Origin: Candidatus Poribacteria bacterium
GTDB taxonomy: Bacteria; Poribacteria; WGA-4E; UBA9662
Reading direction: 5' to 3'
Assembly (NCBI GenBank): GCA_036339735.1
Contig: JAYZAL010000036.1
Coordinates: 1-64,000, forward strand
DNA: 64,000 nt
Made by a program: the position numbers and the translations under genes. This document shows positions 1-64,000 of the stretch, piece after piece; within the stretch, counting starts at the first letter, position 1, and the number at the start of each line of letters is the position of its first letter. A model generated the notes under the pieces. It saw only the letters and a list, made by a program, of their open reading frames with translations. It was not told the DNA's origin and searched no databases.

Positions 1-71
1 AAAAAAAAACAAAGCACTATTTAAGTCTTGCAAAACAAGCAGGCCTATACAATCAGGCTTAGCGCCACCCC

Positions 72-100
72 TTGACCGCCACAACAACACCAGCTAAAAT
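72..100 (+). promoter_or_regulatory. Putative sigma-70 promoter of the RHH gene
   Basis: TTGACC-N17-TAAAAT, about 60 nt upstream of ATG 162. Confidence 0.6.
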
Positions 101-161
101 AATCCCATAACAACCACATTTATCTGGCGCAAGCCCTTAATGAGCCGAGAAGGTGATAGAA

Positions 162-545
162 ATGGCAGAATATAGACAACCTAAAAACACTCTTAAAAAA
201 CAGGTCAGCCTCATGTTGCCCACAGAAATATACGAAGGAGCTAAGCGAGACGCCAAGAAGTACAATAGATCAATGGCCTATCACATCGTAGAAACACTAC
301 GAATAACCTTCTCGGAAGCTATCCAAGAAGTCCAAACAGAACGGGAGCAAGCAGCTAAAATCAATATATTGGAACAATTTAAAGTACAAGCTCAATCCGA
401 AGGACGTAGCCAAAACTGGCTTACGCTCTTAGAGAGTATCTTCTGGAAGTTCGCTGAATCCAAACCGGCAGAAGATCTAGGACCTGATTTCTTGCCTGAT
501 TTATTTACTTTTGTCACTATCATGGAGGAGAGCCATAAAACTTAG
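162..545 (+). CDS. Arc/ribbon-helix-helix-like DNA-binding protein
   Basis: QVSLMLPTEIYEGAKRDAKKYNRSMAYHIVETL fits the Arc/CopG beta-alpha-alpha pattern. ATG 162 follows SD-like AAGGTG (ORF track starts at GTG 153). Confidence 0.6.
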   Translation: MAEYRQPKNTLKKQVSLMLPTEIYEGAKRDAKKYNRSMAYHIVETLRITFSEAIQEVQTEREQAAKINILEQFKVQAQSEGRSQNWLTLLESIFWKFAESKPAEDLGPDFLPDLFTFVTIMEESHKT

Positions 546-735
546 AAAAAACCTATCATTCTAGGAAAGAGGGCTAAGGGAGACTTTTGGCAAAATAAGT
601 TAATTAGTTGAACGGAATACAAAATAATACAGATCAATTTGTACCTATAACCAGTCCTTAAGATATAATTAGTTTGGTGATACTTAGATCATCATGGACG
701 AACTTAAACTTGATTCAGTCAAAGGATGGCATCAA

Positions 736-1134
736 ATGAGTGGTAAGTTTATTACAACAGAGCAAATGGAACGGGATACTCTAGATTGGGGCGTAATGGG
801 TTGGGTTAGTCGCCCATCAACAACTAACACCAAAGACTTAGTTGTTATAGAAGTAACCTTGGAACCTGGTGGTGGACACAATTTCCATAAACACCCAGAA
901 CAAGAAGAGGTTATTTACGTTTTGGAAGGAAAGGTTGAACAATGGTTAGGAGACAAAAAACAAGTATTGAGCCAGGGAGACTCAGTCTTTATCCCTGCTG
1001 ATGCAGTTCATGCATCCTTTAATGTCTTCGATCAAAATGCTAAATTACTCGCTATTCTAGGACCATCGGTAGGTGAGGAAGGGTATCAACTCGTCGAAGT
1101 ATACGATCAAGAGCCATGGAGCAATTTGCGTTAA
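736..1134 (+). CDS. Cupin domain protein
   Basis: HNFHKHPEQEEVIYVLEG and GDSVFIPADAVH cupin motifs. ATG 736 is preceded by AAAGGA (track start 694). Confidence 0.85.
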   Translation: MSGKFITTEQMERDTLDWGVMGWVSRPSTTNTKDLVVIEVTLEPGGGHNFHKHPEQEEVIYVLEGKVEQWLGDKKQVLSQGDSVFIPADAVHASFNVFDQNAKLLAILGPSVGEEGYQLVEVYDQEPWSNLR

Positions 1135-1180
1135 AAAACAAAAACGAAACTAATAAAGGGGTAGCTGTCATAATTCTAAT

Positions 1181-4100
1181 ATGTTGGTAATCAGAATTAC
1201 GTGCTTCTTACTGCTACTAGCTTTAACCCCACCGATAGAAGCGGTTGTGTTATCCCTCCGTCAGTTCGGTACTGAACTAAATAATTTTAGTGCCGAACTG
1301 GACCAGCCGCTGACGATCGACCTACATCTAGATCCCAAAGGAGAAACTGTGGTTGGGGTTTCTGTTTTCATTACCTTTAGCGGTTTAGATCTCCAACTGA
1401 TTGACACAAAAAAAGAAACCGTTCACATCATCGAGGGTGCTGAGTCGACAGATCTACTTACTGGCTGGGTAACCCTTGACAATGATATGCACGGAGACCC
1501 AGGCAACGATATCGAAGATGATCAAATTGACTATGTTGCACTACTATTTAGGGGTGAAGGAAAAGCAATAATTAATCCTAGTATAGTGGCACGATTCAAG
1601 TTCAAACCACTTAGGGCTACCAAAGAGGCTAGCATTCAATTCGACCGAGATGATGGTCGGTCTCGAGTGACTGAAGTCACTTTGCTAACTAAGAATGGGC
1701 AACAAAAGCAAGCCTCTGCTACTCTAAACTCAGCTTCCCTGAGCATTCGAGGTGGACCTATAGTAAAACCTATACCGGAAGTTCGATTTCTGAATACAGA
1801 GACTTCAGCACCACTGTATTTAAACAACTACATTGAGGATGATGGTGAATTCTCCAAACAACAACTCAAGTGGTTAGATGTTCCTCATGCTAAAATCGCT
1901 ACTCAGATTGATCAAATCACTCACAAAGCAATTTTTTCGGTCAAGGGAAATGACAAGAAGAATTTTTTCGGTTCGGCTATTATTGATCTGCAAGTTGCAA
2001 ATAACAAACAATATACGGCTATGGCAGAAGTTCGGATTGAAGTAATGGCAGCTCCTATCATAAAGTTGTTGCCCGATAAACGACTTAAACTTAACCGAGA
2101 AGAGATCTTTGATCTTGGTCAGTTTGTTACAGATATAGATCAGCCTGACTTGAACGGCTTAACCTGGACTTGGTCTTTAACACAAGAATCGGATAATGAC
2201 GCTTCGGTTGAAGTGAGCATAAACAAAAACTTAGTAACTCTGCGGGCAAAAAAAGAAACAGAAAATTCTGTCATACAATTTATAGCTAGAGATAGAGATG
2301 GCAATAAAACAGAAGCAAACATGAAGGTAACGGTTCTCCCTGATATAAACGGGCCAATTGTTTCTGATTTTCCATTATTAGTATTCACTGTGGATGGTAC
2401 GCAGGTCCTACCAGCCCAAGAAATATTCAATTTGGATGATTATGTGATTGATGCTATTTCAGAAGATGAACAGATTAAATGGGAGGTAACAGGGAATCAA
2501 CTAATAGAGGTCCAAGGTTTAAATAGCCGCAGGCCAACATTTCGTGCAAACACCGGAGGTATAAAGGAAGATTTTTTGATAATGGCTGAGAATCATTTAG
2601 GACAAAAATCCAACAAAAAATCGATCCTAGTGGAAGTCGTTCCGGTAGGTGTTCCTCCCCGAATAAACCAAGCAAAATTTCGAGAGGATCTACTCAATGA
2701 AAACAGTGTAGTTACTGTTTTGGTTGATCCGGAAAAAAACTTACCCTTTGAAAAAAGAAGTCGCCAGATAGTACTTAGTAAGTACGTTCAGGATTATAAC
2801 AATCCTCCCGAGGAGATAACGTGGTCAGTTATTGGAAATGATAAAATTCAAGTAGTCATAGAAGAGAGGACTGCTACTTTATCAGCTTCTGTTGTTGCTA
2901 AAGAAAGTATTACATTCAAGGCCACTGATTCTGGCGGTTATACAGACGATGTACAGATAGTAGTAGAATCAGTAAAAGTTACACCACCCACAATCAAGCA
3001 ATTCCCACAGACAATTAAGCTAAAAGCCAACCAATCTTGGTCCGATATAGAATTAGACTTATATATTACCGACACATTCACGCCACCAGAACAGATCAGA
3101 TGGTTTGTCATTACACCAGATCCAAAGCTGCTAATGGCGAAAATCTTAGCTGACCGTCGATTAGAGCTGAAGGTAATTGGCGATTGGGTTGGTGAGACTG
3201 TTATTCTCTTGACAGCTACCAACCAATTTGGAAAAATCGCTAAACAGGAACTCAAAGTAAGAGTAACAGAACCCCCAAGTGTGGAATTACCTGAGAACAT
3301 CTCGTTACAAGCTGGATGGAAACGAAACATTGCGCTAGATAAATATGTCCAAGATGGAGATAGTCCTGATGAAACCTTGAAGTGGGATATGACCCCTACA
3401 TCATCCCCGGTTGCAGAATTGTATTCGAAAAACAGACAATTAAAACTCAAAGCGCCTAAGGATAAGATAGGGCAAACTTTCCCAATTCAATTAACAGTCA
3501 CAGATGAAGAGAATAATAAAACTGTGACCAATATGAGAATTACAGTTTCTAGCTCCTCGGAATCACCATTTTCGTTGGCCACAGACGTTCCAAAAGAAAT
3601 TTCATTTATAAATGATGAATCTAACCGTGTAGATTTGACAGAAAAAATCATTGACTCGATGAATGACCAACCTATGGATGTTGAGTTAATTTCAAGCAAC
3701 CTTACATTCGATTTTGAATTTGAAAACAAGGCTAGTAACTTTAAATTTAAATGGAAGCAAGACAAAGATGCAGCTGGCGAAATATTTATTGATGCAATCG
3801 GCGAAATATTCACATTTTCAACCCCTGAGGTATCGGAAGAGTTTGAAATTCGACCAGCTGAAAATATCACACTAAGTATAAATGGTCCCAATGGGTCATC
3901 ATTTGATTACTCTTTTCAATTGTCAATTTTTCCATCAAAACCAATTTTAAATAAAGAGCAACTGAAAAAGCCAATCGTTATGTACCCGGCCCTCATCAAA
4001 GAAGTTGACTTGGCAAAATATTCACAACAGAAGAAGGGAATTGATTGGAAAATTGAAAACCTTGAAGAGTTGGAACAATCAGGACTGAAAATCTCCACAG

Positions 4101-6070
4101 ACAGCGACCAGCCAGCACTACAGTTATTACAATTTACCCCACCCAAAGACAAAGAACTTAAATCCATTACCCAAATCTTGGTTGAATACGATGATTTTTT
4201 AGAAGATGACATGTGTCCTGATCCAGAAAATTGTTTCGGATTTTATTTAAATCTAAAAGCAAGTAGAAAAGATAAGTTTAGCCAAGATAAATTACCCATT
4301 ATCATCATTAAGCCTCCAGAACTGAAGCTTAACCTAACTGGACCAATTATTTTCCAGTCGGTCTCAAGTACTGATTCAAAACCAGAAGCCAAGACCTTTG
4401 ACCTTCAAGATTTAATCCAGAAAGAATCCGTCTCTGAACATGAGTGGAATTTTGGCACATCATCCTCCTTATCAGCCGACAAAACCAATTGGCTATCCGT
4501 GAAATTAGAAGCGGATGATTTTCTAACCCTAACAGTATACGAACCAAAAAACAAAGAATGGATTAAATCAAATTTAAGAGAAGCAATTCCAATTAAAACA
4601 GGGACTCCATTTTTACGACTGACTCCTTCCGAAAAATTTGCAACTGGCTTTAAAGAAGGAAAATTATTGGTCTCAGCAACTGATATCTGGAACCAAAAAG
4701 TTACTAGAGAAGTAACTATTCAATCAATTCAGCCACCTAGTCTTCAAGGCTTTCCCAAAATTATCAATATCTTTTGTGGGCAAGCCAATTACCAGTCAGA
4801 GCTAGGAACATCGTACCTAGATCTTTACCCACTAGTACTTTTAGACCCATTAGCAAAAACTGACAAAGAAAAACTAGAATGGTCTTGGATGATCTGGGAT
4901 GATAATAAAAAAATATACAGAAAGCCGGAAAAATCAGACAAGCTGAGAATTGATTTTGGTCAATCAAAGGATTCGGTACAGATTACAGAAAAGTTAATGA
5001 CGATTAGTGCAATGGATAACTTTTTTATGGCGAACGAAAAAGCTCCATCCGAAGACAAAAAAGTTCGAATTGTTGTCACAGATTCTAACGAAAATGGGGA
5101 AATAGAGTCAACGACTGATATAACCCTGAGAATCTGGCGGCCCAGAGTGGGCTCAGAACGACCGATACTACAAGGTGTGGAAGATCGAACTATTTACCCT
5201 GGCCAAGAAGTAAGAGTAGATTTCACTTTATTTGATTTGGATAATTCCTCGGAGGAATTAGTTTGGACTCAGTCCGTACCAGAAACCTTGGTCGTAGAAC
5301 TAGAAAGAAAAGCACCATTAGCAGGAGTTCAAAAAGGTACAATTAAAGTAGGTGTAGCAAAAGGGTTTGAGGAAGTTCGTGGAGACTTTACAGTACAGAT
5401 TAAAATTAAGGATCCCGATTGCAATGAGTTAGAAGAGGAAGTGATGATCACAATCATTGATCAACCAGATAGAACTCCACCACAAATAGAAGTATTTGCT
5501 GTTCCGCATCCTTTGTTTCCCCAAGCCATTTTCATTACTATAATTTCTAATGAACCACTGGAAAAAATCCCATCAGTTACTATTGGCCAGCAACTCTTAA
5601 AGCCTGCTAAATCAAGTAGCCCATTAATTTGGAATCAGATCCATTACTTGGAAGATAATCAACAAGGAATAGTTACCGTTCTGGCTAAGGGAGCAGATTT
5701 AAACAAAAATACAGGCCAAGGAAAAACAAGTATTAAACTAGACAATGAGAGATTGGCTGCACCAAATCAAAAGCCGATGCAAACGAAATTACACCCTAAT
5801 TATCCTAACCCATTCAACCCTGAGACTTGGATTCCATACCAATTAGCCAAAGGCAGCAGCGTGTCGATGAAAATTTACGATACGAGTGGAAACCTAATAT
5901 GGGAAATAGACAAAGGGTGGCAAGCAGCCGGATTTTATGTAAAACCGAACAGTGCAGTATATTGGAACGGAAAAACAACCCACGGTGAGAAGGTATCCAG
6001 TGGCGTTTACTTCTGCCACATTTTCACAGACCACAAAACTGAGATCCAACCACTGACTTTACTAAAGTAA
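1181..6070 (+). CDS. Large secreted protein: cohesin-like N-terminus, about 10 tandem Ig/cadherin-like repeats, C-terminal FlgD-Ig/T9SS type A-like sorting domain
   Basis: Signal peptide. Recurring ~95-100 aa units with xDLxxY(V/I)xD...(I/L)xW. C-terminal LHPNYPNPFNPETWIPYQL...WNGK...VSSGVYF. Confidence 0.8.
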   Translation: MLVIRITCFLLLLALTPPIEAVVLSLRQFGTELNNFSAELDQPLTIDLHLDPKGETVVGVSVFITFSGLDLQLIDTKKETVHIIEGAESTDLLTGWVTLDNDMHGDPGNDIEDDQIDYVALLFRGEGKAIINPSIVARFKFKPLRATKEASIQFDRDDGRSRVTEVTLLTKNGQQKQASATLNSASLSIRGGPIVKPIPEVRFLNTETSAPLYLNNYIEDDGEFSKQQLKWLDVPHAKIATQIDQITHKAIFSVKGNDKKNFFGSAIIDLQVANNKQYTAMAEVRIEVMAAPIIKLLPDKRLKLNREEIFDLGQFVTDIDQPDLNGLTWTWSLTQESDNDASVEVSINKNLVTLRAKKETENSVIQFIARDRDGNKTEANMKVTVLPDINGPIVSDFPLLVFTVDGTQVLPAQEIFNLDDYVIDAISEDEQIKWEVTGNQLIEVQGLNSRRPTFRANTGGIKEDFLIMAENHLGQKSNKKSILVEVVPVGVPPRINQAKFREDLLNENSVVTVLVDPEKNLPFEKRSRQIVLSKYVQDYNNPPEEITWSVIGNDKIQVVIEERTATLSASVVAKESITFKATDSGGYTDDVQIVVESVKVTPPTIKQFPQTIKLKANQSWSDIELDLYITDTFTPPEQIRWFVITPDPKLLMAKILADRRLELKVIGDWVGETVILLTATNQFGKIAKQELKVRVTEPPSVELPENISLQAGWKRNIALDKYVQDGDSPDETLKWDMTPTSSPVAELYSKNRQLKLKAPKDKIGQTFPIQLTVTDEENNKTVTNMRITVSSSSESPFSLATDVPKEISFINDESNRVDLTEKIIDSMNDQPMDVELISSNLTFDFEFENKASNFKFKWKQDKDAAGEIFIDAIGEIFTFSTPEVSEEFEIRPAENITLSINGPNGSSFDYSFQLSIFPSKPILNKEQLKKPIVMYPALIKEVDLAKYSQQKKGIDWKIENLEELEQSGLKISTDSDQPALQLLQFTPPKDKELKSITQILVEYDDFLEDDMCPDPENCFGFYLNLKASRKDKFSQDKLPIIIIKPPELKLNLTGPIIFQSVSSTDSKPEAKTFDLQDLIQKESVSEHEWNFGTSSSLSADKTNWLSVKLEADDFLTLTVYEPKNKEWIKSNLREAIPIKTGTPFLRLTPSEKFATGFKEGKLLVSATDIWNQKVTREVTIQSIQPPSLQGFPKIINIFCGQANYQSELGTSYLDLYPLVLLDPLAKTDKEKLEWSWMIWDDNKKIYRKPEKSDKLRIDFGQSKDSVQITEKLMTISAMDNFFMANEKAPSEDKKVRIVVTDSNENGEIESTTDITLRIWRPRVGSERPILQGVEDRTIYPGQEVRVDFTLFDLDNSSEELVWTQSVPETLVVELERKAPLAGVQKGTIKVGVAKGFEEVRGDFTVQIKIKDPDCNELEEEVMITIIDQPDRTPPQIEVFAVPHPLFPQAIFITIISNEPLEKIPSVTIGQQLLKPAKSSSPLIWNQIHYLEDNQQGIVTVLAKGADLNKNTGQGKTSIKLDNERLAAPNQKPMQTKLHPNYPNPFNPETWIPYQLAKGSSVSMKIYDTSGNLIWEIDKGWQAAGFYVKPNSAVYWNGKTTHGEKVSSGVYFCHIFTDHKTEIQPLTLLK

Positions 6071-6158
6071 AATTCGCTCACGATAGTATGAATCGCTGAT
6101 TCCGTTTTTCACATGTAAGTCAGTGGAGTCTGATGGGGAATATCATGATCGATAGACC

Positions 6159-6213
6159 AAAAAAAGAGCCGAACGGACAATCAGAGCAAACAACTCTAAA
6201 GACCGAACGGCCC
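6159..6213 (-). terminator. Putative intrinsic terminator of groEL
   Basis: Minus strand GGGCCG...CGGCTC imperfect long stem followed by T7. Confidence 0.55.
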
Positions 6214-6250
6214 ATCAATAGTTTAGTTTAGTTTCACAAATCAGAGCAAT

Positions 6251-7855
6251 CTACTCATTCTCATCGTCATCTTCATCAGCTTCAGTAATTAAAGCTTCTG
6301 TTGTCAGCAAAAGGCTCGCAACGCTAGCAGCATTCTGGATCGTTGATTTTACAACCTTGGTTGGATCAATTACACCACTATCGACCAGATCCCCGTACTC
6401 CAAGGTCGAAGCGTTGAAACCGAAGTTGCCCTCATGTTCTCTGATTTTGTTAATTACAACTGCTCCTTCTTCACCAGCATTACCAACAATAGCTCGAATA
6501 GGTGCTTCTAAAGATCGTTGGATAATGCCTGCTCCAAAGGCTTGGTCTGGGCTAAGCGACAAGTCACTAATCGAAGCAGAAGCACGAAGCAAAGCGACAC
6601 CACCACCGACCACAATCCCTTCATCAACGGCAGCACGAGTTGCTGATAAGGCATCCTCATAACGGGATTTTTTCTCTTTCATTTCAGTTTCAGTAGACGC
6701 CCCTACACCAATGACAGCTACTCCACCAGCTAATTTCGCTAACCTCTCTTCCAGTTTTTCTCTATCATAATCAGAAGTCGTGTCAGAAATTAGTGTGCGA
6801 ATCTGTCTTACGCGATCACCAATATCTTGTTGAGTACCAGCACCATCAATAATCGTAGTGTTATCCTTATCGATAATCACCCGTTTAGCGGTACCAAGCA
6901 TTCCCAAGACTATATTCTCTAGACGAATACCTGTTTCTTCAGAAATGACTTGCCCATTTGTCAGTATACCAATGTCACCTAACATTTCTTTCCTACGGTC
7001 GCCAAATCCAGGTGCCTTGACAGCTGCTATTTTAAGACCGCCTCGGAGCTTATTAACAACCAACGTTGACAAGGCCTCGCCTTCTACATCTTCAGCTATA
7101 ATTAAGAGTGGCCGTGAAAGTTCGGAAACCTTTTCCAGAATCGGAACTAAATCTTGTACAGCACTAATCTTACCAGTATTGATAAGAATGAAAGGGTCCT
7201 CTAGTTCTACCACTTGGCTTTCAACGTCAGTTACGAAGTGCGGAGACAAAAAGCCTTTGTCAAACTGCATTCCTTCAACGATATCTATAGTAGTAGAAGA
7301 GCTCTTTCCCTCTTCTACGGTAATGACACCATCTTTGCCAATTCTTTCCATCGCATCAGCAATAGTGGTACCAATATCACTATTGTTAGCTGCATCATTG
7401 GCAGAAATCGAGGCGACTTGGACTGTTTGGTCGTAAGTGTCAACACTTTGGCTTTTGTTAGTCAAATGGGAAACGACAGATTCCGTAGCTTTGTCAATGC
7501 CAATTTTCATTTGCATTGCATCAATACCAGCAGTAATGCCTTTTAAGCCCTCATGGATTATTTCTTGAGCCAATAAGGTAGCAGTGGTAGTGCCATCACC
7601 AACAGAATCATTGGTTTTTGTAGCTACGATTTTCAGCAGCTGAGCACCCATGTTTTCATACTTGTCTGGCAATTCAATTTCCTTAGCTACTGTAACTCCA
7701 TCGCTAGTTATGACAGGCCCACCGAATGATTTTTGCAAAACCACATTTCGGCCACGTGGACCGAGCGTAGAGACAACAGCCTTAGCTAAGGTGTCAACGC
7801 CCTTTCTAAGGGCCATTCTAGCTTCTGCGTCGTATATCAGTTGTTTGGCTGGCAT
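6251..7855 (-). CDS. groL: Chaperonin GroEL (Cpn60)
   Basis: [54 protein letters not shown]. Confidence 0.98.
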
Positions 7856-8068
7856 TTGCGTTCAGTACTCCTTCCTTTATTAAACAATTCTAATTCTTTG
7901 TATAAGCTCTCATCAACTTTCAGCGCCTACAATTTCGGCCTAAATGTATACACTAGTATAAGAGAAAAAGTCAACCTCAAAGCTGAAAGGTGAGTAGCTA
8001 TTTTTAGGTTCATTTTCAATCACAAATTTTTGATGTCCCGAAAGTTCATTACTTTCATAAGCCTTATC

Positions 8069-8098
8069 TTGCTGTTGGCTAAGTATGTTTGGTAGAAT
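8069..8098 (+). promoter_or_regulatory. Putative extended -10 promoter giving a leaderless trpF mRNA
   Basis: TTGCTG-N18-TAGAAT with TGn. ATG lies 6 nt after the -10 box and there is no SD. Confidence 0.5.
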
Positions 8099-8104
8099 TC
8101 CGAT

Positions 8105-8758
8105 ATGACCCGAATAAAAATATGTGGTATTACCAATTTGGATGATGGATTAGAAGCCATAGCAGCTGGAGTAGACGCACTAGGATTTGTTTTCGTACCA
8201 AATACTCCCAGATACATAACCCCGTCTCAAGCTAAATTAGTTATCAAGCAGTTGCCCCCCTTCATTACAAATGTTGGTTTATTTGTTGATAGTGAAATAG
8301 ATGAAATTAAAGACATCGTTAACCACTGCAAGCTGGATGCGGTTCAATTACATGGGAACGAATCCCCGGAAATGTGCTCTCAAATTAGCCTTCAAACCAA
8401 AGTAATTAAAAGTTTTCACGTTAAAAAAGAACTGCAGGTTCTGAGAAATGAAATTGCGAATTATCGAGTTGATGCCTACCTACTAGATACGTTTATAAAA
8501 GGAAAAGCTGGTGGAACCGGGCAGACTTTTGACTGGCGAATAGCCGAAGGTCTAAGTCAGCGTATAATTTTAGCTGGGGGCCTAACACCCGATAATATTG
8601 GAACAGCAATAGCACAGCTTCAACCTTACGGGGTAGATGTCAGCAGTGGGGTAGAAAAATCCCCGGGTAAAAAAGATACGAACAAAATTTATTCTTTTGT
8701 TCGTCAAGTTCGGAAAGCAAATTTAATAATAGAGAAAAACGCGGAAATTAAACTTTGA
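8105..8758 (+). CDS. trpF: Phosphoribosylanthranilate isomerase
   Basis: KICGITN, VQLHGNE, GGTGQTFDW, LAGGLTPDN, GVDVSSGVE. Confidence 0.96.
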   Translation: MTRIKICGITNLDDGLEAIAAGVDALGFVFVPNTPRYITPSQAKLVIKQLPPFITNVGLFVDSEIDEIKDIVNHCKLDAVQLHGNESPEMCSQISLQTKVIKSFHVKKELQVLRNEIANYRVDAYLLDTFIKGKAGGTGQTFDWRIAEGLSQRIILAGGLTPDNIGTAIAQLQPYGVDVSSGVEKSPGKKDTNKIYSFVRQVRKANLIIEKNAEIKL

Positions 8759-8768
8759 TAAAGCAAGA

Positions 8769-10217
8769 ATGTCGATGATGCTAGAAAAAATAGACGATTA
8801 CCGGTGGCGAATTCCGAAAAAATTTCAGAGAGGTATGAGAGTTGACGGTATTGTTTATGCTAACGAACTACTGTTAAAAGATATTCGAAACGAACAGGCA
8901 TTACAACAAGTGGCAAATGTTGCCCACTTACCAGGAATAGTCAAGTATTCCCTAGCTATGCCTGACTTACATTGGGGATATGGTTTTGTGATAGGTGGAG
9001 TCGCAGCTACTGATCCAAACCGAGAAGGTGTAGTGTCTCCTGGTGGAATTGGTTATGATATTAATTGTGGTGTACGCCTACTGCGCACAAATTTAAATGT
9101 GCGTCAATTAAAAGGGAAAGTAAAAGATTTAGTAGCAAAAATTTTTAACACTATTCCTTGCGGTGTAGGTCGTGGTGGTCTTATACAACTAACAGAACAT
9201 GAGCAAAAATCGGTGATTGAGCAGGGGTCTAAATGGTCTATTGAAAGGGGTTACGGACATGCATCTGATCTCGAATTCATCGAAGCAAACGGACATTTAG
9301 AAAAAGCCAATGCTGAAGCTGTTAGCAGGCGGTGTTTGCAAAGGGGAAAGAATCAACTAGGAACACTAGGCTCTGGAAACCACTTTTTGGAAATTCAAGT
9401 AGTCGATCATGTCTTTCATCGGAAAGCAGCTAAAGTGATGAATTTATGGCCGGGTCAAGTGTGTATCATGATTCATACAGGTTCACGTGGGTTTGGTTAT
9501 CAAATCTGTGAGGATCACGTCAAAAATTGGGTTAATGTAGCAAGTAAATATGGTATTGAGTTGCCCGACAGACAACTTGCGGCTGCGCCTATCAAGTCTC
9601 CAGAGGGGCAGGACTACATCACAGCTATGGCTTGTGGTGCTAATTACGCTTGGAATAACCGTCAGTGCATTACACATTGGACCCGTCAAGTTTTCTTGGA
9701 TTTTTTTGAGGCCTCGGAGGATGAACTTGGATTAGAAATAGTCTACGATGTGTCGCACAATATTGGAAAATTTGAAAAACATCTGGTTAATGGCGAAGAA
9801 AAAGAGTTATTTGTTCACCGCAAAGGTGCTACTCGAGCTTTTCCAGCGTATCACCCAGAAATTCCTAGACACTACATGGAAATTGGTCAGCCAGTCTTAA
9901 TTCCCGGGGACATGGGAACAGCATCATATGTTTTAGTGGGTGGGGCAAAAGCCATGGACCAAACATGGGGAACAACCTGTCACGGAGCAGGTAGACGATG
10001 GTCTCGTAGAAAGGCTATCAAAATGACAAAGGGACAAGCGGTTAGACGAAATCTGGAAGAACAAGGAATCTTTGCCCTTTCTGAGGGTAAAAATACATTA
10101 AGAGAGGAAGTTTCAGATGCCTACAAAGATATAGATCAGGTAGCTGAGGTTGTGGATGGCGCAGGTTTATCCAAGAGAGTGGTACGACTTAGACCAATCG
10201 GTGTAATTAAGGGATAA
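8769..10217 (+). CDS. rtcB: RNA ligase RtcB
   Basis: MPDLHWGYGF, GYDINCGVRL, GTLGSGNHFLE, HRKGATRAF, HGAGR. Confidence 0.96.
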   Translation: MSMMLEKIDDYRWRIPKKFQRGMRVDGIVYANELLLKDIRNEQALQQVANVAHLPGIVKYSLAMPDLHWGYGFVIGGVAATDPNREGVVSPGGIGYDINCGVRLLRTNLNVRQLKGKVKDLVAKIFNTIPCGVGRGGLIQLTEHEQKSVIEQGSKWSIERGYGHASDLEFIEANGHLEKANAEAVSRRCLQRGKNQLGTLGSGNHFLEIQVVDHVFHRKAAKVMNLWPGQVCIMIHTGSRGFGYQICEDHVKNWVNVASKYGIELPDRQLAAAPIKSPEGQDYITAMACGANYAWNNRQCITHWTRQVFLDFFEASEDELGLEIVYDVSHNIGKFEKHLVNGEEKELFVHRKGATRAFPAYHPEIPRHYMEIGQPVLIPGDMGTASYVLVGGAKAMDQTWGTTCHGAGRRWSRRKAIKMTKGQAVRRNLEEQGIFALSEGKNTLREEVSDAYKDIDQVAEVVDGAGLSKRVVRLRPIGVIKG

Positions 10218-10484
10218 TCGTCGCACTAACCACTTTACGCGAAAGAAGTTATAAGAATTTAAAAAAGAGGACGTACTGAACAAAGACGCTTAATCTCAGA
10301 TAGGGAACGAGTACAATAGGCCATCATTTCTGAGAGTTTCAGGTTTAAATCTGATTAATTATGCACAGGTGTGAAAATTTAAATTTACTAGAGATGTTGT
10401 TTTCGATTCTCGGAGCAATTTTTCGCCCCAAAAATTTTGGATATTATCAAAAAAGCAGGATAAAAAATATGTCCCATTCATTAG

Positions 10485-10751
10485 CTATTCTTTATCGGAC
10501 TTACCGTCTAGGCTTTTGGCAGCTAATCGAACGGCTTCCCGCATGCTGACCAAACGAACATCCAGAGACGCTTCCAACTGCTGTAAGTGTAGTAGCCACG
10601 AATTTTTTGAATCACCGTCTGTCTTCCCGAAGCTATCGGAAACCGACAAACGAATATATTTCAATCGTTCTTGTTGTAGAACCTTGAGTTGCTTGTCGTA
10701 TTCATCAATACCTGCCTGCAATAGGGACGACAATTCGCGTATCTTTTCCAT
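10485..10751 (-). CDS. Small helical/coiled-coil hypothetical protein (88 aa)
   Basis: ATG 10751 (MEKIREL...) preceded by GGAG. Amphipathic helical sequence. Confidence 0.65.
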   Translation of the reverse strand: MEKIRELSSLLQAGIDEYDKQLKVLQQERLKYIRLSVSDSFGKTDGDSKNSWLLHLQQLEASLDVRLVSMREAVRLAAKSLDGKSDKE

Positions 10752-10877
10752 TTTGACTCCATTGAGAAAGGGGGCGGACAACAAACCGCGGACTTCAACG
10801 AGTAACTACGTAGGGATCGGAACCGAATGCACTAAGTTTCAACCGAATTGGGCAAGTGGAATGGAACAATGGAAAAA

Positions 10878-10953
<76 letters not shown>

Positions 10954-10992
10954 AACCGTAGGTAACCGACGGAAATCACATCCGCCGCCGTT

Positions 10993-11022
10993 AAACTACC
11001 ATAAATAAAATAGAAGGTGCAA
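10993..11022 (-). promoter_or_regulatory. Putative tRNA-Ala promoter
   Basis: TTGCAC-N18-TAGTTT with TGn, overlapping the tsaB SD region on the opposite strand. Confidence 0.45.
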
Positions 11023-11033
11023 GAGAAATTAAT

Positions 11034-11723
11034 ATGAAAATACTTGGTATTGACACTTCAACTGCAATTGGTAGCATTGGTTTGATCGATGAGGGGGGAA
11101 TTATTGCTGAACAAACATTAAGCATTAGTCGACAACATGCATCAAGGCTAATTCCAGCAATTGACAAAACCTTAAAATCAGCTGAATTAAAAATTCGAGA
11201 TATTGATGCGGTCGCCGTAGCGATTGGACCTGGATCTTTTACCGGAGTTCGAATTGCCGTCAGTACAGCCAAGACCATTTGCTATGCCATTAAAAGACCA
11301 ATTATTAGTATTTCGACCTTAGAATCTATCGCATATAACTTAGCCTATGTCCCGAGTAAAATTTGTGTAATTTTGGATGCCAGAAAAAATGAAGTTTACA
11401 GCGCTATTTTTGAGAATGGGGTCCGTCAAAGCGATGATAGGTGCCTAACCATATCAGCAATCCTTAGCGAGATTACTCCTCCCACCATATTTGTGGGCGA
11501 CGGGTTGAAGCAACATGCAACTGAAATCAAATCCCATTTCAAATTGGATTCGACCGATTCGATTTGTTTAGCAGATTCAACATTTGGATTGTCTAGAGGA
11601 ACAAGCGTGGCCAGATTAGGTCTAAATAGGTTGACGAATTCAAGTGTTGATGATCCTTTCGATATTAAACCTAACTACATCCGCGCCGGAGTTTCACCAC
11701 CCAAACTACCTATTAAAAAATGA
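11034..11723 (+). CDS. tsaB: tRNA t6A biosynthesis protein TsaB
   Basis: ILGIDTST, GPGSFTGVRI, LDARKNEVY, PNYIR. Confidence 0.95.
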   Translation: MKILGIDTSTAIGSIGLIDEGGIIAEQTLSISRQHASRLIPAIDKTLKSAELKIRDIDAVAVAIGPGSFTGVRIAVSTAKTICYAIKRPIISISTLESIAYNLAYVPSKICVILDARKNEVYSAIFENGVRQSDDRCLTISAILSEITPPTIFVGDGLKQHATEIKSHFKLDSTDSICLADSTFGLSRGTSVARLGLNRLTNSSVDDPFDIKPNYIRAGVSPPKLPIKK

Positions 11724-13198
11724 AGACAAATCGAAAAAGCGAAGTGCTGAGAAATGCATCAGCTCTCTTCTCTGCCCATTTGATTGGGCGGTTACTATCA
11801 TTAATTTTGACAGTTTTCATTTTGCCTCAAAAACCGAATGTCATCACTGAGTCAGACATCGGCTGCTACTTTTTAGCTGTTTTTATTGCAGGTTTAGTTG
11901 CAAGTATTGCTGAACTAGGTTTGCAGGGGCCACTGATTAGGGAAATTACTCTAAATAAAAATTTAGCTCAAGATTACATCGGGAATGCACTGATAATCCG
12001 TCTTCTGCTTTCAATTCTTGCTTTTGGATTTATCATATCAGTCAATTATTGGTTGAATTATACAGATCTAACCTTTCGGTTAATTATCTTACTAGGAGCA
12101 GCTGAGCTAATTAATGGATTGGCTCAAATTTATCGTTGTCTATTTCGGGCTTTTGAGCAGATGAAATATGAATCAGTAACAGTGATTGCGGAAAGATTAA
12201 CGGTCGTTTTGGTTGGCGGTGGACTAATTTGGTTTGAAATGGCTGATTTAGGTGAATTTGGATTAATCGTGTTAATCGGCAGCGTTCTTAACTTAATCTT
12301 GAACTTAAGTATTGCCCGTCTTCGATTTGTAAATTTTATGTTTCGCTTAAATTGGAAACTCTGGAAAACTCTGATGAAACAAGCTTTACCATTTGCTCTA
12401 GGCAACATGTTCAACTTGGTATATTTTCGCTTGGACATGATTTTATTATCAAAACTGATTACAAACACTACGGAAGCACAATCAGCTAACGCATGGTACG
12501 GTTTGGCTTTCACTATTGTCAATGCATTTACAATTCTGCCTGGAGCTTACATGGGAGCTGTTTTTCCTGTGATGTCCAGAGAATTTGAACGTAAAACGGT
12601 ACAGTTTCGCTATGTATATACCGACGCTATCCGTTGGATGGTTCTCCTTGCTTTACCGTTTACCATAGGCTTGGCGTTAGTTTCCGAACAGATCGCGGCT
12701 CAATTTTTTCCCAAATTAGAATGGAGACAGATTGTGCTACCACTCCGTTTATTAAGTATTTCAGGGGGGTTAACTTTCTTGACCACGGTTAATATAACGG
12801 TTCTACGAGCTACTGATCAGCGATTAGCATTCTCGATCCTGATGTTCGTAACACTTAGCACCAATCTTTTATTGAATCTGTCATTTATTCCACAATATCA
12901 ACATGTTGGATCCGCCGTAAGTATGATAGGTAGCGAAAGTATACTTTTTATAATGAGTAGCATCTTCATTCATCGCTCAATATCCAAACTGGAATATATC
13001 AGATTTATATGGAAATCAGTCATCGTTTCAATATTGATGGCTATTGGGTTGTACTTTACTCCTTCTGTTTTGATCTGGATCCGTATTTTTGGTGCTACTA
13101 TGGTTTATTTTGGATTAATGTGGTGCTGGGGAGAGCTGGGTTCTTTAAAAAAAAAAACGGTATATGAAGAAAAAAGCAGAAATAAGTTGGTCAGCTAA
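11720..13198 (+). CDS. Wzx-like polysaccharide flippase (MOP superfamily)
   Basis: About 12-14 hydrophobic segments. ELGL..PLIREI, ALPF...NLVYFRLDMILL, LNL.FIP.Y..VGSA. Confidence 0.85.
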   Translation: MKTNRKSEVLRNASALFSAHLIGRLLSLILTVFILPQKPNVITESDIGCYFLAVFIAGLVASIAELGLQGPLIREITLNKNLAQDYIGNALIIRLLLSILAFGFIISVNYWLNYTDLTFRLIILLGAAELINGLAQIYRCLFRAFEQMKYESVTVIAERLTVVLVGGGLIWFEMADLGEFGLIVLIGSVLNLILNLSIARLRFVNFMFRLNWKLWKTLMKQALPFALGNMFNLVYFRLDMILLSKLITNTTEAQSANAWYGLAFTIVNAFTILPGAYMGAVFPVMSREFERKTVQFRYVYTDAIRWMVLLALPFTIGLALVSEQIAAQFFPKLEWRQIVLPLRLLSISGGLTFLTTVNITVLRATDQRLAFSILMFVTLSTNLLLNLSFIPQYQHVGSAVSMIGSESILFIMSSIFIHRSISKLEYIRFIWKSVIVSILMAIGLYFTPSVLIWIRIFGATMVYFGLMWCWGELGSLKKKTVYEEKSRNKLVS

Positions 13199-13206
13199 GC
13201 TTCCGA

Positions 13207-14001
13207 CTATGGATATTCTCTTCGCTGAAAAGCGAACACCGAGAGACTGAGAAAAAAAATTGAAATCGACAAAATTATTAATACTACTATCCATTTCGAC
13301 ATTGGCTCAGAATCAAACGCTCTTTGATTGAAGGTCCATAGTAGTTTTTTGGAAGAAGAATCACTAGGAAGAACAGCCAATTTCAAATAGTGAATGATAG
13401 AAACTAAGCGGATATTTCCTGATAAGACCAACGTCAGCTTTTCCCAACCAAAAGCAACTAACAATCCCCACAGCACTGAATAACGAAAGCAGACACTTAA
13501 AAAGAGAAAAATACTGCCATAAGCTAGAAGGCCTAAGATGATGACACTTAGATACAGTACCTCCAACCTAAGCCCAGATAAAAATGTTATTTGGGATTTA
13601 GGGTGAGTAGCTATAAAGATGGAAACAAGTAGATGGGAGGTAGCTACTGGTATAGTTGCCCCAACCCAATAGGCCATAAATTTACTCAAGACAATACTCA
13701 TCTTTGAAATAGGTCGCATCAATAAGTAAATAATCGTATTGTTTTCAATTTCATCAGATAAAAGCGTCGTGGACTGAAACAGTGCAACTAAAATGACAAT
13801 GAACATCAGATAGAAAGTAACGGTTGATTCCAACAGTAAAGTGTCAATCACGCTGGCTTTTTGTGGGATAAGACGGACAACAAACATAAAAATAACAGGA
13901 ATAAAGGACAAAAAAGCCAAAACGTATGTTCTACGACTTCTTAGCATCTGCAAAAAAGTTTGTTTGAAAATGACTGGCGAAATCCAAGAAATATTTGACA
14001 T
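13207..14001 (-). CDS. ABC-2 type transporter permease subunit
   Basis: Six TM segments, DEIENNTIIYLLMRPISK...LSKF, C-terminal FQRREY. Confidence 0.8.
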   Translation of the reverse strand: MSNISWISPVIFKQTFLQMLRSRRTYVLAFLSFIPVIFMFVVRLIPQKASVIDTLLLESTVTFYLMFIVILVALFQSTTLLSDEIENNTIIYLLMRPISKMSIVLSKFMAYWVGATIPVATSHLLVSIFIATHPKSQITFLSGLRLEVLYLSVIILGLLAYGSIFLFLSVCFRYSVLWGLLVAFGWEKLTLVLSGNIRLVSIIHYLKLAVLPSDSSSKKLLWTFNQRAFDSEPMSKWIVVLIILSISIFFLSLSVFAFQRREYP

Positions 14002-14015
14002 TATTCCAAAATAAT

Positions 14016-15428
14016 TCAGTTAGTGTAGGGAATGGTTCCTCTCTCATCTACCGTATAACCCCACTGTCGAATGTAGTCCATTCCAGACAGAAAATTGTCT
14101 TTTCGCTTGGCTAGCTTTTGTTCAAGTTTTCGGTTCAACGATTCAGCCAATTGAACCATTTTTTGTGACATTTCTGTAGAAAAAAAGTTATTTTGTTGAT
14201 ATGGGTCATTCAAGTTGTCATACAATAGCCAAGGGCTGTCCAAAGTAACAACATAAGTGTATCTACGAGTTCTTAACCCACGGAATTCTCGTCCAGTTAG
14301 ATGGTTTGGCCCACCATCCAAACCATATCTCCATTGACCAAAAGCATGATAACAAGCTAACAAAGCAGTGCTGTCAGATGGATTCTCAGATTCGGGATTC
14401 CGAAGATACATTGAATAGTCAATTCCTTCAACAGTCTCAGGTATAGGCAGCCCAACTAACCCCAGAAGTGTCGGCATAAAGTCTGGAATATCCATCAATA
14501 CATCAGAAATTTCTCGCCCGACTAATTCACCGTCATTTCTAGAAACCAATTCAGGGTAACGTATCAAACAAGGAATTCGAATTGACTCATCCCAAGGTTT
14601 CTGTTTTTTTATTAGGCCTTGCGAGCCAAGCATATCACCATGATCAGAAGTAAAAATAAAAATTGTGTTTTCAGTTTGGCCTAGTTGATCAATTCGATCC
14701 AATAAGCGACCAAGACAATCATCCAAGGCCGTACAGTGTGCGTAATAACCTGATAAGTCTTGGCGTGCTTGATCAGCTAATGACTCAGGAACATTAGGTC
14801 GAAGCAACACGTCTTCTGGTTTGTACATATCCTGATAGGATTCTGGAGCGGTCTGGTAAGGCGCATGCGGGGGGCCCCAAGACAACATGAGAAAAAACGG
14901 GGTAGTGTCATCATTTTTGGTATTTATATTTTCTGAGATGTAATCGATAGCTGAATTCGTTTGAGCACAAGCATCATAACCATCCCAGTACAATTTTTGG
15001 TCTGAATTGCCATCGTAGTAAGCAGATTGGTTATAGTTGTGTGTGCACTCCAATACTTGCCAGTGATCGAAACCAAGTCTTTGATCTGGTGGAATATAAT
15101 TGCTACGTCCATTTCCATTAACATGCCATTTACCGATGTAAGCGGTTTTATAACCGCCTTGCTTGAAGGCTTGGGCTATGCTCATAGATTGATGGTTCAG
15201 TGGCACATCGTTAACAAAAACACCATGAGACAGTGGGTTTTGGCCTGTCAAAAGAGATGCACGTGCTGGTGAACAAACGGGACAACCCGATACTGCGTGA
15301 GTGAAATTAAGACTCTGTTTAGCCAAACGATCAAGGTTAGGTGTTTGGACTACGGAGTTACCTGCGTAACCAGTGGCCTGTGCCCGCCACTGGTCACCGA
15401 AGACAAAAACAACGTTCGGACGATCCAT
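14016..15428 (-). CDS. Formylglycine-dependent sulfatase
   Basis: RPNVVFVFGDQWR, CSPARASLLTG (CxPxR), GKWH, FTSDHG. No signal peptide. Confidence 0.95.
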   Translation of the reverse strand: MDRPNVVFVFGDQWRAQATGYAGNSVVQTPNLDRLAKQSLNFTHAVSGCPVCSPARASLLTGQNPLSHGVFVNDVPLNHQSMSIAQAFKQGGYKTAYIGKWHVNGNGRSNYIPPDQRLGFDHWQVLECTHNYNQSAYYDGNSDQKLYWDGYDACAQTNSAIDYISENINTKNDDTTPFFLMLSWGPPHAPYQTAPESYQDMYKPEDVLLRPNVPESLADQARQDLSGYYAHCTALDDCLGRLLDRIDQLGQTENTIFIFTSDHGDMLGSQGLIKKQKPWDESIRIPCLIRYPELVSRNDGELVGREISDVLMDIPDFMPTLLGLVGLPIPETVEGIDYSMYLRNPESENPSDSTALLACYHAFGQWRYGLDGGPNHLTGREFRGLRTRRYTYVVTLDSPWLLYDNLNDPYQQNNFFSTEMSQKMVQLAESLNRKLEQKLAKRKDNFLSGMDYIRQWGYTVDERGTIPYTN

Positions 15429-15517
15429 TATTTTTCACCCCAATTTTTTATGCCCATATAAATTAACGCCTGCGTAATACGCGACAAATTACTTTTCCAA
15501 GAAAAACTAGGTTACAC

Positions 15518-15547
15518 TTGACAAAGATTTTGTTTTAAGTGTACGAT
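15518..15547 (+). promoter_or_regulatory. Putative sigma-70 promoter of the small ORF
   Basis: TTGACA-N18-TACGAT. Confidence 0.6.
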
Positions 15548-15583
15548 TTGGACTGGTTTCCGAGGTCCGTGGAAGTACTAAAT

Positions 15584-15823
15584 TTGAGCCTAGAAAAAAT
15601 ACGTTTTAAAGAGGCCATTGAGCATCGCAAGAATGGTCATTTTTGCCGTCACTTTTGGGGGAATATTACCTACTTAGAACTCCTAACAGAGGAGCGACAG
15701 TATCACAAAATCGAGTCTAACGAAATCTACCCTCCCTTTGTTTTAACCGATCAAAGTGATGCCGTTTTATGTACAGCTTGGACCGAAACCTACATTAGTG
15801 GTGAGATATACGGCTGGAATTAG
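15584..15823 (+). CDS. Small protein (79 aa), possibly DUF2829/Tad2-like
   Basis: TTG start after GGAAG, downstream of a promoter. FKEAIEHRKNG..R..W...YLEL and C-terminal SDAVLCTAW resemble the DUF2829 pattern. Confidence 0.5.
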   Translation: MSLEKIRFKEAIEHRKNGHFCRHFWGNITYLELLTEERQYHKIESNEIYPPFVLTDQSDAVLCTAWTETYISGEIYGWN

Positions 15824-15854
15824 GCTAACCTCACCATCCCTTCCGCAATTTTCT

Positions 15855-15884
15855 ATCGTATAGTAAATCTCACAGGTTTGTCAA
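15855..15884 (-). promoter_or_regulatory. Putative convergent (antisense) sigma-70 promoter
   Basis: Minus strand TTGACA-N18-TACGAT pointing back into ORF 15584-15823. Confidence 0.55.
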
Positions 15885-16019
15885 TGGTACTTCCGTAGGT
15901 TTTTGGACAAACACCTAAATGTGATCTTGACAAAGCGTGTCAGTTGCGATACCTTTTAGCTGCATGGCATTTTAAGATTTCAGGCAAGGAAAAGCCAGAA
16001 ACTAGAAAGCAGTAATCTC

Positions 16020-16712
16020 TTGTCAGACTTCAAGTTAGTTGCCAAATTGTGGGCCGAATTTATAGGCTCCATGTTCTTGGTTATGGCATCCATCTCTCCT
16101 GTAATCTTGTTTAACCGAGTACTCGATTCAGGTATTGGAATCTCCGTGTTGGCTGATTCCGTGGGTGTCGCTTGGGTTCTTTTTGCCCTAATCTCCGTCT
16201 TTGGACCAATTAGCGGGGCACATTTCAACCCGGCCGTAAGTTTGAGCTTCGCCTATTCTGGAAGCTTACCATGGAGAAATTTTCCCTATTACGTTTTCGT
16301 TCAGATTGCCGGCGGTGTCACCGGCACATTAGCAACACACTTGATGTTTTACCATCAGGTCGATTCATTGGTAACATTATCCAGGGTTACCAGAAATGGG
16401 GGCTGCTTTCCTGCTGAAGCGTTTGGCACTTTCATCCTGGTTTTCACCATTCAAGCATTAGTTTATCAAAAATCAGATAAAGTCCCGTTGATTGTTAGCC
16501 TGCTGGTGGGTGGGCAGCTGATTTCTACTTCCAGTACCATGTTTGCAAATCCACAGGTAACGATCGCTCGAATGTTCACTTATTCAGCTGCCGGTATCCG
16601 CCCCGTAGACGGATTAGTTTTCATCGTGGTGCAATTTGCTAGTGCCATTGTAGCTACAATAATCTGGCAGTATATGTTCGAAAAAAATAAAATTCTAACT
16701 CCGGATAAATAA
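16020..16712 (+). CDS. MIP/aquaporin family channel
   Basis: AEFIGS, ISGAHFNPAV, second motif FANPQV..AR. Confidence 0.9.
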   Translation: MSDFKLVAKLWAEFIGSMFLVMASISPVILFNRVLDSGIGISVLADSVGVAWVLFALISVFGPISGAHFNPAVSLSFAYSGSLPWRNFPYYVFVQIAGGVTGTLATHLMFYHQVDSLVTLSRVTRNGGCFPAEAFGTFILVFTIQALVYQKSDKVPLIVSLLVGGQLISTSSTMFANPQVTIARMFTYSAAGIRPVDGLVFIVVQFASAIVATIIWQYMFEKNKILTPDK

Positions 16713-16723
16713 AGGAATTTCTT

Positions 16724-17803
16724 ATGTCAAGTGTTGAAATGATGAAAACTCAAGTTTTCTACGAACCGGAACAGATGCTACTAGAAGAGAAACGAATTCC
16801 AATACCAGATGCAGAAGAACTTCTGATCAAAGTCAAATCAGTCGGTATCTGTGGCTCTGATGTAGCTTATTATTACGGGAAAAGTTCATTGGAAACGTCT
16901 GATGGAAGAGGTCCGTTAGTTTTAGGACATGAATTTACTGGTGAGGTAGTAGCAGTAGGAGATCAAGTAGGTGACCGGTTTTCAGTTGGTGATCGGGTCG
17001 TGCCAAATCCTGTGCAGGCTAACCCAAAATCTAAATGGTCTAAGAAAGGTCTACCCAATCTATGCAACGACAAAAAAGTTTTGGGGGTTAGTATTGATGG
17101 TGGCTTCGCAGAATATGCCATATCAGACTGTAACTGGACATACAAAATACCATCACACGTCACCTATGATCAAGGTGCATTGACCGAGCCCTTGGCTTGT
17201 GGCCTTTATGCGATCAATAATCTTAACACAAGCCCCGATCATACAGTTGTTGTATATGGACCAGGACCAATCGGCTTGATGATGGTACAAGTTTTAAAGA
17301 GTAGAAATGTTGAGCAGGTCATTTTGGTTGGTACCCGAGATTATCGGCTTGAAAGAGGCGCTGAACTTGGAGCAGACCACATTATTAACATTGCTGATAG
17401 CACATCTAATCACTATACTGACAATCTAAGCCAAGTTATTCACGAATTAAACTCCGGTGAATTAGCCGATCGGGCAATTTTGGCTACTAGCGCTTTGAAT
17501 GCTATACATTCAGCTTTGGAAATTACAGGTCGTCATTCAACCATCGTCTTATTTGGACTTCCGGGCGATAACGACATAATGAATGTACCAATTTTAGAAA
17601 CTATCTTAATGGATAAAAGCATTCGTTTTTCTTGGCTTGCTCCTAATACCTGGGAGGAAGCTATTCAACTAATCAGCAGTGGTGCAGTAAACATGGATCG
17701 TATTATTAGTCATACCTACCACCTAGATGACCTGATTGATGGAATTTCCAAAGTTCAAGGTCGTGAAGATAATTGCACCAAAGGCCTAATTAAAATCTCA
17801 TAA
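16724..17803 (+). CDS. Zn-dependent medium-chain (polyol/sorbitol-like) dehydrogenase
   Basis: GICGSD, LGHEFTGEV, GPGPIG. Confidence 0.9.
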   Translation: MSSVEMMKTQVFYEPEQMLLEEKRIPIPDAEELLIKVKSVGICGSDVAYYYGKSSLETSDGRGPLVLGHEFTGEVVAVGDQVGDRFSVGDRVVPNPVQANPKSKWSKKGLPNLCNDKKVLGVSIDGGFAEYAISDCNWTYKIPSHVTYDQGALTEPLACGLYAINNLNTSPDHTVVVYGPGPIGLMMVQVLKSRNVEQVILVGTRDYRLERGAELGADHIINIADSTSNHYTDNLSQVIHELNSGELADRAILATSALNAIHSALEITGRHSTIVLFGLPGDNDIMNVPILETILMDKSIRFSWLAPNTWEEAIQLISSGAVNMDRIISHTYHLDDLIDGISKVQGREDNCTKGLIKIS

Positions 17804-17820
17804 TATCGAAGGATTATCGA

Positions 17821-18867
17821 ATGGAAAATAAACTACTGGCCGAATCTGTCTTTCTCAAGGCATGTCGGTGTGAGGATACTGACTATACGCCTATTTGGCT
17901 AATGCGACAGGCTGGCCGGTATATGAAAGAATATCAAGACATACGAAGCAAAGTTCCTTTCTTAGAACTCTGTCGTAGCCCCGAACTTGCAACTGAAGTC
18001 ATGGTTACAGCTGTTGAGCGCTTAGGCGTTGACGCTGCGATCATTTTTTCGGATATTCTGCTCATTTTGCAACCAATGGGATTAGAGCTAGAGTACGTCG
18101 AGGGAGTAGGACCAATCCTGCATAATCCCGTCCGAACACCTGAACAGGCTCAAATGCTGAAAGAAGTGGAACCTAAAGAATCGCTAAGTTATGTTTTTGA
18201 TGTGGTGAAATCTACACGTTCTGCCTTACCATCAGACTTGCCGTTGATTGGATTTTCAGGTGCACCCTTTACAATTGCATCCTACATCATCGAAGGAGGT
18301 GGTTCCAAAAACTATCAACTAACTAAACAATTCATGTATTCCCATCCGGCAGCTTGGAAAGATCTGATGGAACTAATCGTACGAGCCACGGTTAAGTACC
18401 TTAAAGGACAAGTTGAGGCAGGAGCCCAAGCATTACAAGTATTCGATAGTTGGGTTGGATGCCTTTCTCCTACTGATTATCGGGCTTTTGTTTTCCCCTA
18501 TATGACAAGATTATTCGAGCAGCTAGACTCTGATATTCCCCTCATTCACTTTGGCGTAAGTACTGCCACCTTACTTAAACAGCAGAAAGAAGCTGGCGGG
18601 AATGTAATTGGACTTGACTTTCGCGTAGATATAAAGGCCGCGTGGCAGGAACTTGGTCCGATTGCAATTCAAGGAAACTTAGATCCTTGCGTGTTATATG
18701 CTGATAAAGACACAGTCAGGTGCGAAGCTCGGCGAATCCTAGATCAAGTGCAGGGGAAAAATGGTCATATCTTCAATCTAGGCCACGGTATTTTACCAAC
18801 TACACCAGTTGACAATGTTATTGAATTAGTCGATTTTGTTCATGAGTACAGTCAAAAAAGGTCTTAG
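17821..18867 (+). CDS. hemE: Uroporphyrinogen decarboxylase
   Basis: PIWLMRQAGRYM, AAIIFSDIL, QGNLDP, IFNLGHGI. Confidence 0.97.
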   Translation: MENKLLAESVFLKACRCEDTDYTPIWLMRQAGRYMKEYQDIRSKVPFLELCRSPELATEVMVTAVERLGVDAAIIFSDILLILQPMGLELEYVEGVGPILHNPVRTPEQAQMLKEVEPKESLSYVFDVVKSTRSALPSDLPLIGFSGAPFTIASYIIEGGGSKNYQLTKQFMYSHPAAWKDLMELIVRATVKYLKGQVEAGAQALQVFDSWVGCLSPTDYRAFVFPYMTRLFEQLDSDIPLIHFGVSTATLLKQQKEAGGNVIGLDFRVDIKAAWQELGPIAIQGNLDPCVLYADKDTVRCEARRILDQVQGKNGHIFNLGHGILPTTPVDNVIELVDFVHEYSQKRS

Positions 18868-18884
18868 GTGGGTGAGAAATCATA

Positions 18885-19895
18885 ATGAACAATAAATTAA
18901 CCTTTGATTCTGTCTTACTAATTGGGTTTGGTGGCCCGACAGAAGGTTGTTGTAAGCGTAATCATCCGTGTTTAGGTTTGGGGCATGAATCACCAGAAGC
19001 ATTCTGTTTTGTGTCAGAAATCCTAGCACGTCGAATGAAGGGCTCTGGCCAACCGGACCGTAACAGGGTTAATCAAGTCGTAGCACATTATACTGAACTG
19101 GGCGGATTCTCACCTTTTAACCAGTTGACTTCCCTACAAGCTTCTGCTCTGTCCAGTGAAATCGGGTTGCCTGTTTTCACCGGAATGCGAAACTGGAAAC
19201 CTTTTTTATCAGAAACACTATCTGAAATGATAGAAAACGGACATGAAAAAGTATTGGGCATTATTCTGTCCCCCTTTCAATGTTTTACCAGCTGGGAAGA
19301 ATATCAACAGGACGTAGATAAAGCGCTAGGCAAACTATCAACTCCAGATAACCGGGCACTCGATATGTCAATTAGCTACATGTCAGGCTGGTCATCTGAC
19401 TATGGGTATATTTCATCAGTAACGGAACAAATTGTGGCTTCGTGTGCACATTGGTCTAAAGAGCGACTTAATTCAGCTCATTTGATTTTTACGGCCCACT
19501 CCATCCCAGAAGTTGCAGATAAACGTTCTCCATATAGTAAACAATTTGCAGAAACCTCTAGACTAGTTTCTGATCAACTAAGCAAAAATTTTTATCTGGC
19601 CTATCAAAGTTCTCCCGACAACTCCCCAATACCATGGACAGGGCCAGATATTAGCGAGATAATTCCAAAGCTAGACCGTTCAACTTCAACTGATATAATT
19701 GTTATGCCAATTGGCTTCGTTTGTGACCATGTTGAAGTACTATATGACCTCGACCAAGAAGCCAAAGATCTGGCTGAAGATAATGGGTTCCACTTCAAAC
19801 GTGTACCAACAGTTGGAGCTTCCAATAAGTTCATTCAATTTCTAGCTCAAAAATCGTATTCTGAGAATAAGACATATTTCGTAGATGCAGTGTAA
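18885..19895 (+). CDS. hemH: Ferrochelatase
   Basis: GFGGP, GGFSP, GMRNWKP, FTAHSIP, PIGFVCDHVEVLYDLD. Follows hemE. Confidence 0.92.
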   Translation: MNNKLTFDSVLLIGFGGPTEGCCKRNHPCLGLGHESPEAFCFVSEILARRMKGSGQPDRNRVNQVVAHYTELGGFSPFNQLTSLQASALSSEIGLPVFTGMRNWKPFLSETLSEMIENGHEKVLGIILSPFQCFTSWEEYQQDVDKALGKLSTPDNRALDMSISYMSGWSSDYGYISSVTEQIVASCAHWSKERLNSAHLIFTAHSIPEVADKRSPYSKQFAETSRLVSDQLSKNFYLAYQSSPDNSPIPWTGPDISEIIPKLDRSTSTDIIVMPIGFVCDHVEVLYDLDQEAKDLAEDNGFHFKRVPTVGASNKFIQFLAQKSYSENKTYFVDAV

Positions 19896-21237
19896 GTACA
19901 GATGGTGTTTTCTGATTGGGATCTGGCCAATCCTACTGATCGGCTGCTTAGAAAGTAAATTACCCAAATCCTTGAAAAAAGCAGAAGTACTGATCGAAAA
20001 AGGCCAACCTCAATCTGCAGTCCCAGTACTAGAAAAGTTCGTTTCCGATTACCCTTTAGATCCAGTTGGTCATATGAAATTGGGTGATACTTACAACTTA
20101 ACTGGGCAGACTAAAAAAGCTATTGCTGAATTCCGGGAGGCTATCAGCCTGCTGTCTAATCGGCCCCAAAGCCAAATTGAAGCTCGTATCAAAATAGTGC
20201 GTACGTACCTAAAAATTGGAGATCGAAAACGGGCGAATCTACAACTAAAGGCAATTCTCCGTTCTGATCCGACTGACGAGATTCTAGTTCGTATTGCTGG
20301 CTATGTAACTGACGCATATCACATAACTAAGTTAACTAAGGGTAAGTCCGATAACTACTCACCATCATTCTCGCCAGACGGTAAGCAAATCGCATTTTCT
20401 TCCTTCCGTTTGGATAATGGCGAAATTTATCTAATGGATTTGACTGGTCGTATTCGACAACGTGTGACCTTTAGTACGGATTTTAACGAAACGACCCCTG
20501 TATTTTTGCGTGACCCAAACTATCTACTATACTGCAAAGAGCCAAAAGCATCCAGAGAGATTTCCGTCACTTTACAAGGCAGTGGATCTACTCGTTTTTT
20601 CGCCGGTATTGATGTTTCCCACATCTATAACAAAACTACTCAAGAATTACTACCAGTGAAGTTAGGAGTCCGCGCACCTAGTGGATCACAGACCTCCGAT
20701 CATATTTTGTACGAATCAAATCTAGATGGGAATTTGGAAATTTATCGAATTGACTTTACAGGTAAAAAATTGGATGATATTGGGCAAGTCCAGCCTGAAA
20801 GGCTGACTCACAGTCAAGATTCTGATGATGGAACACCTCGCTATAATTCATTATCTGGGCGAATTATTTTTGTTGCTGGCCGTAATAATGTGCATCAACT
20901 TTACAGTTTTGACCCAAATAAAGGCTCTAAGAGCGAGACTCAACTCCTGATGACTGACTACGATTGTTATAATCCAGCTATTTCACCAGATGGAAAGCAT
21001 ATTGCTTTCGTAGCTGCTCGAGATGGAGACATCGAGGTTTGTCTGATGGATGCGGATGGCACAAATGTGAGGCAGATTACTAATGGAATTGGAATCTCAA
21101 TCCATCCGACTTTTTCACCAGATGGTCGCCAGCTGGCTTTCGTATCTGATCGTTCTGACTCTTTCCACGTTTACTTGATGGATTTAGATCGACCCAAATC
21201 TGCCGAAATTCTATCTGATGAGTTACGTAATTTTTAA
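19885..21237 (+). CDS. TPR plus TolB-like (PD40 beta-propeller) lipoprotein
   Basis: Lipobox-like LLIGC, N-terminal TPRs, repeated PxFSPDGKxIAF. Confidence 0.85.
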   Translation: MQCKYRWCFLIGIWPILLIGCLESKLPKSLKKAEVLIEKGQPQSAVPVLEKFVSDYPLDPVGHMKLGDTYNLTGQTKKAIAEFREAISLLSNRPQSQIEARIKIVRTYLKIGDRKRANLQLKAILRSDPTDEILVRIAGYVTDAYHITKLTKGKSDNYSPSFSPDGKQIAFSSFRLDNGEIYLMDLTGRIRQRVTFSTDFNETTPVFLRDPNYLLYCKEPKASREISVTLQGSGSTRFFAGIDVSHIYNKTTQELLPVKLGVRAPSGSQTSDHILYESNLDGNLEIYRIDFTGKKLDDIGQVQPERLTHSQDSDDGTPRYNSLSGRIIFVAGRNNVHQLYSFDPNKGSKSETQLLMTDYDCYNPAISPDGKHIAFVAARDGDIEVCLMDADGTNVRQITNGIGISIHPTFSPDGRQLAFVSDRSDSFHVYLMDLDRPKSAEILSDELRNF

Positions 21238-21373
21238 TTGCTTCGTTGGCAAGGTTACCTAGCTTGTAATTGGGCTGAAATTGACTTTAATTTGAACCTT
21301 ATGATAGAATCTGATCGCCTCGTCCGGTTTTTGGACCTAGTCAACTTAGATCAATTAAATCTTAGGATACTCT

Positions 21374-22396
21374 ATGAGCGAATTCGCTGAACAGCTGAAA
21401 GAAATTCGAGCTGAAGCCGTCTCAGTTTTACAAAAAGTGTCTAACGCGAAGGAATTGGAAGCTGTTCGTGTCGAGTATTTTGGTCGTAAGGGAAAATATA
21501 CTCTCACGATGAAGGCTATGGCTAAAATTCCTGCTTCGGATCGACCAGCCATGGGGAATCTTTCCAACCAAATCCGGAATGAATTGACACAAAGAATTGA
21601 GGCTATTGCCTCTCAAATAGCAAAAAAAGAACGTGAACAGCAACTACTGAGCGAACGAATTGATATCACACTACCGAGCCGCCATTCACAGATAGGCAAA
21701 AGCCATCCGATTACACAGACCTTCGAAATTATTAATCGTATTTTTCACAATATGGGGTTTCAAATTGCTGAAGGGCCTGAAGTCGAGCTTGAATACTATA
21801 ATTTTGACGCTCTTAACACGCCGGCTGATCATCCAGCAAGAGATTTACAAGATACCTTTTATGTTCAAGATGGTATCGTTTTGCGCACACATACCTCACC
21901 AGTTCAAATCAGGGTAATGGAGCAAGAACAACCGCCCATCCGAGTGATAGCTCCGGGTCGTGTATACCGGCGAGACTACGACATTTCACATACACCTATG
22001 TTTCACCAGGTTGAAGGGCTACTAGTCGATCGAGATGTTTCATTTAGCCAACTCAAGGGAGTTTTATACTCTTTTGCTCAGCAGATGTTTGGTGAAAAAA
22101 CAAAGGTACGTTTTCGTCCTCACTTTTTCCCTTTTACCGAGCCATCCGCAGAAGTTGATATTTCCTGTCCCTTTTGCCAGAATGGATGTCGAACTTGTTC
22201 GGGAACAGGCTGGATCGAAATTCTAGGAGCGGGAGCTGTTGATCCTAATGTCTTTGAGAGTGTAAATTACAACCCAGAAGAATACACTGGATTTGCCTTT
22301 GGTATGGGGGTTGACCGAATTGCTATGATAAAATTTGGTATTACCGATCTTAGACTGATGCTAGAAAATGATATGCGATTTTCAGAACAGTTTTGA
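21374..22396 (+). CDS. pheS: Phenylalanine--tRNA ligase alpha subunit
   Basis: HPARDLQDTF, LRTHTSPVQ, FPFTEPSAE, GFAFGMGVDR. Confidence 0.98.
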   Translation: MSEFAEQLKEIRAEAVSVLQKVSNAKELEAVRVEYFGRKGKYTLTMKAMAKIPASDRPAMGNLSNQIRNELTQRIEAIASQIAKKEREQQLLSERIDITLPSRHSQIGKSHPITQTFEIINRIFHNMGFQIAEGPEVELEYYNFDALNTPADHPARDLQDTFYVQDGIVLRTHTSPVQIRVMEQEQPPIRVIAPGRVYRRDYDISHTPMFHQVEGLLVDRDVSFSQLKGVLYSFAQQMFGEKTKVRFRPHFFPFTEPSAEVDISCPFCQNGCRTCSGTGWIEILGAGAVDPNVFESVNYNPEEYTGFAFGMGVDRIAMIKFGITDLRLMLENDMRFSEQF

Positions 22397-22593
22397 AGAG
22401 AAGATATCAATCCGTAGTTGTCCCAGCAATAAAAATGAAATCGAAATTACTGCCTGATGGAGCTTGAGATATACACTATTGACGTTTATGTGTCGCTATC
22501 TTCTGGGAAGTCAAACAAAAATTAAAAATATATTCTATCAATCCGTTCAAGCTAATTAGTTGAGCGATAACCTGAAGCCAAAGTGAAAAGTAA

Positions 22594-23856
22594 ATGGATA
22601 AACAGCAAATAGACCACATGGTATCTGACAAAGCAAAAGCTGCCAAATCAGGGATGAGAACATTATCCCTCGTTTCATCAGAGGTTCGAAATAGTGCTTT
22701 GCAAGCTATGGCATCGGCCATTCGAGATAATCGGGAGTCTATTTTAGCTTCAAACAAGATAGACATGAAAAATGGATTAGCCAACCGATTGGCTGACCCG
22801 TTAATGAAGCGACTAGAACTAGATGACAAAAAAATCGAGATCATGGCGGATAATCTAGTCCAAGTCGCAGCTCTCCCCGAACCTATTGGTCAGATTGATA
22901 GCATGTGGGAACGCCCAAATGGGCTCAGGGTTGGAACTGTTCGGGTTCCCATTGGTGTAATTGGGGTTATCTACGAATCTAGACCGAATGTGACTGTGGA
23001 GGTAGCGGCACTCTGTATAAAATCAGGTAATGGTGTATTGTTAAGAGGTGGGTCAGAAGCAATTTCATCGAACACAGTTATTGCTGAAATCTTACAAAAA
23101 TCTGCTAAAGGTTTTGGTCTGGATCAAGCAATTCAATTTGTAAATATCACTGATCGTCAAGCTGTTCAATCCATGATTGCCAAGCACGAATTAATCGATC
23201 TAATTGTACCACGTGGAAGCAATGAGTTCATTCGGTATATAATGAAAAATTCTGAAATACCAGTGGTTGGACACGCTGATGGTGTTTGTCATGTTTTTAT
23301 TGATCAAAATGCCGATCTAGAAATGGCAACTGAAATCGCAATCAATTCTAAAACACAGTATGTGGCTGCCTGTAATGCAATGGAGACTTTACTGATTCAT
23401 CAAAGAGTAGCGCAAACTTTTCTACCCAGAATTCAAGTTAGATTAGCTCAGGAGGGCGTTGAATTACGAGGATGCCAAACGAGCCAGAGTATATGTCCTG
23501 ACATGCTAGCGGCAAATTCCGAGGACTGGAGTACAGAATATCTCGATAAAATCTTGTCTATTCGAATTGTAGATGACTTTGATCAAGCGGTCGATCATAT
23601 CAATAAATATGGCTCGCATCATTCGGATGCCATTATCACCAACGATTATGCTACAGCACAAAAGTTCTTGAAAGTCGTTGATTCAGCTGCTGTATATGTT
23701 AATTCCAGTACACGATTTACCGATGGGTATGAATTTGGATTAGGTGCTGAAGTTGGTATCAGCACACAAAAACTACACTGTCGTGGTCCTATGGGTCTAG
23801 AAGGTTTAACTAGTTACAAATATGTTATATATGGGGATGGACAAATCAGACAGTAA
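22594..23856 (+). CDS. proA: Gamma-glutamyl phosphate reductase
   Basis: PIGVIGVIYESRPNVT, ACNAMETLL, EVGISTQKLHCRGPMGL. Confidence 0.97.
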   Translation: MDKQQIDHMVSDKAKAAKSGMRTLSLVSSEVRNSALQAMASAIRDNRESILASNKIDMKNGLANRLADPLMKRLELDDKKIEIMADNLVQVAALPEPIGQIDSMWERPNGLRVGTVRVPIGVIGVIYESRPNVTVEVAALCIKSGNGVLLRGGSEAISSNTVIAEILQKSAKGFGLDQAIQFVNITDRQAVQSMIAKHELIDLIVPRGSNEFIRYIMKNSEIPVVGHADGVCHVFIDQNADLEMATEIAINSKTQYVAACNAMETLLIHQRVAQTFLPRIQVRLAQEGVELRGCQTSQSICPDMLAANSEDWSTEYLDKILSIRIVDDFDQAVDHINKYGSHHSDAIITNDYATAQKFLKVVDSAAVYVNSSTRFTDGYEFGLGAEVGISTQKLHCRGPMGLEGLTSYKYVIYGDGQIRQ

Positions 23857-23867
23857 GGCGTTTTGAC

Positions 23868-23896
23868 TTGACAGCCCAAATAGCCAGTGCTATCAT
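23868..23896 (+). promoter_or_regulatory. Promoter of tRNA-Pro
   Basis: TTGACA-N17-TATCAT with TGn, 15 nt before the tRNA. Confidence 0.7.
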
Positions 23897-23911
23897 AGGG
23901 CTCGTTTAGAG

Positions 23912-23986
23912 CGGGGCGTAGCGCAGTCCGGCTAGCGCACTTGAATGGGGTTCAAGAGGTCGCTGGTTCAAATCCAGTCGCCCCGA
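23912..23986 (+). tRNA. tRNA-Pro(GGG)
   Basis: CGGGGCGTAGCGCAGTCCGGCTAGCGCACTTGAATGGGGTTCAAGAGGTCGCTGGTTCAAATCCAGTCGCCCCGA. CCA not encoded. Confidence 0.96.
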
Positions 23987-24146
23987 TTTATCGTACTTAA
24001 TCGAACGTATAATCCGGTCAATCGCCAAAGGGTGTTGACTCCTACCAGTAAGAAAGGGTTTCCACCATCAATTCCTTATTGTTTGTTATTGAAGGAGCTA
24101 GCCGGGGCTGGGTGTGCGACAAAATTTTTGTGGAGTTTCGAACTAA

Positions 24147-25472
24147 GTGGAAAAATCTGAAGTAAATGTTGGTCTACTTGGGTGGGGGACGGTAGGCAAG
24201 AGCGTTTCCAAAATCCTACTCAGCCAGCACCAAAACATCCTCAAGAAGTCCGGTATTAATCTGAATTTGACCAGAATTGCCAAGCGGACTATGCCTGTTG
24301 AAGGTGAAGGTATCGACCTTCCCAATAACTGCTTGACGACTGATCCATCAGAAGTTGTCAATGGTTCAGGAATCGACGTGGTAGTAGAGTTAATTGGTGG
24401 TGTTGACACTGCCTTTGATCTCGTCACTCAAGCAATGGAAAACGGGAAACATGTGGTCACGGCGAACAAAGCACTATTAGCGGAAAGAGGAGCAGAGTTA
24501 TTTCAGCTAGCTAATCAAAAAGGCGTTTTTCTAGGTTTTGAGGCTAGTACTGCCGGTGGCATTCCGATCATCAAAGCTCTCAGAGAGAGCTTTTCTGGGA
24601 ACCAGATTCAATCAATGCACGGCATAATTAACGGTACCTGCAACTATATCCTAACACAAATGCATGACCAAATGACAAGTTTCGATGTTGCATTAGCTTC
24701 AGCACAGGAAAAGGGGTACGCCGAAGCTGATCCAACTTTGGATATTGAAGGTATTGACGCTGCACACAAATTGTCGATTCTATCCTCTTTAGCCTATAGT
24801 ACCTATTTGCCATTTGACAAGATTTACGTCGAAGGTATCACAAAGATTACCGACAAAGAAATTCAGTATGCTAGAGAATTTGGTTATGTCATAAAGTTAT
24901 TGGCAATTGCTAAAATGACTGATTCAGGAATTGAGGCAAGAGTGCATCCTGCCCTGATTCCAGAAAGAAGCATCTTAGCCAACGTTAGTGGTGCTTTCAA
25001 TGGGGTTTACCTCGTTGGTGATGCTGTTGGGCCAACATTATTCTATGGTCAGGGGGCTGGTGGAATGCCGACAGCAAGTGCTGTTGTTGCTGATATTATC
25101 GAAGCCAGTCAGGCTGCGGCAGGTGGTTTAGTTAACTTGAAAACGGGGGGGTGGATAAAAGAAGAATCCTCTGGAGTTGAAATCAGCTCAATCGCTGAGG
25201 TGAAAACCCGTTATTACATGCGTTTAGTTGTTCGCGATCAACCCAGCGTTCTAGCTGAAATCGGTCAAGCTTTGGGAGATTGTCAAATTAGTATTGCAGC
25301 GGTAACGCAGAAAGCCCCCCAAACCTGTGATACCGTATCCCTAGTCATTATCACACATAAAGCCTTAGAGAAAAATATGGATTTGGCAAGAGAAAAACTC
25401 AGCAATTTAGAAGTGGTCGGAGATGACTTCACTGTCATCCGAATAGAAGAACTTGATTTTGATAACACATAG
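24147..25472 (+). CDS. hom: Homoserine dehydrogenase (with C-terminal ACT domain)
   Basis: GWGTVG, VVTANKAL, GIINGTCNYIL, GYAEADPT, GAGGMPTASAV. Confidence 0.96.
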   Translation: MEKSEVNVGLLGWGTVGKSVSKILLSQHQNILKKSGINLNLTRIAKRTMPVEGEGIDLPNNCLTTDPSEVVNGSGIDVVVELIGGVDTAFDLVTQAMENGKHVVTANKALLAERGAELFQLANQKGVFLGFEASTAGGIPIIKALRESFSGNQIQSMHGIINGTCNYILTQMHDQMTSFDVALASAQEKGYAEADPTLDIEGIDAAHKLSILSSLAYSTYLPFDKIYVEGITKITDKEIQYAREFGYVIKLLAIAKMTDSGIEARVHPALIPERSILANVSGAFNGVYLVGDAVGPTLFYGQGAGGMPTASAVVADIIEASQAAAGGLVNLKTGGWIKEESSGVEISSIAEVKTRYYMRLVVRDQPSVLAEIGQALGDCQISIAAVTQKAPQTCDTVSLVIITHKALEKNMDLAREKLSNLEVVGDDFTVIRIEELDFDNT

Positions 25473-25490
25473 TTTAAGGATAAGAGAACA

Positions 25491-26708
25491 ATGAGTATTA
25501 TCGTCAAAAAGTTCGGTGGTACTTCCGTCGGAGACACGACCAAGATTAAAAATGTTGCCAAGAGGATTGTCGGGACAATTGAAAAAGGCAATCAAGTTGT
25601 GGTTGCAGTTTCGGCCATGGGAGGGACCACGGATAAACTAGTTGCATTGGCTCACGAAGTATCCCCTTCTCCTTTAGAACGGGAACTCGACATGTTATTA
25701 TCCACAGGAGAGCAGGTTTCAATAGCCTTACTTGCTATGGCAGTTTCCGAGCTCGGATATGAAGCTATTTCGCTGACCGGTAATCAAGTGGGTATATTAA
25801 CAGATGGTTTTTATAGCAATGCACGTATTGTTAGCATCAATAATCAGAGGATTTTTGACGAGCTTAAGATGGGTAAAGTCGTCATATTGGCGGGCTTTCA
25901 AGGTGTAACGATTGATGGTGAAATAACGACCTTGGGTCGAGGGGCTTCAGATACAACCGCTGTAGCGATTGCTGCAAGCCTGAATGCCGATCGTTGCGAG
26001 ATCTACACAGATGTTGATGGCATCTATACTGCTGATCCACGAATAGTTAAAAGTGCAAGGAAACTAGACCGAATCACGCACGATGAAATGCTTGAAATGG
26101 CAGGTCTCGGTGCGAAAGTCTTACATTCCCGCTCTGTGGAGTTAGCCAAGAAATTCCAAGTACCGTTAATGGTACGTTCCAGTTTCCATGAAGGTGACGG
26201 AACAATTATTGTAAAGGAAAGTGAAATAATGGAGCAAGTTGTCGTTAGCGGTGTAACGTCCAATAAAGATCAAGCGAAAATATCTCTCATCGGGATTGAA
26301 GACAAGCCAGGTGTAGCAGCAGAAATTTTCAACATTGTAGCTGAACAAAATATCAATATCGACATGATTATTCAAAATGTCGGCCGCGATGGAACTACAG
26401 ATCTGTCTTTCACTGTGCCGGAAAAAGATCTTTCAAAAACGGTTAAAGTAATTCAAGAACTGAATGATCAAATAAAAATTGCGACGCTAGAGACAGATAG
26501 CGATATTTCTAAGGTGTCGGTAGTTGGGATCGGTATGGTGAGCCACGTTGGCGTGGCCTCTAAAATGTTTTCGGCGTTAGCAGAGCAAAATATCAATATT
26601 CAGATGATTAGCACATCTGAAATCAAAATCTCTTGCGTCATAGATCAAACCCAAACTGATAAAGCAGTAGAAGTTATTCACGATAGTTTTGATTTAGGGC
26701 AAGCTTGA
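25491..26708 (+). CDS. lysC: Aspartate kinase
   Basis: [26 protein letters not shown], two ACT domains. Confidence 0.96.
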
Positions 26709-27226
26709 TCATGACCGACCTTCGATTTTCCAAAAATTTAATAGGTTTAGGGGAGTCGATTACGCGTTCTGTTCAATTTTCTAACACTGAGATTGGCTTA
26801 GACATCCCAGAGATAGGGTTTCTCCAGTTTATTGAAGGTAAAATACGCTTCCTACGGTTATCAGAAGGTCTATACTTCAAAGGAAGTCTTCAATCGCGTA
26901 TTGAAATTCCTTGCCGACGTTGCCTTACCTTATACGAAACAAAACTTCATGTTTCGTTTCGTCTGGATCTCATTGATAATGTGGACTTAGCGGATCGGAT
27001 GGTGGATGGTGAAGTGATTGATCTGACAGAAGATCTGAAGCAAACAATTGCATTAGAAATTCCATGCTGGCCGTTATGCCGAGATGTTTGTCAGGGATTG
27101 TGTGTTTCTTGTGGCTGTAATTTAAATAGTCAGACTTGCTCTTGTCAGTCAGATTTGACTACGTCGTCGCCTTTTGGCAATTTGGAAAATATGTTACAAT
27201 CGAAGGATAGTAACACGAATAACTAA
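26705..27226 (+). CDS. yceD: DUF177/YceD family protein
   Basis: CRRCL and [17 protein letters not shown]...C.C motifs. Directly before rpmF. Confidence 0.85.
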
Positions 27227-27278
27227 ACACAAAATTATACTCACTATAGAAGAATACGAGATTTAATCGGAGGCGGAA

Positions 27279-27470
27279 GTGGCGTTACCTAAAAGAAAAA
27301 CATCAAAATCCAAAAAAGGGATGAGAAGAAGCCATCAGGCTTTGAAAAACCGAACACTAAATGAATGTGGGAATTGTGGAGAGCTGCGTCGGGCACATAG
27401 TATCTGTCCAGCTTGTGGTCATTATAAGGGTGTACTGTTCAAGAGTGCAAGCGGTGATGGAACAGAGTAA
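27279..27470 (+). CDS. rpmF: 50S ribosomal protein L32
   Basis: [19 protein letters not shown], CxxC...CxxC, SD GGAGG. Confidence 0.96.
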
Positions 27471-27522
27471 ACTGTACATTTGCTTTTGTTAGTATGCAAA
27501 TGTACTTGACCGATCATTAGTT

Positions 27523-28530
27523 ATGTCCACACAATCTCAAAACCAAATTCGGGCAGTTATTAGTGGGACTGGGGCTGACTTGCCAGAGAAAGTCTTAACC
27601 AACTCTGATCTCGAACAAATGGTGGATACCGAAAATGACTGGATTGTTCAGCGGACCGGAATTGCCGAAAGACGTATCGCGGAGAAAGACACTTCTACCT
27701 CTGATCTGGCTGCTAACGCCGCCCGGCAAGCCTTAAAAGGTGCACAAATTGATCCACTCGACATCGAGCTGATCATAGTATGTACAGCCACGCCAGATAT
27801 GTCGTTTCCTTCAACAGCTTGTATCGTTCAAATGAAGATCGGAGCTAAGAATGCTCATGCTTTTGATTTATCTGCTGCTTGCTCTGGGTTCGTTTATGGT
27901 CTTGATTTAGCTGATGGCATGATCAAGTCTGGTAGGTACAAGACAATCTTGGTAATTGGCGCTGAAACATTTAGTCGAATCGTCAATTGGACAGACCGGA
28001 GTACCTGCATCTTGTTTGGTGATGGTGCAGGAGCAGCTATTGTCCAAGCAAGTACTGAAGATCGAGGAATTATTGCATCATACTGTGGCGCAGATGGTAC
28101 TTATGCAGATACAGAGTTGTTAGCAGTACCAGCTGGTGGGGCAACCTTACCTGTTACTGCTGAAAATGTTAAAAAGCAACTACACAAGGTTACAATGAAA
28201 GGGCGTGAAGTATTCAAGTTAGGAGTTCGAATCATGCCTGAAGCAGCCCTTCACACTCTACAAATGGCAGGTTTAACAGTTGAAGACATAGATTTAGTTA
28301 TTCCCCATCAGGCTAACTTACGAATTATAGAAGCCGTTGGTGAAAGAATCGGCGTACCTTCAGAGAAACTGTATATCAATGTGGATCGTTATGGTAATAC
28401 ATCTGCGGCTACAGTTATTATCGCTTTAGACGAAGCTCTACGTTCAAAAAGAGTCAACCGTGGGGATCTAGTCCTCTTAGTCACCTTTGGAGCGGGTTTG
28501 ACTTGGGGAGCTTCAATCATCAAGATGTAG
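27523..28530 (+). CDS. fabH: Beta-ketoacyl-ACP synthase III
   Basis: AACSGF, PHQANLRI, YGNTSAA, FGAGLTWG. Confidence 0.96.
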   Translation: MSTQSQNQIRAVISGTGADLPEKVLTNSDLEQMVDTENDWIVQRTGIAERRIAEKDTSTSDLAANAARQALKGAQIDPLDIELIIVCTATPDMSFPSTACIVQMKIGAKNAHAFDLSAACSGFVYGLDLADGMIKSGRYKTILVIGAETFSRIVNWTDRSTCILFGDGAGAAIVQASTEDRGIIASYCGADGTYADTELLAVPAGGATLPVTAENVKKQLHKVTMKGREVFKLGVRIMPEAALHTLQMAGLTVEDIDLVIPHQANLRIIEAVGERIGVPSEKLYINVDRYGNTSAATVIIALDEALRSKRVNRGDLVLLVTFGAGLTWGASIIKM

Positions 28531-28587
28531 TTTTTAAATAATTTTTGCCGGATATAGTTCACGATATTTCCCGAGATGGTTTTTTAG

Positions 28588-29502
28588 GTGTCGGAAAAAA
28601 TTGCTTTAATTTTTCCTGGTCAGGGATCCCAGAAAGTAGGTATGGGTCTGCCCCTTTGTAAAAGTATTCCTTTAGCTAAAGATACTTTTGATGAAGCTGA
28701 CGAAATTCTCGGAAGGTCAATTAGCGATATTTGTTTCGAGGGACCACTTCAAGAATTAACGAAAACTGAGAATGCGCAGCTGGCCATTTTTACTAATAGT
28801 GTTGCGAATTTTAGGGTTGCTCAAACACGAGGAATAATTCCAACGGCAGTGGCAGGTCACAGCTTGGGTGAGTATCCTGCATTAGTTGCTGCCGGTGTGA
28901 TATCTTTTAGTGACGGTCTTCGTCTGGTAGAGCAGCGTTCTAGTCTGATGTCAATAGCTGAAAAAGAAGAACCTGGTATGATGGCAGCCATTCTAGGTTT
29001 AGACAACGCTGAAGTTGAAGAAATTTGCCGAGCAGTATCAATCAGTAGCGGTCAAATCGCGCAGGTCGCTAACTACAACTGCCCAGGACAATTAATCGTT
29101 TCTGGCTCAGTTTCGGGTGTTCAGGGTGTTCTAAAAAAAGCTAAATTGTCTGGAGCAAAAAGGGCTTTACCCCTTAAAGTCAGCGGGGCTTTTCATTCAA
29201 ATCTGATGGAACCTGCAAGAGTAGAATTTTCAAAACGAGTTAGTGATTTTCACTTTTCTGATCCACAAGTTGGTCTGGTTGTAAATGTTACGGGTGATTG
29301 GGCTAAGACAGGAAAGCAAATCCAACAACTCTTAGTTGAGCAAATTACAAAACCCGTGTTATGGGAAAGTTGCCTGCAAACTCTTTATTCCCATGGGATC
29401 AGTAGTTTTGTGGAAGTAGGTGATAGTAATGTTCTCGCTGGGCTGGTGACCCGGACTCTTAACAATGCTACGTGTACTAATATATCAACCTTTTTGAATT
29501 AA
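28588..29502 (+). CDS. fabD: Malonyl-CoA:ACP transacylase
   Basis: FPGQGSQ, GHSLGEY, GAFHS. Confidence 0.96.
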   Translation: MSEKIALIFPGQGSQKVGMGLPLCKSIPLAKDTFDEADEILGRSISDICFEGPLQELTKTENAQLAIFTNSVANFRVAQTRGIIPTAVAGHSLGEYPALVAAGVISFSDGLRLVEQRSSLMSIAEKEEPGMMAAILGLDNAEVEEICRAVSISSGQIAQVANYNCPGQLIVSGSVSGVQGVLKKAKLSGAKRALPLKVSGAFHSNLMEPARVEFSKRVSDFHFSDPQVGLVVNVTGDWAKTGKQIQQLLVEQITKPVLWESCLQTLYSHGISSFVEVGDSNVLAGLVTRTLNNATCTNISTFLN

Positions 29503-29526
29503 TTTCTCGGAGTGAGCTAGAAATAA

Positions 29527-30279
29527 GTGGGTATTTGTATGGAGAATCAGGTTGTAGTAGTTACTGGGGCTTCTCGTGGGATTGGATTATCAATTGCTCG
29601 GAGGTTTGGGCAAGCAGGTGCGAACGTAGTTATTTGCGGACGATCGGAGCAAACAATCCAGAACGTAGCTGAGGTCCTAGTAAATGAAGGAATTCAAGCC
29701 AAAGCAAAGGCCGCAGACATTTCTAATCAGTCTGATGCTGACGCGTTGGTCAAATTCGCACTTGATCAATTTTCCAGAATTGATGTTTTAGTCAATAATG
29801 CTGGAATTACCCAAGATACGTTGTTGTTGAGAATGAAGGATGAAGATTGGTCAAATGTAATTCAGACTAACCTAACTGGCACATTTTATTCCACCAAAGC
29901 TGCCACTCGCCAGATGGTTCGACAAAGGAGTGGTCGGATTATTAATATTTCCTCTATCGTTGGGGTAACTGGTAATGCTGGTCAAGCTAATTATGCTGCC
30001 TCAAAAGCAGGAATAATAGGATTCACTAAGTCTGTTGCAAAAGAAATTGCGAGTCGAGGTGTTACCGCTAATGTTATTGCACCGGGTTTTATTACCACTG
30101 ATATGACATCTCAACTATCAGAATCTACTCAAAAACAAATGCTAGAGCTGATACCGTTAGGTCGATTAGGAAATCCCGAAGATATTTCGGAAACAGCATT
30201 TTTTTTAGCTTCTTCTGGGGCAGGATACATAACTGGCCAGGTCATTCATGTCAATGGGGGAATGGCTATGAGCGGTTAG
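29527..30279 (+). CDS. fabG: 3-oxoacyl-ACP reductase
   Basis: TGASRGIG, NNAGIT, NYAASKAG. Start may be the ATG 4 codons downstream. Confidence 0.96.
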   Translation: MGICMENQVVVVTGASRGIGLSIARRFGQAGANVVICGRSEQTIQNVAEVLVNEGIQAKAKAADISNQSDADALVKFALDQFSRIDVLVNNAGITQDTLLLRMKDEDWSNVIQTNLTGTFYSTKAATRQMVRQRSGRIINISSIVGVTGNAGQANYAASKAGIIGFTKSVAKEIASRGVTANVIAPGFITTDMTSQLSESTQKQMLELIPLGRLGNPEDISETAFFLASSGAGYITGQVIHVNGGMAMSG

Positions 30280-30341
30280 CCTTTGTAAAGCTAACCTATT
30301 TATTAATTTTTTACTATAACACATAACTATGAGGTAAATAG

Positions 30342-30572
30342 ATGGCAATTGATTTAGATAGATTAGTCGAGATTGTAGCAGAGCAACTCCAGATTGATGC
30401 AGAACAGGTCGTACCTGAAGCGTCTTTCATGGACGATTTGGGTGCTGACTCCTTGGATACAGTTGAGTTGATTATGGCTCTGGAAGAAGAATTAGGTATC
30501 GAAATTCCTGATGATGAAGCTGAAAGTATTCGGACAGTTCAAGACGCACTAAATTATATTAATCAGAAGTAA
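30342..30572 (+). CDS. acpP: Acyl carrier protein
   Basis: [18 protein letters not shown]. Confidence 0.97.
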
Positions 30573-30660
30573 TCCAAATTAGCAGACTAAGCAAGTAACA
30601 GCTTGTCGATTGTATTGTGTATAAGACGTTAATAAACGATCTTCAGAAAGGGAGGGTTTT

Positions 30661-31899
30661 GTGAAAAGAGTTGTTGTTACCGGCATGGGTGTTGTTTCGG
30701 CGGTCGGCAACAATTTTGACGATTTTTGGGCGTCAATTGCGGCAGGAACAAACGGAATTGATTACATAACCCGTTTTGATACAACTGATTTCCGAACCAA
30801 GATGGGTGGAGAGGTTCGTGGATTCGAAGCTGAATCCTACATGGACAAAAAAGACGCTAAGCGCCTCCCTTTATTCATTCAATTTGCGCTTGCCAGTGCC
30901 ATGATGGCTCACAAAGATTCGGGCTTAAATTTAGAGCTCATAGATCCTTATAGGATCGGTGTTGGGGTTGGTTCGGGTATTGGTGGAATTTGTGTAATGG
31001 AAGAAAATGCTCGTCTACTGATGGAAAAAGGGCCAAAAAGAGTGAGTCCTTTTTTCGTTCCTTTCGAGATTATAAATATGGCGTCTGGCCGTATTTCCAT
31101 GAAACTCGGAGCTAAAGGCCCTAATTATGCTTCGGTTACTGCCTGTGCTACGTCTAACAACGCGATAGGTGAGGCATTCCGTATAGTACAACGTGGTGAT
31201 GCAGATGTAATGTTTACCGGTGGTTCCGAAGCTGCAATGACCCCGCTGGGATTTGCCGGTTTCTGTTCGATGAGGGCTATGTCAGCCCGAAATGATGACC
31301 CTAAACATGCGAGTCGTCCTTTTGACAAAAATCGGGATGGATTCGTGATGGGAGAGGGAGCGGGTGTGTTGGTGTTAGAATCTTTGGATCACGCTCTCGA
31401 TCGGAATGCCCAGATATATGCAGAAATTGTTGGATATGGCATGACAGCTGATGCTTACGATATGGTTCACCCGATTAGTAATGGAGAAGGAGCCGCCAAA
31501 GCAATGGAATTTGCGTTAATGGATGCTGAAATTGATTTGTCTGAAGTCGATTATATTAATGCACATGGCACTTCGACACCAGCCGGCGATCCTGCTGAAA
31601 CACAAGCAATTAAGCGCCTATTTGGGGAACGTTCCTACAAAATCCCTGTAAGTTCGACCAAGTCAATGACTGGTCATCTTCTAGGTGCTGCAGGCGCAAT
31701 TGAAATGATAGCAACTATTGGAAGCATACAATATAGCTTTGTTCCACCAACTATTAATCTAGTAGACGCTGACCCAAATTGCGATTTGGACTATGTTCCA
31801 AATGAGGGGCGGTCTGCGACCATTAACACCGCTTTGTCCAATTCATTTGGCTTTGGTGGACATAACACGGCTCTTGTTGTCCGAAAATTCCGACACTAG
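30661..31899 (+). CDS. fabF: Beta-ketoacyl-ACP synthase II
   Basis: [35 protein letters not shown]. Confidence 0.97.
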
Positions 31900-32401
31900 A
31901 GTTTTTATCGGAATTGGTACTAATGTAGGAGATCGGTCCAATTATATAGATCGTGCGTTGGACGAACTACGTTTAGAAGAGGAAATTTGGATAGAAGCGG
32001 TCTCGTCTATTTACGAAACAGTTCCTGTTGGTTTGCAAGATCAGCCTAATTTTCTGAACGGAGTAATCAGGATCAAAACTGCTGTTCGTCCATTGAATCT
32101 GTTGGAGATTTTGAAGCGAATTGAGGTTCAGGTTGGCCGTCAATACCGAAAACGCTGGGGACCTAGAGAAATCGATCTCGACATTTTGGTTTACGGCGAC
32201 CTAGTTTTAGACCACCCGCTACTAAGAATTCCGCATCCAGAAATGCTGAACCGACAATTCGTGCTACAGCCTCTGGTTGAAATTCAGCCAGATTTAATTC
32301 ATCCTTCTTGTAATCAAACTATCAGTCAGATTGTGTGTCATATGGCCACGGAAACAGAGACAGTCAGTCCGGAAAGGAAGAATTCAGACAGGCGACAATA
32401 G
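31877..32401 (+). CDS. folK: HPPK (2-amino-4-hydroxy-6-hydroxymethyldihydropteridine diphosphokinase)
   Basis: [35 protein letters not shown]. Start uncertain (TTG near 31874-31877; track start 31793 overlaps fabF). Confidence 0.92.
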
Positions 32402-32411
32402 AGATTTCATC

Positions 32412-33161
32412 GTGTTATTATCAAATCAGCAAATTGAAAATTATCAGGATAACGGTTATCTTACAGGACTTGAGATTTCAGACTCAGAAGAAGTCAAGAC
32501 CTTTCGAAAAGAATTTGATGAACTAGAAGTAAAAGAAGGAATTGAAAAATGCCAGATTGGCTTGGTTGATTACCACCTAAAGCACGAATTCATTTGGAAG
32601 ATTGCAAACCACCCAAAAATTCTTGACTGTATCGAGCAATTAATAGGACCAGACATATTACTGTTGGCCACTCACTTCTTCTGCAAGTATGGACCAAATG
32701 ATAAATTTGTGGCTTGGCATCAAGATGTGACCTACTGGGGTTTAAATCCACCGTTAGCTGTTACTGCGTGGTATGCCATTGATGATAGCGATATAGCTAA
32801 TGGTTGTATGCAAGTGATTCCTAGGACCCATAAATCGGGCCTTGCAACTCATGGGACGTCAAATCGATCGGGTAATTTACTCAGTATTAATCAAGAAATT
32901 GAGGTAGACAATACAAAATCGGCAGCCGCTGTTAATTTGATACTTAAGGCTGGTCAAATTTCTATTCATCACGGACACCTAATACATGGCAGTTTAGCTA
33001 ACCAGTCAAACCGGCGACGTTGCGGATTGACATTGCGATACGTGCCGCCATTCGTTCAACAAACCGAAGAAAATTCTATGGCAAGAAAATGGAAAGGGAT
33101 CTTGCTGCGTGGTCAAGATAACCACCAAAACTTCCCAAATATTATTCACCCTTTTATTTAG
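32412..33161 (+). CDS. Phytanoyl-CoA dioxygenase (PhyH) family protein
   Basis: WHQD, NGCMQVIPRTH, LIHGSLAN.S.RRR. GTG 32412 likely start. Confidence 0.9.
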   Translation: MLLSNQQIENYQDNGYLTGLEISDSEEVKTFRKEFDELEVKEGIEKCQIGLVDYHLKHEFIWKIANHPKILDCIEQLIGPDILLLATHFFCKYGPNDKFVAWHQDVTYWGLNPPLAVTAWYAIDDSDIANGCMQVIPRTHKSGLATHGTSNRSGNLLSINQEIEVDNTKSAAAVNLILKAGQISIHHGHLIHGSLANQSNRRRCGLTLRYVPPFVQQTEENSMARKWKGILLRGQDNHQNFPNIIHPFI

Positions 33162-33318
33162 CTGTGGGTTACTTATATAAAACCAGTAGAAATACTAGAA
33201 GAAAAATTGGCATGGTTACTAGGTGGGTTATTCCCAAGATCAGAGAATGGACAATTTAGTCTAGAAATAGGCAGGAAAATTGGTTACAATCATGGGGATA
33301 TGATCGCTGTAGTAGATA

Positions 33319-33936
33319 ATGGGAGCTGAGACGCGCATGGATTCAACAAATAAAGAAACAACTACGATAACATTGACAGAAGCAGCTGCGGAAAAGGTTC
33401 AGGCCATTATTGAGCAAGAATCATACGACGAAATAGCAGGTCTACGCATTAGTATTAGCGGACAAAAAGCAAATGAATTTGAATATGCATTAGGCTTAGA
33501 AGTTGAAGCTCGTCCCGATGATTTAGTGATTGAATCAAAAGGTGTCAAGGTACTAGTCGACCCTGCTAGTTTTAAGAATCTAGGTGGTGCTGAACTTGAC
33601 TACGTCGATGATTTGAACGCAAGTGGTTTTCGGGTTGATAATCCCAATCAGCCTACTTGGGAAGATCCGAGAGCACAGGAAATCCAGTTGGTAATAGATA
33701 ATCAGATTAACCCATCAGTGGCTTCTCATGGTGGCTATATTCAATTGCTTGATGTACAAGACGAAACTATTTATGTCCATATGGGAGGTGGCTGCCAAGG
33801 ATGTGGAATGGCTAAAGCAACACTCAAGCAAGGGGTAGAGCGTATAATCAAAGACCATTTCCCAGAGATTAATCATGTAATTGATACAACCGACCATGCT
33901 GCCGGTACCAACCCTTACTATCAGTCTGAATTGTAA
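33319..33936 (+). CDS. nfuA: Fe-S carrier NfuA-like (degenerate A-type domain plus NifU C-terminal domain)
   Basis: ITLTEAAAEKV...GFRVDNPN, INPSVASHGG, GGGCQGCG...TLKQGVE. Confidence 0.88.
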   Translation: MGAETRMDSTNKETTTITLTEAAAEKVQAIIEQESYDEIAGLRISISGQKANEFEYALGLEVEARPDDLVIESKGVKVLVDPASFKNLGGAELDYVDDLNASGFRVDNPNQPTWEDPRAQEIQLVIDNQINPSVASHGGYIQLLDVQDETIYVHMGGGCQGCGMAKATLKQGVERIIKDHFPEINHVIDTTDHAAGTNPYYQSEL

Positions 33937-33964
33937 ACCAACAATTCAAAATTTATTATCAGCT

Positions 33965-33993
33965 AAGCAGAAGTTAACACTTCTGCTTTTTTT
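33965..33993 (+). terminator. Intrinsic terminator after nfuA
   Basis: AAGCAGAAGT-TAAC-ACTTCTGCTT followed by a T-run. Confidence 0.85.
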
Positions 33994-34028
33994 ATGCCCG
34001 AAAATAGGTTTCATCTGCAAATCTTAGA

Positions 34029-34057
34029 TAGACAAATATCCGAAATATTGATAGGAT
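34029..34057 (+). promoter_or_regulatory. Putative promoter of the PhyH-like/oxidoreductase pair
   Basis: TAGACA-N17-TAGGAT with TGn. AATAT-N5-ATATT dyad in the spacer. Confidence 0.45.
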
Positions 34058-34125
34058 TATGCGAGAAGAAAGAAAGCAAAAATATGAATGGTCTGTTATG
34101 GACCTTCTTTTGAGGATAATCAGAC

Positions 34126-35301
34126 ATGACCACTGAATATTACCGAGCTACTAATTTTGCTGATTCAAAAACTGAGCTATCGGCTCCGGGTGCTACACCC
34201 GAGCGGTTGGAGTATTTATCAAAATATGGTTTTGTCATCATCACTGACTTTGTAAATAATCCGTGGATACCTATTTTGAGAGAGGCTGGCCGCCGAGTGA
34301 CCGAAGCTTGTTCACCTGAAAATGGATACAAACTAATTGACAGTTCTAAAGGCTATGTTCACAGGGCAAAAGAAGATGAGCCTTGGGCAATTCGAGGACT
34401 AATTCATCCAGAATTTAACGAGCCTAGTTTCGCTAAATTTCATGGATCAACTGACTTCCTTGATTTTGTCGCTTCTTGGTGCCATGGGTTGCAAGCAGAA
34501 GATTTGGTTCTAAGAGGTATGCTATTATGGTGTAACCCTAGACGTTATGAAAATGGCCCTAGCTGGCACCGAGATGTTACTTGGTGGGGAACAGGTAAAG
34601 ACTACTTTTCACAAAAAGAGATTCGAGGAGAAGGCCCCGAAGCTTATTCTGAAGAAACAGAAAAGAAATTATGGAAAAAGATTCAGGAAAGAGGCGTTAA
34701 GTCAACAAAAGAGCGTAATGGGGTCAGTATGTTCCTCGCTTTAGTGGATGACGAATGTCATGAATTAATACCAGGGAGTCATTACCGTTGGAGAACCCCA
34801 TTCGAACACGACGTGTTATTACCACAGACGGCAAAGGATCAAGGTATACCTTATACACCCAGTTGGAATGGAATTGATCCACTACCTGGTCAAGTAGCAA
34901 TTAGGCTTAAGGCCGGAGAAGCTCTGATTCGGAATGGAGCAACTATCCACACCGGACATACTGTTCCAAACCGCGAACGAAATACATTGTCAATAGGTTG
35001 GTCAAAGTGGGATAGATCTTCTGATGAGCCATTGGTAGCGGATGCTAGGGATGCGTGGCAACTAGATCCAGCAGTGCGCGAAGGAATACCTTACTCATGG
35101 ATGCAAACCGCTTGGGATCGATGGGCACAGACAAAAAAATTAGGCAACACACTTGAGGATAGATATGCTGGTTACGATATTCAGCAGATCAAATCAGGTC
35201 ACGTAGTAGGTTGGAAAAGTGAACTGGAGCAAGAGGCTGCAAGGCTAGGTAATAGCTGGAAATCCTTCCAAACAGTATCTGAAACTCTGACGATCAAGTA
35301 A
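34126..35301 (+). CDS. Divergent PhyH-like Fe(II)/2OG dioxygenase
   Basis: WHRD, LIPGSHYR, LKAGE..I.....IHTG...R. Confidence 0.75.
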   Translation: MTTEYYRATNFADSKTELSAPGATPERLEYLSKYGFVIITDFVNNPWIPILREAGRRVTEACSPENGYKLIDSSKGYVHRAKEDEPWAIRGLIHPEFNEPSFAKFHGSTDFLDFVASWCHGLQAEDLVLRGMLLWCNPRRYENGPSWHRDVTWWGTGKDYFSQKEIRGEGPEAYSEETEKKLWKKIQERGVKSTKERNGVSMFLALVDDECHELIPGSHYRWRTPFEHDVLLPQTAKDQGIPYTPSWNGIDPLPGQVAIRLKAGEALIRNGATIHTGHTVPNRERNTLSIGWSKWDRSSDEPLVADARDAWQLDPAVREGIPYSWMQTAWDRWAQTKKLGNTLEDRYAGYDIQQIKSGHVVGWKSELEQEAARLGNSWKSFQTVSETLTIK

Positions 35302-35327
35302 AAAAAGCGAAAATACGGAACAAAAAC

Positions 35328-36509
35328 ATGAATCAACCAATATACCGAGTAGCAATTTTAGGGTGTCGATCTCGTGGTTCTGCGGCTGCCAGAGTTTATA
35401 ATGCACACCCAAGAACCAAAGTAGTTGGAATTTGTGACCTAGTAGAAGACCGCCTAAATAAAATAGGTGAGGAACTAGGTATCACAGCTCGATTTACTGA
35501 TTTAGACGAAATGATTAGGCACACTGAGCCAGATATTGTAGCCATTCCCACTGCACCGTCTCTACATGCTCCTTTGGCGTTAAAGGTCTTAGAACACGGG
35601 GTTAATATCGAGGTCGAAAAGCCAATGGGAATGGATCTAATAGAAACAGATTCTGTCATGAGAAAAGCAGTGGAGCAGAATGTTCAGGTAGCCGTTCACC
35701 ATCAATGGCGATTAAGTGGTTGGACACAAGCTATCAACCGGATCTATCAAGAAGGTGGGATAGGAGAGTTACGACACATTTATGCAAGTGGAAAAGGTTA
35801 TTACGGTGGATTTGGCTTAATGGAAATCGGAACGCATTTGCTAACCCACATGATGAAGTTTGGTGGAAGTTGTCGAGGAGTTACAGCCCACGCGACTACA
35901 CGTGGTAGACCCATTACACCAAACGATGTCTTACCTGCTCCACGAGGTAATGGCATCATTGCAGGTGATAATATTACGGCGTCCCTACAATTTGATAATG
36001 GAGTTACGGGAACGTTACTTCAACACAAATTCGATAGAATCAATTTAGACGCGCATGTAGTTGAGCTCTACGGTACTGAAGGGAGGTTGATGTGGCATCC
36101 ACATGGTGCATGGAAATTAAATAATCCTCACGTAGTACCACAAAATGGGCCTCCGAATTGGGAAGTTTTAACACCAATCTACCCAGATAGCTTCGCTGAA
36201 GCCGTCAAACAGATTTCTCATAATAGTGATATGATAGAGGGAGATTACTGGTTTGTAGAAGAGTATGTACGGGCTTTAGATGAAGGTCGTGAACATGAAT
36301 GCAGTGGGGCAGCGGGTAGTCATGTTATCGAAATCATTATGGGTATTTTTGAATCCGCGGCTTATGGAATTCATGTTAGTTTACCACAAGCTAACAGAAA
36401 GCATCCCCTTGTTCGATGGCGCGAGGAAGCTGGGCTCGGTGCACCAGAACCAATGCCAATGGCAGACGATAAATGGTTGATTGAAGAGCAAAAAAGACTA
36501 GGAGCCTGA
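35328..36509 (+). CDS. Gfo/Idh/MocA family oxidoreductase
   Basis: RVAILGC..RG, EKPMG, MEIGTH, ELYGTEG. Confidence 0.9.
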   Translation: MNQPIYRVAILGCRSRGSAAARVYNAHPRTKVVGICDLVEDRLNKIGEELGITARFTDLDEMIRHTEPDIVAIPTAPSLHAPLALKVLEHGVNIEVEKPMGMDLIETDSVMRKAVEQNVQVAVHHQWRLSGWTQAINRIYQEGGIGELRHIYASGKGYYGGFGLMEIGTHLLTHMMKFGGSCRGVTAHATTRGRPITPNDVLPAPRGNGIIAGDNITASLQFDNGVTGTLLQHKFDRINLDAHVVELYGTEGRLMWHPHGAWKLNNPHVVPQNGPPNWEVLTPIYPDSFAEAVKQISHNSDMIEGDYWFVEEYVRALDEGREHECSGAAGSHVIEIIMGIFESAAYGIHVSLPQANRKHPLVRWREEAGLGAPEPMPMADDKWLIEEQKRLGA

Positions 36510-36541
36510 TGAATATGTTTCGCTCGAATAGCATCTTTTGC

Positions 36542-37543
36542 TTATATATTCGACTTGCCATCGATTGAGGTGGGTTGGATCGATGACGATAGCGGTCGAG
36601 TTAATCCGATTATTTTTCTCCCATCAACTAGTAGTTGGCGGGCCTCCACCTTATTTGGTTTTAGCTCTGAAAACTTGACAAGGTCTGCCCGTTGGAGAAA
36701 ATTCTCTATCTGAGTCCAAATTGGTTTCTTTACTCCAATATCCTTCAAACTGACTACTAATGATGGCGTTGGCAATTCCATGAACGGTAGTTCGTACCGA
36801 GCTTCCAGATATCTGCGAACCACCCGAGATAGCTGCGTATAATAGGTTTTGAACTGAGCAGCATCTATCCAGTTCGAGTTTTCTATCAAATCTAAATTAG
36901 CGTAAGCAATTTCGTGTGGTAGTTTACCTACTACAGAAGTTTCTGCTGGTCTAATCGGTCTGTACCTGTAGAAGTAAAACCAGATAATTCCCCCCCCCAA
37001 AGTCAACCCTAATATTGACCAAACGACATGGATCCACCACCGAATAGGTAATAAGATTGGCGGCTTGATATCTCGAATCCGATCCGGTTCATCTGAATTA
37101 TTTTTGACAGAATGAATTTTCAACTTATAGGTAGGTGTGTTAATTTTTTGCGTTCCTTGACGAATGTGGATTGATGGTAATGCATAATCTCCAATATTGA
37201 AAGCTTGCATAGAGAAAAAGACACGATACGGCCCGTTTTCAACTAATACAACTACCGGTTTATTCACAATTTCTAAACCAGAATCTGCTGGTAACCCAAA
37301 TGGTGAGATAACTAATTCGTTTTCACTGTCACCATCTAACTCAAGTACTAAGCTAAACTGGTCGCCTAAAACGACATGACTTGGTTCAAAGTAGTGAGAA
37401 GAGATGGTCAAGGCACAAGTCGGGTAGACAAAAATAAAAACGAAAAAAATGCTAAACAAACAAGAACTAAAACGAGAAAGGTAAGTAAACAACAGGAGTA
37501 AGAATTCACCAAAAAAGTGATCGAAATAAATGATTATCTGCAA
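36542..37543 (-). CDS. BatD-like/DUF4381-like membrane-anchored protein
   Basis: Ig-like N-region, IRDIKPP, TM helix, PHEIA...YYTQLS..VRRYLE.RY, ADLVKFS. Start uncertain. Confidence 0.7.
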   Translation of the reverse strand: MQIIIYFDHFFGEFLLLLFTYLSRFSSCLFSIFFVFIFVYPTCALTISSHYFEPSHVVLGDQFSLVLELDGDSENELVISPFGLPADSGLEIVNKPVVVLVENGPYRVFFSMQAFNIGDYALPSIHIRQGTQKINTPTYKLKIHSVKNNSDEPDRIRDIKPPILLPIRWWIHVVWSILGLTLGGGIIWFYFYRYRPIRPAETSVVGKLPHEIAYANLDLIENSNWIDAAQFKTYYTQLSRVVRRYLEARYELPFMELPTPSLVVSLKDIGVKKPIWTQIENFLQRADLVKFSELKPNKVEARQLLVDGRKIIGLTRPLSSSIQPTSIDGKSNI

Positions 37544-37572
37544 CCGAAGATGAGGCTAGACATAACATATAT

Positions 37573-38565
37573 TTATCGCGCAATTAAAAGCGACCAACGA
37601 TGGTAGTTACCAATTTGAGACTTTGGAGTATAAGAAAAAGCATAGTCTAACTGCAAAGCAAATAAGTAGGAAACTGCTAAGCGATATCCTGCACCAATAT
37701 TCCAACTAGACGCACCATAGTTACCGAGCATACGCCCCCCCCTAACAGCAATTTCTGAATCAATACGATTAAGTCGAATCCAGTGTTCAACTCCCGCCTT
37801 GACTTGAGTTGAATTAGACGTAATTACCCTAAGGATTAATGGACGGTTGCCGGAAGTTGAAGACAATTTTTCGCTAGTAATTTCAGCTGTCAATGTCGTA
37901 TGGTTTGACGTCCAAGCTAAACCCATTCGAAACGTCCGATTCAAATGATTATAGTCTTTATCACTTGGGTTGAAAGAGATTCGAAGTGGACGTAAATTTT
38001 CTTGGACCAAGGCTAATTTAAGATTCGGCAATGGCCAGTAAAGTAGACCAATTGTTGGTAAAGGGTAAAAAGATTTGCGGATACCATCTGCAAACAAGGG
38101 GTCTTGGCGATCAGCGCCTAAATAAGCAACGGACAAACGTCTCAAATTCACGCCGATGCTCAATGGCAGGTTTAACTGAGTACTCAGATCGTAACCATAA
38201 GTTACTTGTAGTATCTGCTCTCGATACAAGTCTGGTTCACCATTTTGTAAAACAGCTAAGGAGGCAGTTCCATAGAAAAGATTTGGAATTGTTGTAGCTA
38301 ACATTTCCGTAGAAAACGCGCCCACGGGATAATGTACACGCGTTGTTGCCAATTCGTATCGGTCAATTTGAGAAATGCCCGCTGGATTCAAAAACACAGA
38401 AGCCGTGTCGTCGGCAACAGCCACGAATGCACCAGCCATTCCAACTGAACGTGCTGAAACATCAGCATGAAAGAAGGCCGCCCGAATAGGGGTTATAGGC
38501 ACCAGTAGAAGTACGAACCCAATGAACTTCAAAAAATAGTTTAATCGATAATTATTGACACTCAT
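37573..38565 (-). CDS. PorV/PorQ (FadL-superfamily) outer-membrane beta-barrel
   Basis: Signal peptide, ARSVGMAGAFVAVADDTASVFLNPAGI, C-terminal GAGY...LDYAF...HRWSL. Confidence 0.8.
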   Translation of the reverse strand: MSVNNYRLNYFLKFIGFVLLLVPITPIRAAFFHADVSARSVGMAGAFVAVADDTASVFLNPAGISQIDRYELATTRVHYPVGAFSTEMLATTIPNLFYGTASLAVLQNGEPDLYREQILQVTYGYDLSTQLNLPLSIGVNLRRLSVAYLGADRQDPLFADGIRKSFYPLPTIGLLYWPLPNLKLALVQENLRPLRISFNPSDKDYNHLNRTFRMGLAWTSNHTTLTAEITSEKLSSTSGNRPLILRVITSNSTQVKAGVEHWIRLNRIDSEIAVRGGRMLGNYGASSWNIGAGYRLAVSYLFALQLDYAFSYTPKSQIGNYHRWSLLIAR

Positions 38566-38583
38566 ATAAAAAAGGAAATAAAC

Positions 38584-41500
38584 TCAACGAGCAATAACAC
38601 ACACACCTTTTTTAACATCTGTATCACTAGAAGGGCGTAACCGTCCTTTTCGCTCAGTTTCAGTAAAGTTGTTGGAGTCTGTGTAACCCACGGTCAATAC
38701 GTAGAAATAAGCCCCCGAAGGTAACAAATATCCTCTTTGATCTTTACCATTCCAACGAAAACGCCACCATTGGTTTTGTTGTATAGCCTGACTTGATTGA
38801 TACATTAATTGACCTGATGGAGTATAGACGAAAAATTCACTTTCAGCAATCGAACGTTCGTTTTGCGATCGAAATGAAATGATGAATTGGTCGTTATAAG
38901 TAGTTAGACCAGGAGTAATAATTCGACTAGGTGGGTCAATTTGGCAAATTAGTCCACTAGCCAGTGATTCAACGGTATCAATAGTGATAGTTTGATCATA
39001 ATAAGGCCCGGCTGCGACAATTTCATCGGCCCGAAGTGCAGGTAAAGGAGGTAGTTTTTCATCCTCGTCGTTGTTTTCATCATCCAAAGTAATATTACTG
39101 CTCCTAATATAACCTCGAGTTTGCCCTTCAACTAAATAGCCAAAGCCGAAGTCTTTGCTGCTACTAATGTAATACCACTGACCTCTTTTAGCGACTGCCG
39201 TAATTCGTTCATTATTAATATAGCCGATAATTTGGCCACTTTTTTCAGGTTTGGCAAATAACGGAACACTCCCTTTCGTATTAGCATTACCTGATCTCAC
39301 TAGTGGATTAGTTACTTCCGAGCTGCTATCGTTTTTGTCATCTATTTCATTAGTTTCTACATTTGGAGATACGATTTGAGAGAATTTTCGCCAAGCACTA
39401 CTGATCGCTGAAACAGAAACAAGGCGAAGGTTATATTGCCCGGCTTGCTGGAGGTTGGAAAGTCGCAAATCCCAGATGAATTCGGTCTTATTTTGCTGTT
39501 TTTGGCCCAATGTAGATAATGAGATACTATCGGAAGCGGGCTCGCCGGGAATCCGGATAGTTGCTATTTGCCATACTTCAGTTCCATTTAATCTAAATAG
39601 CAGCATCAAATTAGGGAGAGGAGTTGGAAACTCCTGAAAAGTTAGTTCAACAGATATTTTAGTCTCGTCAACTGGCTGTGTAGAGAATGTTTTGAATTGT
39701 GGCGTCAGACGTCCTGTGTTGTTAACACGTACTTCGCGTACGGTCTCAGCCTTCCTATTTTCCTGATCCTCAACAACCAGTTTAAGGACAACTACTTGGT
39801 CTAGATTAGCAAGGTCGTCCATACCCGCAAACCATGCAACGGTATATCGGGTATAACGTTCCATTGGAATATCATCAATACTGGAAATTTCGACTTTTTT
39901 TGTATCCAAGTCCATGTTTTGTAACACACACGGCTTAAAGTTTTCTTCAACCGTTACTGGTAATGAAGGTGCAGTTGACACAACTGATGAATCAGAAATG
40001 GACTCATTCTGGGCACGCACATAATAGAAGGCACTGACCCAAACTTTTTGAGATTCCCAATGTGCATCTGGGTCTCTCAAATTGAGCAAAATCCGACGAG
40101 TAGAGAATTCGTCATATGGAGTTGAATCAATTTTCAGACTAGCTATCACAGGTCGGTCTAACACCTGTACAACCTGAACTGTGGCCCGCGCGGTAGTTTT
40201 AGATTGACTTGTAATTCGTTCTGCAACCTGAAACTCGACGATTTCATTGTCTTTGGTAAACCAGTTAGGTTCGGCAGTGGAAAAAGTCGCAACCCCATTC
40301 TTGATCGTAACCGAAAGTTGATCTGGTTTTTTGATAATTGAAAACTTTACTTGGGCATCAACTGGCTGCTTGTTGGCAAAATCAACGCTTTCCACCAGTT
40401 TCAATAAATTAGTCGAAGAAGTTTGATCCTCTTCAAAGGTCACATTAAAATCTGAGAAAGTGATTTCATCTGGCTGAGGCACAACCGAAACATTAACAGG
40501 AATAGTTAGTTTCTGTTGCTCTGTATCTTCAACACTGAGTTCGATTGATATCTTCCGGGGTGTAGCTTCCAATCTAGAATGCCAATCCGGAGCGGGCACT
40601 AGGAAAAGTGTATGCTCTTCGATTTTGACGGTTATATTGTCAACTGAATCAGCTGAATACTTGAGTCTGGTCGGTTCGTCCTCATCATCTAGAAAGTATT
40701 CTGATAAATCAAGTTTAAAATCAAGTTGATCTTCTATAAGGTTATTAATTGCTCTTAGAGGTTTAGCAGGATTAACCCTTGGTTTCTCTGCCGTTGGTAT
40801 GACTGTAACTCGAATTGACTGATTTGTTACATTCTTGTCCGTATCAGTGGCACTGATGGTTACGATTTCTGTTCCATGCCAATCGTTATCGGAAACCGAA
40901 AAAGTCAGTTGTTGTTTTGTGGGTTGATTGGTGGCCGTGATCTGTACCCCATTTTCTTCAATTTTGATGATGAGTTTATCAACTGGGTCGTTATCCCCAA
41001 CAATATCTTGCCACTTTATAGTCAACTGGGAAGGCGAATTTGTCTTGTCTGATTCATCAAAACTTATAGAATCAACAACGAAGATCGGAGGCCCAGTTGT
41101 TTGTTTGACAGTAATTGTTATTTGACCTATTGCGGTCAGATTTTCTGTCCCATCTATTTCTTTATTTCTATCGGTAACGGTCACGGTGATTTTTTCGGTA
41201 CCAGCCCACGCTTCTTCCTTTGCTTCAACAATAAGATAAGCTTTTAAATCGACTATATCAACAAATGCATCCAGATGCTCGCTACCCTCCACTTTCCAAC
41301 TTAGCTCATCATTATATTGATCATCGTCGAACACCAGGTCGTCGGTATCAAATTCACCTTTTTCACCCTGATTTACCACAAGAGGTTGTTGCTTGAGAAA
41401 CAATGGTGGTTCAGCGACAGGCATGACATTGAGAACGGCTTGAGCTTGTACTTCCCCTTCTTTACCATCAACCTTACCGACGGAGCCAACCTTAATAACA

Positions 41501-43551
41501 GTTGAACCATGAAAATTTTCTAGTGGTGTAAATGTAGCCAAGCCAGTATCTTTATCAATCGTTATATCGACGTCTTCATTAGCTAAGGCGAACCATTCTG
41601 TAATTGCATCAGGGTGAATTTTGTTGAGGAAAAGCTTTAGATCTAAAGTGAAGGGGGTTTCTTCCAAAACCTGATCGTTAGTCAATTGTGTACTGAAGTC
41701 CTTGGGTAGTTTAACACCATTGGTGGGCTGAGGTAATGGTGATGGGAGCTCAAAATCGAATAGTGTGGGCGCCTTTTCTTTAACCTCGATTGGTTGATCA
41801 ATGACATACGGAATCAAAAAACCATCAGAATCAATCAGTTTAGCATCGATGATTTCAATAGCTGAGGTTTTGACTGCTAAAACTTCAAAGGTCAAATAAG
41901 CCAAGTTAGGCTCCTCTATATCACTAGCTTCACCTGTAGCCGAAACTAATACTCGACCTTTTTCTGCTAGTGGCTGTGAGAAACTTTCACTAATCACCTG
42001 CTCCCCATTTTTGGTTTCGACAAATTTCAGTGATTCTGGGTCGAACTGAATTAACAACTGGTACTCGCTAATTAAATCTGCGTCTAGGACATAACTCATA
42101 ATTTCAAATTTCTGCCCGATTCCGGGAGATACAATACTGAGGCCAAAATCAGTTTCTAAGGCTATCAAAGGAAGAAACCCAACAATAACTTCGATCACCA
42201 TCGGCTTGCTCCGTTCTCGTCCGGTACCAATCAATTTTTGGTCGATTGCAACTAACTCAAAATAACCTTCTCCTTCGTCAGAGATGGCCTCTATCGTAAT
42301 TTCGTTACCTTCAACCAAAATTTCCGCCACATCTACTAAGGTATTCTCTGTAATCTCCCACTTAACTTGATCTCTAGGCAAGGGATCAGCCAATAAAGGG
42401 TTGATGACTTGAAAATTACTTAATTCTGGGTCTAAATACAATGGATCAAGAGGTAAAATTTGCGGAGATTTAGCTAATGTGTGATCAATAGTTAAGGGCA
42501 CTGAAGATAACGAGATATTGGTACCAAGCAAAGCATATAATTGATAGCTGCCGTTGGGTAGCTCAGATGTTGACCATTCCCATACTTTATCTGAAACAGG
42601 TATGGGTTTTTGAGTCAAAGCTGCTAATTTGCCGGCGAAAGCATATGCAAGAGTAATGTTTTGACCATCTAGGGCTGGTCCTACCTCCCATTCGACTGAG
42701 ACAATATCGTTGAAGGCTTGGTTAGGCGATGGTGAAATGAAAATCAAGTTTTTGAGCTGGAATGATACGGCTGCAACCGTCAATACCTCACCGTTAACTA
42801 TAGACATAGCTTCAATTGTGTAATCACCGCTGGGAAAGAATTTAGCCTGTTTGATAGTATCAAGTGCCAAGTCCAGTTTTCCGTCATCGGTCAAAGACGA
42901 TTTAGCTAACAGCCGCTTTTTTCCCCCATTGACTGTGTAAACGATTTGGAGCGTTTGGCCGACCCAATCCTCCCCATATTCTACCCGCAGCGGTATGTTA
43001 CCACTTAGTTGAGATTGGTTAGAGGGAGATGTAAATAGAATTAATTTGGGAGGTTTTTCTGCAGGCAGGACAACTTGCCCAGATTGTCCGACAGTGGGTA
43101 CAGGTTTGGAAATGCCATTTTCACCAGCGATCCCTGATAGCGAAGGGGAAACTAGTTTAAGGACGGATGGTTGAAAACTCAATACTTTAAATTGTATTTG
43201 AGCTAGAATGCCAGTTGTTTTATTTGTCGGTTTTCCGAATGCAGTAGCAAAGTAAGTAATAGCCCCGATTTGTTTCCCTGCGAGTTGAGAAAACGGTGGT
43301 TTAGGAGAATCCGGTAGAAAATCTCCCAGTTGAACCTCAATAAACTCTAGAGCAACCTGATCATAAAGCAAGGTAAACTGAAAACCCATCACTTGCTCGG
43401 CTTTATCGACTTTGACTTGAACCGTCAAGGTTTGTCCAATCTGAGGCAACTCGCTTGATGGAGGGTCGATAGAAATGACAGCTTGAGACCAAACTAAGGA
43501 TGGTAGAAACACCAAAAACTGCCAAAACCATCTTTTTTTCCACAAAATCAA
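38584..43551 (-). CDS. Large secreted protein: two cohesin-like domains, Ig/tandem-95 repeats, SH3b, T9SS type B-like C-terminal domain
   Basis: Signal peptide. GFQFTLLYD and YQLLIQFDP cohesin motifs. DLSEYFLDDED-type repeats. C-terminal ITPG...ND...VYTPSGQL...WNGKD..G..LPSGAYFY. Confidence 0.8.
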   Translation of the reverse strand: MILWKKRWFWQFLVFLPSLVWSQAVISIDPPSSELPQIGQTLTVQVKVDKAEQVMGFQFTLLYDQVALEFIEVQLGDFLPDSPKPPFSQLAGKQIGAITYFATAFGKPTNKTTGILAQIQFKVLSFQPSVLKLVSPSLSGIAGENGISKPVPTVGQSGQVVLPAEKPPKLILFTSPSNQSQLSGNIPLRVEYGEDWVGQTLQIVYTVNGGKKRLLAKSSLTDDGKLDLALDTIKQAKFFPSGDYTIEAMSIVNGEVLTVAAVSFQLKNLIFISPSPNQAFNDIVSVEWEVGPALDGQNITLAYAFAGKLAALTQKPIPVSDKVWEWSTSELPNGSYQLYALLGTNISLSSVPLTIDHTLAKSPQILPLDPLYLDPELSNFQVINPLLADPLPRDQVKWEITENTLVDVAEILVEGNEITIEAISDEGEGYFELVAIDQKLIGTGRERSKPMVIEVIVGFLPLIALETDFGLSIVSPGIGQKFEIMSYVLDADLISEYQLLIQFDPESLKFVETKNGEQVISESFSQPLAEKGRVLVSATGEASDIEEPNLAYLTFEVLAVKTSAIEIIDAKLIDSDGFLIPYVIDQPIEVKEKAPTLFDFELPSPLPQPTNGVKLPKDFSTQLTNDQVLEETPFTLDLKLFLNKIHPDAITEWFALANEDVDITIDKDTGLATFTPLENFHGSTVIKVGSVGKVDGKEGEVQAQAVLNVMPVAEPPLFLKQQPLVVNQGEKGEFDTDDLVFDDDQYNDELSWKVEGSEHLDAFVDIVDLKAYLIVEAKEEAWAGTEKITVTVTDRNKEIDGTENLTAIGQITITVKQTTGPPIFVVDSISFDESDKTNSPSQLTIKWQDIVGDNDPVDKLIIKIEENGVQITATNQPTKQQLTFSVSDNDWHGTEIVTISATDTDKNVTNQSIRVTVIPTAEKPRVNPAKPLRAINNLIEDQLDFKLDLSEYFLDDEDEPTRLKYSADSVDNITVKIEEHTLFLVPAPDWHSRLEATPRKISIELSVEDTEQQKLTIPVNVSVVPQPDEITFSDFNVTFEEDQTSSTNLLKLVESVDFANKQPVDAQVKFSIIKKPDQLSVTIKNGVATFSTAEPNWFTKDNEIVEFQVAERITSQSKTTARATVQVVQVLDRPVIASLKIDSTPYDEFSTRRILLNLRDPDAHWESQKVWVSAFYYVRAQNESISDSSVVSTAPSLPVTVEENFKPCVLQNMDLDTKKVEISSIDDIPMERYTRYTVAWFAGMDDLANLDQVVVLKLVVEDQENRKAETVREVRVNNTGRLTPQFKTFSTQPVDETKISVELTFQEFPTPLPNLMLLFRLNGTEVWQIATIRIPGEPASDSISLSTLGQKQQNKTEFIWDLRLSNLQQAGQYNLRLVSVSAISSAWRKFSQIVSPNVETNEIDDKNDSSSEVTNPLVRSGNANTKGSVPLFAKPEKSGQIIGYINNERITAVAKRGQWYYISSSKDFGFGYLVEGQTRGYIRSSNITLDDENNDEDEKLPPLPALRADEIVAAGPYYDQTITIDTVESLASGLICQIDPPSRIITPGLTTYNDQFIISFRSQNERSIAESEFFVYTPSGQLMYQSSQAIQQNQWWRFRWNGKDQRGYLLPSGAYFYVLTVGYTDSNNFTETERKGRLRPSSDTDVKKGVCVIAR

Positions 43552-43552
43552 T

Positions 43553-44761
43553 TTAATTTCCTAAATTGCCTTGAATTAGGCGTGCTGTCTCTCGAGCAAC
43601 AACAAATTCCTCATTTGCCGGAATGGTTAAAATTTGAACTTGGCTATGGTTCGTAGAAATTGATGTTTCACTAAGATTTTGATCATTTTTATCTAAATCA
43701 AGCTTGATACCCATATACTCTAAACCACTACAGATCAAGAAACGTGTATTGGCACTTTTTTCACCAATACCACCAGTAAAAGCTAAAACATCTATACCGC
43801 CAAGAGCCGCTACGTAAGCACCAATATACTTCTTGACACCATAGCAGTAAGTTTCAATGGCTAGTCGTGCCTGATCATTCCCATTTTCGGCAGCTGAATT
43901 TAAATCTCGCATATCACTAGCAAAACTAGAAATACCTTTTAGACCAGATTCTTCCATAAGTTGTCGTGTGACTTCAGCCGGGCTCCAACTTTCTTTCTCC
44001 ATAACATACAAAACAGCAAAAGGATCTAGATCGCCTACTCTTGTGGATTGAACTACACCACATTGGGTTGATACCCCCATTGAAGTATCGATTGATTGAC
44101 CATTTTTGATTGCGGTAACAGATGAACTTCCTCCCAAATGACAAGAAACAATCCGCAGGTTAGTCGCAGAACGTTTTAGAACTTGTGGTACACGCTCCGA
44201 TACCCAACGATGAGAAGCTCCATGGAAGCCGTAGCGCCGAATCTGATGTTTCTCAAGCCAGTACCTAGGAATACCAAACTCATAGGCATAATCAGGTATC
44301 GATTGGTGGAACCAAGTCTCCATCACCGCAACCAATGGAATTTTCGGAAGGATTTTCTGAAAGGAACGAATTGCAGCTAAATAGGCTCTATTATGCAAGG
44401 GAGCCAGAGGAATATAAGCTTCCAAAGCCTGAATGACCGATTGATCAATGATCGCGGACTGCCAAATATCTTTAGCAAAAACAGTTTTAAATCCGATTCC
44501 ATCAATTTGCCCAAAATCTGGCATAAGACTAACGCAGTGTTCAATCGCCTCCAAATGACTTGGTGCACTAAGTTTTCCTTCAATCGAAACGGGTTTGCCG
44601 TCTACATAATTAGTATGATGAAAGTAAGACGTTGGATCTCCAATTCTTTCTACTGAGCCGCTAAACTGAAATGAAATATCGCTAGCAGATCCCAGCCAGT
44701 TACCAGTTAACAACTGGTACTTGAGTGAAGTGCTACCAACGTTAACAGATAAAATTTTCAT
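43553..44761 (-). CDS. ackA: Acetate/propionate kinase family protein (divergent)
   Basis: NVGSTSLKY, LAPLHN, RRYGFHGASH, CHLGG, DTSMG, TRVGDLDP, FTGGIGE, ANEE. Confidence 0.9.
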   Translation of the reverse strand: MKILSVNVGSTSLKYQLLTGNWLGSASDISFQFSGSVERIGDPTSYFHHTNYVDGKPVSIEGKLSAPSHLEAIEHCVSLMPDFGQIDGIGFKTVFAKDIWQSAIIDQSVIQALEAYIPLAPLHNRAYLAAIRSFQKILPKIPLVAVMETWFHQSIPDYAYEFGIPRYWLEKHQIRRYGFHGASHRWVSERVPQVLKRSATNLRIVSCHLGGSSSVTAIKNGQSIDTSMGVSTQCGVVQSTRVGDLDPFAVLYVMEKESWSPAEVTRQLMEESGLKGISSFASDMRDLNSAAENGNDQARLAIETYCYGVKKYIGAYVAALGGIDVLAFTGGIGEKSANTRFLICSGLEYMGIKLDLDKNDQNLSETSISTNHSQVQILTIPANEEFVVARETARLIQGNLGN

Positions 44762-44796
44762 TTTCGGCAGTTTCTAATTTGTCCGTTTTTATATTG

Positions 44797-45639
44797 TCAA
44801 CGACTGGTAATTGAAGTCAATTTAATTTTCGAAGTTATCTCTTGCACTACAGACTTAGGTTGAGAGGTTGTGGTCGGTTGTTGCAATTCATAAACTGAGT
44901 CTGAAATTGAGTCCTTGTTCGATTCCAACCCACCGTAAGTAGTAATTGGATCCGTATTTGGTAAATTGGCACGATAACGATTAAAAATTGTAAAACGCGG
45001 ATATTCTGCAGTCCATCGTCTCGCACCGTGAAACAGTGCTTCAGTAAAAATCACACAATCACCTGACTGAACAGGTAAGTTAATAACAGTGGGAGAACTA
45101 TCGTAAATCGACACAAGAGTCCTATCAGGATTATTGGTCTGAGAAGGTGGTGAGAAATTCCGTTTATGGCTTCCCAGTAAACAAACAAAACCTGTCTCGG
45201 CAGGAACATCTACCAAAGAGATAGCCGCATTCAAAAAACCTGCAAAGGGCTCCCCATCAATAATTCGGTAATCTTGACCCGAAGCATGAAAGTGAATGTC
45301 ATCTGAGGTGCGATAATTTTTGGTCAGAGCCGTATCTACTAACACTGGATATTGGTGTGTTAATGCAATAATAATCCGCATAATTTCGGGATTTAGTACT
45401 AACCGCTGAAAGACTGGGTCGCCATACTGAATATGATTGATCCAACGAGCAATAGTCTTTGAATAATCAGGGTGTGTGTCAGCAGTGGAAGTAAGTGGGT
45501 GAGGTAACTCATCGAGAGGCAGATTGTGCCAATAGTTACCTAGTTCTAGCATTCGTTCGATATCCTCAGGCGAAACAACTTTGGGCAAAACAATGAAACC
45601 ATGATGATCAAAGTACCATTTTTCTTGTTCTGTCAGCAT
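44797..45639 (-). CDS. PhyH-like dioxygenase family protein
   Basis: MLTEQEKWYFDHHGF, GFVCLLGSHK, GDCVIFTEALFHGA..W....R. Confidence 0.8.
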   Translation of the reverse strand: MLTEQEKWYFDHHGFIVLPKVVSPEDIERMLELGNYWHNLPLDELPHPLTSTADTHPDYSKTIARWINHIQYGDPVFQRLVLNPEIMRIIIALTHQYPVLVDTALTKNYRTSDDIHFHASGQDYRIIDGEPFAGFLNAAISLVDVPAETGFVCLLGSHKRNFSPPSQTNNPDRTLVSIYDSSPTVINLPVQSGDCVIFTEALFHGARRWTAEYPRFTIFNRYRANLPNTDPITTYGGLESNKDSISDSVYELQQPTTTSQPKSVVQEITSKIKLTSITSR

Positions 45640-45819
45640 CTAATGTCAATCCTTCTGCTAGCTCGAGATAGTAGCACAGGATGCTTATTGCGTCAATATG
45701 GTTGAGTGTGTTTGCATTGTAGAGTCGAACTTTGTGCCCCCTGTATGCACACGAAATACTGAGTAGTAGGAATGCATACTGAAATCAACGAGACACCCGA
45801 CTTTTGTGAATGCTTGTCG

Positions 45820-48396
45820 TCATTCATAAATGAACTTATTCTCAATATAATCGACAGTAATTAAATCACCATCCCCAAATTCACCAGACAGTAGTTTAAC
45901 TGCTAATGGATTTAAAATTTGCTTTTGAATGGCGCGCCGGAGAGGTCGAGCTCCGTAGGCGGGATCATAACTTTGGTGTGCGAGTTGTTGCTTCGCATTT
46001 TGAGTTAAATTCAATTTGATTTTCCGATCCACTAATCGCTGTTGAACTTCATTTAATTCCAAATCAATAATAGTCGAAATTTCATCTAACTCTAGCCGAT
46101 TAAAGATAATAACATCATCAATCCGGTTCAAAAATTCAGGTTGAAAATGTAGTTGAAGTTCCTGTTGTATTTTGATGCTTGATTCTTCCTCAGATAATTT
46201 TGGGTCAACTAACCAATGGCTTCCAATGTTGGACGTTATAATTACTATCGTGTTACGAAAGTCGACTGTTCGTCCGTGGCTATCGGTTAGGCGACCATCG
46301 TCTAATAATTGGAGTAGCACATTAAACACTTCCGGATGTGCTTTTTCAATTTCATCCAAAAGTAATACCGAATAAGGACGACGTCTAACCGCTTCTGTGA
46401 GTTGTCCTCCTTCACCATAACCTACATATCCTGGAGGTGCGCCAATCAAGCGAGCCACCGTATGCTTCTCGGAATACTCACTCATATCTATTCGGATCAT
46501 GGAATTTTCATCACTAAACAAAAAAGTTGCTAGCGACTTGGCTAAATGTGTTTTTCCCACTCCGGTTGGCCCGAGGAAAATCAGTGAGCTAATTGGTCGA
46601 TTTTCATCCTGCAATCCGACTCGAGAACGACGAATAGCGCTGGAAACAGTCTCAATGGCAAAATTTTGTCCAATAACTGTTTCTTTTAATTTGTTTTCCA
46701 TCTGCAATAATTTCTCAACTTCACCTTCCAATATCCGAGTTACGGGAATACCAGTCCACTTGGAAACCACTTCGGCAATATCATCACTGTCAATTTTCTC
46801 CTTAAGCAATTGGTCTGACTTCTGAACCCTTTCCAGAATGGATCTAGCGTTATTTAATTGAGATTCCAAGTCAGGTAAATCTCCATACAGAATTTCTGAA
46901 GCCCGACTCAAGTTGCTAACTCTACGCGCCTGTTCTTCCTCTTGCTTAAGATTTTCGATTTGTTCCATCAGTTTTTGAATTGCTTGTAGTGTTTCTTTTT
47001 CATTTTGCCAATGCCTTTTTAATCTTTGACTTATTTCTTCCAGTTCTGATTTTTCGGTTAGTAAATTCTTTAGCCGTTCTTGAGATGCGGTATCTTCTTC
47101 TCTTTCAAGAGCTTGCCGTTCCATCTCAATTTGCAGTGCACGTCGCTCCACGTCATCAATTTCTTCTGGCACACTGTCGATTTGAATTCGTAATCTGGAA
47201 GAGGCTTCATCTACTAAATCAACTGCTTTATCAGGCAGAAATCGATCCGAAATATATCGGTTAGAGAGTGTTGCAGCAGCAATTATAGCATTGTCGGTGA
47301 TCTGGATTCCGTGATGTGTCTCGTAACGTTCTTTTAATCCCCTCAAAATAGCAATGGTGTCTTCAACCGATGGCTCATCCACTGAAATTGGTTGAAAGCG
47401 TCTCTCCAAGGCTGCATCTTTCTCGATATGTTGGCGAAACTCGTCCAAAGTAGTGGCACCAATACATCGAAGTTCGCCACGAGCTAAAGCAGGTTTTAAC
47501 ATGTTTGAAGCATCGACGGCTCCTTCTGCGGCTCCAGCCCCAACGATAGTGTGGAGTTCGTCGATGAAAATAATGACCTCACCATCCGAATCCTCGACCT
47601 CTCTTAGGACGGCTTTGAGTCGATCTTCGAATTCCCCTCTATACTTAGCTCCAGCAAGCATGGCACCTAAGTCTAAAACGATTAATCGCTTTCGTCTTAG
47701 TGTTTCTGGAACATCACCATTGACAATGCGCTGGGCTAAACCTTCGGCTATTGCCGTCTTACCAACACCAGGTTCACCAATTAAAACTGGATTATTTTTT
47801 CTGCGACGAGAAAGAACTTGCATTACGCGACGAATTTCATCATCCCTACCAATTACAGGATCTAGGTTTCCAAAAATTGCTGATTGTGTTAAATCGTGAC
47901 CAAACTTGGATAATGCTTGATATCGGTCTTCAGCATTAGGATCTGTTGCTCTTTGATCTCCTCTAATAAATTCTAGAGCTTTCAGGATACGTTTTTTTGT
48001 TGCTCCATGTTTTTTCAAAACTTTAGCCGCAGTACTAGTATTTTCATCTACTAATCCAATAAGCAGATGCTCAGTGCTAGTGTATTCGTCTTTAAGATTT
48101 ATAGCAGATTTAAAAGACAAATCTAATACTTTCGTCAGCGTGTTAGATGGAGAGATTTCGGTCGCTGCTCCTTTGGCAATGGGTAGTTGTCCTATTGTTT
48201 TATCTACATCAGCTTGTAGTACATTTATTTCTACCCCCACTTTTTGTAGAATAGGTTTCACAATTCCGTCTTCTTGCTTAATCAAAGCTGATAAGAGGTG
48301 ATTTGGTGAGATTTCTGGATTTTGGTATTCATTGGATAATTTATTTGCAGATTCAATAGCTTCTTGCGCTTTAAAAGTTAGATGGTTATGTTTCAT
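45820..48396 (-). CDS. clpB: ATP-dependent disaggregase ClpB
   Basis: Two AAA+ modules ([16 protein letters not shown]) with a long coiled-coil middle domain. GARPLRR. Confidence 0.97.
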
Positions 48397-48492
48397 TTTT
48401 TCTCTTCAGTAAATGGTGGTGTGAGTGCACAATATTATTATTTTGGGTCTAAAAGTCCTACACGAAGGTTTGTAGTCTTGCTAACCACGCTC

Positions 48493-48508
48493 AGCAAGAT
48501 TGATACCA
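48493..48508 (-). promoter_or_regulatory. Putative sigma-54 (-24/-12) promoter of clpB
   Basis: TGGTAT-CAATC-TTGCT, GG-N10-GC spacing, about 100 nt upstream of clpB. Confidence 0.6.
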
Positions 48509-48538
48509 ACAGACTGCTCTGCTAAAATTGTAGTTCTA

Positions 48539-50803
48539 ATGATTAACCAACGAATAATACTTTTCCGGCGTCTAGACTATCAGATTAGTCTTCTAGTATT
48601 TACCATCCTAGGATTGATCTTAGCCAATTTGTCGTTGGCCAATCTACTAGGCTATGAATTTTGTGCCATTTTGGCAGTTGCTATTTCATTTGTTGCTCCA
48701 TACCTAACAATTCGATGGATGAAAGACTATCCAACTGCTGATTTATACAGCCTATTCAGGGCTTTCTTCATTCATAATTGGATCTTACAAATTCCTCCTG
48801 TTATCGTAATTACTCTTAACGCGCTTCGGGTTAAAAACTGCAATTTTTCAAATGGTATTCTTCTTTTCTTATTACTACCAACCATCAGTTGCCTGCACGC
48901 AGTAACAGCAGGCTTATTCTTTGGGGCGAAATTTGATCGGTCCAACTATACAAAGTACTTATGTTATATTGCTGCTAGCTACATACTTTTATTGAAAAAT
49001 ATCATTCTGGACCCACCTATCTTTGCTTACCACGCAACTTTCGGTTACTTTCCAGGCCCAATTTATGACGAAAAGATTCCAATTACGAAAACGCTAATCT
49101 GGGCTAGAATTTCAACGGTCGTGCTTAGCCTAATTTTTCTATATTTGGCAAATCGGTCCTGGGCCAAATTGACAGCTCACAAACTAAATGCATACAGAGT
49201 GAGTAAAGGGATTTGGAATAGACGACCATTTTTTATCGCTTTGGTATGCGTTCTAGGAGCTTTTTATGTGTTTCGTGGGCCACTTGGTATTCGGCCCACC
49301 CGAAACTACATCGAGGAGAAATTAGGTGGGGAAAAAGAAACTGACCATTTTGTAATTTTCTACCAAAAAGGATCTATAGTAGAACAAGAAATTGAAGCTA
49401 TTGCCGCGGACCATGAATTCCGCTATAAACAATTATCAGAGTACCTTCAGACAAAACCGAAACAAAAGATTCGATCCTATATTTACACTTCAGCACAACA
49501 AAAAAAACAACTGATGGGAGCTGAACATACTGCAGTCGAAGATCCGTTTGGCTATGGGTTTCATATCAACTATGCTCCCTTCCCACATCCAATTCTTATG
49601 CACGAAATGGCACATGTCTTCACTATTGATTGGCAACCTCTACTCAAAGTGAGTCCCCGTCTAGGTTTACACGAAGGCATTGCAGTTGCTGCAGAATGGA
49701 ATGAAGGAAGGCTAACAGCTCACCAATGGAGCCAAGCCATGAATGAAGTAGGTATTGCTCCTTCTATTAAGCAGATTATGGGTTTTGGTTTTTGGCTACA
49801 TTCAAGCCAGCAGAGTTATACCTTAGCTGGCTCTTTCGTCCGCTATTTGGTAGACCAATACGGTATAGAAAAGTTCAAGCAGGTTTTTCGTTGGGGGAAT
49901 TTTGAAGACGTCTATGATCAAAGCTTGAGTAGTTTAGAGTCAGAATGGCGATTTTTTTTATCTTCTGTAAAATTGAGTGAATTGGACAAAAAAATCGCCC
50001 AGAATCGTTTTCAATCCCCTAGTATTTTTCAAAAAGCCTGCGTTCATGAAATTGCTGATTTGTCCGCCCAAGCTTGGTCTGCTTACAACGAAGCTGATTA
50101 TCTTCGCGCAGAACAACTATTTCAACGTATTAACCAACATATACCGAATCACCCTAAACATCTACGTGGTTCAATGCTTAGCTTTTATCAACAATCTAAA
50201 TTTAAAGTAGCATATAGAATCGCAGTTCAGATTATCTCCCATACTAAATCAACTTTAGCCTTGAAAGCAGAAGCAGAAAATTTAATTGGAAACATGTATT
50301 GGAAACAAGGAAAAATCGAATTTGCTCTTAAATACTATCAATCGGTAGCAGAAAGTATGATAAGTGAAAGGTTAAAACGCGAAGCTATCGCTAAAATTGA
50401 TTGTTTGACAAAGTTAGAAAACCCAATCAAACTACGTTCAGTATTATTAGACGATATACCTGATCGCCTACGGATGACGTTTCTTCACGAAGTTCGCTAT
50501 GAGATGTCGGATTGGCCTTTAGCTGACTATTTAATTGGTCGTCAACTCTACTTGGATAGTTCAATCAAAAAGGGCATCCAATATTTGTCGTTTGCTGTTT
50601 CTGATGCCACTCTTCACCCTATTTTTCGTAGCGAAGCTAATCGGATGATGGGTCAAGGAGCCTATGAGCTTAAAGAATTTGGATTTGCTCGTGAGAAATT
50701 TGAACAAATGTTACTGGATGAGACTTTATCGGACGGAAAAAGACTAATAATCGAGGACTGGGTTAATCGTTGTGATTGGCACCATCTTAGCCTGAAACCT
50801 TAG
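48539..50803 (+). CDS. Membrane-anchored gluzincin-type metallopeptidase with C-terminal TPRs
   Basis: About 6 N-terminal TM segments, HEMAH-x19-E(GIA), downstream SYTLAGSFVRYL, TPR-like helices. ATG 48539 preferred over TTG 48500. Confidence 0.7.
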   Translation: MINQRIILFRRLDYQISLLVFTILGLILANLSLANLLGYEFCAILAVAISFVAPYLTIRWMKDYPTADLYSLFRAFFIHNWILQIPPVIVITLNALRVKNCNFSNGILLFLLLPTISCLHAVTAGLFFGAKFDRSNYTKYLCYIAASYILLLKNIILDPPIFAYHATFGYFPGPIYDEKIPITKTLIWARISTVVLSLIFLYLANRSWAKLTAHKLNAYRVSKGIWNRRPFFIALVCVLGAFYVFRGPLGIRPTRNYIEEKLGGEKETDHFVIFYQKGSIVEQEIEAIAADHEFRYKQLSEYLQTKPKQKIRSYIYTSAQQKKQLMGAEHTAVEDPFGYGFHINYAPFPHPILMHEMAHVFTIDWQPLLKVSPRLGLHEGIAVAAEWNEGRLTAHQWSQAMNEVGIAPSIKQIMGFGFWLHSSQQSYTLAGSFVRYLVDQYGIEKFKQVFRWGNFEDVYDQSLSSLESEWRFFLSSVKLSELDKKIAQNRFQSPSIFQKACVHEIADLSAQAWSAYNEADYLRAEQLFQRINQHIPNHPKHLRGSMLSFYQQSKFKVAYRIAVQIISHTKSTLALKAEAENLIGNMYWKQGKIEFALKYYQSVAESMISERLKREAIAKIDCLTKLENPIKLRSVLLDDIPDRLRMTFLHEVRYEMSDWPLADYLIGRQLYLDSSIKKGIQYLSFAVSDATLHPIFRSEANRMMGQGAYELKEFGFAREKFEQMLLDETLSDGKRLIIEDWVNRCDWHHLSLKP

Positions 50804-51212
50804 TGAGGCTATTTTTAATCAAAATTGGAGGCTATAAAGTTTTCAAGAGCTTTGTTTGACATCTTTTTCGTTTGAGCTAAAAAATAGCCCTTCACCTACA
50901 ATGAAGAATTATTTCGATTCCTAGTGTGTTACGATTTGGAGATAACTGAATAACCTGTGGGTATGGTATTTTGGTAGCTACATAATAACGATGAAGATCT
51001 GTTAACTTAGGACCTCCATTATTCTTAATAGATATAATTAGCAAATCCACCAAATTAGATAGTTACCAAAATGGAATCGATGGATATGAGTCGACTGTAT
51101 TCTCAGAAAAAACAAGTTATCTATACAAGTAATACTAATCAAACACTAAAAGATTCGTTATTTGGGAATTCCCTGTTAGCCAAGTAGTCGTAAAAGTCTA
51201 AGTAGAAATTTA

Positions 51213-53093
51213 ATGCGATTCATTTTCCAATACTATCATTGGCTATCCTTAACTTTTTTTTGTCTCAATGTATATACCTATTCCAAGGCACTAAAAATTG
51301 ATGGTCAACCACAAGACATCAAAGTGGCCCAAATTAACATTTTTGGTAATGATCTGATCGGTGAATCTAAAATCAGAAGTGTGATGTCTTGTGAAATCGG
51401 TCAAGTGTATCAAGAGAAATTGCTTACTGAAGATATTAATCAAATTCTCCAAATCTATCAAAAAGAAGGATATGGTTGGACTAGTCTGAAAGTAAATAAA
51501 AGTAGTTTGGATTCACAGATCGTACTAGATTTGCATTTTGACGAAATCAAAAGTGTTAGCGTAAGAAGAATAAAAATTATTGGTAATCAATTATTTAAAG
51601 AGAGCGATTTGCAATCTGTATTGGCTCTCTCTGGGGACTTAACCAGAAAACGTCTGCAAGATGGTATTGACCGCTTGTTGGAATTCTATAGTGAATATGG
51701 CTACCCCAAAACCATAATTAGATTACAAAGCTTCCAGATATCCAAAATAGAAAGAAAACCAAAAAAACATCAACTGGACTTTCAACTCATAATCGAGGAA
51801 GGTAAAAAACAATATTTTGGAGAAGTACAGATTCGAGGTCTACAAAAGACAAAGTTTGCTTTGCTAGAGAAAGAACTTTTTATCAAATCAGGACAATTGT
51901 TCGATCAACGAAAAGTTGATCAGTCCATACATCGATTAAGAAATTTGGGCTATTTTTATCAAGTAAAATACCAATTGATCAGTTCTTCAAATACCAATAA
52001 CATAGATTTTGTCGCAGATGTAATTGAAGCGCGAACAGGTCGTTTAAGTGGTGTGATTGGTTTAAAGCCACAGTCTGAATCCGAAACGGATCAAACTCCT
52101 ACATCAACACAATTTGTAGGAATGCTTGAGGCAATGGACAACAACTTGTTTGGTAGTGGTAGAAAGATTAAGCTTCAATGGAAATCTATCCTTCCTTCGC
52201 ACTTCGAAATCGGATACGAAGAACCTTGGCTGTTAAATCGGCCAATTTCTCTGGGTTTATCCTACAGCAAAGTTTCTCGTTCATCAATTCCCAACCGGGA
52301 TGAAATCATGCCACAATCACGACAAGATTTCACCCAAATCACACAACCGAATTTGGCAGAAAATAGTCAGTATTCAATTTCGAGTGGGAAAGGATTTGGT
52401 GTCATACCATCGATTGATGAGCTAACGGCAAGTGCATATCTCAAAATTCGTTTTTTTCGTCAGCTTGAATCTCAATTCACCTTAAGCTACAAAAGGATTT
52501 TCCTTCCAGCGCCAAAAAACACCTTAACGAGGAGTATGAATAAAAAGTATGCCGTAAGAGCTGGCCTTATGAGTGATACACGAGATTTTTATTTGTCTCC
52601 GTCCACTGGGCATATTATGCGAATCGCATTTGAATCATCGAAAGGTGATCTGAACTACTACAAAGGGTGGATTGATTTAGAAAAGTTCTTTCAATTGTGG
52701 ACGAAGCAGGTTTTTGCAGTTGGTTCACATCTGGCTATAGCTTGGGGAGACGACCTGACACGTTTGTATTCTATTCCAACTGAACGTTTTTTTCTAGGAG
52801 GAGCAAAAAGCCTACGTGGGTACGAAGAAGATTGGTTTTCCGGTTTGCGCCGCTTCCACTCTAATTTGGAGTATCGTTACCATATTGGGTACCGATCTCA
52901 ATTGTTCATATTTCTAGATTGTGGTACAGTTGCCAAGCAAAATTGGCAATTTGATACTATCAAAATTGGGTACGGACCAGGCTTAAGATTGGAATCCCAG
53001 AAAGGTATTATATTCAAAATCGATTATGGCTTAGAACCAGATGGCACCTTGACTACAGGGAAATTGCATCTAAACTTGGGAGCGACATTTTAA
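51213..53093 (+). CDS. Omp85/BamA-TamA family outer-membrane protein
   Basis: About 3 POTRA-like domains, NNLFGSGR, YEEPWL, FFLGGAKSLRGY, terminal Phe. Confidence 0.88.
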   Translation: MRFIFQYYHWLSLTFFCLNVYTYSKALKIDGQPQDIKVAQINIFGNDLIGESKIRSVMSCEIGQVYQEKLLTEDINQILQIYQKEGYGWTSLKVNKSSLDSQIVLDLHFDEIKSVSVRRIKIIGNQLFKESDLQSVLALSGDLTRKRLQDGIDRLLEFYSEYGYPKTIIRLQSFQISKIERKPKKHQLDFQLIIEEGKKQYFGEVQIRGLQKTKFALLEKELFIKSGQLFDQRKVDQSIHRLRNLGYFYQVKYQLISSSNTNNIDFVADVIEARTGRLSGVIGLKPQSESETDQTPTSTQFVGMLEAMDNNLFGSGRKIKLQWKSILPSHFEIGYEEPWLLNRPISLGLSYSKVSRSSIPNRDEIMPQSRQDFTQITQPNLAENSQYSISSGKGFGVIPSIDELTASAYLKIRFFRQLESQFTLSYKRIFLPAPKNTLTRSMNKKYAVRAGLMSDTRDFYLSPSTGHIMRIAFESSKGDLNYYKGWIDLEKFFQLWTKQVFAVGSHLAIAWGDDLTRLYSIPTERFFLGGAKSLRGYEEDWFSGLRRFHSNLEYRYHIGYRSQLFIFLDCGTVAKQNWQFDTIKIGYGPGLRLESQKGIIFKIDYGLEPDGTLTTGKLHLNLGATF

Positions 53094-53367
53094 CATTTCT
53101 GTATTCAATCATGTTGATTGATAAAGCTTACAGGGTAGCTTTCTGGTCATGATTAACTGATCACTTCCAATGATGAAAGAGGTAACTCCTTTTGCTTGCT
53201 TTTTTATCGTGAAATATGTTAAATTTCGCGGGTGGGTGGATTGTCGGCCTGTTTATGGGTGCTAGTTGTTAATTGAGCATAGAAAACTCAAAACATCGGC
53301 TGCTTAACTAGCCAGTTTACATATTCTCCGAGCCTTTCTCGGTTCATTTTGATTGACCGAGATCATC

Positions 53368-53402
53368 AAGAGTGGGATACTTCTCCCGCTCTTTTGTTTT
53401 TT
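53368..53402 (+). promoter_or_regulatory. rimP-leader terminator/attenuator hairpin
   Basis: AAGAGTGGGA-N6-TCCCGCTCTT plus T-run just before rimP, matching the known rimP-leader GGG...CCC hairpin. Confidence 0.75.
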
Positions 53403-53409
53403 AGGGACA

Positions 53410-53913
53410 GTGTCCACACAATCTTTAAAAGAGTCAATTTTTAGTCTAGTTCAACCAGTTCTCCAATCCGAAGAAGCAGAGCTGGTTGATGTGGAGTTTG
53501 AGGGGGAACCCAATGGGAAAACTCTTCGAATTCTAGTACATAAAAAGGGTGGAGTCTCAGTGGAGGACTGCCGTCACATAACTAAAATAATTCAACCGAT
53601 TCTGTCTGTACATCAACTCTTAGCAGATAATTGGGCGTTTGAAGTCTCGTCGCCGGGTATAGATCGTCCACTAGTTTCACATGACGATTTTCGTCGCAAC
53701 CAAGGCCAGCTGATTTCTGTGCAATATCTGGATCAGGGAAAACTTAAGCAGTCTGTAGGACGAATTGAGTCAATTGCAGATACGTCGATTTTGATAAAAG
53801 TACAAGGTACGAAGCCAAAAAGACAAAAAAAATCACCTCGAAAATCTCAAGCTCAACTGATCGAGGTTGAAATTGCCGATATTCAGAGCGCACAGATTGA
53901 GCTTGTTTGGTGA
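53410..53913 (+). CDS. rimP: Ribosome maturation factor RimP
   Basis: ELVDVEF, GVSVEDC, EVSSPGIDRPL. GTG 53410 lies after the leader hairpin. Confidence 0.93.
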   Translation: MSTQSLKESIFSLVQPVLQSEEAELVDVEFEGEPNGKTLRILVHKKGGVSVEDCRHITKIIQPILSVHQLLADNWAFEVSSPGIDRPLVSHDDFRRNQGQLISVQYLDQGKLKQSVGRIESIADTSILIKVQGTKPKRQKKSPRKSQAQLIEVEIADIQSAQIELVW

Positions 53914-53974
53914 TCTACATCACATCATAAGGAAACAGGCAAGCAAGAAGGATAACCGAAGGTGAGGAAAACGA

Positions 53975-55285
53975 ATGAATGATCTAATTGCTACAGTTCG
54001 CCAAATGATGGGGCAAACTGAATTGCCGCAGGAGATTTTTATAGATGCGATCGAGACTGCGTTGATGCAAGCAGCTCGGCGAAGATACGGAACAACCGAC
54101 GGGATTAGGATTATGATTGATGGCGATTCGGGTCTTATTCGTTGTTTTGTTCCTAAGAAAGTCGTCAATATCATGAGGAGTTACGCGAAGGAAATCCCGA
54201 TTGAAGAAGCACTAGAAGTGAAATCAGATGCTGAGATTGGCGAAACTATCGAAGTTGAAGTAGACCTCAAAGATTTTGGTCGAATTGAAGCCTCCACTGC
54301 TCGCCAAATACTAGCCCAGAAAATTAAGGATGCAGAAAGGCAGCAAGTCTTACAGGAATTTCATGAAAAGGTAGGTGAGCTAGTTACTGGCTACGTACAC
54401 AGAATAGAAAATCGGAGCGTTATCTTGGAACTCGATCGAACTGAGGGGATTCTGCCTCATAATGATTTGGCCGAATTCTCATCTTATGGCCGCCCTAACT
54501 TCCGCAGAGGTGAAGCCCTAAAATGCCTCGTTGTCAATGTGGCCGACACAAATCACGGGCCGGAAATAATACTATCTAGGGCAAGCAATAATTTGGTTGC
54601 GAGGCTTTTTGAGTTGGAAGTTCCAGAAGTAGAGGATGGACTGGTTGAAGTTAAATCTATCGCTAGAGATGCTGGTGATCGTTCCAAAGTTGCGGTCCAT
54701 TCTAACGAACAGGGACTTGATCCCGTTGGCACTTGTGTTGGGATTAGAGGATCACGTGTCCGAGCTATAGTAGAAGAGTTGAATGGTGAAAAAGTCGAAC
54801 TGATACAGTGGAATTCAGACCCAACCATTTTTGTCAAAAATGCATTACAACCCGCCAAAATCTCTCGGGCAAGCCTAAGCGACACCGAAGAAGGAGTGGT
54901 AAAGGTAATAGTTCCCGATGATCAGCTTTCGCTGGCAATTGGTAAAAGAGGACAAAACGTTCGTCTCTCGGCACGATTGACTAGCCACCGTATTGACATT
55001 GTTAGTGAATCAGAATCGGTCGATCAACTAAAAGCGGAAATGGCAAGTGTATTTGCGAATCATCTTAAAAAAGATGAAGCAAGTAATCTGGAAGATAACC
55101 CAATAACATCAATTGATGGGGTCGGCCCAAAAATAGCAAGCATTCTGAATACAGCTGGATACGTTACAATTGACGATGTTATAAATGCAAGTATAGATGA
55201 TTTAGCCAGCTTGGAGGGGATAGGCACAAAGACAGCCAAACGGATTTACCAGTCAGCAGAAGCAGTAGAAACTGAATCGGATTAA
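53975..55285 (+). CDS. nusA: Transcription factor NusA
   Basis: FGRI...ARQ, LFELEVPE, CVGIRGSRV, AIGKRGQNVRL, C-terminal HhH motifs. Confidence 0.97.
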   Translation: MNDLIATVRQMMGQTELPQEIFIDAIETALMQAARRRYGTTDGIRIMIDGDSGLIRCFVPKKVVNIMRSYAKEIPIEEALEVKSDAEIGETIEVEVDLKDFGRIEASTARQILAQKIKDAERQQVLQEFHEKVGELVTGYVHRIENRSVILELDRTEGILPHNDLAEFSSYGRPNFRRGEALKCLVVNVADTNHGPEIILSRASNNLVARLFELEVPEVEDGLVEVKSIARDAGDRSKVAVHSNEQGLDPVGTCVGIRGSRVRAIVEELNGEKVELIQWNSDPTIFVKNALQPAKISRASLSDTEEGVVKVIVPDDQLSLAIGKRGQNVRLSARLTSHRIDIVSESESVDQLKAEMASVFANHLKKDEASNLEDNPITSIDGVGPKIASILNTAGYVTIDDVINASIDDLASLEGIGTKTAKRIYQSAEAVETESD

Positions 55286-55314
55286 GTTATTTGCTATAAA
55301 GTTGGAATAACCTC

Positions 55315-55644
55315 ATGCCCAAGCATATACCCTTTCGAACATGTTTGATCTGCCGTGCAAAAAAAGAAAAAAGTCAACTAATCCGAATTTCCCTCGATCC
55401 TGATGGAAGTATTGTGGTTGGGAAGGTTCCCGAGAAGACAGGGAATAAAGTGTTTAGCACCGGGCGGGGCGTATATGTTTGTCCCCAAGAAAAATGTATT
55501 GACAAAATTACTAAATCAGTTGGTAAGTCTCGCAGAAAGCAGGCTTATGCCCTAAGTAGATCCTTTAGGCAAGTAATTAGCGTAGAAAACATGGATCAAT
55601 TAGAAAAAACTTTATCTGGCTTCATGACAAAATCGGCTATATAA
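55315..55644 (+). CDS. ylxR: YlxR/RnpM (DUF448) protein
   Basis: PFRTCLICR..K.K.QLIRI, GRGVYVC. Lies between nusA and infB. Confidence 0.88.
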   Translation: MPKHIPFRTCLICRAKKEKSQLIRISLDPDGSIVVGKVPEKTGNKVFSTGRGVYVCPQEKCIDKITKSVGKSRRKQAYALSRSFRQVISVENMDQLEKTLSGFMTKSAI

Positions 55645-55675
55645 AAAGAAAGCGCCTTTTAGAGTAGGAGGCAAT

Positions 55676-57784
55676 ATGACAGACCAACAAATACCTCAAG
55701 CTAACCAAGGCGGACATGCAAATGTCCGTGTCTATGCAATCGCGAAACAGTATGATCTAAGTAGTAAAGATTTCATCCAGAGATTAGCCGACTACGGTGT
55801 TTCTGTCAAAAGCCACATGAGTACGCTGGACGCGAAGACTTTAGAGTTAATTGAAACAAAATTCAGTGAAAACGCCGATGTTGCCGACACAAATACAGCT
55901 AATGAGAAGGCAGAAAAAGAGGAGGCTGCAGAACTAGATTCGAATGAAACGAAGAATAAGAAAAAAGTTAAATCAAAAAAGAATAAAAAAGAAAAAAAGA
56001 ACAAGAGAAAAAAAGATGTAGGCCCCTCAACCTTAAACACTGAGATTGAAATTGAAGAGGGGGTTTCGGTAGGGAGGTTAGCTAACACTTTGAACAAGCG
56101 GCCAACCGAGATTATCATGCAATTGATGAAATTAGGCGTGATGGCCAATGTTAACCAAAATTTGGATTTTGAGACTCTGACCTCTATTAGTTCGAGCTTC
56201 AATTTCGTTCCTGTGCGGCAGCTTACACTGGAGGAAATTAACCTTGTAGATGAAAGCGATGATCCTACAGATTTAATGCCGAGGGCGCCAGTGATAACTA
56301 TAATGGGCCATGTTGATCACGGGAAAACCTCCTTGTTGGATGCTGTCCGGCAATCAAATGTGTTACAAACAGAAGCTGGTAGTATTACTCAACATATTGG
56401 TGCTTATCATGTCGAATTGGATGGTGGGAAAGTCGTTTTTCTAGACACTCCAGGTCATGCGGCCTTCACTGCAATGCGATCTAGAGGGGCGGAAGTCACT
56501 GATTTAGTCGTGCTAATCGTGGCGGCAGACGACGGAATTATGCCACAAACCATAGAAGCAATCAGCCACGCAAAGGCTGCAAATGTTCCGATTGTTGTTG
56601 CTATCAATAAAATTGATGTAGCAACGGCTCGGCCAGATTTTGTGAAGCAACAATTAATTGAACAGGACCTAATGCCAGAAGAGTGGGGTGGGCAAACTAC
56701 AGTCGTCGAAATATCAGCTCTGGAGCGATTGGGTATTGATGATTTATTGGAATTGATCCTATTAGAAGCAGAACTGCTGGAATTAAAAGCTAACCCGGAC
56801 AAATTAGCACGAGCCACCGTTGTAGAAGCAAAATTGGACCGTGGGCGTGGTGCCGCAGCTACGATTCTAGTACAAGAAGGAACACTACGAGTCGGTGACG
56901 CTTTTGTTGCAGGAATGTACTCAGGGCGGGTGCGCGCCATGATAGACGACTGGGGAAAACCAATAGAAGAGGCTGGGCCTTCCACACCAGTGGAAGTGCT
57001 GGGGTTCAATGGCGTTCCAGAAGCAGGTGATGCTTTCTACGCAGTACGATCCGAGAAAGTGGCTAAGGAAATTAGTGATAAACGGCAAGCAGAACATCGG
57101 GAAAATAAACTGGGGGCTAATAGCCGGGTAACACTAGAGGCTCTATTTGAGCAAGTCAAATCTGGTAACGTTAAAGACCTAAATGTTATTTTAAAAGGAG
57201 ATGTGCAGGGATCAGTACAAGCTATTGCTCAATCTCTAATAGAACAAGGCAATAAAGAGGTTGGAGTTAATGTTATCCATCAAGCCGTCGGCGGAATTAC
57301 CGAGGCAGATATACTGCTGGCTACGGCGTCCAACGCAATTGTGGTAGGTTTCAACGTACACCCCACCACGGAAGCCCTACGCACGTCAGATTCTGAAGGA
57401 ATCGATGTGCGCAGTTACAATGTTATTTACGAACTTATTAATGATGTGCGCTCGGCTATAGAGGGTATGTTAGAGCCTGAAGTACGAGAAGTCGTATTAG
57501 GTCGAGCTGTGATTCGCGAAATTTTCCAAGTCCCCCGAGCTGGTATAGTTGCAGGCAGTTATGTAAACTGGGGTAAAGTCGTTCATAATCAACCTTTGAG
57601 AGTACTAAGAAATAATCGACTCATTTACGAAGGAAAAACTGACTCGCTCAGACGTTTCCAAGATAATGTTAACGAAGTCGCGACTAATTATGAATGTGGT
57701 ATTTCTATTGATGGATTTGACGATTTCAAAATCGATGATGTGTTAGAGTGTTATACTGAGGAGTACATAGCTCGTAAATTGTGA
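55676..57784 (+). CDS. infB: Translation initiation factor IF-2
   Basis: [33 protein letters not shown]. Confidence 0.98.
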
Positions 57785-57808
57785 GTTCCTGACTGAATTG
57801 TGTTAGTC

Positions 57809-58093
57809 ATGCGTGTCGGCGTTTGTACCGCTTACTTGTTAATACCAGAAAGTCAATCACTAAAAGACAAGCGAAGAGTTGTTAAAAGTTTGCTGGCAAA
57901 ACTCGGGAATCGTTTTAATATAGCGGTTTCTGAAATTGGCGATTTGGATACTCCCAAGAGATCAGTGATAGGTATCGTGTCTATATCCAATGATTCTCGG
58001 CATCTGAACCAAATGTTGTCTAAAGTTGTTGGGTTTATTGAGAAAATGAATTTAGCGATTCTCGTTGACTATGAGATTGATTTGAGTTACTGA
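57809..58093 (+). CDS. DUF503/YlxP family protein
   Basis: SLKDKRRVVKS...RFNIAVSE. Lies between infB and rbfA. Confidence 0.88.
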   Translation: MRVGVCTAYLLIPESQSLKDKRRVVKSLLAKLGNRFNIAVSEIGDLDTPKRSVIGIVSISNDSRHLNQMLSKVVGFIEKMNLAILVDYEIDLSY

Positions 58094-58122
58094 TTGTTAA
58101 TTATTATGATACTGGGGCAAAT

Positions 58123-58470
58123 ATGGCAGGTTCTAAACGAATAGACCGAGTCTCAGAGATGGTCCAACGCGAATTAAGCTGGATCTTGCAAAACGAGATT
58201 CGTGACCCACGTCTTTCGTTTTGTACTGTCACGCATGTTGAATTGTCGCCTGATCTCCGATATGCTAAGGTGAAAATCAGTTCAGTTAATGAGTCGACTG
58301 ATGAACTACTTCCGGCTTTGAAAAAAGCTAGTAAATTCCTGCGACGACAAGTTGGACATAGGCTTGAACTGAAGCATGTTCCCGAACTATTTTTTAGTAT
58401 AGATGATACTGTTGATAGACTGATAAAAATCGACCAGATGCTTGCTGGACTAAGAGATTCGGATTATTGA
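58123..58470 (+). CDS. rbfA: Ribosome-binding factor A
   Basis: RIDRVSE, DPRL, VELSPDLRYAKV, VPELFF. Confidence 0.95.
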   Translation: MAGSKRIDRVSEMVQRELSWILQNEIRDPRLSFCTVTHVELSPDLRYAKVKISSVNESTDELLPALKKASKFLRRQVGHRLELKHVPELFFSIDDTVDRLIKIDQMLAGLRDSDY

Positions 58471-58576
58471 GTTCCTTTCTGTGGATCAAGAGTTTTGAAT
58501 TTAACCGATGGGTTTTGGCTCATCCTGTCTATGCTGTCATCACCTATCCTAAGTAGATTATATTAGAACCAAACTA

Positions 58577-59566
58577 ATGGTACAAAAGTATTTTGAAGTT
58601 CTGAACCTGTTCGGCCAGTACAAACACTTTGCACTTTCGACACATTTAAACCCAGATGGGGACGCCCTCGGTTCTGAATTAGCGATCTATTCTGTTTTAA
58701 AAGAGCTAGGTAAGCGTGTTCACATTTTCAATTCTGACCCGACACCAGATAATTATCATTTTTTGCCTTTCCATCAATACATTAAATCACCTTCCGAAGT
58801 TAGGAAAGTATACTCAAATTTTTCGCCCGAAGTCTTAGTTGTCTTGGATGCGGGCAGCTTAAGCCGAATAGGCGATAAATTAGCGCACCAGCTACAGCCC
58901 ACTGAGTTCGTTGTCAATATTGATCATCACCACACATCAGCCCCGTTCGGTGACATAAATATCATTGAAACTCAAGCCTCGTCGACTTCAGAGATCGTCT
59001 ATCGTATTATCCAGTCTAGCGGGTTGGAGATTGGGAAAGAACGCGCTATCTGCTTGTACACAGGACTAATGTTTGACACCGGTTGTTTTCGTTATTCCAA
59101 TTCTACATCTACTGCACACCAAATGGCCGCTGACTTGATTGAAGAGGGCGTTTCTGTTGACGAAGTATATCGATATGTTTATGATACAGTCCCCAAAATA
59201 CGTTTACATCTATTGGGAGATGTTTTACAAACACTAGAAACGTCTGTAGATGGGAAGATTGCTTGGCTAAAAGTCACACAGAAAATGCTGAAAAAAAATG
59301 GGTGCGGTTTTAGTCAATTAGAGGGGTTTGTAAACTACATTCGAGCAATTGATTCAGTCGAAGTAGCTATCATCGCAGGTGAATTAGAAAATGGTTTTAC
59401 CAAGTTTAGTTTACGTAGCAAAAATAGGGTCGATGTTAGTCGGATTTGTGGCTTGTATGGTGGGGGAGGCCATCAAAAAGCGGCTGGCTGCCTAATTGAG
59501 AAGCCCATAAATGAAGCTTTGGCTCAATTAACTGATGCTGCACAATTACAGATTGATGAATATTAA
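58577..59566 (+). CDS. nrnA: DHH/DHHA1 oligoribonuclease NrnA
   Basis: HLNPDGDALGS, NIDHH, DTGCF, GGGGHQKAAG. Confidence 0.92.
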   Translation: MVQKYFEVLNLFGQYKHFALSTHLNPDGDALGSELAIYSVLKELGKRVHIFNSDPTPDNYHFLPFHQYIKSPSEVRKVYSNFSPEVLVVLDAGSLSRIGDKLAHQLQPTEFVVNIDHHHTSAPFGDINIIETQASSTSEIVYRIIQSSGLEIGKERAICLYTGLMFDTGCFRYSNSTSTAHQMAADLIEEGVSVDEVYRYVYDTVPKIRLHLLGDVLQTLETSVDGKIAWLKVTQKMLKKNGCGFSQLEGFVNYIRAIDSVEVAIIAGELENGFTKFSLRSKNRVDVSRICGLYGGGGHQKAAGCLIEKPINEALAQLTDAAQLQIDEY

Positions 59567-59571
59567 ATAGC

Positions 59572-60327
59572 ATGAATGGTATTATAAACTTAAATAAATC
59601 AGGGGGAATTAGCTCTCGGAGAGCCGTTGATCAGGTACAGAGGCTGCTAGGAATCAAAAAAGCTGGGCATGGTGGCACCCTAGATCCGACGGCAACAGGT
59701 GTTTTATTGGTTTGCCTAGGTCGTGCCACTAAACTATTTGACGCGTTACAAATTGGTACCAAGACTTACGAGGCTACGATGCTACTGGGCATAACGACCG
59801 ACAGCTTTGATACCAGTGGTAAAATTCTTACAAGATCAGTTGCTGATCACATTACTATTGAGCAAATTGAACAATCCTTAGGACACTTTAGAGGTCCGAT
59901 TCAGCAAACTGTTCCTATGTTTTCGGCAATCAAGCGAAAAGGTCAACCTTTGTACAAAATGGCTAGAAAGGGAATCCAGCTCGATAAACTCCCTACTCGT
60001 CAGGTCAAAATTGACCAGCTAAAACTGATTTCAGGAGAATTATCAGCCGACAATACATTACCTGAGGTGAAAATATCTGTGGTTTGTAGTAAAGGTACCT
60101 ACATAAGATCTTTAGTTTCAGATATTGGACAAAAACTAAATTGTGGAGCCGTTTTATCCCAACTCAACCGAACAAGCTCTGGTATTTTTCATTTATCAGA
60201 CGCTCATACTATAGATCAACTAAAAAGCAAAAACTCAATCGAACACGAAATTATCATTCCATTTGAACAGGCGAGTCAAATGTTAGGCCAGTATCGAGAA
60301 CAATTTTCTTTAATAAAAAAAACGTAA
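59572..60327 (+). CDS. truB: tRNA pseudouridine(55) synthase
   Basis: KAGHGGTLDPTATGVL, PMFSAIK..G..LY, CSKGTYIRSL. Short, apparently lacks the PUA domain. Confidence 0.95.
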   Translation: MNGIINLNKSGGISSRRAVDQVQRLLGIKKAGHGGTLDPTATGVLLVCLGRATKLFDALQIGTKTYEATMLLGITTDSFDTSGKILTRSVADHITIEQIEQSLGHFRGPIQQTVPMFSAIKRKGQPLYKMARKGIQLDKLPTRQVKIDQLKLISGELSADNTLPEVKISVVCSKGTYIRSLVSDIGQKLNCGAVLSQLNRTSSGIFHLSDAHTIDQLKSKNSIEHEIIIPFEQASQMLGQYREQFSLIKKT

Positions 60328-60341
60328 CGTAAAAATACATT

Positions 60342-61292
60342 GTGACAATCATCCAAGGCTACGATCCATCTTTCACAAGAGATGGTATTGGTCTCAGTAT
60401 TGGTGTATTTGATGGAGTACATATTGGGCACCAATCTATCCTTCAAAAGTTGTATGATTGGGGGCAAGGAGCTCAATTACCAACAGCTGTGCTAACATTT
60501 GAGCCATCTCCAATAGAGCTATTGAAACCGAATCTGGCCCCTCCCAAACTGACACAGTCGAGCCAGAAAATTGAAATTTTGCAAAGTTTTGGAATCGGTG
60601 CAGCCTTTACTCTTCGGTTCAACACGGAAACGTCGAATATGTCGGCTGCTGATTTTATCTCTGAGATTTTAGTTGACCAATTAAGGACTAGACATTTGGT
60701 GATTGGATATGATTGGCACTTTGGCAAAGATCGTGGCGGAACTATCGAAACCCTAGAGAAATATGGCGAGAAATATGGGTTTAGTATATCGGTAGTTGAG
60801 CAGCGACAAATCGATGGACAATCTGTCCATAGTACTAAAATACGATCAGCTATTGCAGAAGGAGATCTGGAATTAGCCAGGGCGATGCTAACCCGTCCGC
60901 ACACATTGCGAGGTCGAGTGATAAGGGGTGACCAACGGGGGCGTCAGATAGGTTTTCCAACAGCCAATATTGATGCTGGACGACAAGTTTTACCACCAAG
61001 TGGTGTATACGCGACATCGGTTGCGTTAAAAACCTCGAACTCAGAATTTTCAACAATCTATGAAAGTGTGGCCAACATTGGTATTCAACCCACCTTCGGA
61101 CGAAATGATTCAAAAATCGAAGTCCATATTCTAGATTTTAATCAGGAAATCTATGGGAAAGAATTAGATGTCGTTTTGCAAGAAAAGATTCGAAATGAAA
61201 TGGAGTTTCCAGACACACAATGCCTAGCTAAACAAATCCGAGAAGATATTAAGGCAGCACGATCGATATTGAGTGATTCGTATTTTATTTAA
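60342..61292 (+). CDS. ribF: Riboflavin kinase/FAD synthetase
   Basis: IGVFDGVHIGHQ, STKIR, GRQIGFPTAN, EVHILDF. Confidence 0.96.
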   Translation: MTIIQGYDPSFTRDGIGLSIGVFDGVHIGHQSILQKLYDWGQGAQLPTAVLTFEPSPIELLKPNLAPPKLTQSSQKIEILQSFGIGAAFTLRFNTETSNMSAADFISEILVDQLRTRHLVIGYDWHFGKDRGGTIETLEKYGEKYGFSISVVEQRQIDGQSVHSTKIRSAIAEGDLELARAMLTRPHTLRGRVIRGDQRGRQIGFPTANIDAGRQVLPPSGVYATSVALKTSNSEFSTIYESVANIGIQPTFGRNDSKIEVHILDFNQEIYGKELDVVLQEKIRNEMEFPDTQCLAKQIREDIKAARSILSDSYFI

Positions 61293-61425
61293 AAATGTCT
61301 ACCTTTGTTAGTCCCATGATCTTTGTCAATCAATTGATGGGGATTGAAAACATATTTATGTTATAATGTGGGCTTGCAGAGTGGAATTTTGGATGTAGTT
61401 ACTGAAATAAAGGAGAAGATTGATC

Positions 61426-61713
61426 GTGGGTTTAGACAAAAGAGAGACTCAAGAAATTCTAGAAGATCATAAAAAGCACGATACTGATACGGGCTCACCT
61501 GAGGTTCAAATTTCATTGTTAAATGCTAGGATTAAGCAACTAACCGAACATTTACGAACACATACCAAAGACCATCATTCTCGGTATGGAATGTTCAAAT
61601 TGGTTGGGCGGCAAAGGCGATTGCTGCGCTATCTGTATAATGCCGATGCCCCTCGCTATCGCCAATTAATCCAGAAACTTGGCCTTAGAGATGTAATCAG
61701 TAGAAGAGGATAA
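61426..61713 (+). CDS. rpsO: 30S ribosomal protein S15
   Basis: [34 protein letters not shown]. Start GTG 61426 or TTG 61420. Confidence 0.96.
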
Positions 61714-61777
61714 TCATCGATACAGCCCAGTGGACGCATGAGAAGTGGAGTTAGGAAACATAAGGAGCAAGAAATAA

Positions 61778-64000
61778 TTGAAAGTAGAAATGCAACTAGG
61801 GAGAGAACAGATCTCCATAGAGACAGGAAAAGTTGCCAAACAGGCAGACGGTTCCGCTTGGGTGAAGTATGGTGGGACAGTTGTTTTAGTAACAGCGGTA
61901 GCAGCTAGAAGAGAAGCGAATGTAGATTTTTTACCCTTAACTGTTGATTACAGGGAACGTGGATATGCAGGTGGAAAAATACCGGGTGTGTACGGCCGGA
62001 GAGAGCCGAGACCTGGTATTCCTGAGCAATTGACATCTCGGTTAATTGACCATTGTATTCGCCCTTTATTTCCAAAGGGATATAATCAAGAAGTTCAAGT
62101 TATGTGCTCGGTACTCTCTTATGACAAGGAAAATTTAGCGAATGTACCAGCCTTAATTGGTACATCAGCAGCATTGAGTATGTCTGATATACCTTTCAAT
62201 GGTCCTGTCGGTGGTGTCGTCGTGGGGCGGATTGATAATCGATTAATTGTCAACCCAACCTCGGAGGAAATGGAGCGTTGTGATCTAGAGCTTTTTGTTA
62301 GTGGTAACCAGAGTGCAGTTATGTCTGTTGAAGGACACCTACACGAAGTTCCAGAAGATGAAGTGATTGATGCTATTGTTTTTGCCCACGAACAAATCAA
62401 AGAAATTATTAAGCTACAAGATGAACTGCTTGCCGTTTGTGGTAAAGACAAACGTAAGTTTGAGCCAAAGACTATCGACAATGATTTTCGTCAGAAAGTG
62501 ACTGATTTAGTCGGTGAGAGGGTTCGTGAGTCTATTGGTATAGCCGACAAGCAAGAGCGAAGTACACTGTCAGAAGAATTAAAAAATGACATCCTGGATC
62601 AACTCATTTCTTCAACCACAGATGAAGAAGATGCGGAAAACTACGCCCAAGATACAGATGCAATCCTTAAAGATTTGGAAAAGCATGAGATGAGAGAGTC
62701 AATTCTCACTCAAGGCACTCGTATTGACGGTCGAAGCGCAACTGAAGTGCGGCCGATCTCAGGTGAAGTTGCGTTGCTACCACATGCACATGGTTCATCA
62801 CTATTTACTAGGGGCGAGACACAAGCTCTCTGTGCGGTGACTTTAGGCACATCACTAGATGAGGACATAGAACGTAGTTTAGCCGGAGAAAAAAATAAGC
62901 CTTTCTTTTTACACTACAATTTTCCTCCCTATAGTGTGGGAGAAGTTCGACGAATCATGGGCCCTGGCCGACGAGAAATCGGCCATGGTTCTCTTGCAGA
63001 AAGCGCAATCAAAGCAGTTGTTCCAAACAAAGAAGAGTTTAACTATACAATCCGCGTGGTATCCGAAATTTTAGAGTCTAACGCGTCATCATCCATGGCA
63101 ACGGTCTGTGGTACAACAATGGCCTTGCTTGATGCTGGCGTACCCTTAAAAAAACCTGTTGCTGGTGTTGGAGTTGGCCTTGTTAAGGATGGAGATAGAG
63201 AGGCCATACTGACCGATATGGTCGGTATGGAGGACTTTCTAGGAGATATGGACTTCAAGGTAGCAGGTACGCGAGACGGTGTTACTGCTATCCAAATGGA
63301 CATAAAGATCGACGGTGTCACACCGGAATTAATGAAACGAGCTATTCATCAATCTCGTGAGTCTCGTTTGTTTGTCTTGGAAAAGATGGAGCAAATCATA
63401 GGAGCACCGAGTGCAGAGTTATCACCCCATGCTCCTCGCATTAACACGATTAAAATCCCAGTTGAAAAAATTAAGGATGTAATTGGGCCACGTGGTAAGG
63501 TCGTACAGCAAATTCAAGAAGAGACTGGTGTCACTATCAGTATTGAAGATGACGGTCGTGTAGAGATTGCATCCACAGACGCAAATGCGGCTATGGCTGC
63601 GGAGGAAAAAGTTAGGGAAATAACAGCTGTCCCAGAGGTAGACAAGGAATATACAGGTGAAGTCGTTCGCATTGCCCCATTCGGTGCTTTTGTTAAAATC
63701 TTACCTAATTGCGATGGAATGGTTCATATTTCACAAATGGGTAATGGGTATGTACGTCAGGTGGAGGATATTTTAGCCGTTGGCGATACAGTTCAAGTCC
63801 GAGTTCTATCTATCGATGATCAAAAACGGGTCGATCTGACTTTGTGTGGAGAAAGTGCCGAGAAGGCAAATGAGATATCGGCTAACACACCACCGAGAGA
63901 GGACGCACCATCTAGGGATAACTCTGGGCCTCGAAGGAGTTCGAATTACCGCGACGGCGGAAACCGACGCCGAGAACGTGGCAGTGGTCGTTCCGGAGGC
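61778..64000 (+). CDS. pnp: Polynucleotide phosphorylase (3' end truncated; absent from ORF track)
   Basis: Hand-translated: ETGKVAKQADGS, DFLPLTVDY, FTRGETQ, HYNFPPYSVGE..RREIGHG, GDMDFKVAGT, KH and S1 domains. SD AAGGAG. No stop seen before window end. Confidence 0.96.
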   Translation, partial: MKVEMQLGREQISIETGKVAKQADGSAWVKYGGTVVLVTAVAARREANVDFLPLTVDYRERGYAGGKIPGVYGRREPRPGIPEQLTSRLIDHCIRPLFPKGYNQEVQVMCSVLSYDKENLANVPALIGTSAALSMSDIPFNGPVGGVVVGRIDNRLIVNPTSEEMERCDLELFVSGNQSAVMSVEGHLHEVPEDEVIDAIVFAHEQIKEIIKLQDELLAVCGKDKRKFEPKTIDNDFRQKVTDLVGERVRESIGIADKQERSTLSEELKNDILDQLISSTTDEEDAENYAQDTDAILKDLEKHEMRESILTQGTRIDGRSATEVRPISGEVALLPHAHGSSLFTRGETQALCAVTLGTSLDEDIERSLAGEKNKPFFLHYNFPPYSVGEVRRIMGPGRREIGHGSLAESAIKAVVPNKEEFNYTIRVVSEILESNASSSMATVCGTTMALLDAGVPLKKPVAGVGVGLVKDGDREAILTDMVGMEDFLGDMDFKVAGTRDGVTAIQMDIKIDGVTPELMKRAIHQSRESRLFVLEKMEQIIGAPSAELSPHAPRINTIKIPVEKIKDVIGPRGKVVQQIQEETGVTISIEDDGRVEIASTDANAAMAAEEKVREITAVPEVDKEYTGEVVRIAPFGAFVKILPNCDGMVHISQMGNGYVRQVEDILAVGDTVQVRVLSIDDQKRVDLTLCGESAEKANEISANTPPREDAPSRDNSGPRRSSNYRDGGNRRRERGSGRSGG

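Follow-up and report, generated by a model that had tools for sequence, protein, structure and literature searches.

The window, the whole 64,000-nt stretch of Candidatus Poribacteria DNA analysed here, contains a short open reading frame placed between a divergent sulfatase gene and a gene for a MIP-family channel. Three promoter-like sites lie between these genes, one of them facing the small gene from beyond its stop codon, and two stretches around the ends of the small gene are complementary to each other. The sequence-only reading of this DNA had interpreted the arrangement as a DUF2829/Tad2-like protein under antisense control, with the architecture of a type I toxin-antitoxin module. 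The features are as follows:

14016-15428, minus strand: gene for a Cys-type sulfatase, the divergent neighbour (Pfam Sulfatase, E 8.4e-59, residues 4-326)
15518-15547, plus strand: P1, sigma-70-type promoter-like site for the small gene (TTGACA-18-TACGAT, 10/12 in the promoter scan)
15554-15600, plus strand: 5' arm of a long-range complementarity, including TGGAAGTACTA at 15570-15580
15584-15823, plus strand: small protein gene (79 aa, start TTG at 15584, stop TAG at 15821-15823)
15849-15915, plus strand: 3' arm of the long-range complementarity, including TGGTACTTCCG at 15885-15895 and overlapping P2
15855-15884, minus strand: P2, convergent sigma-70-type promoter-like site (TTGACA-18-TACGAT, 10/12 in the promoter scan)
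15927-15955, plus strand: P3, promoter-like site before the MIP gene (TTGACA-17-TACCTT)
16020-16712, plus strand: gene for a MIP-family channel, downstream and outside the module (Pfam MIP, E 9e-25)

Comparisons were made between the studied genome (G000, 4.32 Mb), a genus mate (G001), the closest relatives (G002-type) and a further relative in the same family (G004).

The small gene and its neighbours

Direct reading of 15300-16200 bore out all of the proposed coordinates, among them those of the 79-aa ORF, which runs in frame from TTG 15584 to TAG 15821-15823 within an enclosing open frame of 94 aa (15539-15823, open from GTG 15539 in the ORF list). Six-frame searches found the gene in 4 of 41 related genomes, all of one family, with orthologues at 82, 50 and 37% identity that contain no internal stops. 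HMMER searches of 1.84 billion cluster representatives returned four proteins at E <= 0.001, three of which are true clusters. P0005, a TPR-like repeat protein of 1113 aa matched in six stretches, was set aside as spurious, its LEQACSRYQEAVQH units mimicking the N-terminal motif. Further loci were obtained from genome scans (three) and metagenome scans (eight), all from the same three or four lineages, and on this sampling the gene family appears to occur only in one family of marine Candidatus Poribacteria. The gene is single-copy, and its synteny is conserved down to 37% identity.

Substitutions at codon positions 1, 2 and 3 numbered 8, 5 and 19 in the comparison with L027, a G002-type sequence, and 27, 22 and 42 in that with the G001 type. 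The small ORF is also present in RNA libraries: it is covered by contigs of all four marine metatranscriptome runs, which come from four studies (15438-15873, hereafter X1; 15566-15780; 15588-15793; and 15570-15774). These contigs are unstranded, show neither starts nor ends of transcripts, and derive from libraries in which DNA may be present. Taken together, the excess of third-position substitutions, the orthologues and the RNA contigs show that the 79-aa ORF is a real gene. Its true start may alternatively be GTG 15569, which would yield a protein of 84 aa; both the G002-type strains and the variant carried by the X1 RNA contig have an ATG there. The G004-type genes have an ATG start at the position equivalent to TTG 15584. 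The protein is acidic and hydrophilic, with GRAVY values of -0.33 to -0.56 across the family, and no membrane segment was found in it, the highest 19-residue hydropathy window reaching 0.59-1.28. The locus thus holds a genuine, expressed gene of restricted lineage distribution, whose product is a small protein of 79-84 aa, soluble and acidic.

The small gene is divergent from the sulfatase gene in all four genomes that carry it (G000, G001, G002 and G004). The adjoining sulfatase orthologues share 91, 80 and 71% identity with the studied one, and the motif C52-S-P-A-R56 is invariant in four orthologues. With its domain starting as early as residue 4, the sulfatase cannot accommodate a signal peptide, and by its sequence the enzyme is a cytoplasmic, leaderless sulfatase of the Cys type. 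In genus g2 (G003 and G006), sulfatase orthologues with 68% identity have no small gene upstream, showing that the pairing of the two genes is not obligatory. On the other side of the small gene, G004 has a convergent repeat-protein gene in place of the MIP gene, ending 43 nt past the small ORF. No phage genes were found near the locus, whose neighbours are the sulfatase, the MIP channel and haem genes, and together with the orthologues, the codon-position excess and the RNA contigs this agrees with the earlier description of the ORF as a chromosomal gene without phage context. A search of Rfam with 15200-16200 gave no matches at E <= 1.

Resemblance of the protein to Tad2

A Tad2-like fold would make the protein a candidate host-encoded sponge for gcADPR or cyclic nucleotides, and the proposal of such a fold was borne out only in part. 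PF11195 (Tad2-like) is indeed the only Pfam match of the protein (E 0.0045). Its score of 17.9 bits, however, is below the Pfam gathering cut-off for this entry, 25 bits, and the match is limited to the two closest lineages, the G000 and G002 types: the G002-type sequences P0002 and L027 scored 16.1 and 16.5 bits, and none of the four G001/G004-type sequences (P0003, P0004, L004 and L032) matched. A PF11195 search over the whole G000 genome gave nothing at E <= 1, in a procedure whose prefilter may have missed the small ORF. Among 176 genomes of the Poribacteria phylum, a single canonical DUF2829 copy was found, and it lies in a prophage.

We next compared the family with a set of 14 DUF2829 proteins, made up of SPO1 Tad2, 12 phage proteins and one Poribacteria prophage copy. 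The two profiles aligned in hhalign over the N-terminal 32 columns only, with a score of 17.0, an E value of 0.017 and a probability of 2.6%; none of 200 column shuffles scored as high (mean 10.3, maximum 16.2), and the reversed alignment scored 7.9. With a profile built from the 14 proteins, the small ORF ranked 9th among 21,179 genome ORFs, at an E value of 8.8. The family profile matched no chain among PDB sequences at E <= 10, PHROGs gave only an unnamed family at E 0.2, and NCBIfam and PADLOC gave no match. A language-model atlas returned scores of 0.85-0.87, which are leads only, with no usable match for P0004; 12% of the members of one neighbour cluster, at a score of 0.85, carry PF11195, again a lead only.

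Tad2 of phage SPO1 (gp34.65) is similar in size, at 89 aa compared with 79-84 aa here. In the excerpt of its description considered here, its fold is an N-terminal helix and then an antiparallel sheet of five strands, and gcADPR is held by W25, N26, W73 and D79 (bioRxiv 10.1101/2023.05.01.538930). Helix alpha1 and the first part of the sheet are matched in alignments by the N-terminal motif of the small-protein family, F/L-x-E-A-[IL]-x-x-x-[KR]-x-G ... R-x-x-W. In the hhalign alignments the equivalent of W25 is the invariant W of R-x-x-W, and the position of N26 is occupied by G or S. For W73 the only possible partner in a global alignment is the penultimate W, after which the family sequence is too short to supply S76, T78 or D79; the alternative match, W66, is not conserved, being C or V in G001 and G004. 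Thus, one of the four main gcADPR contacts of Tad2 is kept by the family. The C-terminal W-x-x-S-Q-T-D-x-L-x-x-D-W found in most of the 14 DUF2829 proteins is absent as well, the family ending in ...S-G-E-[IT]-Y-G-W-[NS]. With three of four contact residues and the C-terminal motif missing, the ligand pocket and tail of Tad2 did not survive the comparison, and the protein is, as judged from its residues, devoid of the Tad2 ligand pocket.

Structure prediction followed by structural comparison, which had been suggested as a check, did not recover the Tad2 fold. Two AlphaFold2 models were obtained; both are three-helix models of a confidence too low to judge the fold (pLDDT 54.8 and 59.3, pTM 0.27 and 0.48), and Foldseek searches with them found nothing at E <= 0.001 in PDB or BFVD. 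VIA-align wide, run on a low-confidence model, gave a best Z of 6.0 to an unrelated structure; Tad2 was not among the matches listed, which is no evidence against the fold. Viral relatives of the family were found neither in IMG/VR (0 of 62 candidate stretches) nor in 50,697 phage records. The small gene therefore differs from Tad2 in context also, being chromosomal, vertically inherited and absent from these viral collections, with no phage or prophage around it.

On at least three of the five criteria tested, the protein appears to fall outside the Tad2 family. That it is nevertheless a true remote homologue of DUF2829 is possible but somewhat doubtful. As for a sponge function, the sole Pfam match, the hhalign score above every shuffle, the neighbour-cluster lead and the invariant W would be consistent with it, but they are set against a score under the cut-off that vanishes in the G001 and G004 types, a low-probability alignment of 32 columns, a G or S in place of N26, the missing S-Q-T-D...D-W tail, helical models of low confidence and the lack of viral relatives in the collections searched; we consider this function very unlikely. 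The protein represents one more orphan small-protein family. Its resemblance to Tad2 matters only if a structure confirms it, in which case the DUF2829 fold would extend beyond phage counter-defence.

Predicted pairing between the ends of the mRNA

Type I toxin-antitoxin systems such as hok/sok are characterized by a 5'-3' fold-back of the mRNA, and their toxins are typically short, usually hydrophobic toxic peptides. A module of this type would require that 5'-3' pairing silences the full-length mRNA of the small gene and that a cis-antisense RNA restrains a toxic protein. The two segments proposed to pair, TGGAAGTACTA (15570-15580) and TGGTACTTCCG (15885-15895), are present and form an 11-bp helix, with a duplex energy of -14.4 kcal/mol. 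This helix is part of a 36-pair complementarity between 15554-15600 and 15824-15925. In G000 the 36-pair duplex reaches -32.4 kcal/mol, compared with -19.5 +/- 3.2 kcal/mol for dinucleotide shuffles, none of which was as good (0 of 500), showing that the pairing beats chance in the studied strain. It is also strand-specific, with G:U pairs making up 8 of the 36. As G:U pairs are meaningful only in plus-strand RNA, an origin of the two arms in a DNA inverted repeat or a mobile element, for which only short repeats were found, was rejected.

The pairing decays in the relatives. In the G002-type strains the 5' arm stays and the 3' arm changes, leaving 23-24 of the 36 pairs (10 of 300 shuffles as good); 19 pairs are left in G001 (90 of 300), and the G004-type loci give no pairing signal (172-242 of 300). 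The 3' arm region, 15886-15922, has an identity of 0.38 to G001, which is no better than background. In an alignment of five sequences, 81% of the cells pair and four pairs are kept through changes on both sides. Covariation of the helix, a check that the sequence-only reading had itself put forward, was not significant, since 111-126 of 500 shuffles of the five sequences were as good. The RNA from 15554 to 15920, taken as a whole, shows no unusual stability (z -0.64). In these alignments the long-range pairing does not appear to behave like a selected structure, and its use as a type I feature falls away, because it is not conserved and is significant only in the G000 type.

The smaller elements gave mixed results. 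GGAAG, the candidate Shine-Dalgarno sequence, does not stand out among upstream motifs as a ribosome-binding site of this genome would, with 2.0% upstream of and 1.1% inside genes (2535 ORFs); the corresponding values for AGGA are 20.9% and 3.1%. Both proposed hairpins are present at their expected positions. That spanning the stop codon (TGGTGAG 15799-15805 with CTCACCA 15830-15836) is modest (-11.3 kcal/mol, a value reached by 5 of 300 mononucleotide shuffles). The second, TAGGT/ACCTA (15896-15900 with 15913-15917), is weak (-3.0 kcal/mol, reached by 21 of 300 shuffles). The stretch from 15874 to 15970, with the 3' arm of the fold-back, is covered by no contig of the four RNA runs; uncovered parts prove nothing.

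The locus resembles hok/sok and aapA1/IsoA1 in having a convergent antisense promoter-like site and, in the G000 strain, pairing of the mRNA 5' end with sequence past the stop codon. Unlike these systems, it encodes no short hydrophobic peptide, its pairing is not conserved, and it is single-copy and syntenic instead of patchy or multi-copy. AapA1 is a 30-aa peptide, according to the excerpt of its description considered here (PMC5416894), whereas the protein encoded at this locus has 79-84 aa, is hydrophilic (GRAVY as given above), and is inherited vertically beside the same sulfatase, in synteny that is conserved down to 37% identity. Even with a strand-specific complementarity that beats all shuffles in G000, a convergent P2 and four pairs kept through two-sided changes, these differences, the decay of the pairing, the covariation at shuffle level and a 3' arm conserved no better than its surroundings make a type I arrangement extremely unlikely. 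We conclude that the locus does not constitute a type I toxin-antitoxin module; the idea of a Tad2-like type I toxin module, which made the original claim striking, is not upheld.

Promoter-like sites and possible antisense transcription

Both convergent TTGACA-N18-TACGAT sites are exact and lie where the sequence-only reading had placed them, although the promoter scans that score them record consensus matches only. Exact copies of this pattern number four in the 4.32 Mb of the genome, both strands included, against about 0.9 expected (arithmetic from hexamer expectations), and the other two copies sit within long ORFs. The rarity of the pattern and the intragenic position of the other copies argue that the convergent pair is more than chance. 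For the broader pattern TTGACA-N17-18-TAnnnT, 168 of 251 sites (67%) fall outside ORFs of >= 120 aa, which make up 85% of the genome, compared with 25% and 32% for control patterns. The G000 genome thus appears to use sigma-70-type promoters of the form TTGACA-N17-18-TAnnnT, and plain promoters of this type are recognizable in Poribacteria genomes from the sequence itself.

The three sites compare as follows between genomes:

P1: G000, TTGACA-18-TACGAT; G001, TTGACA-18-TAGCAT; G004, TTGACA-17-TAACAT
P2: G000, TTGACA-18-TACGAT; G001, TTGAAA-17-TATGAT; G004, absent
P3: G000, TTGACA-17-TACCTT; G001, TTGACA-17-TACATT (10/12); G004, different downstream neighbour

P2 is also kept in the G002-type strains. 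In G004 a TTGACA overlaps the stop codon of the neighbouring gene, with no -10 box. Identity to G001 is 0.69 for P1 (flanks 0.36-0.43), 0.72 for P2 (flanks 0.38-0.50) and 0.74 for P3, the flanks of the three blocks ranging overall from 0.36 to 0.53. By this measure the three sites form islands of conservation in the genus mate, and P2 appears to be as well conserved within the genus as P1 and P3, both of which have obvious genes to serve. An inverted repeat that links the coding sequence to the P2 spacer (15801-15811 with 15863-15873) is, as read by eye from the alignments, not kept in G001, and pairing with the coding sequence therefore does not explain the conserved P2 block. The conservation of P2 makes antisense transcription plausible, in line with the facing promoter that had been proposed.

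These observations lead us to favour, tentatively and at a little less than even confidence, an excludon-like arrangement in which the orphan small gene is overlapped by an antisense transcript from P2, which probably extends as far as the sulfatase gene and into it. P1, with a predicted start at about 15554 on the plus strand, would drive the small gene as its own sigma-70-type promoter. P2, just past the stop codon of the small gene, points back, and a transcript starting near 15848 on the minus strand would be antisense over the whole small gene. It would probably enter the sulfatase gene, because no terminator-like site was found by scanning the minus strand between P2 and that gene. Expression of the small gene and P2-driven transcription of the sulfatase gene would then oppose each other, through transcriptional interference or decay of double-stranded RNA. 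From this geometry we infer that P2 fires, which strand its transcript takes and how far it runs, and any regulatory effect. That the minus promoter feeds the sulfatase gene through a long leader had been named in the sequence-only reading as an alternative that would refute it, and is the reading that we now prefer.

In the divergent excludon, as described in the excerpt of PMC12288877 considered here, a long transcript is the mRNA or leader for one gene and an antisense RNA for its neighbour; excludons have been mapped in Listeria, E. coli and S. aureus, and the expected outcome is mutually exclusive expression. The present locus is similar in that two divergent genes are accompanied by a promoter placed for a transcript antisense over the partner, and P2, the small gene and the sulfatase gene have the corresponding order, with no terminator-like site between them on the minus strand. 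It differs in that the promoter lies past the stop codon of the small gene, so that the overlap would take in all of that gene, and in that it is known from predicted promoter geometry in an uncultured organism, with contigs that are unstranded. If P2 works as proposed, the locus would represent a compact, conserved excludon-type antisense wiring in an uncultured phylum in which nothing is known about gene regulation.

The supply of the sulfatase gene bears on this proposal. In G000, G001 and G004 alike, scanning of the gap between this gene and the small gene detected no promoter able to serve it. The one minus-strand scan match in G000, at 15456-15427 (9/12), runs over the sulfatase start codon, and no sigma-54 motif was found by eye in the intergenic gap. 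A proximal candidate on the minus strand noted by eye, TTGTCG (15487-15482)-17-TAATTT (15464-15459), was too weak to call. The antisense strand contains no ORF of more than 31 aa. Of the RNA contigs, X1 (15438-15873) bridges the P1 site and thus cannot come from P1 alone, which, for an unstranded contig, is consistent with run-on from P2. It also reaches 15873, 25 nt past the predicted P2 start, and is therefore not a pure P2 product, which counts against the excludon reading, as do the unstranded nature of the contigs and the possible presence of DNA in the libraries. Other points against it are the absence of P2 in G004, where 43 nt separate the small ORF from the end of the convergent gene, and the g2 sulfatase orthologue (68%) without a small gene upstream.

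A further point is that sulfatase-side contigs from two studies both stop at 15449, a coincidence seen without a DNA-run control, which hints weakly that the sulfatase gene has a start of its own near this position. The product of P2 might then be a short cis-antisense RNA, terminated ahead of the sulfatase gene, that pairs with the small-gene mRNA and controls it through RNase III-type decay or a block of translation. The conservation of P2 would suit such an RNA, as would the short contigs over the ORF in three runs (about 15566-15793), but contigs cannot define RNA ends, the minus strand has no terminator-like site, and the gap contains no recognizable sigma-70 site for the sulfatase gene in three genomes. 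We regard a short antisense RNA as unlikely.

Alternatively, P2 may be no working promoter, or may fire without consequence, the conserved block being a binding site or an element of the mRNA 3' end and the small gene an independently transcribed orphan. This would account for the loss of P2 in G004, where the gene persists, and it fits with scans that detect consensus matches and with the end of X1 within the P2 spacer, at 15873, the foot of the inverted repeat. However, G001 retains the -35 box, the -10 box and the spacing between them amid diverged surroundings, the exact pattern is otherwise nearly absent from the genome, and the inverted repeat, as read by eye, is not kept in G001, so that a non-promoter role for P2 seems quite improbable.

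The excludon-like arrangement can be extended to the function of the protein. As a vertically inherited, host-domesticated and stripped-down DUF2829 protein without the gcADPR pocket, it might act as a partner or a ligand sensor for the cytoplasmic sulfatase, the two genes being wired for alternate production. We consider this extension a long shot; if true, the Tad2 fold would for the first time have a role in cells that is unrelated to defence. On the far side of the locus, the RNA contigs of the MIP gene begin at 15971-16034.

Start codon and 5′ end of the small gene

The small gene (a 79-aa ORF read from a TTG start at 15584) has an in-frame GTG upstream, at window position 15569. ATG takes its place in the G002-type strains, and the strain variant represented by X1, a metatranscriptome contig over the gene, carries a G>A change at 15569 that likewise creates ATG. 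The presence of ATG in both suggests that the small protein may be 84 aa long, in which case translation from 15569 would leave a very short leader after P1, the plus-strand promoter-like site. In the related genome G004, the P1 −10 box is directly followed by a short GC hairpin, TCGGTACCGAAACCGA (L004, 1438-1453). This hairpin may form a stem-loop at the 5′ end of the small-gene mRNA or, on the minus strand, may be a terminator-like site ahead of the sulfatase gene.

The G002 assembly (L002 / L005) contains numerous ambiguous bases, which appear as X in the small-gene and sulfatase translations; metagenome loci L027 and L028 provide clean sequence for this lineage. At window 15845-15853, the predicted start region of the convergent site P2, there is a 9-nt indel: the GCAATTTTC-like nucleotides are missing from all three G002-type sequences, with the P2 boxes intact.

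Flanking genes

The neighboring features are as follows.

13207-14001, minus strand: multi-pass membrane ORF, 14 nt beyond the sulfatase gene, which shares its strand
14016-15428, minus strand: sulfatase gene; its product leaves no space for a signal peptide, and its C-S-P-A-R motif is invariant
15927-15955, plus strand: P3, the third of the conserved promoter-like sites (GTGATCTTGACAAAG...TACCTT), preceding the MIP channel gene

The sulfatase gene and the membrane ORF probably form one operon, and the genome encodes at least seven sulfatase paralogues (E up to 1e-50). The MIP channel gene starts with TTG both in the window and in G001, a related genome, and the RNA contigs over it begin at 15971, 15990, 16019, and 16034 in the four runs.

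Canonical DUF2829 in the phylum

Among 176 genomes of the phylum, the sole DUF2829 protein above the cut-off is encoded at L008, 1498-1686 on the minus strand (G087), and also at L009. The record carrying the L008 protein, 44.6 kb in length, is entered in IMG/VR as a complete virus; Poribacteria therefore do encounter canonical Tad2-like phage genes.
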